63,387 nt of DNA, filler included, from Octopus bimaculoides (GCF_001194135.2; 5 parts of 5 records of this genome joined end to end with filler, not necessarily neighbours in it); one strand, 5' to 3'. Positions 1 to 63,387 are shown, counted from the whole stretch's first letter. Translations and numbers: made by a program. Notes: generated by a model from the letters alone, not told the origin.

Positions 1-344
1 ATTACCATGTCATATTGGATATATATCTTTCGAAATATTAAATATTGATTTCCTGAGTATATTATTGATAAGTTTATGAATTTATTAATAATATAAAAAC
101 TATATATACACATTTATTTGCTCAAAATAATTGAGCACACAATTTAAGTTCAGTTATATATTCTTTTAGAATATTACTTATAAAAGTTATATATATATAT
201 ATATATAGTAGAGAATGTGACATATTGTATATATATATATATATTTAATAACGAACCATGAAATTCACACTCTGGAAAATTTATTTCTGTAAAATGTTGG
301 GCCAAAAATTTATTTCTGTAAAATCTTGGGCCAAAGATAAAGCA

Positions 345-720
345 AGTCGACGCCTGCTGTCCATCATGCAATGTCGGATGTGGCGAATATCATGCGCAAC
401 TAAAATAGGAGGATAACCTGGACAATGTTTATTACTTAGCTGTCCAGTAGCTTTGTACTTCTGAATTACTTTGGCAAATGTGTTTATGTTAATATTTATT
501 CATTTGCTAATTAACTTTTATCCTAAACCATTCTTGTGCAAAGTAAAAATAATTTTTTTCAAATCTTCAGACAATTTTTTTCCTTTTGGTGCCATTTTAA
601 TCACAATGAAGATTTTCACCACAGTACACCTCAGAATTCCTGCAGATGCAGTAACAATGACTGATGCAAAAATGCCAGGAGATATAATTTATTAGAATTG
701 AAACTATCTGCAATATCTGA
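345..720 (-). mobile_element. Tc1-like transposase 5' fragment (decayed)
   Basis: Minus strand from ATG at 595 reads MAPKGKKLSEDLKKIIFTLHKNGLG*KLISK..., a Tc1 N-terminal HTH-type start with internal stops. Confidence 0.6.
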
Positions 721-944
721 ATTAAGTGAAAAAAAATGATAAAATATCGAATATAGCAGATTTCCTGTAGGGTGTACATATTTTTGTAACATTTGAAAAT
801 TGATATTTCATTCATATCTTTGAAAATGTTTGTTTTGTGTTCCGAATTTGTATAATCTGTACATATATATGTATATATATATATGTGTGTGTGTGTGTAT
901 ACACACACACGTATGTATATACATATACATACATTGGCCCTTTT

Positions 945-1420
945 CGTCTAAGCAGACGGTCAATTTAGCTTAGAAGTCACTTAATTGAACATATCAGGGA
1001 CTCCCTTTCTTGAAGCTTCTTTCATGGCTCATTTTTCCTATGATTGAAGCACAGCTTCTGTCACATACCAAGAGAGTGGCTCAGCACTCAGCATTTCTGT
1101 TGTTTTCCTTTTGCCGCTGATGCTTCTCAACTGGTTTGTTTCTATAGCTGCTCTCTAGTGAAGCGGTTCCTTCCTTCACCACAGTCCTCCATGTTGTTCT
1201 GTCCTCAGCCCTCTCTTCCCAGGTGCTGACATCCACCTCACACTTGGACAAACTAGTTTTGCAAGTGTCCTTATACCTCAGTTTTGGTCTTCCTCTTGGT
1301 TTCTTGCCCTGGGCCAGTTCTCCATAGAGCAGTTGCTTCGGGATTCAATAGTCATCCAATCTCTTGACATGCCCCAGCCACCTCAGTCTTCTCATACACA
1401 AGATAGCTGTCATATCAAGA
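945..1420 (-). mobile_element. RTE-clade LINE, 3' end (decayed)
   Basis: Minus translation MTAILCMRRLRWLGHVKRLDDY*IPKQLLYGELAQGKKPRGRPKLRYKDTCK..., the typical RTE C-terminus. Confidence 0.85.
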
Positions 1421-1424
1421 CAGG

Positions 1425-1797
1425 CCATATCAAGCCTGATGACAAAGAGCTTGAGACAGTGGACAAGTTCTGCCCTCTAAGGTCTACCATTTCCTCAACT
1501 ACTTCACTTGATGATGAGATTAACGTCAGGATAGGGAAGGCAGCAACAACTTTTGGAAGGCTGACAAAATGAGTATGGCAGAACAAGTGATTAGACATCA
1601 AGACAAAGATTAGGATTTATGAAGAATGTGTTCTCAGCATACTCCTCTATGGATCTGAAACATGGACCTTGTACAGCAGACAGGAATGGTGCCTCGGCAT
1701 TTTCCATCTCAGATGCCTCCGCAAGATCTTAGACCTAACATGGCACAACAAGGTCACCAATGTTGAAGTGGTGGCACATGCGAATCTTCAAAGCATA
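1425..1797 (+). mobile_element. RTE-clade LINE, RT thumb fragment, inverted relative to the adjacent 3' end
   Basis: VDKFCPLRSTISS..LDDEINVRIGKAATTFGRL..KTKIRIYEECVLSILLYGSETWTLY..FHLRCLRKIL..WHNKVTNVEV. Confidence 0.9.
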
Positions 1798-2498
1798 TAT
1801 ATATATATATATANNNNNNNNNNNNNNNNNNNNNNNNNNNNNNNNNNNNNNNNNNNNNNNNNNNNNNNNNNNNNNNNNNNNNNNNNNNNNNNNNNNNNNN
1901 NNNNNNNNNNNNNNNNNNNNNNNNNNNNNNNNNNNNNNNNNNNNNNNNNNNNNNNNNNNNNNNNNNNNNNNNNNNNNNNNNNNNNNNNNNNNNNNNNNNN
2001 NNNNNNNNNNNNNNNNNNNNNNNNNNNNNNNNNNNNNNNNNNNNNNNNNNNNNNNNNNNNNNNNNNNNNNNNNNNNNNNNNNNNNNNNNNNNNNNNNNNN
2101 NNNNNNNNNNNNNNNNNNNNNNNNNNNNNNNNNNNNNNNNNNNNNNNNNNNNNNNNNNNNNNNNNNNNNNNNNNNNNNNNNNNNNNNNNNNNNNNNNNNN
2201 NNNNNNNNNNNNNNNNNNNNNNNNNNNNNNNNNNNNNNNNNNNNNNNNNNNNNNNNNNNNNNNNNNNNNNNNNNNNNNNNNNNNNNNNNNNNNNNNNNNN
2301 NNNNNNNNNNNNNNNNNNNNNNNNNNNNNNNNNNNNNNNNNNNNNNNNNNNNNNNNNNNNNNNNNNNNNNNNNNNNNNNNNNNNNNNNNNNNNNNNNNNN
2401 NNNNNNNNNNNNNNNNNNNNNNNNNNNNNNNNNNNNNNNNNNNNNNNNNNNNNNNNNNNNNNNNNNNNNNNNNNNNNNNNNNNNNNNNNNNNNNNNNN

Positions 2499-2785
2499 TT
2501 TTCGAGTGAGATCGTTGCCAGTGCCCCTGGACTGGCTTGTGCAGGTGGCACATAAAAGACACCATTTCGAGCGTGGCCGTTTTCGTGCGGGTGACACGTA
2601 AAAGCACCCACTACACTCTCTGAGTGGTTGGCGTTAGGAAGGGCATCCAGCTGTAGAAACTCTGCCAAATTAGATTGGAGCCTGGTGTTGCCATCCGGTT
2701 TCACCAGTCCTCAGTCAAATCGTCCAACCCATGCTAGCATGGAAAGCGGACGTTAAACGATGATGATGATGATGATGATGATGAT
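2499..2785 (+). mobile_element. SINE family A (GTTAGGAAGGGCATCCAGC core, (ATG)n tail), 3' part
   Basis: Shares core and tail with a second copy at 7050-7256; ends in (GAT)n. Confidence 0.75.
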
Positions 2786-4268
2786 AAAATATAAATATAA
2801 AGGGTAAAAATTATTAAAAATAATTTATACCAGTGGCTAGCATGTGTAAAAAATGTCAGTAGACATAAATATTTTTACAATATATACAAGTCTACAATAT
2901 ATACGAGTTTATACATGGAGAGAAGACCACTATATGGTCTTCTTACATGATAAAAAGGGCAGTCAAATTCCCAAACCATAAAAGAACATTCTTATTTAGG
3001 GCACTTTGATTGTAAGCGAGCAGGACAATTTGAAGGAATTAAAATATCAGTTAATTCTATACTCCGAAGTTTCACCATTAATGATTAAATACATCAATTA
3101 ATTAACCAACCGATTGATGAATCAACCATCTGTGGATCTTCAGTAGAATCACTGGGACATGTTATTATAAAACTTGAATACATAACAAAACACAAAGGAA
3201 ACACGTGCACACTGAGTTTCATCGTTACACATCAAGATTTCAAATTAAATGACCTCAATCATTGTGCCAAGCCAGAATAATACAGCAGTGAATATAAACT
3301 CAACAGTGAATTATCTGACCCAAGAATATTTGAATATAAATATAAAGGGTAAAAATTATCAAAAATAACAATTTATACCAGTGGCTAGCAAGCGTAAAAA
3401 ATGTCAGTAGATGACAACTCCAGTTAATTTGCCATATCAAGACAGTGTGTTACCTTTAACTAATAACTTATTAATGTTCAATGAAGAATAAGAAGAAAGA
3501 ATTTGACAACAAATACTCCTCATTAAATTTGAGATTGATAACTTAAAGAATGTGTCTGAATTTGTGGGTCATTCTGAGAATAATTTACATTTTTTAGATT
3601 ATTGATTTTTTTTACATTGTCATTTCATAACCAAGAATCATTCAAAGTGCCCTTCACTTAGAGTAAGCCAGGGAGCATGAGAGAGAGAGAGTGTGTGTGT
3701 GTGTGTGTGTTATAATGTGGAGTAAAATATAAAATACCAACAATAAGGTGGATAAGCAGGAAAACATTTTCACATGAGTGAAAGCCACAATTATATCAAA
3801 ACCATTTTATAAAAGCCTGAGAAAAATAATGCTGAGCATATTTTCTTTATTATTAGAAAATACTGTAAACGGATAAAAATAACAAAAGCTACAATGTGAA
3901 AAAATATACAGACTTACGAATAAATGTTTATAAATCATTGGTCAGGAATAATTGTTCACAGTCAAACAGAAAATAAAGTACCATAATGGACATATATATA
4001 AAGAGAAAAACAGCAAATTTTAAATCCCTGAGTGAAAAAAAAATGTTGTAACAGTACCAAACAGTAAGGTCAATTTGCCAACAAATGTGGCAGTCCTATA
4101 CAGGACGATGTGACTACTTTTTAGCCCCATACACACGCACAAACACATGAAAGCTAAGCACATATATACACAAGAGTTGGACAAAATAAAGAAAACACAT
4201 TGTTAAATGGATGTCTTACTATTTGGTATGAAGTTTCTCCAACTGTGACATTAATCACAGCTTTAATA

Positions 4269-5128
4269 TTAGGTCATCCCATAAATAAAGTGATTTTTTA
4301 TACTTCTTTTATTTTCCAAAATTAAGATAAACAAAGTTCTTTTTAATCTAAAATATAATCTCCTTCATTTTCTACAATACTCTTCCATTTATCTGGTAGA
4401 CTTGCAAGGCCCCTCTTCCAAAATTCATTTATCTGTCACAAAAATACTTGTCCAGTACTGTTCTGATCTCATCTACAGAATTCATATTTTTTCCATCCAA
4501 ATGAATTTGAAGACTGCAGAATAAATCATAGCCTAGAGTGCTGATGTTTCTCTTTTCTCTACCCACTGTCTTTGGCATTTGACATTTATATAAAGAACCC
4601 ATTTCTCATCACCAGTCACTATTCGGTCCAAAGATGTGACAGCAAAGAAGGGCACACTTTCACTCTCTGCACACGATTAGACTCGGAAAGTTTGTGAAGA
4701 ACCTATTCACCCACTTTACTGACTTTTCTGATAGCACATAGGTTTTCGATGAATGATTGAATGACCAAATCCAAGCTTCTCTGCTAATACCTCAACAGTT
4801 ACAATGGAATTTTGTTCCACCAGGGTTTGCAGGAGATCCTTGTCGAGCTCTACATATCTTCCAGGATGAGGCTCGTCTTCTAGGCTGTAGTTTCTGGTTT
4901 GGAATTTCTGGAACCAATGTTAACACTAGCTTACGCTGTCATTTCCATTATAGCTTTGAAAAAATAACTGTTAAAATCGAACTGCACTTTTCAAAACTTG
5001 CACCAAGAATAAGGTAAAATTACTACCTGCTTTCATAGCAAGTTGATGCAGGTAGTTTATCCTGTCTCCTTCCAACCTTTAGTTCATGCAATTGAAAAAC
5101 AAGCCACATTATTTATGGGATAACCCAA
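4269..5128 (-). mobile_element. Internally deleted mariner element with both TIRs and TA target duplication
   Basis: Left TA+TTAGGTCATCCCATAAATAA, right TTATTTATGGGATAACCCAA+TA; mariner transposase remnants on the minus strand. Confidence 0.8.
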
Positions 5129-5184
5129 TACATTGAGGAGTTGACTTATACAGGTTCTAAATGATTATTAGGGATATTTTGAAC

Positions 5185-5420
5185 CATTCTTCAAGTAAGT
5201 ACTTTCAGCAACAATAGCAGAAGGAAGCAACTTTTCACTTTCTAATCCAAGATGCACCATAAATGTTCAATTATACTGAGATCTGATGATTGTAGGGGAT
5301 CAATCCTAGTGGTCTACATCTCTTTTGTGCTCTTTGCACCAGGCTTTACCAATCACTGCATACCCAACCCCTACATTCCTTGCATTCATGTGAAGTCTTT
5401 AGTCATGCACCTTGGCAATA
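5185..5420 (-). mobile_element. Tc1 transposase C-terminal fragment
   Basis: Minus reads ..SSDLSIIEHLWCILD.., a decayed SPDLNPIENLW motif. Confidence 0.55.
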
Positions 5421-5704
5421 CCCTACCATTTATACTCTGACCCTGTATCTTGAGGGCATATCCTTCCACTGCCATCTCTCCCTGGCTCTTTTCTACCACC
5501 TCATTTATATTCTGATCCTTGTTCCTTATGAGCATGCCTGGGCACTTTGCCACCATCTCTCTCTGGCTCTCTTCCACTCTCCTTTCTGTTGTTCTCTTCC
5601 ACTCTCTCTCTCTCTTTCTCTCTCTCTTCTTCTTACTCTATCTCTCAGATTTGTTAACCATGTATCTCCTCTACAGCAACATACCCATTACTGGCCTCAG
5701 TCTT

Positions 5705-5714
5705 GATCACTTCT

Positions 5715-5747
<33 letters not shown>

Positions 5748-6932
5748 TTCTCTCTCTCTCTCTCTTTCTCCCTCCTCCCTCTCTCTCCCTCCCCTCTTTC
5801 CCTTTTGTCCTTCCTCACTCTCCCTTTTGTCCCTCCTCACTCTCTCTCCCTCCCCTCTTTCCCCTTTGTCCCTCCTCACTCTCTCTCCCTCCCCTCTTTC
5901 CCTTTTGTCCCTCCTCNNNNNNNNNNNNNNNNNNNNNNNNNNNNNNNNNNNNNNNNNNNNNNNNNNNNNNNNNNNNNNNNNNNNNNNNNNNNNNNNNNNN
6001 NNNNNNNNNNNNNNNNNNNNNNNNNNNNNNNNNNNNNNNNNNNNNNNNNNNNNNNNNNNNNNNNNNNNNNNNNNNNNNNNNNNNNNNNNNNNNNNNNNNN
6101 NNNNNNNNNNNNNNNNNNNNNNNNNNNNNNNNNNNNNNNNNNNNNNNNNNNNNNNNNNNNNNNNNNNNNNNNNNNNNNNNNNNNNNNNNNNNNNNNNNNN
6201 NNNNNNNNNNNNNNNNNNNNNNNNNNNNNNNNNNNNNNNNNNNNNNNNNNNNNNNNNNNNNNNNNNNNNNNNNNNNNNNNNNNNNNNNNNNNNNNNNNNN
6301 NNNNNNNNNNNNNNNNNNNNNNNNNNNNNNNNNNNNNNNNNNNNNNNNNNNNNNNNNNNNNNNNNNNNNNNNNNNNNNNNNNNNNNNNNNNNNNNNNNNN
6401 NNNNNNNNNNNNNNNNNNNNNNNNNNNNNNNNNNNNNNNNNNNNNNNNNNNNNNNNNNNNNNNNNNNNNNNNNNNNNNNNNNNNNNNNNNNNNNNNNNNN
6501 NNNNNNNNNNNNNNNNNNNNNNNNNNNNNNNNNNNNNNNNNNNNNNNNNNNNNNNNNNNNNNNNNNNNNNNNNNNNNNNNNNNNNNNNNNNNNNNNNNNN
6601 NNNNNNNNNNNNNNNNNNNNNNNNNNNNNNNNNNNNNNNNNNNNNNNNNNNNNNNNNNNNNNNNNNNNNNNNNNNNNCCTCACTCTCCCTTTTGTCCCTC
6701 CTCCCTCTCTCCGTTTTGTCCCTCCTCACTCTCCCTTTTGTCCCTCCTCACTCTCCCTTTTGTCCCTCCTCCCTCTCTCTCCCTTTTGTCCCTCCTCCCT
6801 CTCTCTCCCTTTTGTCCCTCCTCACTCTCCCTTTTGTCCCTCCTCACTCTCTCTCCCTCCCCTCTCTCCCTTTTGTCCCTCCTCACTCTCCCTTTTGTCC
6901 CTCCTCACTCTCTCCCTCCCTCTCCTCTCTCT
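5705..6932. repeat. Pyrimidine-rich minisatellite (~22-nt unit CCTCCTCACTCTCCCTTTTGTC) spanning a gap
   Basis: Repeated units visible on both sides of the N run. Confidence 0.9.
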
Positions 6933-7049
6933 GACTGGATAACCATGGATCTCCTCTATAGCAAGACACCTGTTTCTGTCACACTCTAACCTTTCATCAT
7001 CTGGCACACAATCAACTCCAATGTCACATCCCCTCTCAAAGGATCTTCG

Positions 7050-7256
7050 TGTTGCAAGATAATTGGTGACCCTGCCACGTAAAAAGCACTCAATCCACTC
7101 TACGGAGTGATTGGTGTTAGGAAGGGTATCCAGCCATAAAAAACCATGCCAAAACAGACAGCAAAGCATGGTGCAGTCTTCTACCTACCCAGCTCCTGTC
7201 AAACCCTTCAATTTATGCCACATGGAAAGCAGACATTAAATGATGATGATGATGAT
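7050..7256 (+). mobile_element. SINE family A, 3' part
   Basis: GGTGTTAGGAAGGGTATCCAGC core and (GAT)n tail, similar to 2499-2785. Confidence 0.7.
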
Positions 7257-7607
7257 TAGCTGTGTGAATCATCATATTACCATCCCAGAATATTGTGCTC
7301 TCATCAAAGAACAATGTTTGTACTGTAGAATGAACCTGACTCGCCAAAATACTCAGATAATCCTTGGTGTTAACTCTGCCATATAATACAACTAAAAGAA
7401 CTAAGAGAATTCCATGATATGGCTCCCCAAATCACCACAGAACCACCTCCATGCTTCACAACGAGGTCTAAACAGTCAAGGCTGAAAGCTTTTGGGGGAT
7501 GTCTCAGGACAAACTCACCTTGAAGTGGGGGTAAAGGTTGAATGATGATTCATCAGAGAAAATGACATCATTTCACTGGAACATTGACCACTTCTGATGG
7601 TCTAGAC

Positions 7608-8196
7608 CAGTGGCTCAATAAATACACAAAAACCATTTTAAGGGCTACATACTTTGTATTGTTGTTACTGGATTAGTGAAACAATTATGAGAACAGAACC
7701 AAGGGATAAACCCACTTTCCTGGGAATTACCAGGTATGTCAGCTTCTATATATATATATATGCTTATTATAGCCTCAGGCCGACCAAAACCTTGCAAGTG
7801 GATTTCGTACTCGGAAACTGAAAGAAGACTGTCGTATATATGTGTGTGTGTGTGCATGTCTTATGTTTGTAACCTAACCATTGCTTAACAACTGATGCTG
7901 TGTTTACATTCCTGTAACTTAGCAGTTTGATAAAAGACACTGACAGAATGAGTACTAGGCTTACAAAGAATAAATCCTGTGGTTGATTTCTTCGACCAAC
8001 GGTGATGCTCCAGCATGGCCACAGTCACATGACTGAAACAAGTAAAACAATAAAAATCTATGCCATTTTAATTCCGAGCAAGGCCGGGTATCTCTGCCAG
8101 TATATACATAAGGATAAGCATATTAAAAGGGGTCCGTGGGAAAACTCATTTAAATAAAAGGGTTGGGAACCACTGTGAAAAGGTTGGGAACCACTT
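7608..8196. mobile_element. hAT (Charlie-like) MITE with 8-bp TSD GTCTAGAC
   Basis: GTCTAGAC at 7600-7607 and 8197-8204; ends CAGTGG... and ...GGTTGGGAACCACT(G), with the right end present twice (8161-8175, 8182-8196). Confidence 0.8.
7765..8075 (+). mobile_element. SINE family C nested in the hAT MITE
   Basis: AGTACTAGGCTT..GGTGCTCCAGCATGGC..GACTGAAACAAGTAAAA 3' end shared with 19180-19340. Confidence 0.7.
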
Positions 8197-9529
8197 GTCT
8201 AGACACCATTTTCTGCTTATCACTATTGATGGGGGTCAGGAAAGTTTTAGCAAATGCAACCCTCCTGTGGTATACTGAAGCTCACAACAAATGGTTTTGG
8301 TTGATACAGGGTTGGCAAAGTGGTGATTGAGCTCTGCTGTCACTTTTACTGCCATAGTTTGATGGGTTTTTTTAGACACAATACATTTCCCTATTTTATA
8401 GTCCTTCACTATGGGGTTTGCTTTCTGCCCCAAATTATACTTACCAAAGCCGGAATTACCTTGGTTTTTGAATGCCTGCATAATTTTAGAGACCCTACCT
8501 CTTAAAACATCAAACATTTCAGCAGTTTTAGTGACTGAAGCTCTAACGATCCATTTTCAAAAATTTGTGTTCTTTGGAAATCAGATATGTCAGGCATTTT
8601 AGCTTATTTAAATTTAAATATCTGCAAAAAAAAAAAAAAAAAGCAGTACTATATTATGAAGTACAAGGCATACATAATGCATTTGAACATATGTAAACAG
8701 TTTTAAATGTCATATTGCCAAAGGAAACAAAAAGTAGTTAAATCAAAAAGTGGCGTTTCTATTATTTTGTCCAACTCTTTATATCATTACATACACAGAA
8801 GTGTGTGTGTGTGTGCATGCACATGTGTGTGTGTGTGTGTGTGCATGGTTAGTATTTTCTGTAATACCCAGGGTTTCTTAACCCTTATTCAGAGACTAAC
8901 CAGCACACCTTCGACTTTAATCTCTTCTGACTAACACTTGGTTCTCCACCCATTCTTGGCCCAATCCTCCACCAACACCAATCTGGTCCACAATCATGTA
9001 CATTCTTCCTATGTGTGAACTGAGAGCCATTATTTTAAAACAAAAATAAAGGTAAATATTTTCAAACCTGATTTGGTACCACACATCAAGGCTTTGTTTG
9101 GCCCAGGGCTATAGTAGAAGACACTTGCCATATAGTGGGACTGAACTTGAAATATGGTTCAGAAGCAAACTTCTTAACTACAGTCACACCAGCACCTATC
9201 CACACAGCCACCTCAGTGTGTGTGTCTGCATGTGTAATATGTGTGTGTGTCTGCATGTGTAATATGTGTGTGTATGTGTAATATGTGTGAGTGTATGTAT
9301 ATGTATATATATGAGGGTATGTATGTGCTTGTGTGTGTATATGTATATGCATATATGTAGGTATATGTATGTGTGTGTGTATATATACACTTTTAATAAA
9401 TTCCTAAAAATTACACAAGAAACTGAGTTTATTCATATTATTAGTATCAAAAAAGGAGTAATTACTGTTTTACTTGTTAGACTTGCCATCATGTTTCACT
9501 GCCTTGAAGACTAGCTGTATACCTCCACA

Positions 9530-10690
9530 TGAGCACCTCCATTTTCAACAACCTTCAGCCACCTTTGGACACAGGCCTCTCTGACATTTTGCAGCATCAC
9601 TTTTCTGACTTCGCTGCAGGCCTTGCGGATTCATTTTTTTCAAGCTTTAACAGGTCACAGGGTTTAGTGGTATACACCTTGCTTTTGATATAGCCCCACA
9701 GAAAAAGGTCATAAGGTGTGAAGTCAAGGGACCCCTTCAACCGATCCATCAGGCAGGGAACTTGATGTTCAGGAAATCTTTCACTAACCTGGTAAAGTGG
9801 GGAGGAGCTTTGTCTTGTTGAAAAATGATATTAGAAAGATCAAATCTCACCTGAAGTTGTGACACAGCAAACTCCTGCAGCATCACCAGATAATTTTACT
9901 GTGTATTGGTGGTCATGTTACCTGATGCATCATGGAAGAAAAATGGTCCAGTCAGTTACACATGACACACCATACCACTAGCTTCAGAGAGTCTCGTTCA
10001 TGTTCGAGAATTTCTGCTGCCTTTGATTTTCCTCAAATTTGACAATTGTGTCAGTTTACTGACCAGAAAGATGAAAGATAGACTCATCACTGAACCATAA
10101 GTTTTCCAAGAGCTGAGCGTCATTTTGGTAATAGTGGAGGAGTGATTCATACATTTCTACATGAGCTTCATAATCTCCTGCTTGAAGACTTTGAACAAAC
10201 TGAAGTCAGTATAGGTAGAGCTTTATCGCTCACCGAAGCATCCACTGAATTGAGCTTTTGTTGATGTTAAGTTCCAGTGCAGCCTTCCAGATGGACTTCC
10301 CCTGGCTTTTCATGAATGCCTGCTCCAGGACTTCAATGTTTTCATCAGTGGAGGTAGTAGCAGGCCTTCCACTGTATGGTTTACAGATACTGTTTCAAGA
10401 AACTTGCTATGGATAGCATAAACTGTACTATGCATTGGAGGAGTGTGATGGCCATAAATCTTCTCAAACTTGTGCTGAACTGCAGTAGGGGACTGAAAAA
10501 CTTCTTGCCAGGTGGCAATTTTGCAGCGCTGCTCTAATGTCAATTGGTGAGCCTAAAGCAAGGGAATGATTCACTTACAAAAACTGCAAAGCCTAAAAAC
10601 TGTCAAATGCTGATGGCCTCGCATCTCTTCGAATGATACATGAAACAAAATAGAAAAAATAAAGTGTATAGTGACTTTTGGAACACCCTG
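9530..10690 (-). mobile_element. Tc1/mariner-superfamily element with DUF4817-type N-terminus (decayed)
   Basis: TA+CAGGGTGTTCCAAAAGTCAC TIR at the right end; MTLEQRCKIATWQEVFQSPTAVQHKFEKIYG.. and ..DFTPYDLFLWGYIKSKVY. Confidence 0.8.
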
Positions 10691-10712
10691 TATGTATATG
10701 TGTGTATATATA

Positions 10713-11585
10713 TATGGGCTGATCAATAAGTATCCGGACAGTTGCGATAGTAACAAAGCTAAAGCACATGGACCTTGAGCTCTGCTGTGCATGAGCACTA
10801 AGTTTTAACATTCTAGCTCACTTCTGCTGTTTTCAGCAGTGCTTGGAAGGAAGGTATGTAGCATGTGATCATCGCATTGAACATGACAGAGAAAGTTGAG
10901 TAGAGAATCTGCATCAAACTTTGCCAAATGCTTGGTGATACCTACTCAGAGACCTACATAAAGTTTACAAAAATGTTTTCGTCATTCTCAACACAATCAA
11001 GGAGATCTTGTGCAACTAAAACCCAAGTGTCTTTTTGGTTAGCTGAAAGCAGTTTTGGCACAAACTTGGCAGACATGCATCTCATACCCAAATCTTCAGT
11101 GATAATGGACTGAACTGAGCCATAACTAATCTGCACATCTTCTGATCACTTATGGATGGTGATTCAGCGATTTCCCCTCACAAGTGCATGCATATCTGCA
11201 ATGTTTTCCTCAGTTCTGCTGGTTTCAGGTCTCCCAGAACATTCGTCAATATCAACATTTTTTGGCCTTCTTGGAAATGTCTGAAACACTTATACACTTG
11301 TGTGCAGCTCATACACTCTTCTCTACATGTTTTCTGCAACTTTGCGTAGGCCTCTGAGCAGGTATCATCATGAAACCTTTCTCTGTCATGGTCAATGAAA
11401 TGATCACACGCTACACACCTACCTACCAAGCACTTCTGTGAATAGAGGAAGTGAGTGAGAATGTTAAAACTTAATACACATGCACAGCAGAGTTCAAGGT
11501 CAATTTTTGCCAAGTAGCTTCACTCTGCATGCTTTAGCTTTGTTACTATGGTAACAGTCCGGATACTTATTGATCAGATCTCGTA
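10713..11585. mobile_element. Mariner-derived 5'-5' foldback non-autonomous element, copy 1
   Basis: Both ends are the same 5' TIR+UTR+ORF start (CTGATCAATAAGTATCCGGAC.. / ..GTCCGGATACTTATTGATCAG); transposase HTH region runs on the minus strand. Confidence 0.85.
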
Positions 11586-12564
11586 ATATATGTATATATA
11601 TATCATATATATATTTATGCACATGTATGTGTGTGTGTGTGTGTGTGCCTGTGCCTGTGTGATTGTGTATTTATATATATAGATATATATATACACACAC
11701 ACACACATACACGCATGCACACACACATATACCCATGCATACACACACACACACACACGTACACACACATTGACTGGAAAGTTAATGTTACTAGATAATT
11801 AGTCTTATTGCAATGACTTTCAAATCTTACTGTAGGCATTGTGCGCTCCTGGGGGAAAAAAGAGATAACGAAACATCAGTTTGTTGAAAACAGGTTCAAT
11901 TTTTTAAGGACTGTATGGGAGGATTCTGCACCCCTCGACCCACCCCTCTCCACACTTGCCAGTTTCAGGTTTGACTATTCATTTGCTTGGTTAATTAAAT
12001 TCTTCCTTGTGAAATTAATGTACATGTAGCTAAGTGTTCTAATAGCTGAATGAACATGAAAAAGCTGAATGCTAGAAAGTAGAGAAATGGAAGTGAGAGA
12101 CAGAGAGAGATAAGGAATGGGGTAGAGAAAGGGAGAGGAAGACAGGGAGATAGAGAAGAGAGAGGGGGATAGGGAGAGAGATTTAGAGAGTGAGGGGCAG
12201 ACAGGGGGATAAGGAGAGAGAGATAGAGAGGTATGCAGAGAGGGGGATAGTAACAGAAAGAGAGAAGAATGGACTGCAGTATTTAACATGCGTTTTATTG
12301 ATTGACCTTGAGAGAAAATACAAGGCAAAGTTGACCTTGACAGATATGGACCTAGTGCACAGAGAGCTGGATCAAAACATGATATTTTAATGAGAGAGTT
12401 AATTGGCTGCTTTAAATGGTTAAGTAATTACCAAAGAGAAAGTCAACCATATTTAAAAAATATAAATCCAACAACAAAATCACCCCCACCCCCAATGTAG
12501 ATTGGTAACAGAATACATATNNNNNNNNNNNNNNNNNNNNNNNNNNNNNNNNNNNNNNNNNNNN

Positions 12565-12576
12565 TTAATTAATTAA
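12565..12576. other. Assembly gap linker TTAATTAATTAA (artefact; also at 41687-41698, 60840-60851, 62265-62276)
   Basis: Identical 12-mer centred in N runs four times; it places stops in all frames. Confidence 0.9.
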
Positions 12577-13224
12577 NNNNNNNNNNNNNNNNNNNNNNNN
12601 NNNNNNNNNNNNNNNNNNNNATATATATATATATATATATACATATATATATGTATATGTATATGAATTCATATACATAGTGGTTGTTTACTCTTTATGC
12701 AGAGTTTGACCACCTCCTATACCTACACCTTAGAACCATCATGGTATCTGATGTGGCTTTTTAAACCTCACAATGTTCTGAAAAGACACCCACATAGATT
12801 GCATATCCGATTTGGGCCACCAAGAGTTGCAGTTAAGTTCTGATCCTAGTGGATCTTAAAATGTCTTTTGAGGCCTCTGTTAGATTTGCACACCTTCTAG
12901 CATACACTGCATTGAAAAGTGTGCACAAACATATATGCACTATAGTTAGTGTGTGTGTGTGTGGGGGGGTTTCGTTTTCTATGGATATTTTTTTATGTAT
13001 GAATGAACTATTCCGCGTCGGACACCGGAGTGATATATGATTGCTTTATACACACATATATATATCTGCATATATATATATATATATANNNNNNNNNNNN
13101 NNNNNNNNNNNNNNNNNNNNNNNNNNNNNNNNNNNNNNNNNNNNNNNNNNNNNNNNNNNNNNNNNNNNNNNNNNNNNNNATATATTTATATATATATATT
13201 ATATATATATATATATAGGCATAT

Positions 13225-14000
13225 TGGCGCAAAGCAGTGTTTACGTATAATCACAATATTTCAACTGCTAAAAACAAATACACTGCAGTTACCGTGGAGA
13301 AAAAAATCTTTCTAATGATAGAATGTGGGAAAACACCAGTTCGTTCAGTGTCAGGAATCTGTTAGGAATCTCAGAATCGATGTTTCGAGTTTTTTGACTG
13401 TACCTAAAAGAGGCAACTCTGAACGAACTAAATAAAGTTTGTTGACTGATTTACGTTTGTAGATCGCCTGATCGTGATAAATAATGAAGTACTGGCGCAA
13501 AGCAGTGTTTACGTATAATCACAAATTTGGTTTAGTTGAAATATTTGTCACATATTTCACCTGCTAAAGGCATATTTTTTCTCCACGTTAACTGTAATGT
13601 ATTTACTTTTAGCAGTTGAAATATGTGAGAAACATATTTCAACTAACCTAAATTGTGATTATACGTAAACACTGCTTTGCGTCAAAACTTCGTTATTTAT
13701 CTCGATCGGGCGATCTACTAGCGCCAATGAGACTACGTGTTGACAGAATTATATAAAGCTACAGGCTTTATTTATTTCGATCAGAGTTGCCTCTCTTAGG
13801 TACAACTCATTGACAAGAGTAAAAAAAACACTCGAAACATCGATGTCTGAGATTTCTAACAGATGGCGACACTGAACGAACTGGTGTTTTCACACCTTTT
13901 TACCATTAGAGAGATTTATTCTCCACGGTAACATCAGTGTATTTGCCTTTAGCAGTTGAAATATATGACAAACATATTTCAACTAGCCTAAATTGTGATA
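13225..14000. repeat. ~780-bp imperfect palindrome with internally reiterated arms (foldback-like element)
   Basis: 13225-~13580 is the reverse complement of ~13590-14000; the segment GCGCAAAGCAGTGTTTACGTATAATCACAA and its flanks recur within the arms. Confidence 0.85.
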
Positions 14001-14016
14001 TATATATATATATATA

Positions 14017-14903
14017 TACGTGGTCTGATCAATAAGTATCCGGGCTGTTGCCATTGTAACGAAGCTAAAGCATGCAGAGTGAAGCCGTTTAGTACAGACT
14101 GACCTTGAACTCTGCTGTGCATGTGCGCTAAGTTTTAATGTTTTAGCTCACTTCCGCTGTTTACAGCAGTGCTTGGAAGGAAAGTGTGTAGTGTGTGATC
14201 GTCGCATTGAACATGACAGAGAAAGTTGAGCAGAGAATATGCATCAAATTTTGCCAGAATCTTGGCGATACCTGCTTAGAGATTTATGTAAAGTTTTCAA
14301 AAAGTTTTCATCGTTCTCGACACAATCAAGATCTTGTGCAACGGAAACCCGTGTGTCTTTTTGGTCAGCTGAAAGCAGTTTTGGTACAAACTTTGCAGAC
14401 ACGCGTTTCATACCCAAATCTTCAGTGATAATGGACTGAACTGAACCGTAAGTAATCCGCACATTCTCTGATAACTCACAGATGGTGATTCGACGATTTC
14501 CCCTCACAGCTGCACGCACATCTGCGATATTTTCTCAGTTCTGCTGGTCTCCAAGAACGTTCGTCAATATCGACATTTTTTCGGCCGTCTAAGAAACGTC
14601 TGAAACACTTGTACACTTGTGTGTGGCTCATACACTCCTCTCTATACAATTTCTGCAACTCTGTGTAGGCCTCTGAGCAGGTATTGCTATGACACTTTTC
14701 TTTGTTATAGTTAATGCGACGATCACACGCTAGACACCTTCCTTCGAAGCACTGCTGTAAACAATGGAAGTGAGCTAGAATGTGAAAACTTAGTGTGCGA
14801 GCACAGCAGAGTTCAAGGCTAATCTGTGCCAAGCGGTTTTACTTTGTGTGCTTTAGCCTCGTTATTATGGCTACAGTCCGAATACTTAGTGATCATACCT
14901 TTA
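14017..14903. mobile_element. Mariner-derived 5'-5' foldback non-autonomous element, copy 2
   Basis: Same architecture, junction and right-arm deletion as 10713-11585; minus ORFs ..GMKRVSAKFVPKLLSADQKDTRVSVAQDLDCVENDENF. Confidence 0.85.
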
Positions 14904-15058
14904 ATATATTTGTATAAATGAGGTGTGTCATAATCATGGGACACATTTGAAATGCAATCAACAAGCACTGGAGCAAGTAAGGTTATTAGAGAAAATGTAT
15001 AATACGTAACCATGAATTTAAGTCCCATCATATATATAATATATATGTATTACATATA

Positions 15059-15093
<35 letters not shown>

Positions 15094-15654
15094 GAAAGTA
15101 TTTGTGTGTGGATAAATAATTATGTATGATATACAGACGAGCGGACAATATACACCAGTCACTACTTTTTAGCTACGAGCAGCCTTGATAAAACTACTCA
15201 ATTCACCCATTAATCAGAAGATGAACTGTTACCTCTATCAAGAATCTCTCTGGCATTATTTAATCTCCTGTCTACATCCTCCGTTTTATTATTTATCTTG
15301 TGCAGATTTCCCCATTTAATACTAAATATAACTATTTCACTGAGTTAATTGAATAAAGTTGTTTGCTATCACCACGCCTTTGATTCTGTCAACATTCTAA
15401 CAATCCAATAAAGTTACGTATGATAGTTACACGTTTCTGACGATTTGACAGTCAGTCTTGTTTGCTTAATTTATATTACATGACTAATAATCATCTTGTA
15501 TTAATGTATATGAAGATGATGTAACTAAATATCTTATCAAGATTCTGTCATGTCTTATCTTACATATATGCATGCATACATGTATGCATACACACATGCA
15601 TACATGTATGTAAGTATGTATGTATGTATGTATGTATATATGTATGTATGTATG

Positions 15655-15688
<34 letters not shown>

Positions 15689-15949
15689 TGTATGTATGGG
15701 TATTTCATTTAAGACTACAAATTCTATAGAAGGCATGAAAATCACAGTATCTGCCCTTTTCCTTGTTCACAGTCCACATTCTCGAGGGAATTATTTGACC
15801 TGGACTTTAAATGTATGATTCACCCTAATCTAGAACGGCATGCAAATATTATGGGCACACTGTCTCTTTTACTCTGATTTCTTGTTCTATGTAAAAAAAA
15901 AGAAAGAAAAAAAGAAATAAGGCTAGTGTACATTTATTCAAGGAGAATA

Positions 15950-16190
15950 ACTGAGGCGGCTGATTGGTACAATCAGTTAATTATATCGGTTAACAACATA
16001 AAATGACTTGCAGTGTTTGTTTCGATATTTTATGTTTTGAGTTCAAATCTCACTAAGATCAATTTTTGCTTTTAATCATTCTGGAGTCAATAAAATAAAG
16101 TACCAGTCAGGTACTAGAGGTGATTTAATCGACTGCTCCGGCTCCCCGAACTTTTGGTTTTTCCGCTTATGTTAGAATTTTATCATAATC
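15950..16190 (+). mobile_element. SINE family B, degenerate copy
   Basis: GAGTTCAAATC B-box-like motif followed by the ..AATAAAATAAAGTACCAG..TTAATCGACT body. Confidence 0.55.
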
Positions 16191-16665
16191 AGTGCAAGAA
16201 CGGTAGATTGTCAGAATCGTTGAAGTGTCGGAAAATGCCTCGTTCTAATTCTTTACGTTCTGAGTTTTTAAATTCTTAGAAAGGTTGTATCCCTAATCCT
16301 TCATAGGGCCGACGCGACCAGTCTGAAGGAGGAAGAGGAAGGAAGTTATCTCAGACCGAAAGTTGGTCTAAATGATTGCGACTGAGTGGGCTCCACTAAA
16401 GGAACCCACGTTGCCAGGTGGTGGTATTGAACAGGTGACGAATTAAATCAACTACCCAATTAGGGCACGGTGAATTTGAATTTAGAACGCGAAGAGCCAG
16501 AATAAATACCGCAAGTTCTTACAGTTTCAATAATCCATTGCACTGGTTTGGTACTTTCTTTCACCAACGAAAGAACGAAAGGTAAAGTTGACTCAGAGCG
16601 TTGAGATAGAAGATTTGACTGTTGTTTCTAGTAGGTTGAGCGCAGCATAGAGGTATCTTCTTATG

Positions 16666-16697
<32 letters not shown>

Positions 16698-16839
16698 CAT
16701 ATATGTATATGTGGCATATGTGTGTATGGGTGTCTGTGTCCTCATTGTAAATTGCTGTGTCGAGTTGCTATTTCTAGCAACTTTGCTTGATTCTGCTCCA
16801 TTCACCCCTTAGTCAGACAAACGTTTCTCGTACTACAAT

Positions 16840-17465
16840 ACGTTCATCGTTGACTCAGTTTCCTCACTGGCTCAGATTCCTTTAATAGTTCAGGCCTGCT
16901 AAGTTGATTCAAAACTTCGTGTTGTTCTAAGTTCCCTCGTTTGTCTCAACTTCCCTTTTGAATCAAGTACCACTCATTGGTTCAAAATATCTTGCAGTAA
17001 TTTGTTCATTGAAGAGCTCGAACGAATGAGAGATGCTTGAGTCAAAGTAAGAGCATCCTGAGTAAAATGAGGGGCTATTGACTTAAACTGGTTCAAACTC
17101 CTCACAGTCGTTCAAGTTTCCTTATTAGTAAAAGCTTCTACCATTCGCTCATGTTGCCTCTTATCGGCTCAAACTCCCTCGTTGTTCAAGTCTCCCCCGT
17201 TGATTCAGTCTCTTTCCTTAGTTCAGACTCGCTCGCTCGCTCTGTACCTATCACTGGATTAACTACCATCGTTGGCTCAGTATCACTCAGTCACTCAATC
17301 ATCTACGTCAGCTGAGGCTCCTCTCATTGGCTCACTTTCCCTTGTTGGCTCCTGTCATTAGCATAATCGCTCTCGTTGGCTTTTAAGTTTTCATCACTGG
17401 CTCAACCTCCTTTCTGGGCTCAAGCTCCCATCGCTGGCTCAAGTTCCACCTCTTTGGCTCAAGCG
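16840..17465. repeat. Cryptic degenerate minisatellite, ~20-nt period, core TCRYTGGCTCAAG
   Basis: Recurrent GGCTCAAG / GTTCAAG / GACTCAG motifs at roughly 20-nt spacing. Confidence 0.6.
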
Positions 17466-17654
17466 CCGCCGTTGCCCCGGGCTACCTGGCGATGAGTTAA
17501 TTTTTTAAACTTCGCTTATGATTAAAAGGCCCTTGGAAAAAGATGAACAGCACACTGTTACACCACCACCTTATCACAGATTCATACTTCACCTCCATCC
17601 TGTTATTTACCTTCAGTTTTAAATTCAGGAACTCGGTGCCAAGTAAATAATTAG

Positions 17655-17705
<51 letters not shown>

Positions 17706-17732
17706 AACAACAACAGCAACAGCAACAACAAC
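17655..17732. repeat. (AAC)n microsatellite
   Basis: Directly visible. Confidence 0.95.
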
Positions 17733-18606
17733 AGGAGCAAACACCAATATCGATTTAATTATTTGTTTATTCGTGCTTATTTCTGCTTTTAACTCTTGTT
17801 TTTGTTTATTTGCTTCTTCGTGTATTCATTGATGTTTTATGCATAGCAATATATACACATATATACTTGCATATGCATATACATGTAGACATACATAAAC
17901 ATGGATACACATATACACAGAAACAAATACCTACATGTTCACACAAACATACTCACAAATACATATGCACAAACTCACTGGCAAGCGTGCGCGTGAACGC
18001 ACACACACACACACACACGTAAAACACACACACAAATACACACACAGAGACACACACAAAGATACACACATACTCCTCATTCCATCTTATTCCCTCCCTT
18101 CAACTCTTTTTTTCTTTCTCTTTCCCTTTACACATACTCACACGTATATGCATGCATGTATGTGTATGCGTATATAAGCATGCATATAAGATTGTATGTT
18201 CATATATATGAACATGTGAGCATATATATTTGTGTGTATGTATATATANNNNNNNNNNNNNNNNNNNNNNNNNNNNNNNNNNNNNNNNNNNNNNNNNNNN
18301 NNNNNNNNNNNNNNNNNNNNNNNNNNNNNNNNNNNNNNNNNNNNNNNNNNNNNNNNNNNNNNNNNNNNNNNNNNNNNNNNNNNNNNNNNNNNNNNNNNNN
18401 NNNNNNNNNNNNNNNNNNNNNNNNNNNNNNNNNNNNNNNNNNNNNNNNNNNNNNNNNNNNNNNNNNNNNNNNNNNNNNNNNNNNNNNNNNNNNNNNNNNN
18501 NNNNNNNNNNNNNNNNNNNNNNTATATAAGCATGCATATAAGATTCTATGTTCATATATATGAACGTGTGAGCATATATATTTGTATGTGTGTGTGTGTG
18601 TATATA

Positions 18607-18644
<38 letters not shown>

Positions 18645-18754
18645 ATATTTTATATATATATACATATATATATATAAATATCTATGTATATATATATCTT
18701 TGTGTATACACACACACACATATATGTATATATGTATGTATTTACGTATGTATG

Positions 18755-18785
<31 letters not shown>

Positions 18786-18899
18786 TGTTGTGCGTGTGTG
18801 AGAATGTGTGGTTTCATAGATCGAAAATTTCATATTTGTTAACAGGCACACTTTCACGCCTATCTTCAGCTCTTCAGCACTTACAATTTACTCTTTCTG

Positions 18900-19010
<111 letters not shown>

Positions 19011-19179
19011 TATACTCTCTTACACATGCTCTCCCTCTCTTTCTCTGTCTCTCTCTCACACACGCACACACCACCTCACACATTTTTTTTCTTTACTTCT
19101 CTCTTTTAATCTTCCCTCTCTTTGCATATTTCTTTCTTTCTATTGTTCCTCTTTCCATCTATGTGGATTAATCTCTTTA

Positions 19180-19340
19180 CTCTTTTTACTCTTTTACTTG
19201 TTTCAGTCATTTGACTGTAGCCATGCTGGAGCACCGCCTTTAGTCGAGCAAATCGACCCCAGGACTTCTTCTTTGGAAGCCTAGTACTTATTCTATCGGT
19301 CTCTTTTTGCCGAACCGCCAAGTTACGGGGACATAAACAC
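19180..19340 (-). mobile_element. SINE family C, 3' part
   Basis: Reverse complement of the 7765-8075 family 3' end; runs into a gap. Confidence 0.75.
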
Positions 19341-20198
19341 NNNNNNNNNNNNNNNNNNNNNNNNNNNNNNNNNNNNNNNNNNNNNNNNNNNNNNNNNNNN
19401 NNNNNNNNNNNNNNNNNNNNNNNNNNNNNNNNNNNNNNNNNNNNNNNNNNNNNNNNNNNNNNNNNNNNNNNNNNNNNNNNNNNNNNNNNNNNNNNNNNNN
19501 NNNNNNNNNNNNNNNNNNNNNNNNNNNNNNNNNNNNNNNNNNNNNNNNNNNNNNNNNNNNNNNNNNNNNNNNNNNNNNNNNNNNNNNNNNNNNNNNNNNN
19601 NNNNNNNNNNNNNNNNNNNNNNNNNNNNNNNNNNNNNNNNNNNNNNNNNNNNNNNNNNNNNNNNNNNNNNNNNNNNNNNNNNNNNNNNNNNNNNNNNNNN
19701 NNNNNNNNNNNNNNNNNNNNNNNNNNNNNNNNNNNNNNNNNNNNNNNNNNNNNNNNNNNNNNNNNNNNNNNNNNNNNNNNNNNNNNNNNNNNNNNNNNNN
19801 NNNNNNNNNNNNNNNNNNNNNNNNNNNNNNNNNNNNNNNNNNNNNNNNNNNNNNNNNNNNNNNNNNNNNNNNNNNNNNNNNNNNNNNNNNNNNNNNNNNN
19901 NNNNNNNNNNNNNNNNNNNNNNNNNNNNNNNNNNNNNNNNNNNNNNNNNNNNNNNNNNNNNNNNNNNNNNNNNNNNNNNNNNNNNNNNNNNNNNNNNNNN
20001 NNNNNNNNNNNNNNNNNNNNNNNNNNNNNNNNNNNNNNNNNNNNNNNNNNNNNNNNNNNNNNNNNNNNNNNNNNNNNNNNNNNNNNNNNNNNNNNNNNNN
20101 NNNNNNNNNNNTATATATATATATTTATATGCATGTATACATGAATATATGAGTGTACTACATACGTATCTACACACACATGCATGCATGCATGCATG

Positions 20199-20230
<32 letters not shown>

Positions 20231-20321
20231 CATACATACATACATACATACATACATGAATACATACGTACGTACATACATATGTATGTATATATTTTCC
20301 TACATTTAATAACTCCGACGG

Positions 20322-20351
20322 TTTGTTGACGTCATTGATGACGTCAACAAA
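20322..20351. promoter_or_regulatory. Perfect hairpin containing two consensus CRE/ATF sites (TGACGTCA)
   Basis: TTTGTTGACGTCAT-TG-ATGACGTCAACAAA; TGACGTCA at 20327-20334 and 20339-20346. Function untested. Confidence 0.35.
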
Positions 20352-20429
20352 GCGTTCTCACCACTGAACTGGCTAACACTGGAAATCGTCTCAGAGTTCA
20401 GATCCCCTAACTGCTCCAGCCTCTTTCTC

Positions 20430-23250
20430 TGTAGCGCTGTTGTTGTTGTTGCAATTGGTTGATGATGATGATGATGATGGTGATGATAGTGGGGGGTGGG
20501 TGGATGTTATGGTAGTGGTGATGGCGATGATACTGTGGATGATGATTGGGAGAAGGATAAATGATACTCGTGTTCTTATTGTTGTGTAACCTTAAGTCTG
20601 CCTCAATTGAGCACTTCTGTGATCAAAGGTATTCCAACCATGACTATCTCGTTATTTTCCTTCAGCCGTTTCGGACTTCATTATTCAGTGTGCTCTTTCT
20701 TTTAAAAATTCTATGATGTGATTTGAGGGAGACTTGACTGCTATCTTTAATATTTGGAGCGACCACGTTCAGGCGTACTCGTTGACTTGTTATTGTTGTT
20801 GTTAGTTGTGGGTGTTGCTATTGTTGTTGTTGTTTGATATAGTTATTGTAAGTGTTGTTGCTGGTCTTGTTCTTGGTGTTGATGTTGCTGGTGTCAGCGG
20901 TAGTGTTGTTTCTGTTCGTAATGTAGCTGTTGTTGTTGTTGACTCCGGTGGTAGTGGTTACGTTATTGACGTTGTTATTGTTACAATTGTTGATCTCTGA
21001 TCGTTCTTTTTGACCATTGTTGAAACCATAGTTCGTCGCCACTGTCATTGATCTTATTATAGTCAATGATGTTGTTGCTATTGTTGTTGTAGCAAAAATC
21101 GGTCATAATCGGACAAACCTCACATCTACGACATTCCATCTGTAACCACCTCAACTTTTCAGGAGTAGTGTACCGCAGATTATCGCTCATATTTCTACAC
21201 ATCCACTGACCATGTGGATCGCCCTGTCCCGCCCCGTCCCGCCCATCATGGTCTTCCTGTTGTTGACAATGCCGTTGTTGCTATTGCTGTTGTTGACACT
21301 AGTAATTATTAACATTGTTGTCGTCGTTATCATTGTTGTTGACACACTTGATGCTATTGATACTGTACTCGTTGACTCTTTTGTTGTGATTAACATTACA
21401 GTTGCTAACACACTTGTCTTGGCACTGTAATTGTTGTTAGCACAGTGGTTGCGTTGTTGATATTGTCATTGTTAAGGCGGTGAGCTGGTAGAAATGTTAA
21501 CACGCCGGGCAAAATGCTTAGCGGGTATTTCGTCTGTCTTTATGTTCTGAGTTCAAATTCCGCCGAGGTCGACTTTGCCTTTCATCCTTTCGGGGTCGAT
21601 AAATTAAATACCAGTTGCGTACTGGGGTTGATCTAATCGACTGGCCCCTTCCCCCAAAATTTCGGGCCTTGTGCCTAGAGTAGAAAAGATACTGTCACTG
21701 TTGTTAAGGCGGCGAGCTGGCAGAAACGTTAGCACGCCGGGCGGGGGTCGATCTAATCGACTGGACCTCTTCCCCTAAAATTTCGGGCCTTGTGCCTAGA
21801 GTAGAAAAGGGTATTATCATTGTTGTTGTTTGTTGACAGCTATTGTTGACACTGTAGTTATTGATGTTGACACTGTAGTTGTTGTTGTGAGTTGTTGACA
21901 CTCACGTTATACTTGTTCTTGACTCTTGTTGGTGTTGACTCTATTGTTTGTTGTTATTGACTCTATAGTTATTGTTATTTTTGTCATTGCCGTTATTGAT
22001 TCTGTTGTTGACATTGTGGTTGATGTTGACGTTGACTAGTTTATTGACATAGTTGTTGTTGACAGTATCGTTGTTGGGATACCGCAGTTGTTGACACCAT
22101 AGGTGTTGTTGACTAGTTTATTAACATAGTTGTTGTTGACAGTATCGTTGTTGGGACTGTAGTTGTCCCTTAACACCGCAGTTGTTGACACGATGGTTGT
22201 TGTTATTGTTGTTGACACCATAGTTGTTGCAACTCTGAGTGTTGTTTTTTAATGCTGTTGTTTACCTTTACTTCCCAGCTGTTTTCCATGTAACTCATAC
22301 TACTACCACTGTTCCAATACCCCTCCTACAACTATTTTAATGCCCCTCCTACCACTACTACTGTTGCTCAGCATTTCGTTGTTGTTGTTGTTGTTGTTGT
22401 TGTTGTTGGTGGTGGTGGTGTTAGTAATGGAGGTAGTGGAAGTGACAGTAGTAACAGTATCGGTGGGGGCTATGATGGTAGTGACTGTAGTGGTAGTACT
22501 GGTGGTAGACAGTGGTGGTAGCAGTAGTGGTGGTAGTAGTGAGGGTGGTAGTAGTGGCGGTGGTGGCAGTGTTGATAGAAGTGATTGTGGTAGTAATGAT
22601 GGTAGTAGTAATACATGAGGTGGTAGGAATTTGTGCCAGTTGTGGTGTTGGTGTGAATGGTTGCGGCGATAATGGTGGTAGTGGTCGCTGTCGTGGTCGT
22701 GGGGCAAGTTAGTAGTAGTAGTAGTAGTTGTTGGTGCTGTTGTTGTTGTTGTGGTGGTGGTGGTAATACTGGTGGTTGCGATCATAGTTGTAGTAATGGT
22801 AGTGGTGGTTGAGATAGGGACGGTAGCGGTGGCTGTGTGCAGGTGATAGTGGTGGTGGTGGTGGTGGCGGCGGCGGCGGTGGAGACAGTGAGGTTTCTGC
22901 CAGTAGAGTCAGTGAGCGCCAGCGATATTAGTGGCAGTTGTGGTGCTGGTGGTGGTGGTCGTAGTTGTAGCGACGGTGCTTGTTGTTGTTGGTGGTGGTG
23001 CATTTACTGATTCAATAAATACTTTTGCACCTTTCACCGCCGCCGCTCCTCTAATAACAGCTGCGTCTGTTGTTGTAGCTGTTGTTGCAGCTGTTACCAT
23101 TATCACTCTACTTAGTGTAATTACAACCACTGCTACCATACTTGTGTATGTGCAATTGAAGAATTTGCAACTGCCACTGCTGCATTTCCGCCGTTAATGC
23201 AACTTGCACTGTTATCAATGCATCTTCTGATGTTATTGTTATTATTATTG
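20430..23250. repeat. Long degenerate (GTT/GGT/GAT/GTA)n low-complexity tract with an internal tandem duplication at ~22030-22190
   Basis: Trinucleotide-rich throughout, with stops in all frames; GTTGACTAGTTTATT(G/A)ACATAGTTGTTGTTGACAGTATCGTTGTTGGGA occurs twice. Confidence 0.85.
21476..21812 (+). mobile_element. Two tandem SINE family B copies (second internally deleted)
   Basis: GGCGG(T/C)GAGCTGG head, GAGTTCAAATTCC B box, shared ..GTGCCTAGAGTAGAAAAG tail. Confidence 0.85.
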
Positions 23251-23890
23251 TTCAACTGATACTTATTTTATAGACCCTGAAAGGATGAAAAAGAGGTCAA
23301 CCATGGCCCTTTCATCCTTTTGGAGGTCAATAAAATAAGTACCGGTGAGCAATGGGATCGATGTAATCGACTAGTCCTTTCCAACAAAATGACCGGCCTT
23401 GTGCCTGTAATTAAAATTAAAAGGATTATTATTATTGTTGGCAATCACCACTATTGCACATATTCAGATAGACGTGTTGTTATTGTTGAAAGTACTGCCT
23501 TTCCGTTATTGTTGTTGTCTCTTTTGTCTTGTTGATGGGGTTTTTTTGCTTGCCTTTTTTTTCCGTCCCAGATCATCTCTGGTGAACTGATCTAGGATCG
23601 AATATCAAAGGTATCCCGTCCTCTTTTTGTTTTTTAGACATAATATAACTCAGATTAACATTATCGAATGTTTTCCTTTTTTTTTCTTCTTAAACGGTAG
23701 CATGTTGTTTGAAGGAGATTGACTGCAGTTCCTAGCAGGTAGAGTGACCACCTAGATGTTGCTGTTGTTGTTGTTAAGCCTCGCTACCAGAAATGCAGCT
23801 TCTTCTATTAGCACAACATTTTTCGGACATAAGTACCCGTATTAATCCTGGTTACCTTGTCTCTGTTATATCATTGTGCCCAAATTTATT

Positions 23891-23928
<38 letters not shown>

Positions 23929-25079
23929 TATTATTATTATTATTATCTTTTAGTCAACGAAGAAGGCGATGCCTATGTCTCATTACAAGGCCTCCAAGAT
24001 TATTGGGACGGAAGGAGGAGGAAGGATATTTTCGACTCAAAGACATGACACGAATGTTTGTAACAGAGTAAACTCTGCTAAAGGCACGCTAAAGGTACCC
24101 AAGTGCCAGATGATGACACTAAACTGGCAATAGATTAAGTCTACTACTCAGACAGGAGGTGTTTGAGCTCAAAACGTAACTGTTGCTGTGCTGTCTGTAT
24201 TTGTTATTGTCGTTGTTTCGTCCTAGATCATTCGTGACTGTACATGTCTATCAACGATCAAAAGCGTTCCAGCCGTGACTATATCTGTTAGATCCCCAAA
24301 TCTAACAGACATGTTCGAAAGTACTCCAGCCATGAGCGTTTCGACTTTTACCTTGTGACAGTGTGTTCAAGAGCATACAATGCAATTTGTACTTCTTTTC
24401 TAAGACAGCGGAGTGTGATTCGAGGGCAATTTTGACTGCTATTTGTATCAGCTAAGTGATTACGTACAGGGTCCCACACATCACTTTGATCCAGATGCAT
24501 TTAACCTTTGTAAAACTAATTGCTATCAATGCAGCCGTCTCTACTCTCGTTTACTTGTTCCTCTCATTAAACAGTTTCATCGTAATAGTATTGTTTAACC
24601 TTGCTGGCTGACAGTCCTGTTATCTGCTACAACAACTCTCTATTTTTGATGTAGAGTTTAACTTTGAACCACAAACATTCATTTACCATCATTTTATCTA
24701 GTTACGCCCATTGCGTGTTAACATGAACGATTCAATTACATATCCACAGGAGTTGTTTCTCTAATCAGGATGTATAGAAAAATGTGCTTTCAATTTCTTT
24801 GTAACATTTAGTCATCTTACTTTCACTCGTAGACGAGGCAAAAGTAATTTATGAGTTAAAGAAAAAATAATAACATTGCAGAATCTTGACAGGAAAAATG
24901 TGTTTACGAGTGTGCATGCGTGCATATGTGCGTGCGTGTGTACACGTGCATACAAATCTTCACCTGCAGTCACGTGGTTCTGGGTTCGATCTCACAGCGT
25001 ATCTTTATTCGACGGTACCATGTGTTTACCAAAGCCTTTTGTGTGGATTTTTGTAAATAGAAACCGTGCTGAAAAACCA

Positions 25080-25147
<68 letters not shown>

Positions 25148-25439
25148 ACACACACACACAGACACACACACACACACAGCGTACACGCGCGCACACACAT
25201 ATATATGTATGTATGTATTTATGTATGTATGTATGTATGTATGTATGTATGTATGTATGTTCTCTTCTGTTTTTAATCATTTAAATTCTTCCTTTGACGA
25301 AGGCGGTCGTTTCTAACAAAGATACAAAGCTCCATCGGTGGAATGTAGATAACAAAAATAATGTTGCATTTTAAACTCGAGAAAAGTCTTGTATACTTTT
25401 ACTGTTCCACTAACAGATTGTATTTATAACGTGCAAGCT

Positions 25440-26400
25440 AGTTGGTTGATTTTCTCTGAAAATCCAAACATATCCAGATTGACACTTAAGCATTTACTTA
25501 CAAAACTAAGTGCATCAATTACTATTGGTATAAGTGTGAATTTATTATCTGGATATAGAAGCTGAAAGTTTCGAAGCAGTTGTCCATATTTATCCTCTTA
25601 CTCTTTGATTTTCAAAGAGATATTCTCACCAGTAGGACAGCTGATCTCTATGACGGTACATACTTTTACTTGTCTGTCTCTAACAACAATTTCCGGCCTT
25701 TTATGCTTACACTTGACAGATATTTTGATGGGGTTCCACTAGTACTCCTTGTGTTGATCTTTGTGAATGTATTCAATAACAAGGGCACTATATATTTATT
25801 CCAATATAATCTTTTTGCCGAATGAGATTGTATATCGTTTTTCCGTCAACGTTAGGAGATAATCACATGTGTGATGTCTTCCATAGAAATATAACATAAT
25901 CAACATTTTCGGTTGCATTTTGGAGCTCCAAGGGTTTCAATGTCTGTTATGTTATTTGGTATTTCGTTGCAAAATCTTGGATTGCAAATCCTTTGAAATG
26001 TGATATAGCGTTCACAATTCTAAGAGAGGCTGCGCTTCATGCCGATATTACTGTCTCCTTCAAGTCTTTGGGAAACATGTACACGCATAATCTTTTTTCT
26101 TTGGTATGCTGAGCGTTTTACATCTAGGTCTTATTTGAGGTATGCTAGTCTGGCTGGTTTGGGCTTGTATGGGAGATCATCAGAAAGAGAATGCTTCCTG
26201 AGGAGTTCGCTGCCGACATGTTGGATATTGTTCTTTTCACTTTTTAGCACTAAGTTAATGTATTTATTTTGTTGTTGCTGTTTAACAAGTGCTGTCTGAG
26301 AGAAACTATATGACTTTCGAAGGCTGTCTGCAGTGATCTCAAGCCTCTACTTTCTTCAGCTCTTCTTAGGAAGAGTCTGTCGTTGTATGTATATAAGCAA
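25440..26400 (-). mobile_element. R4/Dong-like LINE, C-terminal zinc-finger and restriction-like endonuclease region (decayed)
   Basis: ..KHKRPEIVVRDRQVKVCTVIEISCPTGENISLKIKE*EDKYGQLLRNFQ.. matches the RPD-x-D/E-x-K RLE pattern. Confidence 0.75.
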
Positions 26401-27129
26401 ATATGGGAGGTCAGTTGGGAGAGGAAACAAGTAAAGGAAGGAGTGGGTGTTTTCGAAAAAGTACGCATTTTTCATGCAGAATTTAAGCGGGCTGCCCCAA
26501 AACGCACCGTTGGTGTAGTGAATGGGGGGAAGCTTGGTTTGCATTATCTGCGGATATGTATGTTCATCAAGGGCTGGGTTAATTAGTCGTCAGTAGAGCC
26601 AAGAGTGTAAAGTATAAATTTGTCGGAGTGCACAACGTTTTTAATAATCAATGATGGCCTTCCACGGTCACGAGAGGGCAGCCATTATATGTGTATGTGT
26701 GTATGTATATATGTATGTTGTATGTATATGCGTATGTGTGTATGTAGGTGTGTGTGTGTGTGTGTGCGTGCTATTGTATAAAGGTACAAACGAAAGAAAA
26801 GAGCGCGCACCGCATCGTATAAAGTTTATATGCATTTGAGTTAACGATTTGTTGCAGGATCATATTACTTCAAGTTTTCGCAGAAGTCACAAATACATTT
26901 TCAATCGACTGAATTACTGCTTTTGATCTACAAAGCTTTTACAGCTTCTAGATAAGGTTGATTATCATTGGATGATGAGCAAGACTCATTCTTGTTAGCC
27001 AATGCTAATGCGTTTTACCTCGAAGCCGTAAAAGCCTCGTCACTCAGAAGTAGGAATCCGAACAATCAGGAGTGCTTTTCTCACTTTGAAAATTACAATA
27101 ATGTGCGCGCGTGTATGTGCGTGTGTTTC

Positions 27130-27166
<37 letters not shown>

Positions 27167-27177
27167 GTCCGTCTGTT

Positions 27178-27208
<31 letters not shown>

Positions 27209-27221
27209 TTGTCTGTCTGTT

Positions 27222-27302
<81 letters not shown>
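27130..27302. repeat. (CT)n-(CTGT)n compound microsatellite
   Basis: Directly visible. Confidence 0.95.
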
Positions 27303-27944
27303 NNNNNNNNNNNNNNNNNNNNNNNNNNNNNNNNNNNNNNNNNNNNNNNNNNNNNNNNNNNNNNNNNNNNNNNNNNNNNNNNNNNNNNNNNNNNNNNNNN
27401 NNNNNNNNNNNNNNNNNNNNNNNNNNNNNNNNNNNNNNNNNNNNNNNNNNNNNNNNNNNNNNNNNNNNNNNNNNNNNNNNNNNNNNNNNNNNNNNNNNNN
27501 NNNNNNNNNNNNNNNNNCACACACACACACACACACACGAATAAAGAAAAACATAGGATAATCTTTAATTTTTAAAAAAGAACACCATTATTTCAGCAAC
27601 GAAAAGACAAATACTCTGTTTTAGGCCTTTAGAATTGGCTATTGTAGCTTCTTATTCGATAAGGATTAAAATATTTTATATAATTTCGCGAAATCTCGAT
27701 GATTTACTGCTAACAATTTCAGGCAGAAATCCATCCATTGATGATTTTGATTTTAAAGATATATTACTGCCAACTTTGTAAAAGCAAAATCTACAATTAA
27801 TAAGAAAAAAAAAATAACCATAAAGAAATATAGTCAGTATTGAAGTTGTGTATAATCGAAGCTTTGACAATTCATTCCAGAAAATAACTATACGAAAGTA
27901 AATGAAGTACAGAAAATATTTGTGAAATAAATGTAATATAATGG

Positions 27945-28368
27945 TTTCAAATTTTGCCACAAGGGCAGCGATTTGGGTAGGGGATGAATCAATTACATCG
28001 ACCTCAGTGTTCAACTGGTACTTATTTTATCGACTCCGAAAGCATAAAAGGTAAAGTCAACCTCAGCGGAATTTGAACTTAGAACGTAGCGACAGGCGAA
28101 ACACCACTAAGCATTTCATCCAGCGCGCCAACGATTCTAATTTCTTTATTGCCCACAAGCGGCTAAACATAGAGGGGACAAACAAAGGCAGACAAAGGGA
28201 TTAAGTCGATTACATCGACCCCAGTGCGTAACTGGTACTTAATTTATCGACCCCGAAAGGTTGACAGGCAAAGTCGACCTCGGCGGAATTTGAACTCAGA
28301 ACGTATCGGCAGACGAAATACCGCTAAGCATTTCGCCAGCGTGCTAGCGTTTCTGCCAGCTCGCCGCT
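27945..28368 (-). mobile_element. Two tandem SINE family B copies
   Basis: Reverse complement of the 21476-21690 family (GTCGACCTCGGCGGAATTTGAACTCAGAACG..CAGCTCGCCGC). Confidence 0.85.
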
Positions 28369-29639
28369 TTTTAAATGTAATATAATAATGGAACTCGTAT
28401 TTACGGAGGGAAAAAAATTGATCAATGAATATTATTGTTAAACGTGATGATCTAAAAATCTATCCCACACTAAGAATGACACTCAAAGAATAATTAAATA
28501 AATATATATACAACAGGATTTAAGAAATGTATTATCTATCAAAAGAAGTCTAATATATCGGATATATCATATAAAAAGAGGTAGAAAAATAACGTATTTC
28601 ACTATATACAAACTAAAATGTAAAGAAGGTGCTTTCGACAAAATAACTGATGCTGTAATACGTATAATGTTATAAAAATTCAGTTAATGTTATAAAATTC
28701 AGTGTAATGGTTAATACCCACACTACAAAACATAATACACATTAGTACATCAACACGTTTAAAAACAGAAAGAAAAGTTTTAAAAAAGCATTATAAGAAA
28801 ATATGAATATATAGTTCAAATATACGAAAAAAATGTAAGTTATGATTGCGTCTATTATATATACAGAGGCCTTGATCTATATCTACATAAAATATATAGA
28901 ACATCAAAGCATCTCTATTCATAGATATATTTACAATTCACAGAAATAATTCATACCAGCTATGGCGATATCAACCAAAATCATTCCATGCTAACTTGTA
29001 TTCTCCATTTTGAAAATATGATATTTTTTTACTACTATAAAAAAAATATTCACGTATAATTTAAAATGTAAAAACAAGCGTGTTCGTAAAGGACCTCACG
29101 AAACTCTTAATTATTAAAATAATCGAAACATCACAGAAATTTATAAAATAGTCAAAATACGAAAGTATGCTGATAGATATAAAACCTGGGGTATATAAAG
29201 ATATACACTTGCGTGAATGCAAGACCAAAGAGATTTACATACATATTTCAACCTTCTCTACTATTATTGCTCAAAGCATGATAGGCTTTGCAGTCCATTG
29301 CTATCATGCTGAACACCAGATTATATAAGATGTCATGCTTTGGAGATCTCCGCACCCTAGCAGAGCACGGATACCACTCAATTACATTGATGTTTTTGGT
29401 AAGAAACGGAACATGAAAATGAGGAACCATCATAGCTAATGGGAGACAGACATTCCAAGTACGGTGTGTTGAAACGCATTTTAAAGAAGGAAGCAGAAAC
29501 TGTTCAGTCTCATCTCACTCAGAAGAGATTTTTTTATCTAACACTTTTATTTGCTCTATGAATGTACATCTTGTATGCTTTTATAGTAAGGAATATCAAA
29601 TCAACCTTAGTACTTGAATGGTACTATATTTATAACCGA

Positions 29640-30110
29640 CTCCGGCAAATGTATGAAATGTCAGGTTGATGACAACTGTAGAAGACATGTTGGAAAACAT
29701 TACTTTTCAGAATGATGAGATGAGAGAAATTCTGATATTAAAATGAACTTTGATGACAGCATCTCCAATCAATCAGCGAAGCAACCAATCAGTCAACCAC
29801 TCAGAAATACTGTTAGCGAACACATGTATCTCCCATGATGGAATCAAATTATTTTCTTACAATCTGCCAACTTCAAATATACTGTAAGAAAATATACACC
29901 GTCTTACAATATCAATTCATTTAAGATATTCTTACGTGGAAGTAAATCAAAGCTTCTCACAGAACACTGGCATATTGAGTGACTGAAATTATGTTGGAAC
30001 ACATGTATTAAAACGAAAGATCTGGAGCCCGTAAAAGTGAAATTTGTTTTGATACAACTACAAGCTTGTATATATGTATAAGCATGCTTTCGTGCATGGC
30101 GCTTATCAAA
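29640..30110 (+). mobile_element. Possible piggyBac-like C-terminal remnant
   Basis: Only a weak Cys-rich tail remnant (..SGARK..; ..ACFRAW), heavily frameshifted. Confidence 0.25.
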
Positions 30111-30303
30111 GTCTTGGCCCCTAAGTCACTATCTAACTTCTGTTAATCAGCAACCCAAAATAAAAAGTATGTATATATTCTAATATATTGAGTTTTATAT
30201 ATTCTGTTTGTTCTACCAAACACACACACACACACACACGTGCACTCGAACGTGTTGAACATGAATTTACATGAATATAGATTTAATTCAACGCTGCTTT
30301 ATA

Positions 30304-30347
<44 letters not shown>

Positions 30348-30370
30348 ATGCATACTCGCATGCATATACA

Positions 30371-30462
<92 letters not shown>

Positions 30463-33060
30463 GAGAATGGAGCAACAAATACAAGAAGCAATTCTAATAC
30501 TAGATAAGTACATCCCTACGCTAAAAAGTAGACTCTCCCTCGAATTATGGTCTGACACATACGAAGCCCTAAACTGGTTCTCCAAAATGCAGAATACTAG
30601 TAACTACAAATTCATACAGATAGACATAGTAGACTACTACTCCTCAATTAACCCCACGATATTAAATAGTGCCCTAATATTTGCCAAAAATAACTCACAG
30701 CTAACTAGGAAAGAAATTAATGTAATACTTGAAGCTAGAAAATCTATTATAAGTTTTGATAATAAGCTCTGGGTCCGTAAAGACTCCCCAAACTCCTTCG
30801 ATATCACTATGGGAGCCCCGGATTCAGCTCAGATAAGTGACTTAGTGGGAATTTATCTGCTCTCCTACATACAGGAGGAATACCCAGACCTAGAAGGTGG
30901 ATTATACAGGGACGACGCACTATTCGTATTTAAAAATCCCTCGAATAGGAAACTAGAGCTCATTAAGAAAAACTTACATAAATTCTTCAAAANNNNNNNN
31001 NNAATCCAATAACCATAAAAAAGACCCAACTATACGGAATCTAAACGCTAGAAACACATACACTATTAACACACCAAACACCGCCGGAAACCACACTAAC
31101 GATATGAATGACAGATAAACATAACACATGTAATAGAAATACAAAACATCCCAAAGCCAAACCACATAACACCAAAAATACCAACAACAGTGTAAACACC
31201 AATACCAACAATATTAATAGGACGATTAAGGCTAATAACAAGACGAAGCAGAAATGCAATAATCACCTGAACAAAACCAATATTAAGCAATACAACGATA
31301 AGTTTAGCATAAATTACAGGGAGACCCAGCAGACTAAAAGAAACCATATATCGTGCCCACAAATACCTAACAATACTAACAAGGAAAAAAAATGAAAAGA
31401 CACATATCAAAAATAAACCTAACTATAGAAATAAATTAGATAGCCGTAAAGAAAAATTCACCAGCCTTCCCAGTTATGATGGCAGGTTCTATACCAGATA
31501 TGGCCATNNNNNNNNNNNNNNNNNNNNNNNNNNNNNNNNNNNNNNNNNNNNNNNNNNNNNNNNNNNNNNNNNNNNNNNNNNNNNNNNNNNNNNNNNNNNN
31601 NNNNNNNNNNNNNNNNNNNNNNNNNNNNNNNNNNNNNNNNNNNNNNNNNNNNNNNNNNNNNNNNNNNNNNNNNNNNNNNNNNNNNNNNNNNNNNNNNNNN
31701 NNNNNNNNNNNNNNNNNNNNNNNNNNNNNNNNNNNNNNNNNNNNNNNNNNNNNNNNNNNNNNNNNNNNNNNNNNNNNNNNNNNNNNNNNNNNNNNNNNNN
31801 NNNNNNNNNNNNNNNNNNNNNNNNNNNNNNNNNNNNNNNNNNNNNNNNNNNNNNNNNNNNNNNNNNNNNNNNNNNNNACCATAATAGCATCTATTAATAA
31901 TAAGAAATTAGACGCATTCTATACAGCTAGAAACACCATGAACAACCAAATCAACAACCCTCCAAATAATAGAACTAACTCCAACCCTAATCCAACACCC
32001 CTTACTAGGAGGGACGCACACCAAAAAAACAATAGGGCCACACAACAACACACAGACATAGACACCCCTTACAACCTATGTGGCTGTAGAGATAGGAATA
32101 AATGTAATTTCTCCAATAGATGCAAGACCGAAAATATAGTTTACCAATGTGACGTACAAACAAACAGCCACACTAGATCTTACATAGGTGAGACGAAAAA
32201 TCAAATACGCCTTAGATATAATGAGCACCTATCCAGTTTTAAAAATAGAAATAAGGCAAATTCAACATGACTTAGTAGGTATATCTGGGAATTAAATGAC
32301 AATAAGATAGAATATAAACTAAAGTGGCACATACTAAAAGTAGCTAATTCCTATAACCCAACTAACAAACACTGTCAACTCTGTTTAACTGAGCGCCTCG
32401 AGATCCTAACGGCTAAGAATGACCTATAAAACAGGAGATATGAATCTAGCCTAATCTGTCTTCACGCTACCAAATACTCATTCTCTAAGTATAATTAAAT
32501 ATATAATACATTACACTTCCTAAGTAAAACTAAATATGCATAAAAGAATTTTCCTTCTAAGTATAATTAATTATAATTAGTTACAAATAAGACCAGAGTT
32601 AGCCCCCTTTTCACCTAAATTTAGGGTTGCTTCCCTGTACTAACACCGCCGGTGCTATAAATATACGACGCATCCCTCAATCATAAAATCACGTGGAGAT
32701 GCATTTGATTAAAATCGGAATAACGAGCTTAAATAGCACCCATCCTACATCCCCTTACAGTAAGACCAACACAACTTCAACTAAAACGTAAGGCTTTCTT
32801 TACCTATCACTATTATTATACCACCATATACATTAATATATCCACTAATCACTTCTCCTACATCTCTCACACCATGAAATCTTAACATACTCCTCAACAT
32901 TCTGAAGAGATCTGCCAAACCATTGGCCAGATTAAAACGTGCGTAAATGACTATTACATAACCTCCACAATGACTCACTACATAACCTCCACATAATAAA
33001 GCAATGGCTAACTAGCCCAACAGAATTGCTTCTTGTATTTATTGCTCCATTCTCCACATA
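30463..33060 (+). mobile_element. Penelope-like retroelement (RT + C-terminal GIY-YIG), Naiad-type motifs, near full 3' portion
   Basis: RT: [37 protein letters not shown]: CGCRDRNKC..C..NIVYQC..YIGETK..RYNEH..CQLCLTE. Contains stops at 32268 (TGA) and 32427 (TAA). Confidence 0.9.
32898..32949 (+). ncRNA. Degenerate minimal type-I hammerhead ribozyme in the PLE 3' region
   Basis: CATT / CTGAAGA / GATCTGCC-loop-GGCCAGATT / AAAAC-GTGC-GTA / AATG. Stem I CATT:AATG pairs; the expected CGAAA reads TAAAA. Confidence 0.6.
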
Positions 33061-33369
33061 AATATAATTATAAACTACGGTTTAAACAATAAATTACCTG
33101 CCTCTGGATGCCCTCTAACCAAGACGGTACCCGCACAGGTGATTCCCAGGAGTGCCTCCGGATTTAAACATCCCTTGGTTGCTTGGATGCTTCAGACTAC
33201 CCCTGAAGGATTGAGGCAAGCCTATCATTTACCTATATNNNNNNNNNNNNNNNNNNNNNNNNNNNNNNNNNNNNNNNNNNNNNNNNNNNNNNNNNNNNNN
33301 NNNNNNNNNNNNNNNNNNNNNNNNNNNNNNNNNNNNNNNNNNNNNNNNNNNNNNNNNNNNATATATATA

Positions 33370-34200
33370 TATGGAGAGCAATTGTATTGCATGCAAGATG
33401 AACCCACAGGTTAACTGTAAGGTTAAGAATATAGTGTATAACTTACGATTTACTGAGGGACAGTGCAGAAACATGACTACTACTTACATTGAAGAAACTC
33501 CATGTAGCATAGGAGAGCGTATAGGTGAACACTGGCGAGAACTCAAAGAAGAGAAAGGCTCGTCAGTGCTCTACTAACATGCTCAAGCAGAACGCAGAGG
33601 CTCGGTTAATAGCATAGAAGTTAAGGTTATTATCAACGCATAGAACTGACACGACACTTAGATCACAGAAGCTACACACATAGCAATAGACAGACCAATC
33701 CTCAACAGAAAACACGAATGGAACAATAACACCCATCATCACACCACACAACATGACGACTAAAGACAGAAGGGAGAGTACAAAAAAAGACCAGAATCAA
33801 ACACTGTAATACACACACAATAGACAAATATACACATATCTACGATAAACATAAGAGATAGATAAAAAAAATTGTATAAAGAGCACGGATACAAACAACA
33901 TAGGAAGCGAACCCATATACACACGCAATAACTTCACAAACGGCCGCAACATGATCAACAACAAGATCAATAACGTTGGTGCTACTTAGCGCACCTAAGA
34001 AAATCACACACCCCACCCCACACACACACAAACACAGATGCAAACGCATGCACATATAAGGACACGCATCATAAAAGAACAGAATGGAATAAGTGGAGCA
34101 AGAGCACACACGAAGACGGAAAGCGTTGCTGAAGAGGTCACAGATGTGTGACGAAAGATCTCCGGACAATGGACATGAGTTAGAATAAGAACAGTAATAA
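33370..34200 (+). mobile_element. Second Penelope-like element: GIY-YIG fragment and 3' region
   Basis: CIACKM..NCKVKNIVYNLR..TYIEETPCSIGERIGEHW..ITEATHIAIDRPILNRK. Confidence 0.75.
34124..34167 (+). ncRNA. Minimal hammerhead ribozyme motif (core intact, stem I decayed)
   Basis: CTGAAGA-G / GTCAC-AGATGT-GTGAC / GAAA-GATC-TC; palindromic AGATCT stem III, CUC triplet. Confidence 0.55.
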
Positions 34201-34288
34201 ACGAGTGAAGAGCGAATATATAGTGCCTGTGTATATTTGGCAAAAGAAAAAGGAAATAACCATCCCGAAATAGAACAATATATATATA

Positions 34289-34336
<48 letters not shown>

Positions 34337-34837
34337 CATACACTTTGTGTGTGTGTGTGTATGTGTGTGTGAGTGAATGAATGTTTGTACGAATGTATTT
34401 ATGTATATTTGATCTATCTAAAAAATACTGGTGCATGGACACACTTCCCATGAGAAGTCGAATTTTTATAATTCAACTGTTTTAAGGTTAAACATTTTGT
34501 AAAAAAAATATAGAAACGGTCATTTACTTTTATTTTATTAAATCGTACTTCTGCTTAATAAATTTACGAGCACGTTTTTCAAGTCATTCAAGCAAAGTTT
34601 TGGGTTTTTCTAAAACCTGAGATTATACTTTTTAGTTTGTAGTATATCAAGATAACTCTTGTAAATGTATCATTTGAGAAATAGAGCCAGACAATCTTAA
34701 AAAAGTGAGAACCGGCTCATTGAACAATGTCGTCCTTGATATACAAAAAACATAGAGTGGTCATGACAGGAACCACAGCATGAGATCGAACATGGGTGTC
34801 TTAGAACTTATTGATTATGATCTCGAAATATTTAAAG

Positions 34838-35140
34838 TATGGCTCAGTAGTTAGAGCATCGAGTTCACAATAATTAGGTAGTAAGTTCGATTCCCGGACG
34901 TGAGAAGATAGTCCCGAGAAAGTATGCTCCTTCTAGATATGTGTGAAAACATAACATGGCTGTGAATTACGCCATTAGAACATAAGACACATGCGTTTCG
35001 GAATCGTTTAGCTGCATCAGCTACAAACATCAAATCTGTCAATCACAGTCCAGTGGGAACGAAATTATTCTTGTGTGTTCACACATATCTAACAGGAAAA
35101 TTTTCTCACAGGATCATCTCTGCAACAGAAGGTCTTCTTA
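34838..35140 (+). mobile_element. tRNA-headed SINE-like repeat (decayed)
   Basis: TGGCTCAGTAGTTAGAGCA A-box-like and GTTCGATTCCC B-box-like motifs; no intact cloverleaf. Confidence 0.45.
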
Positions 35141-35542
35141 CATATGAGGGCATTCAAATCAGGTGAATATTTCGTTACACGAATATATTTCATTCAACGC
35201 TGCTTCGTGCGAGATTATTAATTTAATCCAAGCAAGAGCAAGGTTTACGCTCATCGGAATGCATACAGTATGCTGTTTTAATAAGAATAATTTCGTTCTT
35301 ATCGGGCTTGAAAATTATTTGACGTTCGTAGCTGACAAGGTGGAACGACACAGAAGTGCAAGTAACCTACAATCCAATGGCGTCGTTCACACCATATCTT
35401 GTTTTCACATACGTCTAAAAAAGAATTTTCTCTCGAGACTATTTCCGCAGCGGAAAGTCTTCTCAGGTACTAATGAACACGAAAGTGTTTAGTATGGGCT
35501 TTATAGGAATGCGCGCGCGCGTGCATATACGTAAATACACTT

Positions 35543-35604
<62 letters not shown>

Positions 35605-36205
35605 NNNNNNNNNNNNNNNNNNNNNNNNNNNNNNNNNNNNNNNNNNNNNNNNNNNNNNNNNNNNNNNNNNNNNNNNNNNNNNNNNNNNNNNNNNNNNNNN
35701 NNNNNNNNNNNNNNNNNNNNNNNNNNNNNNNNNNNNNNNNNNNNNNNNNNNNNNNNNNNNNNNNNNNNNNNNNNNNNNNNNNNNNNNNNNNNNNNNNNNN
35801 NNNNNNNNNNNNNNNNNNNNNNNNNNNNNNNNNNNNNNNNNNNNNNNNNNNNNNNNNNNNNNNNNNNNNNNNNNNNNNNNNNNNNNNNNNNNNNNNNNNN
35901 NNNNNNNNNNNNNNNNNNNNNNNNNNNNNNNNNNNNNNNNNNNNNNNNNNNNNNNNNNNNNNNNNNNNNNNNNNNNNNNNNNNNNNNNNNNNNNNNNNNN
36001 NNNNNNNNNNNNNNNNNNNNNNNNNNNNNNNNNNNNNNNNNNNNNNNNNNNNNNNNNNNNNNNNNNNNNNNNNNNNNNNNNNNNNNNNNNNNNNNNNNNN
36101 NNNNNNNNNNNNNNNNNNNNNNNNNNNNNNNNNNNNNNNNNNNNNNNNNNNNNNNNNNNNNNNNNNNNNNNNNNNNNNNNNNNNNNNNNNNNNNNNNNNN
36201 NNNNN

Positions 36206-36245
<40 letters not shown>

Positions 36246-36288
36246 ACACACACACACTCACACACACACACACACATATATATATGTA

Positions 36289-37479
36289 CAGGGTGTAACA
36301 GGCAAATTGGGATCATTTGCATATCGTACGGAAAAATCAAATGCTGCAAGTTTTATTGTGGAGTGTTTAGCACTTTTTTCAATTCAGTTTGACCGTCATT
36401 TGCTTTCTTTACTAGTTCAATCTGTTTACTAAATTATGCATATGCCTTAGCTATTTCTTCCTTTTTCATTTTACTGAATGCTCGGTTGATCGAAGCCTTC
36501 AGTGAAGACACACAAATGTGAGAAATTGCGTTGGATATTGCTTCAGCTCTACCTCATAGCCAAAACTCACACGGATTTAAATCCGACGACCTAGGAGGCC
36601 AGATATCTTGAGGGACAAACATAGGCAATTCTTTCTTCAAAAATTCTTACACTCTTTTCGAAGAATGGGCTTGCGCAGAGTTCTGTAGAAACATGACTCG
36701 ACTTACATCATAATGCTTCTTAATCCAAGGCAACAAAACTTCTAAGATTTTGAGATACTCTGCTGTGTTGATTTTAAGAACCGCTTCAATAAAATGAGGT
36801 GGCATCAATTTCCCATCACTTACAACAGCTCCAATGACCATAATGGAAGCCGGATTCGTGAGTTTTGGCGGTTTGCAGCTTCGTCCATCATGAACTTCTT
36901 TTCATCCACGAAGATGCTGACGTCTCCGCCACGATGTTTCAGATGACTAAGAAGTTTGGGACTTCTTTCAGCTCGAATGGCTTTGGAGCGGGTAGTTTGG
37001 ATGTTACAGTGTCTCTTCACGTACGGCTTCATATGGAGGTCTTGTGCCACAGCCCTAGAAACGGTCATTTTACTGATTCCTCGATCTTGAGGCATCAATT
37101 TTGATGGGTTCGTCCCAATCAATCTTTCAAGTCCTGTTAAGAAGCGAGGTGTGGATTTTCGGTCTCTACGAGGATTGTGGGGCTTTCTCTGAACATCCCG
37201 ACTTTTCTTCAAATTGGTTACAACTCTAAAAACAGTAGATTTGGCATACTTTGTGGATCTATCAATCTGCCCAGCACTTTTGCTGGCGTGGAATAATTCG
37301 GCAATTACATTTCTACGGTTTAATTCTTTATTAGCATTCATAGTTTTTTCTCAATCTGAAATACAAAATAGTACAAGTGATTATTCAAGCTGGTAATATT
37401 TAAAATTTAGACTCCAACAATCTATACAATTAGAAATATACCCATTTGAAATTTGCCCCAATTTACCTGTTACACCCTG
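36289..37479 (-). mobile_element. Complete DD37D (maT-type) Tc1/mariner element, inactivated
   Basis: TA+CAGGGTGTAACAGGCAAATTGGG and CCCAATTTACCTGTTACACCCTG+TA TIRs; 37 residues between the second (FLQN) and third (LNPCE) catalytic positions; stops and frameshifts. Confidence 0.9.
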
Positions 37480-38343
37480 TACACATACATACATACATGT
37501 ATATATATNNNNNNNNNNNNNNNNNNNNNNNNNNNNNNNNNNNNNNNNNNNNNNNNNNNNNNNNNNNNNNNNNNNNNNNNNNNNNNNNNNNNNNNNNNNN
37601 NNNNNNNNNNNNNNNNNNNNNNNNNNNNNNNNNNNNNNNNNNNATATATATGACTGTTTCAATGAAGTCGCGTATTGTCCTTGCCTTCGAAACGCAGAAT
37701 AGATGGAACAGGGACAACTGATGAAGAGATATACTCTTTATGTAGAATGTCTCGTTTCTCTGTTTTTTTTTATTGTTCGAAAAAAGTTCGCTTTCTGTTT
37801 TCGTTTTTATGTTTCGTTTCTCATTGTGTTTAACGTTTTTTTAATGCCCTGTATCCATATATGCACGTATGTATACATATAGATGTAGGTATATACATAT
37901 ATGCATGGCTGTATGCATATATCTATATTATTTATATTATATATATATATGTATACACATACATGCACACAAATGTAGATATATGTGTGTGTGTGTATAT
38001 CCAGAGAAACAGGTAGACAGACAAAAAGACAAACGAACAGACAGACAGACAGACAAACAGATTGGCAGAGGGAGATGCAGACTGATAGACAGATAATGTT
38101 CGATAAATTTATGATAAATGAACGTTTAACTGTCACCAAAATTTTGGAATATTGCTTCCTTTGTGACAGCGTCTGCAATATAATAGTGGGGACATAATCG
38201 TCTGCCAGCAGTTCTTTCTCGTTATTTTCAATAGATATAAATGTGTAGCATTTAATTTCATTTTACACCAACGTGTGTGTGCGTGGGCGTGCGTATCTGT
38301 ATGTAAGTGTATGTACATATATATATATATATAATTGTGTGTG

Positions 38344-38403
<60 letters not shown>

Positions 38404-39587
38404 TTAGCGTTACTAAAAGTTTCACCGATGTAAAAGCACGTCTAATCTTCCAGAAGCTTCAATAGTGAGTTGCAAAACGGTCACGGCTTCTAAATAATTT
38501 TGGCTGTCGTTATTTTGAAGCCATGGCCGCCTCAACATTCAGACGTGCTTTTGCGTTTATAAAATAATTCATATTGTAAATGTGAGTTAAATTTTTATTA
38601 CATGCATACATACTATTGAGAAATCTGCAGTTACTCTATCCAGATAACAAGTTCAGGTCTATATCTATAATTACTGGGGCACTGCGATATGTAACACACT
38701 ACCTAAATATCAATCTTGAGAAATGAAGCTTCTCAAAACCAGAAAGTAGAAAAGTGATTCGAAGACAACAGATCCAATCCATTACTGGAACTGTAAAAGT
38801 CTAAAACTTTTCAGAAGTTTATCATTTAAGTATATATGAGCATGTCTAGATATGCAAGTATATGCATGAGAAGACATACATAAAACAAAAGATACAAATC
38901 TGCACGTATTCATACATATATACCCGGTTGATTTTGCAATTCCAATGAAGGAGACTTGGATCTAGGTTAGAAACCGGCTCTTTCTCTATTGGCAAGAAAT
39001 CTTGAAATAAAGCTGAATAATGACATACATAGATACATACATGCATACAGACATGGTGGCTGTAGACTCGTAAACGAGTATGATCATAACTGACAAATTA
39101 TCTTATCCTAGATGTTAAAGAAAATGGCTGTCAGCAATGCCTGTGATGAAATTTAAAGTAAATAACAACTTGCACAATACCGCTTTGACTATCATCAACA
39201 ATGCCAAGTAGTCCAGAAACAGGCATGAGCAAGATCTCCAGCTGCACAACGAGACGTACTATTTCGGAATTTCTTTCTTCTAGAGAGATGTCTAAGTAAA
39301 GGCAAGGAACCTCTCACTCCCAGCTGTTGGATGACCGCTGATTCTATAGACTTCATCCGTCCTGCAGGATGTCTAACAGAAAAGAAAAAAAAAACTCTAC
39401 TTAGCAAACAGGCTTGGTAGGGCTGCCGGTTTAGAAGTCATCAGCCCGACGAGGTGACATGTTGCACCGGGTTACATGTTACCAGTAATACACAGTGATA
39501 TGATGTACATACATACGTACATGCGTATATACATACATATATACATGCATACATACATACATACATACATAAAGACANNNNNNNNNN

Positions 39588-39634
<47 letters not shown>

Positions 39635-40785
39635 ACACTCACACTCACATATACATTGAATTTGGGTCACTCTTGCCACTGGATCTGTCTCCCTCACGGC
39701 GGACATAGTTATCATGCGAAATGTGGATATCTATCAGCACTAAAATCTCAATGCATCGGCCCCTTTCCTTGAATGTGAATTATCGATCTTGAAACTCCGA
39801 GTGATTGTCACTGTGACTGTCGGGATATCATGCACTTTTCCGACGACAGCATACCGATACACACGCAGTTTTTTTCCCTCATTACACTATATAGCAGCAG
39901 CAGTAAAGGCGTAGTTGGTGTGATTCTTCACTGGCTCGCACGACTGCGTCCTCTGTTCACTTGCTTTGTAATTAGTACAGTCATCAAATGATACACAATT
40001 AAAGGAGATATTTGTTAACAATTTCAAGAGATAACCATAACGCCATAAGCATATGTATATATNNNNNNNNNNNNNNNNNNNNNNNNNNNNNNNNNNNNNN
40101 NNNNNNNNNNNNNNNNNNNNNNNNNNNNNNNNNNNNNNNNNNNNNNNNNNNNNNNNNNNNNNNNNNNNNNNNNNNNNNNNNNNNNNNNNNNNNNNNNNNN
40201 NNNNNNNNNNNNNNNNNNNNNNNNNNNNNNNNNNNNNNNNNNNNNNNNNNNNNNNNNNNNNNNNNNNNNNNNNNNNNNNNNNNNNNNNNNNNNNNNNNNN
40301 NNNNNNNNNNNNNNNNNNNNNNNNNNNNNNNNNNNNNNNNNNNNNNNNNNNNNNNNNNNNNNNNNNNNNNNNNNNNNNNNNNNNNNNNNNNNNNNNNNNN
40401 NNNNNNNNNNNNNNNNNNNNNNNNNNNNNNNNNNNNNNNNNNNNNNNNNNNNNNNNNNNNNNNNNNNNNNNNNNNNNNNNNNNNNNNNNNNNNNNNNNNN
40501 NNNNNNNNNNNNNNNNNNNNNNNNNNNNNNNNNNNNNNNNNNNNNNNNNNNNNNNNNNNNNNNNNNNNNNNNNNNNNNNNNNNNNNNNNNNNNNNNNNNN
40601 NNNNNNNNNNNNNNNNNNNNNNNNNNNNNNNNNNNNNNNNNNNNNNNNNNNNNNNNNNNNNNNNNNNNNNNNNNNNNNNNNNNNNNNNNNNNNNNNNNNN
40701 NNNNNNNNNNNNNNNNNNNNNNNNNNNNNNNNNNNNNNNNNNNNNNNNNNNNNNNNNNNNNNNNNNNNNNNNNNNNNNNNNNNNA

Positions 40786-40823
<38 letters not shown>

Positions 40824-40994
40824 TATACATATATATATATGTATATGTATATATATATACACACATATATATATATATATATACATACACACGCACACAT
40901 ACATACATACGCACACATACATGCATACATGCATGCATGCATGCATACATACATACATACATACATACATACATACATAGTTGACTATATGAAG

Positions 40995-41370
40995 ACCGAT
41001 GGGTCAAAAGGTTATTGGTGGAACTTGAAAATTAAAACATCCACCAAGTTAAAACACAACCGGCCAAATATTGTGTGGGACTACCAGAATAAGATGTTTT
41101 CTGTTGTGGAAATCAGCTGCCTTCTTGACACCAAAGTTGTTAGAAAAATACAATAGAAAGAGGATATCTATGGACCATTGACAAGGAGTTTGCAAACCCA
41201 GTACGCAAGACACTTTCAGTTTCATACCTATTATTATTGGAGCAACAGGATAGAAAGTATGGCTGAACTTGGGTTCTTGGGGACAGAACGCTAATACTTA
41301 ATTCATGCACTACAAATGATCTCGATATCTGGGATTATAAATATCTGCAAGACCTTAAGATTTAAAGAAT
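40995..41370 (+). mobile_element. R4/Dong-like LINE RLE fragment
   Basis: KLKHNRPNIVWDYQNKMFSVVEISCLLD..EDIYGPL..ISISGIINICKTLRF. Confidence 0.75.
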
Positions 41371-41642
41371 ACATGCATACATACATACACACATACATAC
41401 ATACATACACACATACATACATACGTACACACATACATACATACACACATACATACATACATACATACATGCATACATACATACATGCATGCATACATAC
41501 ATACATATATACATACATACATACATACATACATACAAGCATACATACATACATACATGCATACATACATACATACATACATGCATACATACATACATAC
41601 ATACATACATACATACATACATACATACATGCATACATACAT
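41371..41642. repeat. (CATA)n microsatellite with CATG variants
   Basis: Directly visible. Confidence 0.95.
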
Positions 41643-41742
41643 NNNNNNNNNNNNNNNNNNNNNNNNNNNNNNNNNNNNNNNNNNNNTTAATTAATTAANN
41701 NNNNNNNNNNNNNNNNNNNNNNNNNNNNNNNNNNNNNNNNNN

Positions 41743-41781
<39 letters not shown>

Positions 41782-42299
41782 GCACATGTATGTATTATAT
41801 ATGTATGTATCTATCTGTATATCTATCTAACTATCGATCGATCGATCGATCTTTCTGTCTTTCACATCACGTTCCTACCATTCATTGCACTGTCTTTTAG
41901 TGAATTCAATAAGAAAGAATGTGGGGAAACTCAAATTTATGTTGCGTTTGTATTTGTTTGCTATCAGATCACCATTTGAAATCCTATTCTTGGGTGTATA
42001 CACTTTCCCTTGATTAGATTCGAGTTGGGAGCTCTTTATTTTTGAATTAAAGACGATAGTAATCTTATCCTCTGGAGTACTTGTAAATACAGTCTTAAGA
42101 AAGTTCACGCACCCAGCAATAAAATACCCGATGATGACTGGAAACCAAACCGGGTAAATAGTTAAAAATTAGTTTAATAGTCTAGGAAAATTATAAATTT
42201 TATAAGCAATAAAACATCCCAGAATTAATATACGTTATGTATTTAATTAAAAATATGCATTTAATGAAAAATATAAGAACAAGCAGAAATGCCTCTGCA

Positions 42300-42990
42300 A
42301 ATTATTATTGAGTAGCCTGATGCTTGTGTTTCTTTGAATTAATTAGTACTTTAGATAAGCTATTAGTAACTTCTTTGAAACAAGAAATGTTAATTTTGTC
42401 CTCTTCAAATCTTATGGCTTTCTGAAGGTGGCAATCCTTTGAAATTTTTACTCCAACTCGTGTGTGCCTAATACATGTCCAAATATTCGGTATGCGATTG
42501 AAATCTAGACTCTGACACAGCCAGAGCATAATTTTAATGGATTTGTTTCTTGGTCTATTTTATCATTGAGCAGTTGTTGAAAAATAGCTATGTTTTTCTT
42601 CTTCAGGTAATATATTTTTTACTGGTTGGGAAATAACCTGTTTCTTAAACAGATCTTAGCGATTTCAAAGGAGGAATTGAATGTTTTCATCTTATAAATT
42701 CAGAAAAATCTACAGATGAAAATGTACTCGGTATTAAGATTCCACCTCCTGCATGCTTTACATTTCTGAGACACTACTATAATGCTGAAATCTTGATTGT
42801 TAACTCTGAAATCTTTCTGAAACAAATCTGAATAAGATTTTGGCCAATTTATCACACTTGACTAAATATGCATTTTGTTCGAAATGTTTTTAATGAAAAG
42901 AGGTTTTGTAGTGCAAAACTAGAAGCAAAACCAACTTCTTTCAGTCTTCTTGCAATGGTCCAAATAGGAAGTCTTGTAACTAGTAATAAT
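42300..42990 (-). mobile_element. Highly decayed Tc1 transposase
   Basis: TIARRLKEVGFASS.., ..VKHAGGGIL.. on the minus strand with many frameshifts. Confidence 0.55.
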
Positions 42991-44238
42991 AAACACTTTC
43001 TATATTACATATCTCTGATGAGCTGACAAAGAGCCGGGCACGATATAAGGGACTAAAGCTTTTAAAGTTACTCTAACGTGCTACAGTCAGTAAAATAATA
43101 AAATAATAAAAGAATTAAGAATATTTTATTAAACTTACTACAACCGTGTCNNNNNNNNNNNNNNNNNNNNNNNNNNNNNNNNNNNNNNNNNNNNNNNNNN
43201 NNNNNNNNNNNNNNNNNNNNNNNNNNNNNNNNNNNNNNNNNNNNNNNNNNNNNNNNNNNNNNNNNNNNNNNNNNNNNNNNNNNNNNNNNNNNNNNNNNNN
43301 NNNNNNNNNNNNNNNNNNNNNNNNNNNNNNNNNNNNNNNNNNNNNNNNNNNNNNNNNNNNNNNNNNNNNNNNNNNNNNNNNNNTTGCTGCGGTTCGCTCG
43401 TAGCAATGTTATAGGATTAGATTATTGCATAAATGTGTGATTGATAAAATAAAAGGAAAAAAAGAAGGTGAACAAAGAAAGAGGTAAAAGGCATTTCAAA
43501 TCCAATATATCAGGACATGCTAAAAATAAAAGATCTTTTAAATTTGACGCAATTATTGTACAAGATAATTAAGTAAATATGTAAAAGAAACATAATTATG
43601 ATAAATAATTTAATGAAAAGATCCAGTTGAGTCAAATCAGGATTGCCACAACTTTGATCACCCCCGTTTAATATTTCTTTTCTGCTTTTGCATTTCACGT
43701 AGTTACTTGACCAAAAAGTATCTTTGCGCAATTTTGAGGTTGAAGCAGCCAAGAAAGGGCCCAGTTCCTGGAAATATTTCATGCAAAGTAGTTCGTAGCA
43801 TTGTTCGACTGTTTTAATATCCTGACTATTCTATTCTCCATAAAGCGAGTCTCTGTCTACTGATCTGTACTGAATTTTGTCCAGAAATCAGTCGCGTAAG
43901 TTTCTTTTAAAATCTCTTCCATCAGTTCTTTGCCGATGTATAGCGAGCTGACATTTAAAGCAGTGTAACGGGACATGGACTCCTCTTCACACTATTTGCT
44001 TCCCTTAGTGTGATTTCTTTTTAAGAGGTTTTCGTTTCGTTTTCTATTTGCTTCTGCATTCTCTAGTATTTTGCCACTCAGCGTATTTTCCATCCTTTCT
44101 TCATTGTCGAAAAGCAATTAAATCTCCTTTAAACTCTCTTTAAACTCTACCCCACTCTCATAGTTTTCTCTACCAAATGAATTTGTGATAGATTTTAAGG
44201 AAAACAAACTTTTCCAACTGAACACAAAATATGCCCGT

Positions 44239-44311
44239 GGGCATATGACGTAGTGGTTAAGAGCGCGGGCCACTAACCCCAAGATTCCGAGTTCGATTCC
44301 AGGCAAGGACC

Positions 44312-44367
<56 letters not shown>

Positions 44368-44510
44368 TAACATCGAAAAATACCTTAGGAATGAGAACCC
44401 AGGTTCGAAATTTCCCCAAGACACCTGATGAAGGCTGGAGGGTATATCAGCCGAAACGTTGTGTTAACAACAAACAAGATGAGGACAAATATCCGTCAAT
44501 TGTAAATAAC
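44239..44510 (+). mobile_element. tRNA-headed SINE-like element with internal (TAA)n and hammerhead ribozyme
   Basis: A box TGACGTAGTGG (44246-44256), B box GAGTTCGATTCC (44289-44300), (TAA)n at 44312-44366, then a body containing the HHR. Confidence 0.75.
44420..44465 (+). ncRNA. Minimal type-I hammerhead ribozyme, intact core
   Basis: GACAC / CTGATGA-A / GGCTG-GAGGGTATAT-CAGCC / GAAAC-GTT / GTGTT. Stems I and II pair, stem III is the palindromic ACGT, cleavage triplet GUU. Confidence 0.75.
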
Positions 44511-44593
44511 TTTAAGGTTGAGCATGTCAGTTTGCAAACACGCTGCTGCTGCTGATGACGACGACAACGACAACAACAACAACAACAACAACA

Positions 44594-45262
44594 ATATCCT
44601 CACATCCATATTAACTGACAGAATATACGCTTTCCTTGAGAAGAGAACTATCCTTCCATACGTTAAAAAAGGCTGTAAAAAGAATTCTTATGGATGCAAA
44701 AATCAATTACTCATAAGTAAAATGATTGTAGAGAACTGCCGGAGTAAAAAGGAAAACTCGAGTATGGCATGGATAAACTGCAGGACAGCGTTTAGTAGTG
44801 TCCCACATAATTGGATACTCAAGGCCTTTCAGATATATAAGATCTTAGTTGTCTTCTCCAAATTCTTACAAGGTACCATGGTCAAGTAGAACACACGTCT
44901 CCTTCTAAACCATAGTAATGGGATGAGCCAAACTAACAACATCAACATCAAACGAGGCATCTTTCAAGGTGACTCTCTCTCTCCATTACTCTTTTGCATG
45001 GCACTGATCCCACTCTCATACGAACTAAATAACACCAGGTATGGTTTCAAAGTTCGCAATACGGCAATAAACCGTCTGTTTACTATGGACGATCTGAAAC
45101 TGTTTGCTAGAAATGACGAAGAGCTAGTGGGGCTGCTAACAACTGCTATAGAATTCAGCAATGACATCGGGATGGACTTTGGTCTTAATAAGTGTGCTAA
45201 AGAAACTTTTGTAAGAGGCAAGCTCAAGCAAACAACTTCCATTAAATTAGATACCGACACTA
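44594..45262 (+). mobile_element. R4/Dong-like LINE reverse transcriptase fragment inserted after (AAC)n
   Basis: KGCKKNSYGCKNQLLISK..AFSSVPHNWI..KRGIFQGDSLSPLLFCMAL..TMDDLKLFA..DIGMDFGLNKCA. Confidence 0.9.
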
Positions 45263-45264
45263 CC

Positions 45265-45625
45265 AGAAGCGTGACCCACAAGAGCAACCTTCACAATGGA
45301 CTCGGATAACCGGATCCGTCCTGAATGCGTCAACAGCTGTTCGACAACGCTCCACAATTCAGCAATACCTGAACATGCAGAACAGTTTCATCGCCTTGCA
45401 CACATCTCGGACAGGTCATTCTGACGGCATTTCCGAACCGACAGAGCTCCTCAGTAACACTTGAGGTCAGGGATTTCTAGAAATTATCCATTGGCCCTGA
45501 CCCGGAAATCCTCTGTAAAAGACCAAACAGCTGATCCCTCCCTATGCCCAGAGTTTCCCCAAGAATGTTGTCACCCTTGCCCCTCACTAATCCCCAACAG
45601 AACTTCCACCGACCGCATTGCCCGA
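45265..45625 (-). mobile_element. Tx1/L1-like LINE C-terminal zinc-binding (zf-RVT) fragment
   Basis: ..LCRFGNAVRMTCPRCVQGDETVLHV.. (CxxC..ETxxH). Confidence 0.6.
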
Positions 45626-47151
45626 TCGGTAGAGGGCTATGTACGTAAAGACGAACGAAATGCCGCTAAGAATTTTGCCCGGCTTGCTAATGATTTTGCT
45701 TGTTCACAACAACAAAAGCAACAACAAAAATAACGACTATAAGGATAGTATTAGTAATAAAGAAAGTTTTTACATACGTAATTTCGAATAGATATTGCCA
45801 TATTTTACTTTGATTTTAAAGAATGATAACTAATAATGATTAAAGCCGTACCGAGATAATGGTTTGATCCGTCATGCCAAATTGTTTTCATACGGCAACT
45901 TGTATTGGTATTCAGGCATTCATACCTCCAGGAACTTTCGCTGTAAGTACTGTTTGTCATATTGAACGATACAAGATATGGCTGTTTACACGAATAAGCT
46001 GTTAAAAAAATATATAAAACTGCGTGTTATAGTAAACAGAACTTTAATATTTGCTTACTTAAATGTATTATTACAACGTGGGCACATCTATAATATATAT
46101 ATATATATATATATACATAATTCACGGCCACTAAAATGTGATGAAGGGTGGAGGGAGCAGCAGTTCTAGGTATTGACAAGGGAGGTAATCTACCCACCAC
46201 AAACGAGAAACATTACATTGGCATGCCAATCTCGCATGGAAATTAATGCTCATCAGTAATGCTTCCTCTATCGTGGAAAGTGAAGTTTAATTTATCTTGT
46301 CAGTATATATAGAATCTACCACAGGAATCAGTGGCTGATTCCGCAAAATGGTGATGTGAAAATTATAAAATAATTAAAGTGGCTAATGCCACTCGCCTGC
46401 ATTGGGGATGTTATTTCCCTTGTCAGTAAACAAAACGTGTTTCTGTGGCTAGAGATTCTTCGACTCTTATTTCTAGTAATGCTGGTCACTTTTTAACGAC
46501 GGTGCATTATTTGCTTTTTGGTTTTGAATTGCTTATAGCCACCTGAATAATTTTACACACGCTCATATGTGTGTATATATATANNNNNNNNNNNNNNNNN
46601 NNNNNNNNNNNNNNNNNNNNNNNNNNNNNNNNNNNNNNNNNNNNNNNNNNNNNNNNNNNNNNNNNNNNNNNNNNNNNNNNNNNNNNNNNNNNNNNNNNNN
46701 NNNNNNNNNNNNNNNNNNNNNNNNNNNNNNNNNNNNNNNNNNNNNNNNNNNNNNNNNNNNNNNNNNNNNNNNNNNNNNNNNNNNNNNNNNNNNNNNNNNN
46801 NNNNNNNNNNNNNNNNNNNNNNNNNNNNNNNNNNNNNNNNNNNNNNNNNNNNNNNNNNNNNNNNNNNNNNNNNNNNNNNNNNNNNNNNNNNNNNNNNNNN
46901 NNNNNNNNNNNNNNNNNNNNNNNNNNNNNNNNNNNNNNNNNNNNNNNNNNNNNNNNNNNNNNNNNNNNNNNNNNNNNNNNNNNNNNNNNNNNNNNNNNNN
47001 NNNNNNNNNNNNNNNNNNNNNNNNNNNNNNNNNNNNNNNNNNNNNNNNNNNNNNNNNNNNNNNNNNNNNNNNNNNNNNNNNNNNNNNNNNNNNNNNNNNN
47101 NNNNNNNNNNNNNNNNNNNNNNNNNNNNNNNNNNNNNNNNNNNNNTATATG

Positions 47152-47184
<33 letters not shown>

Positions 47185-48184
47185 TAGCAAACACTCATCC
47201 TTTGGACGATTTAAGTTGGTTTGGTGGTATTTTTTTCACCAAATAATTGAACTACTGAGAAGGTCTATGAGTAGCACGGCAATCTACGTTTCTGATTAAC
47301 TTCGGAACAGAAAGCCAAAGGCTGGTTATTGTGGTGGTCGTTGCACTTTAATGGTGGTAGAACATATAACTTTGCAAGCGATGCAAAGTAGAGCTACTGA
47401 AGTATTTTGGAAGAAGATTACCGATAATGACTACACAATATAATTGTTTTACATATAAGCGAAATTTCTTGTCAGAAACTGCCACATAAATGGTGTAAGA
47501 AAATTGAAGGAAGACGTTGAAGCTTCCTCTCTGCGAGTTTATCTTATTCAACAGCAAAGGGGATCATTTCTTTAGAGAGAAGTATGATTGGTACGTTCAA
47601 AAATGGCAATATAATACCTATTTGAAAATGTAGAGTCAAAGGAATGTATTTGCTCCGTGCTTACAGCGTACGACCACTCTGAAATTGACTTCAGGTATCG
47701 AAAAATAAAGACATGAAGAGTTTGACTTCAGTTCACGAGTACTACTTTGAAACTTTAGCAGTTCGCTGTGAAAAGACATCGCGTTCGAAATTTCATAATG
47801 GATAGGTAAATAAGCATACTCAAAGTGAAACAACGTATTGGTAGGTAAACAAAGGTATCAACAAATAGAAGAGATGAAATGGAACATCACCTTTCAAGTA
47901 ACTCAGAATAGGTAGCGGTAAGCGTGCAGTTCAAATATGGAGATTAAGATTGTTTGATATTGGATATTCATTGCGTACAGTGTTCCTAGTCAATTTAATC
48001 ACCGTCGCAGGTGGACAGTCGAAGTAAATAAAAAGACAAAATCCTTTCACTTCTATAATATTCTCTAACCAAGTAATAATACACAATTACAACATATATA
48101 TAAATAATAAATAAAAGAAATGAGAAAACCACCAAAAATATTCTCTAATGCCAATATACGACCATGCAGATTAAAAAAGTATAG

Positions 48185-48385
48185 AAGACCCTACATACAA
48201 TGAATTAGAGAAAAAACCTGTAGAAACCACCGTTTGTTCCTGTTTGTCCATTTACGTGGGAGTTCTGAACAAAATGTTACAATGCATGACCATCCATGGG
48301 ACATAAGTAATGTGTGTGTAAAGTTTGGGGAAAATCGGTTGAGAATTGTGGAAATGTATGCGTTAGTCAATATACACACACATAC
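48185..48385 (+). mobile_element. Possible Helentron-associated (HINE/DINE-like) non-autonomous repeat
   Basis: AAGTTTGGGGAAAATCGGTTGAG..(CA)n-type 3' portion resembles HINE-like elements; termini not confirmed. Confidence 0.3.
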
Positions 48386-48419
48386 TGTGACTTATATATG
48401 CTAGATATGCATGTGTACG

Positions 48420-48487
<68 letters not shown>

Positions 48488-48494
<7 letters not shown>

Positions 48495-48845
48495 TGCGAT
48501 GGGTAAATTTCGCCATTTTATGAACTTAATTTCGCACACGAGCATTGCTTGTTCTTGATTCTGCCGATTACACAGTTGGGCAAAAAAGTGAAAAACAGCC
48601 CTGTGACGCAATTTTCTCTGCCAGAAATTTGAAAACGACATGCTGTACTGCTTGGCATTCGCACCGGAAGCTCCAATACGGACATTTCAGAGTATTTGGG
48701 TGTCAATCTGAGGACAGTGTAGAGGATTCAGAAAGAGATGGATGATTTTAATGATTATGACGGTACGGCAGCTCGGAAAACTCACTCTGATCGTCCTGAT
48801 AATAAAAGAACTTCTGAATTTGTTGGCGAAATCCAGGCCGTTCCT
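48488..48845 (+). mobile_element. maT-like Tc1/mariner 5' fragment
   Basis: ..EIWKRHAVLLGIRTGSSNTDISEYLGVNLRTV*RIQKE..ARKTHSDRPDNKRTSEFV, similar in style to the N-terminus of the 36289-37479 element. Confidence 0.65.
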
Positions 48846-48859
48846 TTCTGCAAATGTTC

Positions 48860-49185
48860 GACCACAAACAGTGAATAGAGGAAGACTAATTTTATCCGGA
48901 TTTTTATGATGAACCTGAATTGCAGCATTGTACAATTCACTAACGGCAGCTAATTCAACATTACCACCGTATTTTCCATCCCTAATCATGTATGCTTGGT
49001 ATTCCTGCAGTGTATTATTCGGAATAAAAGAATGAAAATACTTCCAATTATTGCATATGTATCGTACGGACTCTTCCCAAAGATTACGGTAATTCCCGTT
49101 GTTTTTGAGTTAGAGTGACACAGCTCTGAACACAAACAGTTACTATCGCCCATGACTTTATTAAAGTGGTGAATTAATAAATCAA
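48860..49185 (-). pseudogene. Decayed OTU-family cysteine protease domain
   Basis: MGDSNCL-(2-nt frameshift)-FRAVSL*LKNNGNYRNLWEESVRYICNNWKYFHSFIPNNTLQEYQAYMIRDGKYGGNVELAAVSELYNAAIQVH. Includes the catalytic-Cys box and the (W/Y)GG..EL motif; no intron. Confidence 0.75.
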
Positions 49186-49588
49186 TGTAATTGTTGAATG
49201 TTTTTCAATAAATTCAGTAAAGGACTTCACTTTCAGTTTAAACTTTAGATGGTTTTGTGAACAGAACGTGACGGAAAATTACAACACCAAAAGGGATAAT
49301 TGATAGCAATTTCCCCTTTAGAAATCTATCTTTCTAGCTTTGAGATAGATGAATGTGTGATTATAATTTTGTAAATGATAAAAACGAAATTAATAAGGTA
49401 CTTCACCTTCAATGTTGACTTGAAAAGAAAAGTGATTCGACTAAGCATTTAGCAAACGATAACTTCTTTATCATTTGTTCATAAATGGAAAAAAGGAATA
49501 CTTCGGTTATTTCCGGATAATTTCGCTTTAGACGTTGTCAAATACTTGTCTATAGATTTGTGAGTGTGTGTATGTGTGTGTTACAAAG

Positions 49589-49654
<66 letters not shown>

Positions 49655-50844
49655 ACACGATGGAGACAGAAAGTGATTGAAAGCGTGCGCGTGTGTATCT
49701 CTGAATGACAACTGTATTAACGTTACTATCCTACTGAGACTCTTTATTTGTCGCTTACACAACTCTGTCCTCTCATTCCTTGATATCAATCACACTCTCT
49801 ATGCCACTTGTTTCCCTTCACATTATCGCTAAGGAAGACGAAAATGACGAACGCAAAATTCTCGATCGAAGACAGCTACATGCCAAACTAAAACTATCGC
49901 TCATTGGTTGATTGAATTGAAAATTAACCAATAAACGTTATTACCACCCGACTATAATATTCTGTGTCTGACAGATATGTTTTCCTAATTATCACATATT
50001 TATATAAATTACTCAATAGTTTTAAAACGCAATTCAAATCCAGATATTTCATGTGAAGGATAACTATGATGGATGTAGAGTAAATATTTAATACGAGATA
50101 ATCTTTACGTTGAAACTAACCGTAATATTCATATTAATTATAATGATAAATATTAATTTCATTTGTAAAAGATCATGTGCTAAGATTATTAACGTCTATT
50201 AACTTTGAATTTCAGTGAGCCTACTTCTCGACCTGCTGGAATTGCATCTCATGGATCTGTTGCTATGGTATTTGTAGCTCTTGCTCTGCCCCAGTCATCT
50301 TATATGTAATGTCAGTTAACGATATATTAGGTGTAACTCTCTTTTAAGGATTGTGTGAACGAAAAGCTATTGTACCTTATATCACTGTCATGAAATAATT
50401 AAGCTTCAAATTTATATAAACAAGGGAAAGGAAATAGTTATTAATTATGAGCTGTTGAACGTAAATTTTAGATTAAAAACCAAAGTGCTTGATTCGACCT
50501 GCTGGTTATAACAGCCAAGTCTTTCTTAAATCACAACTATACACTTTCCTTTTTTTAGGAAAGGTGGCCGTCATTTGAGGGAAATTTAAATGAGATAATA
50601 AAGGTAGGTGTGATTTGAGGGAGAGATTGAAAAATGTACTCTTATTTCCATATTGCCTGAAAGAGATGAGATCAGAATCATTGGAACACTTTTAATCATA
50701 GGTTTGCCTGATCAACGTTGACTTGGTATAAAATAGCAATGAAATTATCGATATTAAGTGCATACGTGTGCCATTTCAATTCTGTGAATTCATTTCCTTT
50801 ATTTAACCTACACGAAGAAGAACATAATTTACTTAAAACCTTAC

Positions 50845-51003
50845 GACATGCTTTTGGTTTCGACCAAACGGCGGTATCCAGACAATTTGATTTTCTAATG
50901 TCATCTCCACGCAAATTCGCCAAACAACTGTATTTCACAGACCACTCATCTATCCAAGTGATCACTGAGGAGTTTAACGGGAGTGGTACACCACAGTCAA
51001 TGT
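50845..51003 (-). CDS. Exon 3 (Sushi/CCP module) of the secreted PAN-EGF-Sushi gene
   Basis: catag|AC..TGT C|gtaagg; 159 nt, phase 1-1; (D)IDCGVPLPL..VKYSCLANLRG..NCLDTAVWSKPKAC shows four Cys plus the conserved Trp. Confidence 0.85.
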
Positions 51004-51606
51004 CTATGTTATTTTTTAGATGTAAAAAAGAGAAGAAGAAACGCATTTGTCAAATATTAATAGTATAGCAAGATGGGAAAAAACAAACAAAGAATGAAAC
51101 TTTAACAATTTGGTGTTATAATTCCCAAACTAGGAGCGAAACGGCATATTGGACTNNNNNNNNNNNNNNNNNNNNNNNNNNNNNNNNNNNNNNNNNNNNN
51201 NNNNNNNNNNNNNNNNNNNNNNNNNNNNNNNNNNNNNNNNNNNNNNNNNNNNNNNNNNNNNNNAATACTATACCATGTCAGTCATTATTGATTTCTCTAA
51301 TTAGAAGAGTAATTTTTGAATTAGAGGTATATATCAAGAAAAAATCCCCTCAATATATTACTGGTATTCATTCTTTCTGACCTACTGAATAATATAATCC
51401 CCGTGCCATTTGTACGTCTAACTGCTACTGTTATTCTTCAGGCATCTCTAACGCTTTTATACCAAATAATATTCATTCTTTTTACTCTACAGAGACCACT
51501 TCTTATACGGGGGCGAGTAGAGACAAATGGATCGATATGCAGAATATTACAGATACTTATTTTTTTGACATCGAATTCTAAGAGAAGTTGACTTCAATGA
51601 TGCTTG

Positions 51607-52560
51607 TACGGGGGTGGACTGAAAATTTCATAGGCTCACTATGGATGAGTGATGCTAGAGTTGTGAAATCTTGCAAGCATTAATTTCAACACATTTTGTT
51701 AATAACAGCACAATTTCTTACCAGAAAAACTGATATCTCACTGTTCAAAGAAACTTAAGTGTAACTAGTAGCAACATCTCTTGAAAACGGGCAATATCCG
51801 GCATAGTGGTGTTCTCAATTACCTGCAGAAAAGAGGTTTAGCTCTCACAGATATTCATGCTGACATGGTTGCTATGGGAGAGTCTTGAAGATACCTCAAG
51901 GTGTGGACGTCCTGCAACTGCGTCCGCCGAGCAAAACAGTGATTATGTTCACCACATTGTGATGGAGGACAAACAATTGTCTATAAATCAAATAGCAAAT
52001 GCTATTAGCATATCTCGTGAGGGAGTTCAGATTATTTTGCACAATAAACTTGGCGTGATGAAGGTTTCTGCTCGGTGGGCGCCAAGTCGTATTACACCTA
52101 ATCAAAAACACACCGGTTCGATTATAGCACGGGGAAATCTGACATTGTTTGAGGCATATCCAGCTAGATTTCTTGAATAGTTGGATGAAGATTGGGGTTA
52201 TAGCTTTGAGCCAGAGACAAAGAGACAATCTATGCAGTAGAAACACTCTTCGTCACCCGCTCCAAAGAAAGCCAAGGTCATTTCATCTGCAGTGAAAGTG
52301 ATGGCCGCACTTTTTTTGGGATGCAAAAGCATTGTGTTTATTGACTATCTTCAAAAGTGCCACACCATCAATGAAGAGTTCTATCACAACTTGCTGAGGC
52401 AATTGCGAAAGACTATCAAGACCAAACACGAAGGAAAACTGACGAAGATATCTTTTCATCAGGGCAATGCTCCAGCACAACAGTCCTTGGTTTCAATGGC
52501 TGCTGTGTGAAACTGTGGCTTTGAACAAGTTGAGCAACCTCCCTTTTCTCCCATATTAAT
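51607..52560 (+). mobile_element. Decayed mariner transposase
   Basis: ..HNKLGVMKVSARWAP.., ..VMAALFLGCKSIVFIDYLQKCHTINEEFY..FHQGNAPA..PPFSP. Confidence 0.8.
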
Positions 52561-52635
52561 GAGTTTTCTGTTTGTTAATAAAAGACTGTTGTAGAACAGG
52601 ATAGTTAGAATAATTTTAGAATATGACTAATTGTA

Positions 52636-52896
52636 CGAGGGGTTGTTGAAAAGTTCCTGACTTTAAGGGTATCTCGAAAGGCCCGATTGGAGGCCCAAAC
52701 TTCCGAGTGCTTACAAAAACCTGCTTAAAAAACCTAAAGGATCCCTGTAAGAAAAACACCTGTGCTTAAAAAACCTGAAGGAGCGCTGCGATAAATGTGT
52801 GAATCTTAGAGGGGCATATGACGAATAAAAGCATAATCAACCGATCCTCCTGTATTTTCTTTTATCCAAAGTCAGAAACTTTTCAGCACCTCCTCG
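52636..52896. mobile_element. Mariner-type MITE with TA TSD
   Basis: TA+CGAGGGGTTGTTGAAAAGTTCCTGACTTT ... AAAGTCAGAAACTTTTCAGCACCTCCTCG+TA. Confidence 0.75.
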
Positions 52897-54862
52897 TACG
52901 CTCTGCATTTAGCCTTGAGCTCAGACGTCATTGAAGCTGAATTTACTTTTTATCCTTCTAGGGCAGATAATGCAAGTACCAATGATATATACTGCAGCAT
53001 ATTCGTTCAACCAAATTAGTCTAACACATATTTGTGAGTACAAGGTCGTATATCGAAAGAAGGGATTAGTCGATTGAACCAAAATCTGTCAATATTCCTG
53101 CTACATAACTACAGTGAACGAATATTAAGTTGACATAGTTTTAAAACATATAGTTCGGTCGCCGACTAAATAACCACCGTATTATGACAGTGAGTATAAT
53201 GTCTCTGTTTCGGAAAGCTACTTGACACTAATTCAACAGCTTGTAGTCTTTGCCGTCAAAATTATGATTTCAAATCTTCTCATCGAGAGTTTTATTGTAA
53301 CAAATTTGTGTAATCCAATAGAATTCACCCAGTCTACAAGAATAACCTTTTATCCAAAGCAAGAGAAAAGTCCATGAGTTAGCGGGGAAGAATAAAATAG
53401 TGATCTATATAATTCTCAGTATTAAGTTTCGGCCACAATGTTCGGAGTTCAAATCCTGCAAACATTACTGTGAATAACACTTGTTAGTTTCTGTTGTCTA
53501 AATGATCGTAAGAAAATTATAGTTACTGGAGTGAGGAAGAGATGGAAGAATCGGATGGAATTGTTAATGTTCTTGTTGTTGCTAAATATTCAAATAAGCT
53601 GTGACAAAGTAGATTTATGATGAAAGCCGTTCCTGCAACAACTATCTAAAATTTTTGTATATCTAGGACTGCTTGGAAAACACTTTCTCAAGGGGGTCAG
53701 ATACGTGATTCGAAAACAACTATTTGTCTGTTATTTCTTACAGGTTGAACGAATACACAGAAGTTACTTTGGCAAGAAAATGTAAAAATCTCACCTTTCG
53801 TTTTTAAGAGACAAGCGAATCACTGTAAGTATCCAATGAATCTCGTTCGTAAAATACGTTTTTTGTGTCAAATATTCGCTGTTAAATACCTATTCTTGAA
53901 AGTTATTTCGTATTAGAATGACATATTATTGATAAACAGACTTTTCTCAGAATTAGGAAAAAGAAATCTCCAGAACAATTCGAATATGCTTTTTGTCAAG
54001 TGGATATTGTACATTTCACTATTTAAGCACCGTTCAGATGTTCTGTCAGAAGGTCAAGTTATATTTTCTTCTGTGAATAGTGCAAACAGCATAGGATGGC
54101 CAGTTTATATACTTCTGAATCTACGGTACATTTAAAAAAGAAGGCAGTCAATTTGGTTATTGAACAGGGCGGATAAAACCTACGCCACTGAATCAACACC
54201 AATTGTAAATGATATTTGCACATAATGGTGAGCAGTACAATCGTATCAAAAGCTATACGGTGAAGTGAACTTCATTCCCTCACAACTATTTAACCTATCT
54301 TTAAATCTATGAGTAGACAAGATTATCAGACTATGTTTTAAGATACAGCATGAAATATATCTCATATTAAACGAATTAGTACAATCCACATTACTCAAAT
54401 GAGTATTCTCTGGAATTCTGAATACGCGTTTTAGCAAATTTTAATATTTTGCATTAACTACACAATATTAAGCATAGTTGTACATTAAATACATTAACTT
54501 TACCTAGAAATCTCTAACTTCCACGCCAAGAATCTGATAGGGCTTTTACTTCCTTCACAGAATAATGATTTCACCCTTCAACATTCAAAAAGGCCATATA
54601 CGGCCAAAATATTCTGCCTCTTTTAAGTTCAAATTAGCCAGATCCAAAATCTCACACTTATTTTACAATGTTATAGTAACAATAAATTATCGCATGACTG
54701 AGATCTTAAAGCCACAAGATAATGCAGGAGTAATTCAAGACAATGTTGCTTTTGATAGAGTACTGTGAATGCTAAAGGGTTAAGCAAAAATGATTTTCTA
54801 CATAACGAGAATATAAGACAAAATATTTTAAAATCAACGTTAACATACAAAATGTAACTTAC

Positions 54863-54950
54863 CCAATTTTAAGCAGGAGTAGGTATCTTTTCCTGGTAAA
54901 CACATTTCCTCACTCTTACATGGACGATTGAAGCAGTTTCCAGCAATACG
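54863..54950 (-). CDS. Exon 2 (4-Cys truncated EGF-like module) of the PAN-EGF-Sushi gene
   Basis: ccattatcag|CGT..TTG G|gtaagt; 88 nt, phase 0-1; RIAGNCFNRPCKSEEMCLPGKDTYSCLKL. Bridges the phases of exons 1 and 3 exactly. Confidence 0.85.
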
Positions 54951-55283
54951 CTGATAATGGACACAAGAATAACAGTTTTGTTTTACAAGAAGGATTAAGT
55001 AATACGGCAGCTTCTACTTTTATAGACAATGATTAGAATATCACCTATTCAAAGCTTTCTTCAAAGCCTCGCAATAATAAATGCACCAGAGAAGGAAAAC
55101 AACTGAGAAGCTTTCTCTAAATGATTATTTATGTGAAACCTAGTCAACGAAATGAAGGCAGCATTTTAAAAATATATAAAAGAGATTCGTAATAAATCTC
55201 TATATTCATAGAGATCTCTCTGAGAGATTTAGAAATATATTGCTATTTTCGAAAATCAGTGAATATATTTCACTTGAAATATA

Positions 55284-55421
55284 TATGTTTTCAAAGGCGG
55301 ATAAGCACCGACGACTAGCAAGCCATGCTACTCCCGACTGATGATGAGTAATGACTCTGAAACTCGTCTCTGGGTGCTAGCTTTGCTGGGTGGAGGTGCT
55401 TATCTCCACTTTGAAAACATA
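55284..55421 (+). ncRNA. 138-nt hairpin with an apical minimal hammerhead motif (55333-55374)
   Basis: Outer inverted repeat TATGTTTTCAAAGGCGGATAAGCACC / GGTGCTTATCTCCACTTTGAAAACATA; HHR CCCGA / CTGATGA / T-GAGT-AATG-ACTC-T / GAAAC-TC-GTC / TCTGGG. Confidence 0.65.
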
Positions 55422-55549
55422 AGGACACAGGAAATGTGTCAAGTCCATCAGGAAACGGTATTTTCTAGGGCTAAATAACAGAAGAATTCTTCCCTTTTAT
55501 GGGGCGGTCTCATTAAGTTGATAACAAACTATCACTTCATCAATATTCT

Positions 55550-57830
55550 AGTTAAGATAAATCTTAGCAACTGCATTGTAGAAACTGAGAGGTGCATAAT
55601 GGAGAGCATCTAGCAATACAGAAATAACGAATCTCATGAACCAGCATACCAAAATCACACACAATATCCTTGTCTGCTGGATCACAGATGATTCTATGTA
55701 GACATGTTCTGGTTGATCCGATGCAGTTTGGCCATGTCTATATTGGCACATTCAGGAAATTGCATCGCTACTTGTCGGACAGTCGGAAGGAGTACTCCGG
55801 TCTTCTTTGAACCAGCCATTGACAAACTAAATTTTCATACAAAAAGGTACCCAAGTCACTCACTAGCACTAAAGAGAGGAACATTCTGAGGAAAAACCTT
55901 CATTCTTCTGAAGAAATATGGCTGTCTCACACCGGTTGAAGCATAAACGGCTAGTAGGCCTAGGCCATCACCTTTGATACTGTTCATGTCCAGGATCACC
56001 ATCTTACTTCCTGCATCCAAGTAGATGATCTATATCGTGAGATCCAGACTCTTCCGAAACAACAGAGTGTCCCAATTCCAGTTGACATGGAAATAAGTTG
56101 ATCTTGTATCTACCGAAAATGAATATGACGTCTTGTCGATCAAAAACTTTTTTGATAATAACCACCAAATGGATATCTAGTGATATGAGATCACTGGGCA
56201 GGTTGCACCGATTCCAAGATCATCCTAGGCCACATGCATTTACACTGCCTATTCTGAGTTCGACCATGTTCGACATGGGGTAGTGAAAAAGAATCAGTTA
56301 CCTTATTCCTATGGAGGAACACTTTTTGTCTCCCACCACGCTTGGAAACTTGAATGCCATCAAGCGCTCATAATCTTAGCGAATCAGGCAATGAAGTCGG
56401 TAGAAGAGCCATGTTAGCGTTCTATGGATGGTTATTGTGTGCGAGTGGGTGTGTCAAAGGTACGGCGTTCTCATTGAAAATCAGGGCGTTGATGAAAATC
56501 AGTCGGCTGGTTTGGTCTGGAGAACTTTCGGGCTGGACACACACATACATATATATGAACATATACATCTATCTATATATCTGTCTGTCTGTCTTGTATT
56601 CAGGTAGAAACCTTGCTGTTGCTTTTGTTGCTGTCTGGTGTGAGGAAGCCATAGAGGTTGGTGAGTTGGTTATTTCGTTTGCTGTTGTTACTTCCATTGT
56701 TGTTGTTGTTGTTATGTTGGAGTTGCTGACAGCAGCGTGGTTTTCTCTTTTGTTTACTTGGGGTAGAAAGCCCTTAAATGATTTGTTTGGCCACAAATGT
56801 GACATCCCAGCTTTTTAACCTCTACTACTACAAATAATCTTGCACCTGCAAGGAACTCTATTAGATTTGGAATCTCATGTGCAATTGCGAAATCTGCATG
56901 CAACAAGAGTTCCATCCCTCTGCCATACCAGTTTTCTTTTTAAAATCTGTATTTGTAGAATTTTAATTCCGTCCTCTATGCCGTACAACACGACCGCTGT
57001 CTGCAAGATGTCCACTATTGGTCGCACCTCCGCTACCTTCACTTTAACGACCATCCGACCGAGGTACGTGAGAATCATATACAATACCTCTGTTTTCAGG
57101 GTTGTCATGGCATTTTCTATGGCCAGTTCTTCGGTTGAAAATCGCACCTCTACCGTGCCAAAGCTTTAATCACGGATGACATAGCATTTTTTGTTCCATA
57201 CAGGTCTCAAGCATTTTTCGACCTGGACTTTTGTAGTTCTTTCTATTTTACTTGTTTTCAAAGATGTACATCTGTATATAATTGTCATCACGTTTCCTCT
57301 TGCCCCTCCTCTAGCGTGTTTAAGTGGACTGTCGTGCCAGTTCTGGTTAGATACATATTTTGCTCTAGCCAACTCTTCTTTTGATAATTCCATCTCCTCC
57401 GTTCTCTGACAAATCTGAGCGAACCCACTATGTGTTTGCTAAGAAAAAGCAACTGTTGTCTGTGCTTTGCTAACTTTTTCTTTCTTTGACGTGGTGGTGG
57501 TTGTGGTGGTGATAAAATCTGCTTCACCTTCCTGCTTCACCTTCCTGCTTATAGCTGTTGTTGTTGCTCTGGCAAGTCGTCGTGGTAGCAGTGGTGGTAG
57601 TAGTGCTGCTGTTCTCCTCCACTCCCTCCTTCACGACCCCGTCGGTGCTGATGGTGGTGATGATGCTGTTATTGCTGCTGCTTCTCTTCCTCTCTTCAAC
57701 CACATTAGGTAGCGAAAGGAACAACATCTCACAGAGGCTGTTGCAAAAAGCGTCGGCACCCTCGATTTGAGAAGCCATGTTGCAAATTTTCTTCAAAATA
57801 TAGAATTGTGAGTTGTTAAAAGTCAAAATT
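55550..57830 (-). mobile_element. Tx1/L1-clade LINE 5' part: ORF1 (gag-like, zinc knuckle) plus start of ORF2 (APE)
   Basis: ORF1 ..SFGTVEVRFSTEELAIE.. and CHICGQTNHLRAFY (56763-56804); ORF2 MSNMVELRIGSVNACGL from 56276. Many stops. Confidence 0.8.
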
Positions 57831-57936
57831 CTCCCTTAAATGGCGAATTTTTTACCACCCCAGCTGGCCCNNNNNNNNNNNNNNNNNNNNNNNNNNNNNN
57901 NNNNNNNNNNNNNNNNNNNNNNNNNNNNNNNNNNNN

Positions 57937-57995
57937 TAAAACAAGTTTGAACAAAAATTAACAGACCTCCGAACACGAGGCCGACAGCTCCAGAC

Positions 57996-58066
<71 letters not shown>

Positions 58067-58494
58067 GATCTCAAATTTTAAAACATAATTTTCTTACGGT
58101 TTCTTAAACATTCTCTAGAACAACATTATGTACAAATCCAAATATATGGTACCCTAGGCATAACACCTACATGAACTTCTAACTTGTTGTCTCTTGAGGT
58201 CTCTGGGTGAGACTTGGATCCAACTTGTACAAATGCAAAACAAAAGTCAAACATAAAATAATAATAATAATAATAATAAATGCATAACAAAATACAAATA
58301 CAAAACAAAAACACCAAGACTTACAAGTATATATAACATACAGAAAATTGCACTACTAGGTACTGCACACATCCTGCGCTAAGCACTTTCAATACAGTAA
58401 CCATAAGAGTATCACAGCAAGCCACAACACATACCCAAGGCACACAGAGCTGCGCTGGGTAGTGAAGTGAAAGCACGCTATAAAGATAAAACTA

Positions 58495-58576
<82 letters not shown>

Positions 58577-58992
58577 GGGATATGCCAATACACACATCTG
58601 GGATATGCCAATACACTAATCTGGGATATGCCAATACACACAGATAGAGAAATTAAGGCAAATAGACCAGATATAGTTGTCAAAGATTATGAAGAAAAAA
58701 ATGCTTTCTAATTGATGTATCAATACCAGCAGATGACAACGTTTCTCTAAAAGAAATGGAAAAACTTTCAAAATACAAAGACCTAGAAATAGAGATAACT
58801 CGAATGTGGAATCTAAAAACAGAAACAATTCCTATCATAGTAGGTGCCTTAGGTATAATAAAAAATACTCAGACAAATACATAACAAAAACACCAGGACT
58901 TACAAATATATATAACATACAGAAAATTGCACTACTGGGTACTGCACACATTCTACGCAAAACACTTTCAATACAGTAAACATAAGAGCATC
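57937..58992 (+). mobile_element. Stacked 5'-truncated R4/Dong-like LINE 3' ends separated by (AAT)n tracts
   Basis: [66 protein letters not shown]; the 3' end is repeated at 58310-58495. Confidence 0.85.
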
Positions 58993-59768
58993 NNNNNNNN
59001 NNNNNNNNNNNNNNNNNNNNNNNNNNNNNNNNNNNNNNNNNNNNNNNNNNNNNNNNNNNNNNNNNNNNNNNNNNNNNNNNNNNNNNNNNNNNNNNNNNNN
59101 NNNNNNNNNNNNNNNNNNNNNNNNNNNNNNNNNNNNNNNNNNNNNNNNNNNNNNNNNNNNNNNNNNNNNNNNNNNNNNNNNNNNNNNNNNNNNNNNNNNN
59201 NNNNNNNNNNNNNNNNNNNNNNNNNNNNNNNNNNNNNNNNNNNNNNNNNNNNNNNNNNNNNNNNNNNNNNNNNNNNNNNNNNNNNNNNNNNNNNNNNNNN
59301 NNNNNNNNNNNNNNNNNNNNNNNNNNNNNNNNNNNNNNNNNNNNNNNNNNNNNNNNNNNNNNNNNNNNNNNNNNNNNNNNNNNNNNNNNNNNNNNNNNNN
59401 NNNNNNNNNNNNNNNNNNNNNNNNNNNNNNNNNNNNNNNNNNNNNNNNNNNNNNNNNNNNNNNNNNNNNNNNNNNNNNNNNNNNNNNNNNNNNNNNNNNN
59501 NNNNNNNNNNNNNNNNNNNNNNNNNNNNNNNNNNNNNNNNNNNNNNNNNNNNNNNNNNNNNNNNNNNNNNNNNNNNNNNNNNNNNNNNNNNNNNNNNNNN
59601 NNNNNNNNNNNNNNNNNNNNNNNNNNNNNNNNNNNNNNNNNNNNNNNNNNNNNNNNNNNNNNNNNNNNNNNNNNNNNNNNNNNNNNNNNNNNNNNNNNNN
59701 NNNNNNNNNNNNNNNNNNNNNNNNNNNNNNNNNNNNNNNNNNNNNNNNNNNNNNNNNNNNNNNNNNNN

Positions 59769-60112
59769 CAGAAGTAGTGGGGGAGCATCATAGCCATGTG
59801 TTGAGAGGAGTTCTTTGGGGTTTGAATAATTCACCTTTGGAAACATGGGTGTTTTGCTCAACATCCTTAAACAAACCTTATTCAGGGACCTTTTGAGCGG
59901 GATGGGCTACCCGACCTGAAAAAAATTCTAGCTGGGCCCCACCTGAGAGTTCATGCTCTGTTTATCTTGATATGACATCACCATGTCACGCACATATGGT
60001 TGTGATGCATGTGCCTGGTGTACCCTTATCAGACGGGTAGTCATGATGGGTATAGTGGGCTTGGTATATTTTACCCCAGTGTCACTTTGATGGCATGCAC
60101 TGCTCTCTCACT
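59769..60112. repeat. Interspersed repeat abutting (AAT)n, class and orientation uncertain
   Basis: GC-richer block between a gap and the (AAT/AAC)n tract; no diagnostic protein motif. Confidence 0.4.
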
Positions 60113-60113
60113 C

Positions 60114-60203
<90 letters not shown>

Positions 60204-60219
60204 AATAATAATAATAATA

Positions 60220-60250
<31 letters not shown>
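60113..60250. repeat. (AAT)n-(AAC)n-(AAT)n compound microsatellite in intron 1
   Basis: Directly visible; it produces the spurious poly-Leu tail of ORF 60071-60685. Confidence 0.95.
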
Positions 60251-60355
60251 GAAGAAGAATGCTATAAAATGATTTGCGGATTTTGAATGTATCATCACCA
60301 AAATTGAAAGGACACGTAAAGACAAAACACTAATAAAGTAATTTTTCACACTGAC

Positions 60356-60658
60356 CGGATTCCAGGTTTCGATTAAACTCGATACATAGTTGGTATCCTT
60401 TTGAAGCAATTTTTTCCAACGTTGGTGAAGATTACACTCACTTTTCTGGCCACAGAAACTGAATCCTATACATTGTTGTCTATAAAAACAAAGCATGGCA
60501 CATTGTGTAATGTTGGAGCTATTTAACTGCGCAAATATACCGTGCAGTATACGCCCTTCATGATAAATCCCGTCACATTTGGTATAATTTTTTGAGTAAA
60601 CTAATAAGCCGTTATAATATAACAGTAAGAGTAGACACATCGATAGTGCTGTATTCAT
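60356..60658 (-). CDS. Exon 1 (signal peptide + PAN/Apple domain) of a secreted PAN-EGF-Sushi protein
   Basis: ATG at 60658: MNTALSMCLLLLLYYNGLLVYS-KNYTKCDG..SNITQCAMLCFYRQQCIGFSFCGQKSECNLH..WNP|gtcagt (phase 0). The C-x3-C-x5-C-x-GF..C-x-L pattern is PAN-like. Confidence 0.85.
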
Positions 60659-60895
60659 GATGATCGAAGAAATAATGTAAAGCAACGTTAAGGTTGATGG
60701 ATATCTATTCTATGTTCAGTTGTTGGTGAAAAGAAGACGCTATTCATATGAAGAGACAGAACAAGTGATTTATATATATATATATATATATATATNNNNN
60801 NNNNNNNNNNNNNNNNNNNNNNNNNNNNNNNNNNNNNNNTTAATTAATTAANNNNNNNNNNNNNNNNNNNNNNNNNNNNNNNNNNNNNNNNNNNN

Positions 60896-60965
60896 GCTAG
60901 GTATTTCTCCTGCAGCTGTCTTACCAGAAAAATGGCATCAGTGGTACTTTTACCTGGCACGAATC
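60896..60965 (-). mobile_element. Short RTE RT fragment
   Basis: GFVPGKSTTDAIFLVRQLQEKYL. Confidence 0.7.
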
Positions 60966-61399
60966 CAGAATCGTCGCAAGGTATGGAAGGTTTTCGAAGG
61001 ACCGGAGAGATTATGTCCGGGTGGAGAATTATACCAGATATAGTACTATACAGAATACCGAAAGGATCTTCACCTGTTACATCACACATTTCTTCCTACT
61101 TCAACATCGAGATGGTATAATTTCGTGGGAGAGAGATAATTTTGCGGCTGAGGATAGTGTTACATTGTAGATTATACACATATTATATTATGTTATATTA
61201 TATTATATTATATTATATTATACACATGTAGAGCTTGAAACACGTGTACCGCGGAATCCTTTATAGTTTTGTTGTTATTTTTTTGTTTTGGATTTACAAT
61301 TTATATATATATATATATATATAATGGTAGTCTCTTGAGTCTACCAAGACAGTGTTCTGCAATTTCTTGCTTAACAACCTACACAAATGACTTGTTTAT

Positions 61400-62220
61400 A
61401 GTGATCAAATGTTCATGCTGCACAATGATTTCAAATTTTGGCACAAGTCTAGCAATGTTAGGGAATTAGTATTCCACTGGTACTTGCCATTCAACTCTGA
61501 AAGGATGAATGGCAAAGCTGACATCAGCAGTATTTGAACTTAGAATGTAAAGAGGTAGAAGTAATGTCACTCAGCCTTTTGTCAACCATACTAAGAATTC
61601 TGTCAGCATGACACTTTAATAATAATAATGATCCTTTCTACTGCAGGCACAAGGCCTGAAATTTGCGGTGAGCAGGGGGCTAGTCAATTACATTAACCTC
61701 ATGCTCAACTAGTAATTATTTCATTGACCCCAAAAGGATTGAAGGGGAAAGTCAACCTTGGCAGCATTTGAACTTGGAATGCAAAACCAGAAGAAATGCC
61801 ACTAAACATTTTGTCTCGCATGGAAATGATCTGCCAGCTTGTCTCCTTAATAATAAGAATAAGGATGATAACAATTTCAAATTTTGGCACAAGGCCAGCA
61901 ATTTTAGGGGAGGGGATAAGTCAATTACATTGACCCCAGTATTCAATTAGTACTTATTTTATCAATCCTGAATGGACAAAAGGCAAAGTCAACGTCATCA
62001 GAATTTGGACTCAGAATGTAAGGATGGACAAAATGCTGCTAAGCATTTTTCCCAGTGTGCTATTCTGCCAGCTAATAATAATAATAATGATAAGAAGGAG
62101 AATCCTTTCTACTAAAGGTACAAGTCCTGAAATTTGAAGAAGGGGATAGTCAATTACATCGACCCCAGTACTCAGCTGGTACTTATTTTATCAAGCCGGA
62201 AGGATGAAAAGCAAAGTCAA
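61400..62220 (-). mobile_element. Head-to-tail array of about four decayed SINE family B copies
   Basis: AATAATAAT..GGCACAAGG(C)CTGAAATTT..CAATTACAT..GAAAGGATG..AAAGTCAAC units recur every ~220-240 nt. Confidence 0.75.
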
Positions 62221-63134
62221 NNNNNNNNNNNNNNNNNNNNNNNNNNNNNNNNNNNNNNNNNNNNTTAATTAATTAANNNNNNNNNNNNNNNNNNNNNNNN
62301 NNNNNNNNNNNNNNNNNNNNGTATGTATGTATGTATGTATGTGTGTATGTGTGCTCATGCTGTCAGTTCTTTGTAAAAAGAAAAGAAGAAGAATGGCGAA
62401 TGAGTTGGAAGAAAATTATTTTTAAAGAATTATCTTCGGATTATTGTATATAGTTGACACTGAACTATAAAAGAAACATTTATTTTTCGATTAAAAAAGC
62501 TTTATTTTGTTTTCGTGTTCTTCCAAGTGGATTCTTAATATTTTCTTCTGTAGTTTTATGTTTTATTCTATTTTTTTTTTCATTTCTGTTGCTTCGTGTG
62601 TTTCTTTTCCTTCAAAAGAAACGAAATAAAGAGGAAATGAAATATAAATATCTTGAATATCCATGCTATAATTATGTCCCTTCTACGTCAAAAAGTATTT
62701 GTTACATCGACAATGAAAGCGCATAAGATTTCCCTCGTCTCGTGTTAAGTTGTAAAATCTCGCTCACGCGTGACTTCATTGATTCACTTTCCATTTACTT
62801 CGTTTTTTTTTTCTTAATATTTCTTTTATGTTCTACTTTCTTTTTAATTCCTTCTTTCAGTTTTTATTATAAAAATAAAATAAAATAAAATAAAATAAAA
62901 TAAAATAAAAGCACTTCTTTATTTTTGGTTGTAAATTTGTTCCATTTGTGTCAAAATCTGTTTCTGCGATTTGTGACTGAAAATCTTTGTGTGGCCAGCA
63001 GGATATTTTTTGTTATGGTTTAAGGATTACATAAATCTCCTCCTAGAGTGCAACAACAACAACAACAACAACAGCAACAACAATAATAATAATCACAATA
63101 ATGTTGATGATGATGAAGATAACAATGATAATAA

Positions 63135-63345
63135 GAATCCATTCTACTATAGGCACAAGGCCTGAAATTTTGAGGGAAGAAGCTAGTTGATTACATCGAC
63201 CCTGATGCGTGACTGGTACTTATTTCACCGACCCCGAAAGGATGAAAAGGAAAGTCGACCTCGGCAGAATTTGAACTCAGAACCTCAAGGCGGATGACAT
63301 GGTTCTAAGCACTTTTCCCGGAGTGCTACCGATCGAGCCAGCTTA
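63135..63345 (-). mobile_element. SINE family B copy followed by (AAT)n
   Basis: GGCACAAGGCCTGAAATTT..CCCCGAAAGGATGAAAAGGAAAGTCGACCTCGGCAGAATTTGAACTCAG. Confidence 0.8.
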
Positions 63346-63353
63346 ATAATAAC

Positions 63354-63387
<34 letters not shown>

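Follow-up and report, generated by a model that had tools for sequence, protein, structure and literature searches.

Three minus-strand exons in the window (the whole 63,387-nt stretch of DNA that was analysed) in all likelihood form the front of a real eight-exon gene for a secreted cysteine-rich protein in a third Octopus species, orthologous to O. bimaculoides LOC106871881 (isoform X1, XP_014774122.1; UniProt A0A0L8IDR0, "Apple domain-containing protein", 412 aa, eight exons). The modules are, in order, a signal peptide, a PAN/apple module, a truncated EGF-like linker with four cysteines, a single divergent CCP/Sushi module and further cysteine-rich phase-1 exons. The original prediction had described a hidden gene of three exons. 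Its GT-AG sites, phases (0 and 1) and introns of 5405 and 3859 nt were re-read exactly as claimed, and the exons joined through canonical splice sites, with end phases of 0, 1 and 1, give the product of 183 aa that had been estimated. However, the relatives indicate that these exons make up only the 5' portion of a gene with eight. Nor is the gene hidden: the orthologues and a paralogue are already annotated as uncharacterised proteins in O. bimaculoides and O. sinensis, and the window gene is an ordinary further member of this small, unstudied octopod family of secreted apple-domain proteins, now known from three species.

Exon structure and collinearity with octopus loci

The corrected gene model has at least five exons on this piece out of a total of eight, of which one is hidden by a gap and three lie off the scaffold. 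The count of eight is taken from the relatives; the window shows exons 1 to 4 and 12 nt at the 3' end of exon 5, arranged as follows:

60658..60356, minus strand: exon 1, 303 nt, ATG at 60658-60656, donor GTCAGT, ending in phase 0
60658..60593, minus strand: signal peptide in exon 1, aa 1-22
about aa 28-101, minus strand: PAN/apple module in exon 1
54951..60355, minus strand: intron 1, 5405 nt, GT..AG, with interspersed repeats, (AAT)n microsatellites and gaps at 57871-57936 and 58993-59768
54950..54863, minus strand: exon 2, 88 nt, acceptor ..TTATCAG, donor GTAAGT, phase 0 to 1
51004..54862, minus strand: intron 2, 3859 nt, with a gap at 51156-51263
about 51857-52510, plus strand: decayed mariner transposon in intron 2 (Pfam Transposase_1, E=2e-8, ORF 52292-52510)
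51003..50845, minus strand: exon 3, 159 nt, acceptor ..AACATAG, donor GTAAGG, phase 1 to 1
45999..50844, minus strand: intron 3, 4846 nt, with a gap at 46584-47145; about 3.4 kb is absent from O. bimaculoides
45998..45852, minus strand: exon 4, 147 nt, acceptor tttttttaacag, donor GTACGG, phase 1 to 1
43151..45851, minus strand: intron 4 and the unread bulk of exon 5
about 44518-45309, plus strand: reverse-transcriptase remnant in intron 4 (RVT_1 matches)
43139..43150, minus strand: 3' end of exon 5, last 12 nt GACACGGTTGTA, encoding ..RHGC plus one base, then donor GTAAGT
41743..43138, minus strand: first part of intron 5, with exons 6-8 past the edge of the piece

The spliced window protein matched the octopus proteins P0001 (E=1e-62) and P0002 (E=2e-40, residues 2-180) across both junctions; the related octopus proteins are computational "PREDICTED" models. 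The protein alignments over the junction of exons 1 and 2 were ungapped. These matches put the three exons and their splicing far above chance expectation.

The loci compared were O. bimaculoides LOC106871881 (L003), its O. sinensis counterpart LOC115218571 (L001) and the O. sinensis paralogue LOC118765760 (L002). The window piece is collinear with both orthologues. Twelve collinear blocks cover 41786-60795 against L003, introns included, with identities of 72-90% and the same exon order and strand. The lengths of exons 1 to 4 (303, 88, 159 and 147 nt) and their donor and acceptor motifs match L003, none of the six visible splice boundaries has been lost, and the two orthologues and one paralogue have their introns at identical positions and in identical phases. 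The order and orientation of exons 1 and 2 also agree with the chromosome-scale assemblies, and the conservation in related octopods anticipated by the original prediction is seen in both O. bimaculoides and O. sinensis. Noncoding divergence from O. bimaculoides is about 13% (0.132), and the window is therefore read as coming from a third octopus species and carrying its orthologue.

Exon 1 is orthologous to O. bimaculoides exon 1 (L003 10034-10336), with an identical donor, and its start methionine is also used by the paralogues. No in-frame ATG was found upstream of it in the window; the upstream ATG that adds 11 residues in O. bimaculoides is absent, as is the internal GTAAGT donor in O. 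bimaculoides exon 3 that yields isoform X2. The length and splice sites of exon 2 and the boundaries of exon 4 do not differ between the window and L001, L002 or L003. The O. bimaculoides orthologue shares the intron positions, phases and splice motifs of exons 1 to 5, the module order and every cysteine. Identity over exons 1 to 4 is about 75%, and exon 4 differs at one residue (1/147 nt), whereas the protein identity of exons 1 to 3 is only 60-75%.

Exon 4 encodes PYSCKQPYLVSFNMTNSTYSESSWRYECLNTNTSCRMKTIWHDGSNHYL, a cysteine-rich module with three N-glycosylation sequons, and shows 98% identity to P0001 residues 160-208 (tblastn). It provides the further exon that had been expected after exon 3. 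Because it is readable at 45998..45852, the mini-exon at 50327-50340, proposed as a last exon ending in ..ACQSYT*, is rejected; that site falls in intron 3. The alternative suggestion, that the next exon lies in a gap, fails for exon 4 but holds for exon 5, in a different gap: 43151-43383 conceals about 125 nt of exon 5 together with its acceptor. O. bimaculoides exon 5 occupies L003 33423-33558, the window alignment ends at 43150 (L003 33547), and the visible 3' end and donor are identical in the two species. The stretch 41786-43150 aligns to L003 34993-33547, upstream of O. bimaculoides exon 6 (L003 36606).

The introns had been described as filled with transposable elements, in agreement with the mariner remnant and with the interspersed repeats of intron 1. 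Introns 1 to 3 differ from those of O. bimaculoides by kilobases of repeats. The intron 1 segments 58067-58279, 58294-58992 and 59769-60259 match several non-collinear sites in L001, L002 and L003, and O. bimaculoides intron 1 has its own assembly gap. Around exons 3 and 4, window 49975-51155 aligns to L003 23866-22592 and 45647-46100 to L003 24784-24344. Both flanks of gap 51156-51263 are collinear with L003, where they sit about 34 nt apart. This gap and those at 57871-57936 and 58993-59768 are all intronic and touch no exon or splice site.

The O. sinensis orthologue LOC115218571 (XP_029644321.2, a 260-aa model) has the same boundaries for exons 2 to 4 as the window; its intron 2 is only about 0.7 kb, and its tail carries acidic repeats. 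The model begins inside exon 2, and exon 1 was not found in 10 kb of ungapped upstream sequence; the apple-domain family may therefore be decaying in some lineages. The paralogues LOC106871895 (O. bimaculoides) and LOC118765760 (about 48 kb from LOC115218571 on the same O. sinensis chromosome) share the eight-exon plan, start methionine, signal peptide and PAN/four-cysteine/CCP head, but have only 43-48% identity to the window protein and lie in the opposite orientation.

Modules of the predicted protein

The N-terminus is the sole strongly hydrophobic stretch of the window protein, in line with the predicted signal peptide, and the sequons NYT, NSS, NIT and NSS are all present. In the full-length orthologue the N-terminus is likewise the only hydrophobic segment, and the tail is acidic and Ser/Thr-rich. 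On these grounds the product should be secreted and soluble.

Pfam PAN_1 (PF00024) was marginal: the cut-off is 21.4 bits, and the whole protein scored 21.5, exon 1 by itself 23.2 and the orthologues 24.7. None of the core cysteines C53, C57, C63 and C75 varies among 20 relatives. An AlphaFold model of the window protein (overall pLDDT 84.8, pTM 0.67; pLDDT above 90 for residues 31-130) contains the predicted apple fold, a helix packed on a curved beta-sheet, as the original prediction had implied. The top Foldseek matches of this module were factor XI, prekallikrein, Sarcocystis SML-2, plasminogen (N-terminal domain) and HGF (N domain), with probability 1.0. Residues about 30-100 of the predicted fold superpose on these vertebrate and apicomplexan domains at 1.3-2.8 A rmsd over 68-75 residues; however, identity is 11-23%, and the domains occur without a four-cysteine or CCP partner in unrelated protein contexts.

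The exon 2 module has the pattern C-x4-C-x5-C-x8-C, that is, four cysteines only (C107, C112, C118 and C127) and not the six (three disulfides) of EGF. Pfam EGF (PF00008) gave 15.2 bits on exon 2, under the cut-off of 21.5, and covered only profile positions 1-22 of 32. The same four cysteines occur in 20/20 relatives. Because of this, a missed exon or artefact was ruled out as the cause of the "half-EGF", which is a conserved family feature.

Exon 3 encodes one divergent CCP/Sushi module (C-x22-C-x13-C-x5-W-x5-C) with a complete signature: four cysteines, a tryptophan between the third and fourth and a proline after the first (C134, P137, C157, C171, W177 and C183). C134, C157, C171 and W177 are invariant among the relatives, and P137 and C183 nearly so. 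Pfam Sushi (PF00084) matches 14 of the 20 aligned relatives and gave no match to the window module in a search up to E=10. A profile of the window CCP and its relatives matched CR1 at 1.6e-157, and also CR2, factor H and DAF; canonical relatives dominate this profile, to which the window module is tied by full-length alignments (P0017, P0028, P0030 and P0034). In a CCP-only AlphaFold model (53 aa, pLDDT 85), the top six Foldseek matches were all CCP modules (TM 0.57-0.68, probability 0.80-0.97), but the E-values were weak (0.27-0.7); the best matches were modules of CR2, CD46, MASP-1 and SPICE. The proposed CCP assignment is supported by the relatives, the profile search and, more tentatively, the predicted fold; Pfam fails on the window sequence alone. 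The CCPs of complement regulators and of MASP/C1s share the cysteine, tryptophan and proline pattern and the single phase-1 exon; in contrast to these, the octopus module is short (53 aa) and is without the usual G-[YF] after the second cysteine. An hhalign comparison of the exon 4 modules with the CCP alignment placed the second and third cysteines and the tryptophan in the expected register and was not significant (probability 1.3%, E=0.041).

The PAN, four-cysteine linker and CCP head is shared with gastropod proteins (Patella vulgata "aggrecan core protein", P0028; Patella caerulea SNE40_016261, P0022), which have the same invariant cysteines and tryptophan as the window protein. Their identity is 20-25%, and their CCPs, of canonical type, are recognised by Pfam Sushi. 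The C-terminal parts of these gastropod proteins are different, with a C-type lectin domain, SRCR, further CCPs or mucin-like tails.

Evolutionary rates

Pairwise dN/dS estimates against O. bimaculoides, which are based on few sites, were 0.14 for the signal peptide, 0.98 for the C-terminal half of PAN, 1.16 for the four-cysteine module, 1.81 for the CCP and 0.86 overall; values against O. sinensis were similar. No frame-shifting indel was found in about 700 coding nt, whereas about 8.5 were expected from 86 events of the frame-shifting type in 7160 aligned noncoding sites. All 14 mature cysteines of exons 1 to 3 are retained.

By these comparisons, the front modules appear to evolve about as fast as neutral sequence or faster (dN/dS of about 1 to 1.8), with cysteines, frame and splice sites kept. 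A near- or above-neutral rate on a fixed cysteine scaffold is characteristic of immune, reproductive and venom proteins, so that studies of expression and binding in the octopod apple-domain family would be reasonable; relaxed constraint would also give a dN/dS near 1. Purifying selection is clear on the signal peptide and on exon 4.

In the C-terminal half of PAN, nonsynonymous divergence was 0.32 against the noncoding 0.132 (P=3.5e-6). This amino-acid-changing rate is more than twice the noncoding one.

Possible functions and alternatives

The literature search found no experiment or paper bearing on function. The proposed extracellular recognition, immune or gland role is compatible with the architecture and with the fast evolution, and we infer a function as a soluble recognition protein. 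The product would be an N-glycosylated, disulfide-stabilised extracellular binding protein, in which the PAN, four-cysteine and CCP modules may together act as a fairly rigid recognition head whose ligand would be a glycan or a protein. A head surface that changes as fast as neutral sequence or faster, on a fixed scaffold, would suggest a ligand that itself changes; examples are the surface of a pathogen or parasite, a gamete, or some other partner specific to the species. In that case the well-conserved exon 4 would belong to a constant portion of the protein. With a low probability, the head may be an undescribed, conserved lophotrochozoan recognition unit, with diversifying selection acting on the octopod two-gene family built on it, whose role would be that of a soluble factor in immunity or parasite recognition, or of a species-specific factor in reproduction.

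It is doubtful that the gene encodes instead a functional secreted protein with a structural role (in mucus, egg coat or extracellular matrix, or in mineral or calcium binding by the acidic tail) whose fast evolution reflects low constraint. Matrix proteins often contain PAN, EGF and CCP modules, sequons are many, and the acidic, Ser/Thr-rich tail of the orthologues is partly repetitive; however, the protein is small and each module single-copy, divergence is focused on the C-terminal half of PAN at above the noncoding rate rather than being diffuse, and distant relatives pair the same head with lectin (C-type) or scavenger-receptor (SRCR) domains.

It is quite improbable that the gene is real in the relatives while the window copy drifts without function, through relaxed constraint or as an early pseudogene. 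The overall dN/dS, the location of exons 5 to 8 outside the readable sequence and the truncated O. sinensis model with its missing exon 1 would fit such drift, but the retained scaffold cysteines and six splice boundaries, the clear purifying selection on the signal peptide and exon 4, and a coding sequence free of stops as well as of the frame-shifting indels predicted from noncoding DNA argue for a functional copy.

The reading that there is no gene, only open reading frames and GT-AG sites that arose by chance, would be favoured by nothing but the small exons and the AT-rich, repeat-rich setting; it has a negligible probability and is refuted by the matches to independent octopus proteins, the orthologous, collinear locus and the O. 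bimaculoides gene structure, and the predicted folds are confident.

Exon structure and orthology

The three minus-strand exons of the original prediction were found where it had placed them, and our re-reading of their splice sites, intron lengths, and phases agreed throughout. A fourth exon and the end of a fifth were also readable in the window:

60658..60356, minus strand: E1, 303 nt; ATG start; donor GTCAGT
54950..54863, minus strand: E2, 88 nt; acceptor TTATCAG; donor GTAAGT
51003..50845, minus strand: E3, 159 nt; acceptor AACATAG; donor GTAAGG
45998..45852, minus strand: E4, 147 nt; phase 1 to 1; acceptor tttttttaacag; donor GTACGG; located by tblastn, 98% identical to the O. bimaculoides exon
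43150..43139, minus strand: 3' end of E5, its only readable part; last 12 nt GACACGGTTGTA followed by donor GTAAGT; identical to O. bimaculoides

Introns 1 and 2 are 5405 and 3859 nt long, E1, E2, and E3 end in phases 0, 1, and 1, respectively, and the spliced E1-E3 encode 183 aa. Among the 1.84 billion representative proteins searched, 35 relatives were retrieved, the best being the octopus proteins P0001 (E = 1e-62) and P0002 (E = 2e-40 over residues 2-180, which spans both junctions). A profile search with cluster look-up named the close relatives as O. bimaculoides LOC106871881 (isoforms X2 and X1, the latter being XP_014774122.1, or UniProt A0A0L8IDR0, an "Apple domain-containing protein" of 412 aa), its paralogue LOC106871895, and O. 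sinensis LOC115218571 and LOC118765760. No match was obtained by a word-index protein search with the 183-aa protein, by exact look-ups of the E1 and E3 ORFs of the window and of the two isoform-X2 proteins, or by an Rfam scan at gathering thresholds. Literature searches on the locus names, octopus apple-domain proteins, and PAN and Sushi in cephalopods returned nothing, nor did they yield a paper or experiment on the function of the family. The gene is a member of an octopod family that is already annotated yet uncharacterised.

Collinearity with the loci of LOC106871881 (L003) and LOC115218571 (L001) extends over the entire window piece, its introns as well as its exons. Noncoding substitution divergence from O. 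bimaculoides was 0.132 (7160 sites) and that from O. sinensis was similar, placing the window about equally far from both species. Because of this collinearity and the approximately 13% noncoding divergence, the piece represents, judged from its sequence, the orthologue in a third Octopus species. Identity to P0001 is 66% in E1 and 98% in E4, which raised the alternative of a chimeric model or alternative 5' exon cassettes; this was ruled out by the collinearity of the whole piece with a single O. bimaculoides gene at that same divergence. The lengths of E2, E3, and E4 (88, 159, and 147 nt), the intron positions, the phases, and the splice motifs are common to both orthologues and the O. sinensis paralogue LOC118765760 (L002); these three exons are conserved in the related octopods.

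That at least one exon must follow E3 was borne out by the readable E4, the end of E5, and the eight exons of the O. bimaculoides orthologue. The terminal mini-exon proposed at 50327-50340 proved to be intronic: it falls in sequence aligned with intron 3 of O. bimaculoides, and the true E4 lies at 45998..45852. The counterpart of E5 (L003 33423-33558) falls in the window inside the gap at 43151-43383. The edge of the piece (41743) corresponds to approximately position 35000 of L003, upstream of E6, which begins at 36606; therefore, E6-E8 lie off the piece. A weak tblastn match at 42517..42455 (E about 1), considered as E6, aligned to O. bimaculoides intron 5 and was attributed to chance.

The exons stand in the order and orientation seen in chromosome-scale assemblies, and protein alignments show no gap at the E1/E2 junction. 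The assembly gaps at 51156-51263, 57871-57936, and 58993-59768 are all intronic and affect no exon or splice site. The flanks of the first are collinear with O. bimaculoides, where they lie approximately 34 nt apart; this check of continuity covered the first gap, intron 1 being packed with interspersed repeats and its O. bimaculoides counterpart carrying a 2.8-kb gap of its own.

Modules of the encoded protein

The architecture was shown to be that of a mosaic protein, predicted to be secreted, whose head consists of PAN, four-cysteine, and CCP modules. The predicted PAN module was supported by Pfam PAN_1, which gave 21.5 bits on the complete product and 23.2 bits on E1 alone, just over its cut-off of 21.4 bits, and by the predicted fold. 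An AlphaFold model built from a 20-sequence alignment had a mean pLDDT of 84.8, exceeding 90 over residues 31-130, and its leading Foldseek matches in the PDB were the apple domains of factor XI and prekallikrein, the Sarcocystis lectin SML-2, AMA1, the plasminogen PAN domain, and the HGF N domain (probability 1.0; rmsd 1.3-2.8 A across 68-75 residues).

E2 had been described as holding only the first four EGF cysteines, and its match to Pfam EGF (15.2 bits, under the cut-off) indeed covers only profile positions 1-22 of 32. Since every one of the 20 aligned relatives keeps these four cysteines, the truncated EGF is a feature of the family and not a sign of a missed exon. A linker motif, W-x(n)-[LI]-AG-x-C, is widely common among these relatives.

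The claim of a complete CCP module in E3 held for the residue pattern and the profile matches, was compatible with the predicted fold, and failed for Pfam Sushi on the window sequence alone. C134, P137, C157, C171, W177, and C183 are invariant or nearly so among the 20 relatives, 14 of which match Sushi. A profile of the aligned modules matched complement receptor 1 (1.6e-157) as well as CR2, factor H, and DAF. The model of the 53-aa module (pLDDT 85.1) had CCP modules (CR2, CD46, MASP-1, SPICE) as all six of its best PDB matches, with TM scores of 0.57-0.68 and weak E-values (0.27-0.7). We accepted E3 as a divergent CCP. E4 looks CCP-like by eye, and a profile comparison gave no significant support for a second CCP (probability 1.3%).

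The predicted N-glycosylation sequons were present in the 183-aa product. Its sole strongly hydrophobic segment is N-terminal, as expected of the proposed signal peptide; signal-peptide cleavage sites carry small residues at -3 and -1, and cleavage after VYS is plausible. No further hydrophobic segment occurs in the full-length orthologue, whose C-terminus is an acidic tail rich in Ser and Thr; the product would therefore be expected to be secreted and soluble.

Evolutionary rates and proposed recognition role

dN/dS by region (Nei-Gojobori, pairwise against O. bimaculoides)
E1-E4 overall: 0.86
Signal peptide: 0.14
PAN, N-terminal half: 0.31
PAN, C-terminal half: 0.98 (dN 0.42)
Four-cysteine module: 1.16
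CCP: 1.81

Positive selection is not proven by these pairwise estimates, which rest on few sites and fall short of proof. In the C-terminal half of PAN (codons 64-101, 60356-60470), the nonsynonymous difference reached 0.32 per site, over double the 0.132 of noncoding sequence (Fisher P = 3.5e-6); when changes were polarised against the paralogues, 18 fell on the window lineage and 8 on that of O. bimaculoides, 29 being ambiguous. Between the window and O. bimaculoides, E4 (45852-45998) has a single difference in 147 nt and no synonymous one, far under the noncoding rate (P = 4e-8), and the flanking introns differ by approximately 13%. Against O. sinensis, E4 differs at 10 nt with a dN/dS of approximately 0.5, and the four-cysteine and CCP modules are near 1.

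None of the 14 mature cysteines of E1-E3 has been lost, and no frame-shifting indel occurs in approximately 700 coding nt, where the noncoding indel density predicts approximately 8.5. Taken with the fast divergence, this conservation argues for a functional protein whose surface changes rapidly and against a pseudogene. The only BLAST gaps in the coding sequence are two in the C-terminal half of PAN, 3 nt apart; both are 3 nt long and in frame, which disposes of compensating frameshifts as the source of the divergent PAN C-terminal half.

PAN and CCP modules are known binders of carbohydrate and protein. From these roles and the evolutionary pattern, we infer that the product may act as a soluble extracellular recognition protein whose ligand would itself be changing. 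In distant relatives, two of which are gastropod proteins from Patella, the same head is joined to C-type lectin or SRCR domains or to further CCP modules, which fits a recognition role. The original prediction was correct in its exons, and its overall interpretation stood only in part.

Isoforms, upstream region, and intronic elements

Isoform X2 of O. bimaculoides uses an internal E3 donor (TGGATAG/GTAAGT) with the loss of half the CCP module. At this position (50940-50955) the window has TGGATAGATGAGT; therefore, isoform X2 is not possible from the window copy. The 137 nt before the start codon (60659-60795) are well kept relative to O. bimaculoides, with a (TA)n run at the piece edge; the upstream ATG of O. 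bimaculoides (MRLISSFSSVIM...) has no ATG at its window position. No E1 counterpart was found in the ungapped 10 kb upstream of O. sinensis LOC115218571 (L001 1-10000), whose RefSeq model begins inside E2; its first exon may have been lost or moved.

The approximately 3.4 kb of intron 3 within 46100-49975 that is missing from the O. bimaculoides intron holds a 100-aa minus-strand ORF (48687-48989) without a Pfam match; its motif, GGNVELAAVSELY, is reminiscent of OTU proteases. Intron 4 contains broken reverse-transcriptase ORFs (44518-45309, plus strand; RVT_1, E = 1e-6 and 0.01) that look like a decayed retroelement. A decayed mariner-type transposon lies in intron 2 (51857-52510, plus strand; Pfam Transposase_1, E = 2e-8), and the 3.1 kb around it (about 51070-54226) is shared with O. 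bimaculoides and missing from O. sinensis. Three segments of intron 1 (58067-58279, 58294-58992, and 59769-60259) are interspersed repeats with long (AAT)n arrays on their flanks; at 83-96% identity, each had several non-collinear matches in the loci of O. bimaculoides and O. sinensis.
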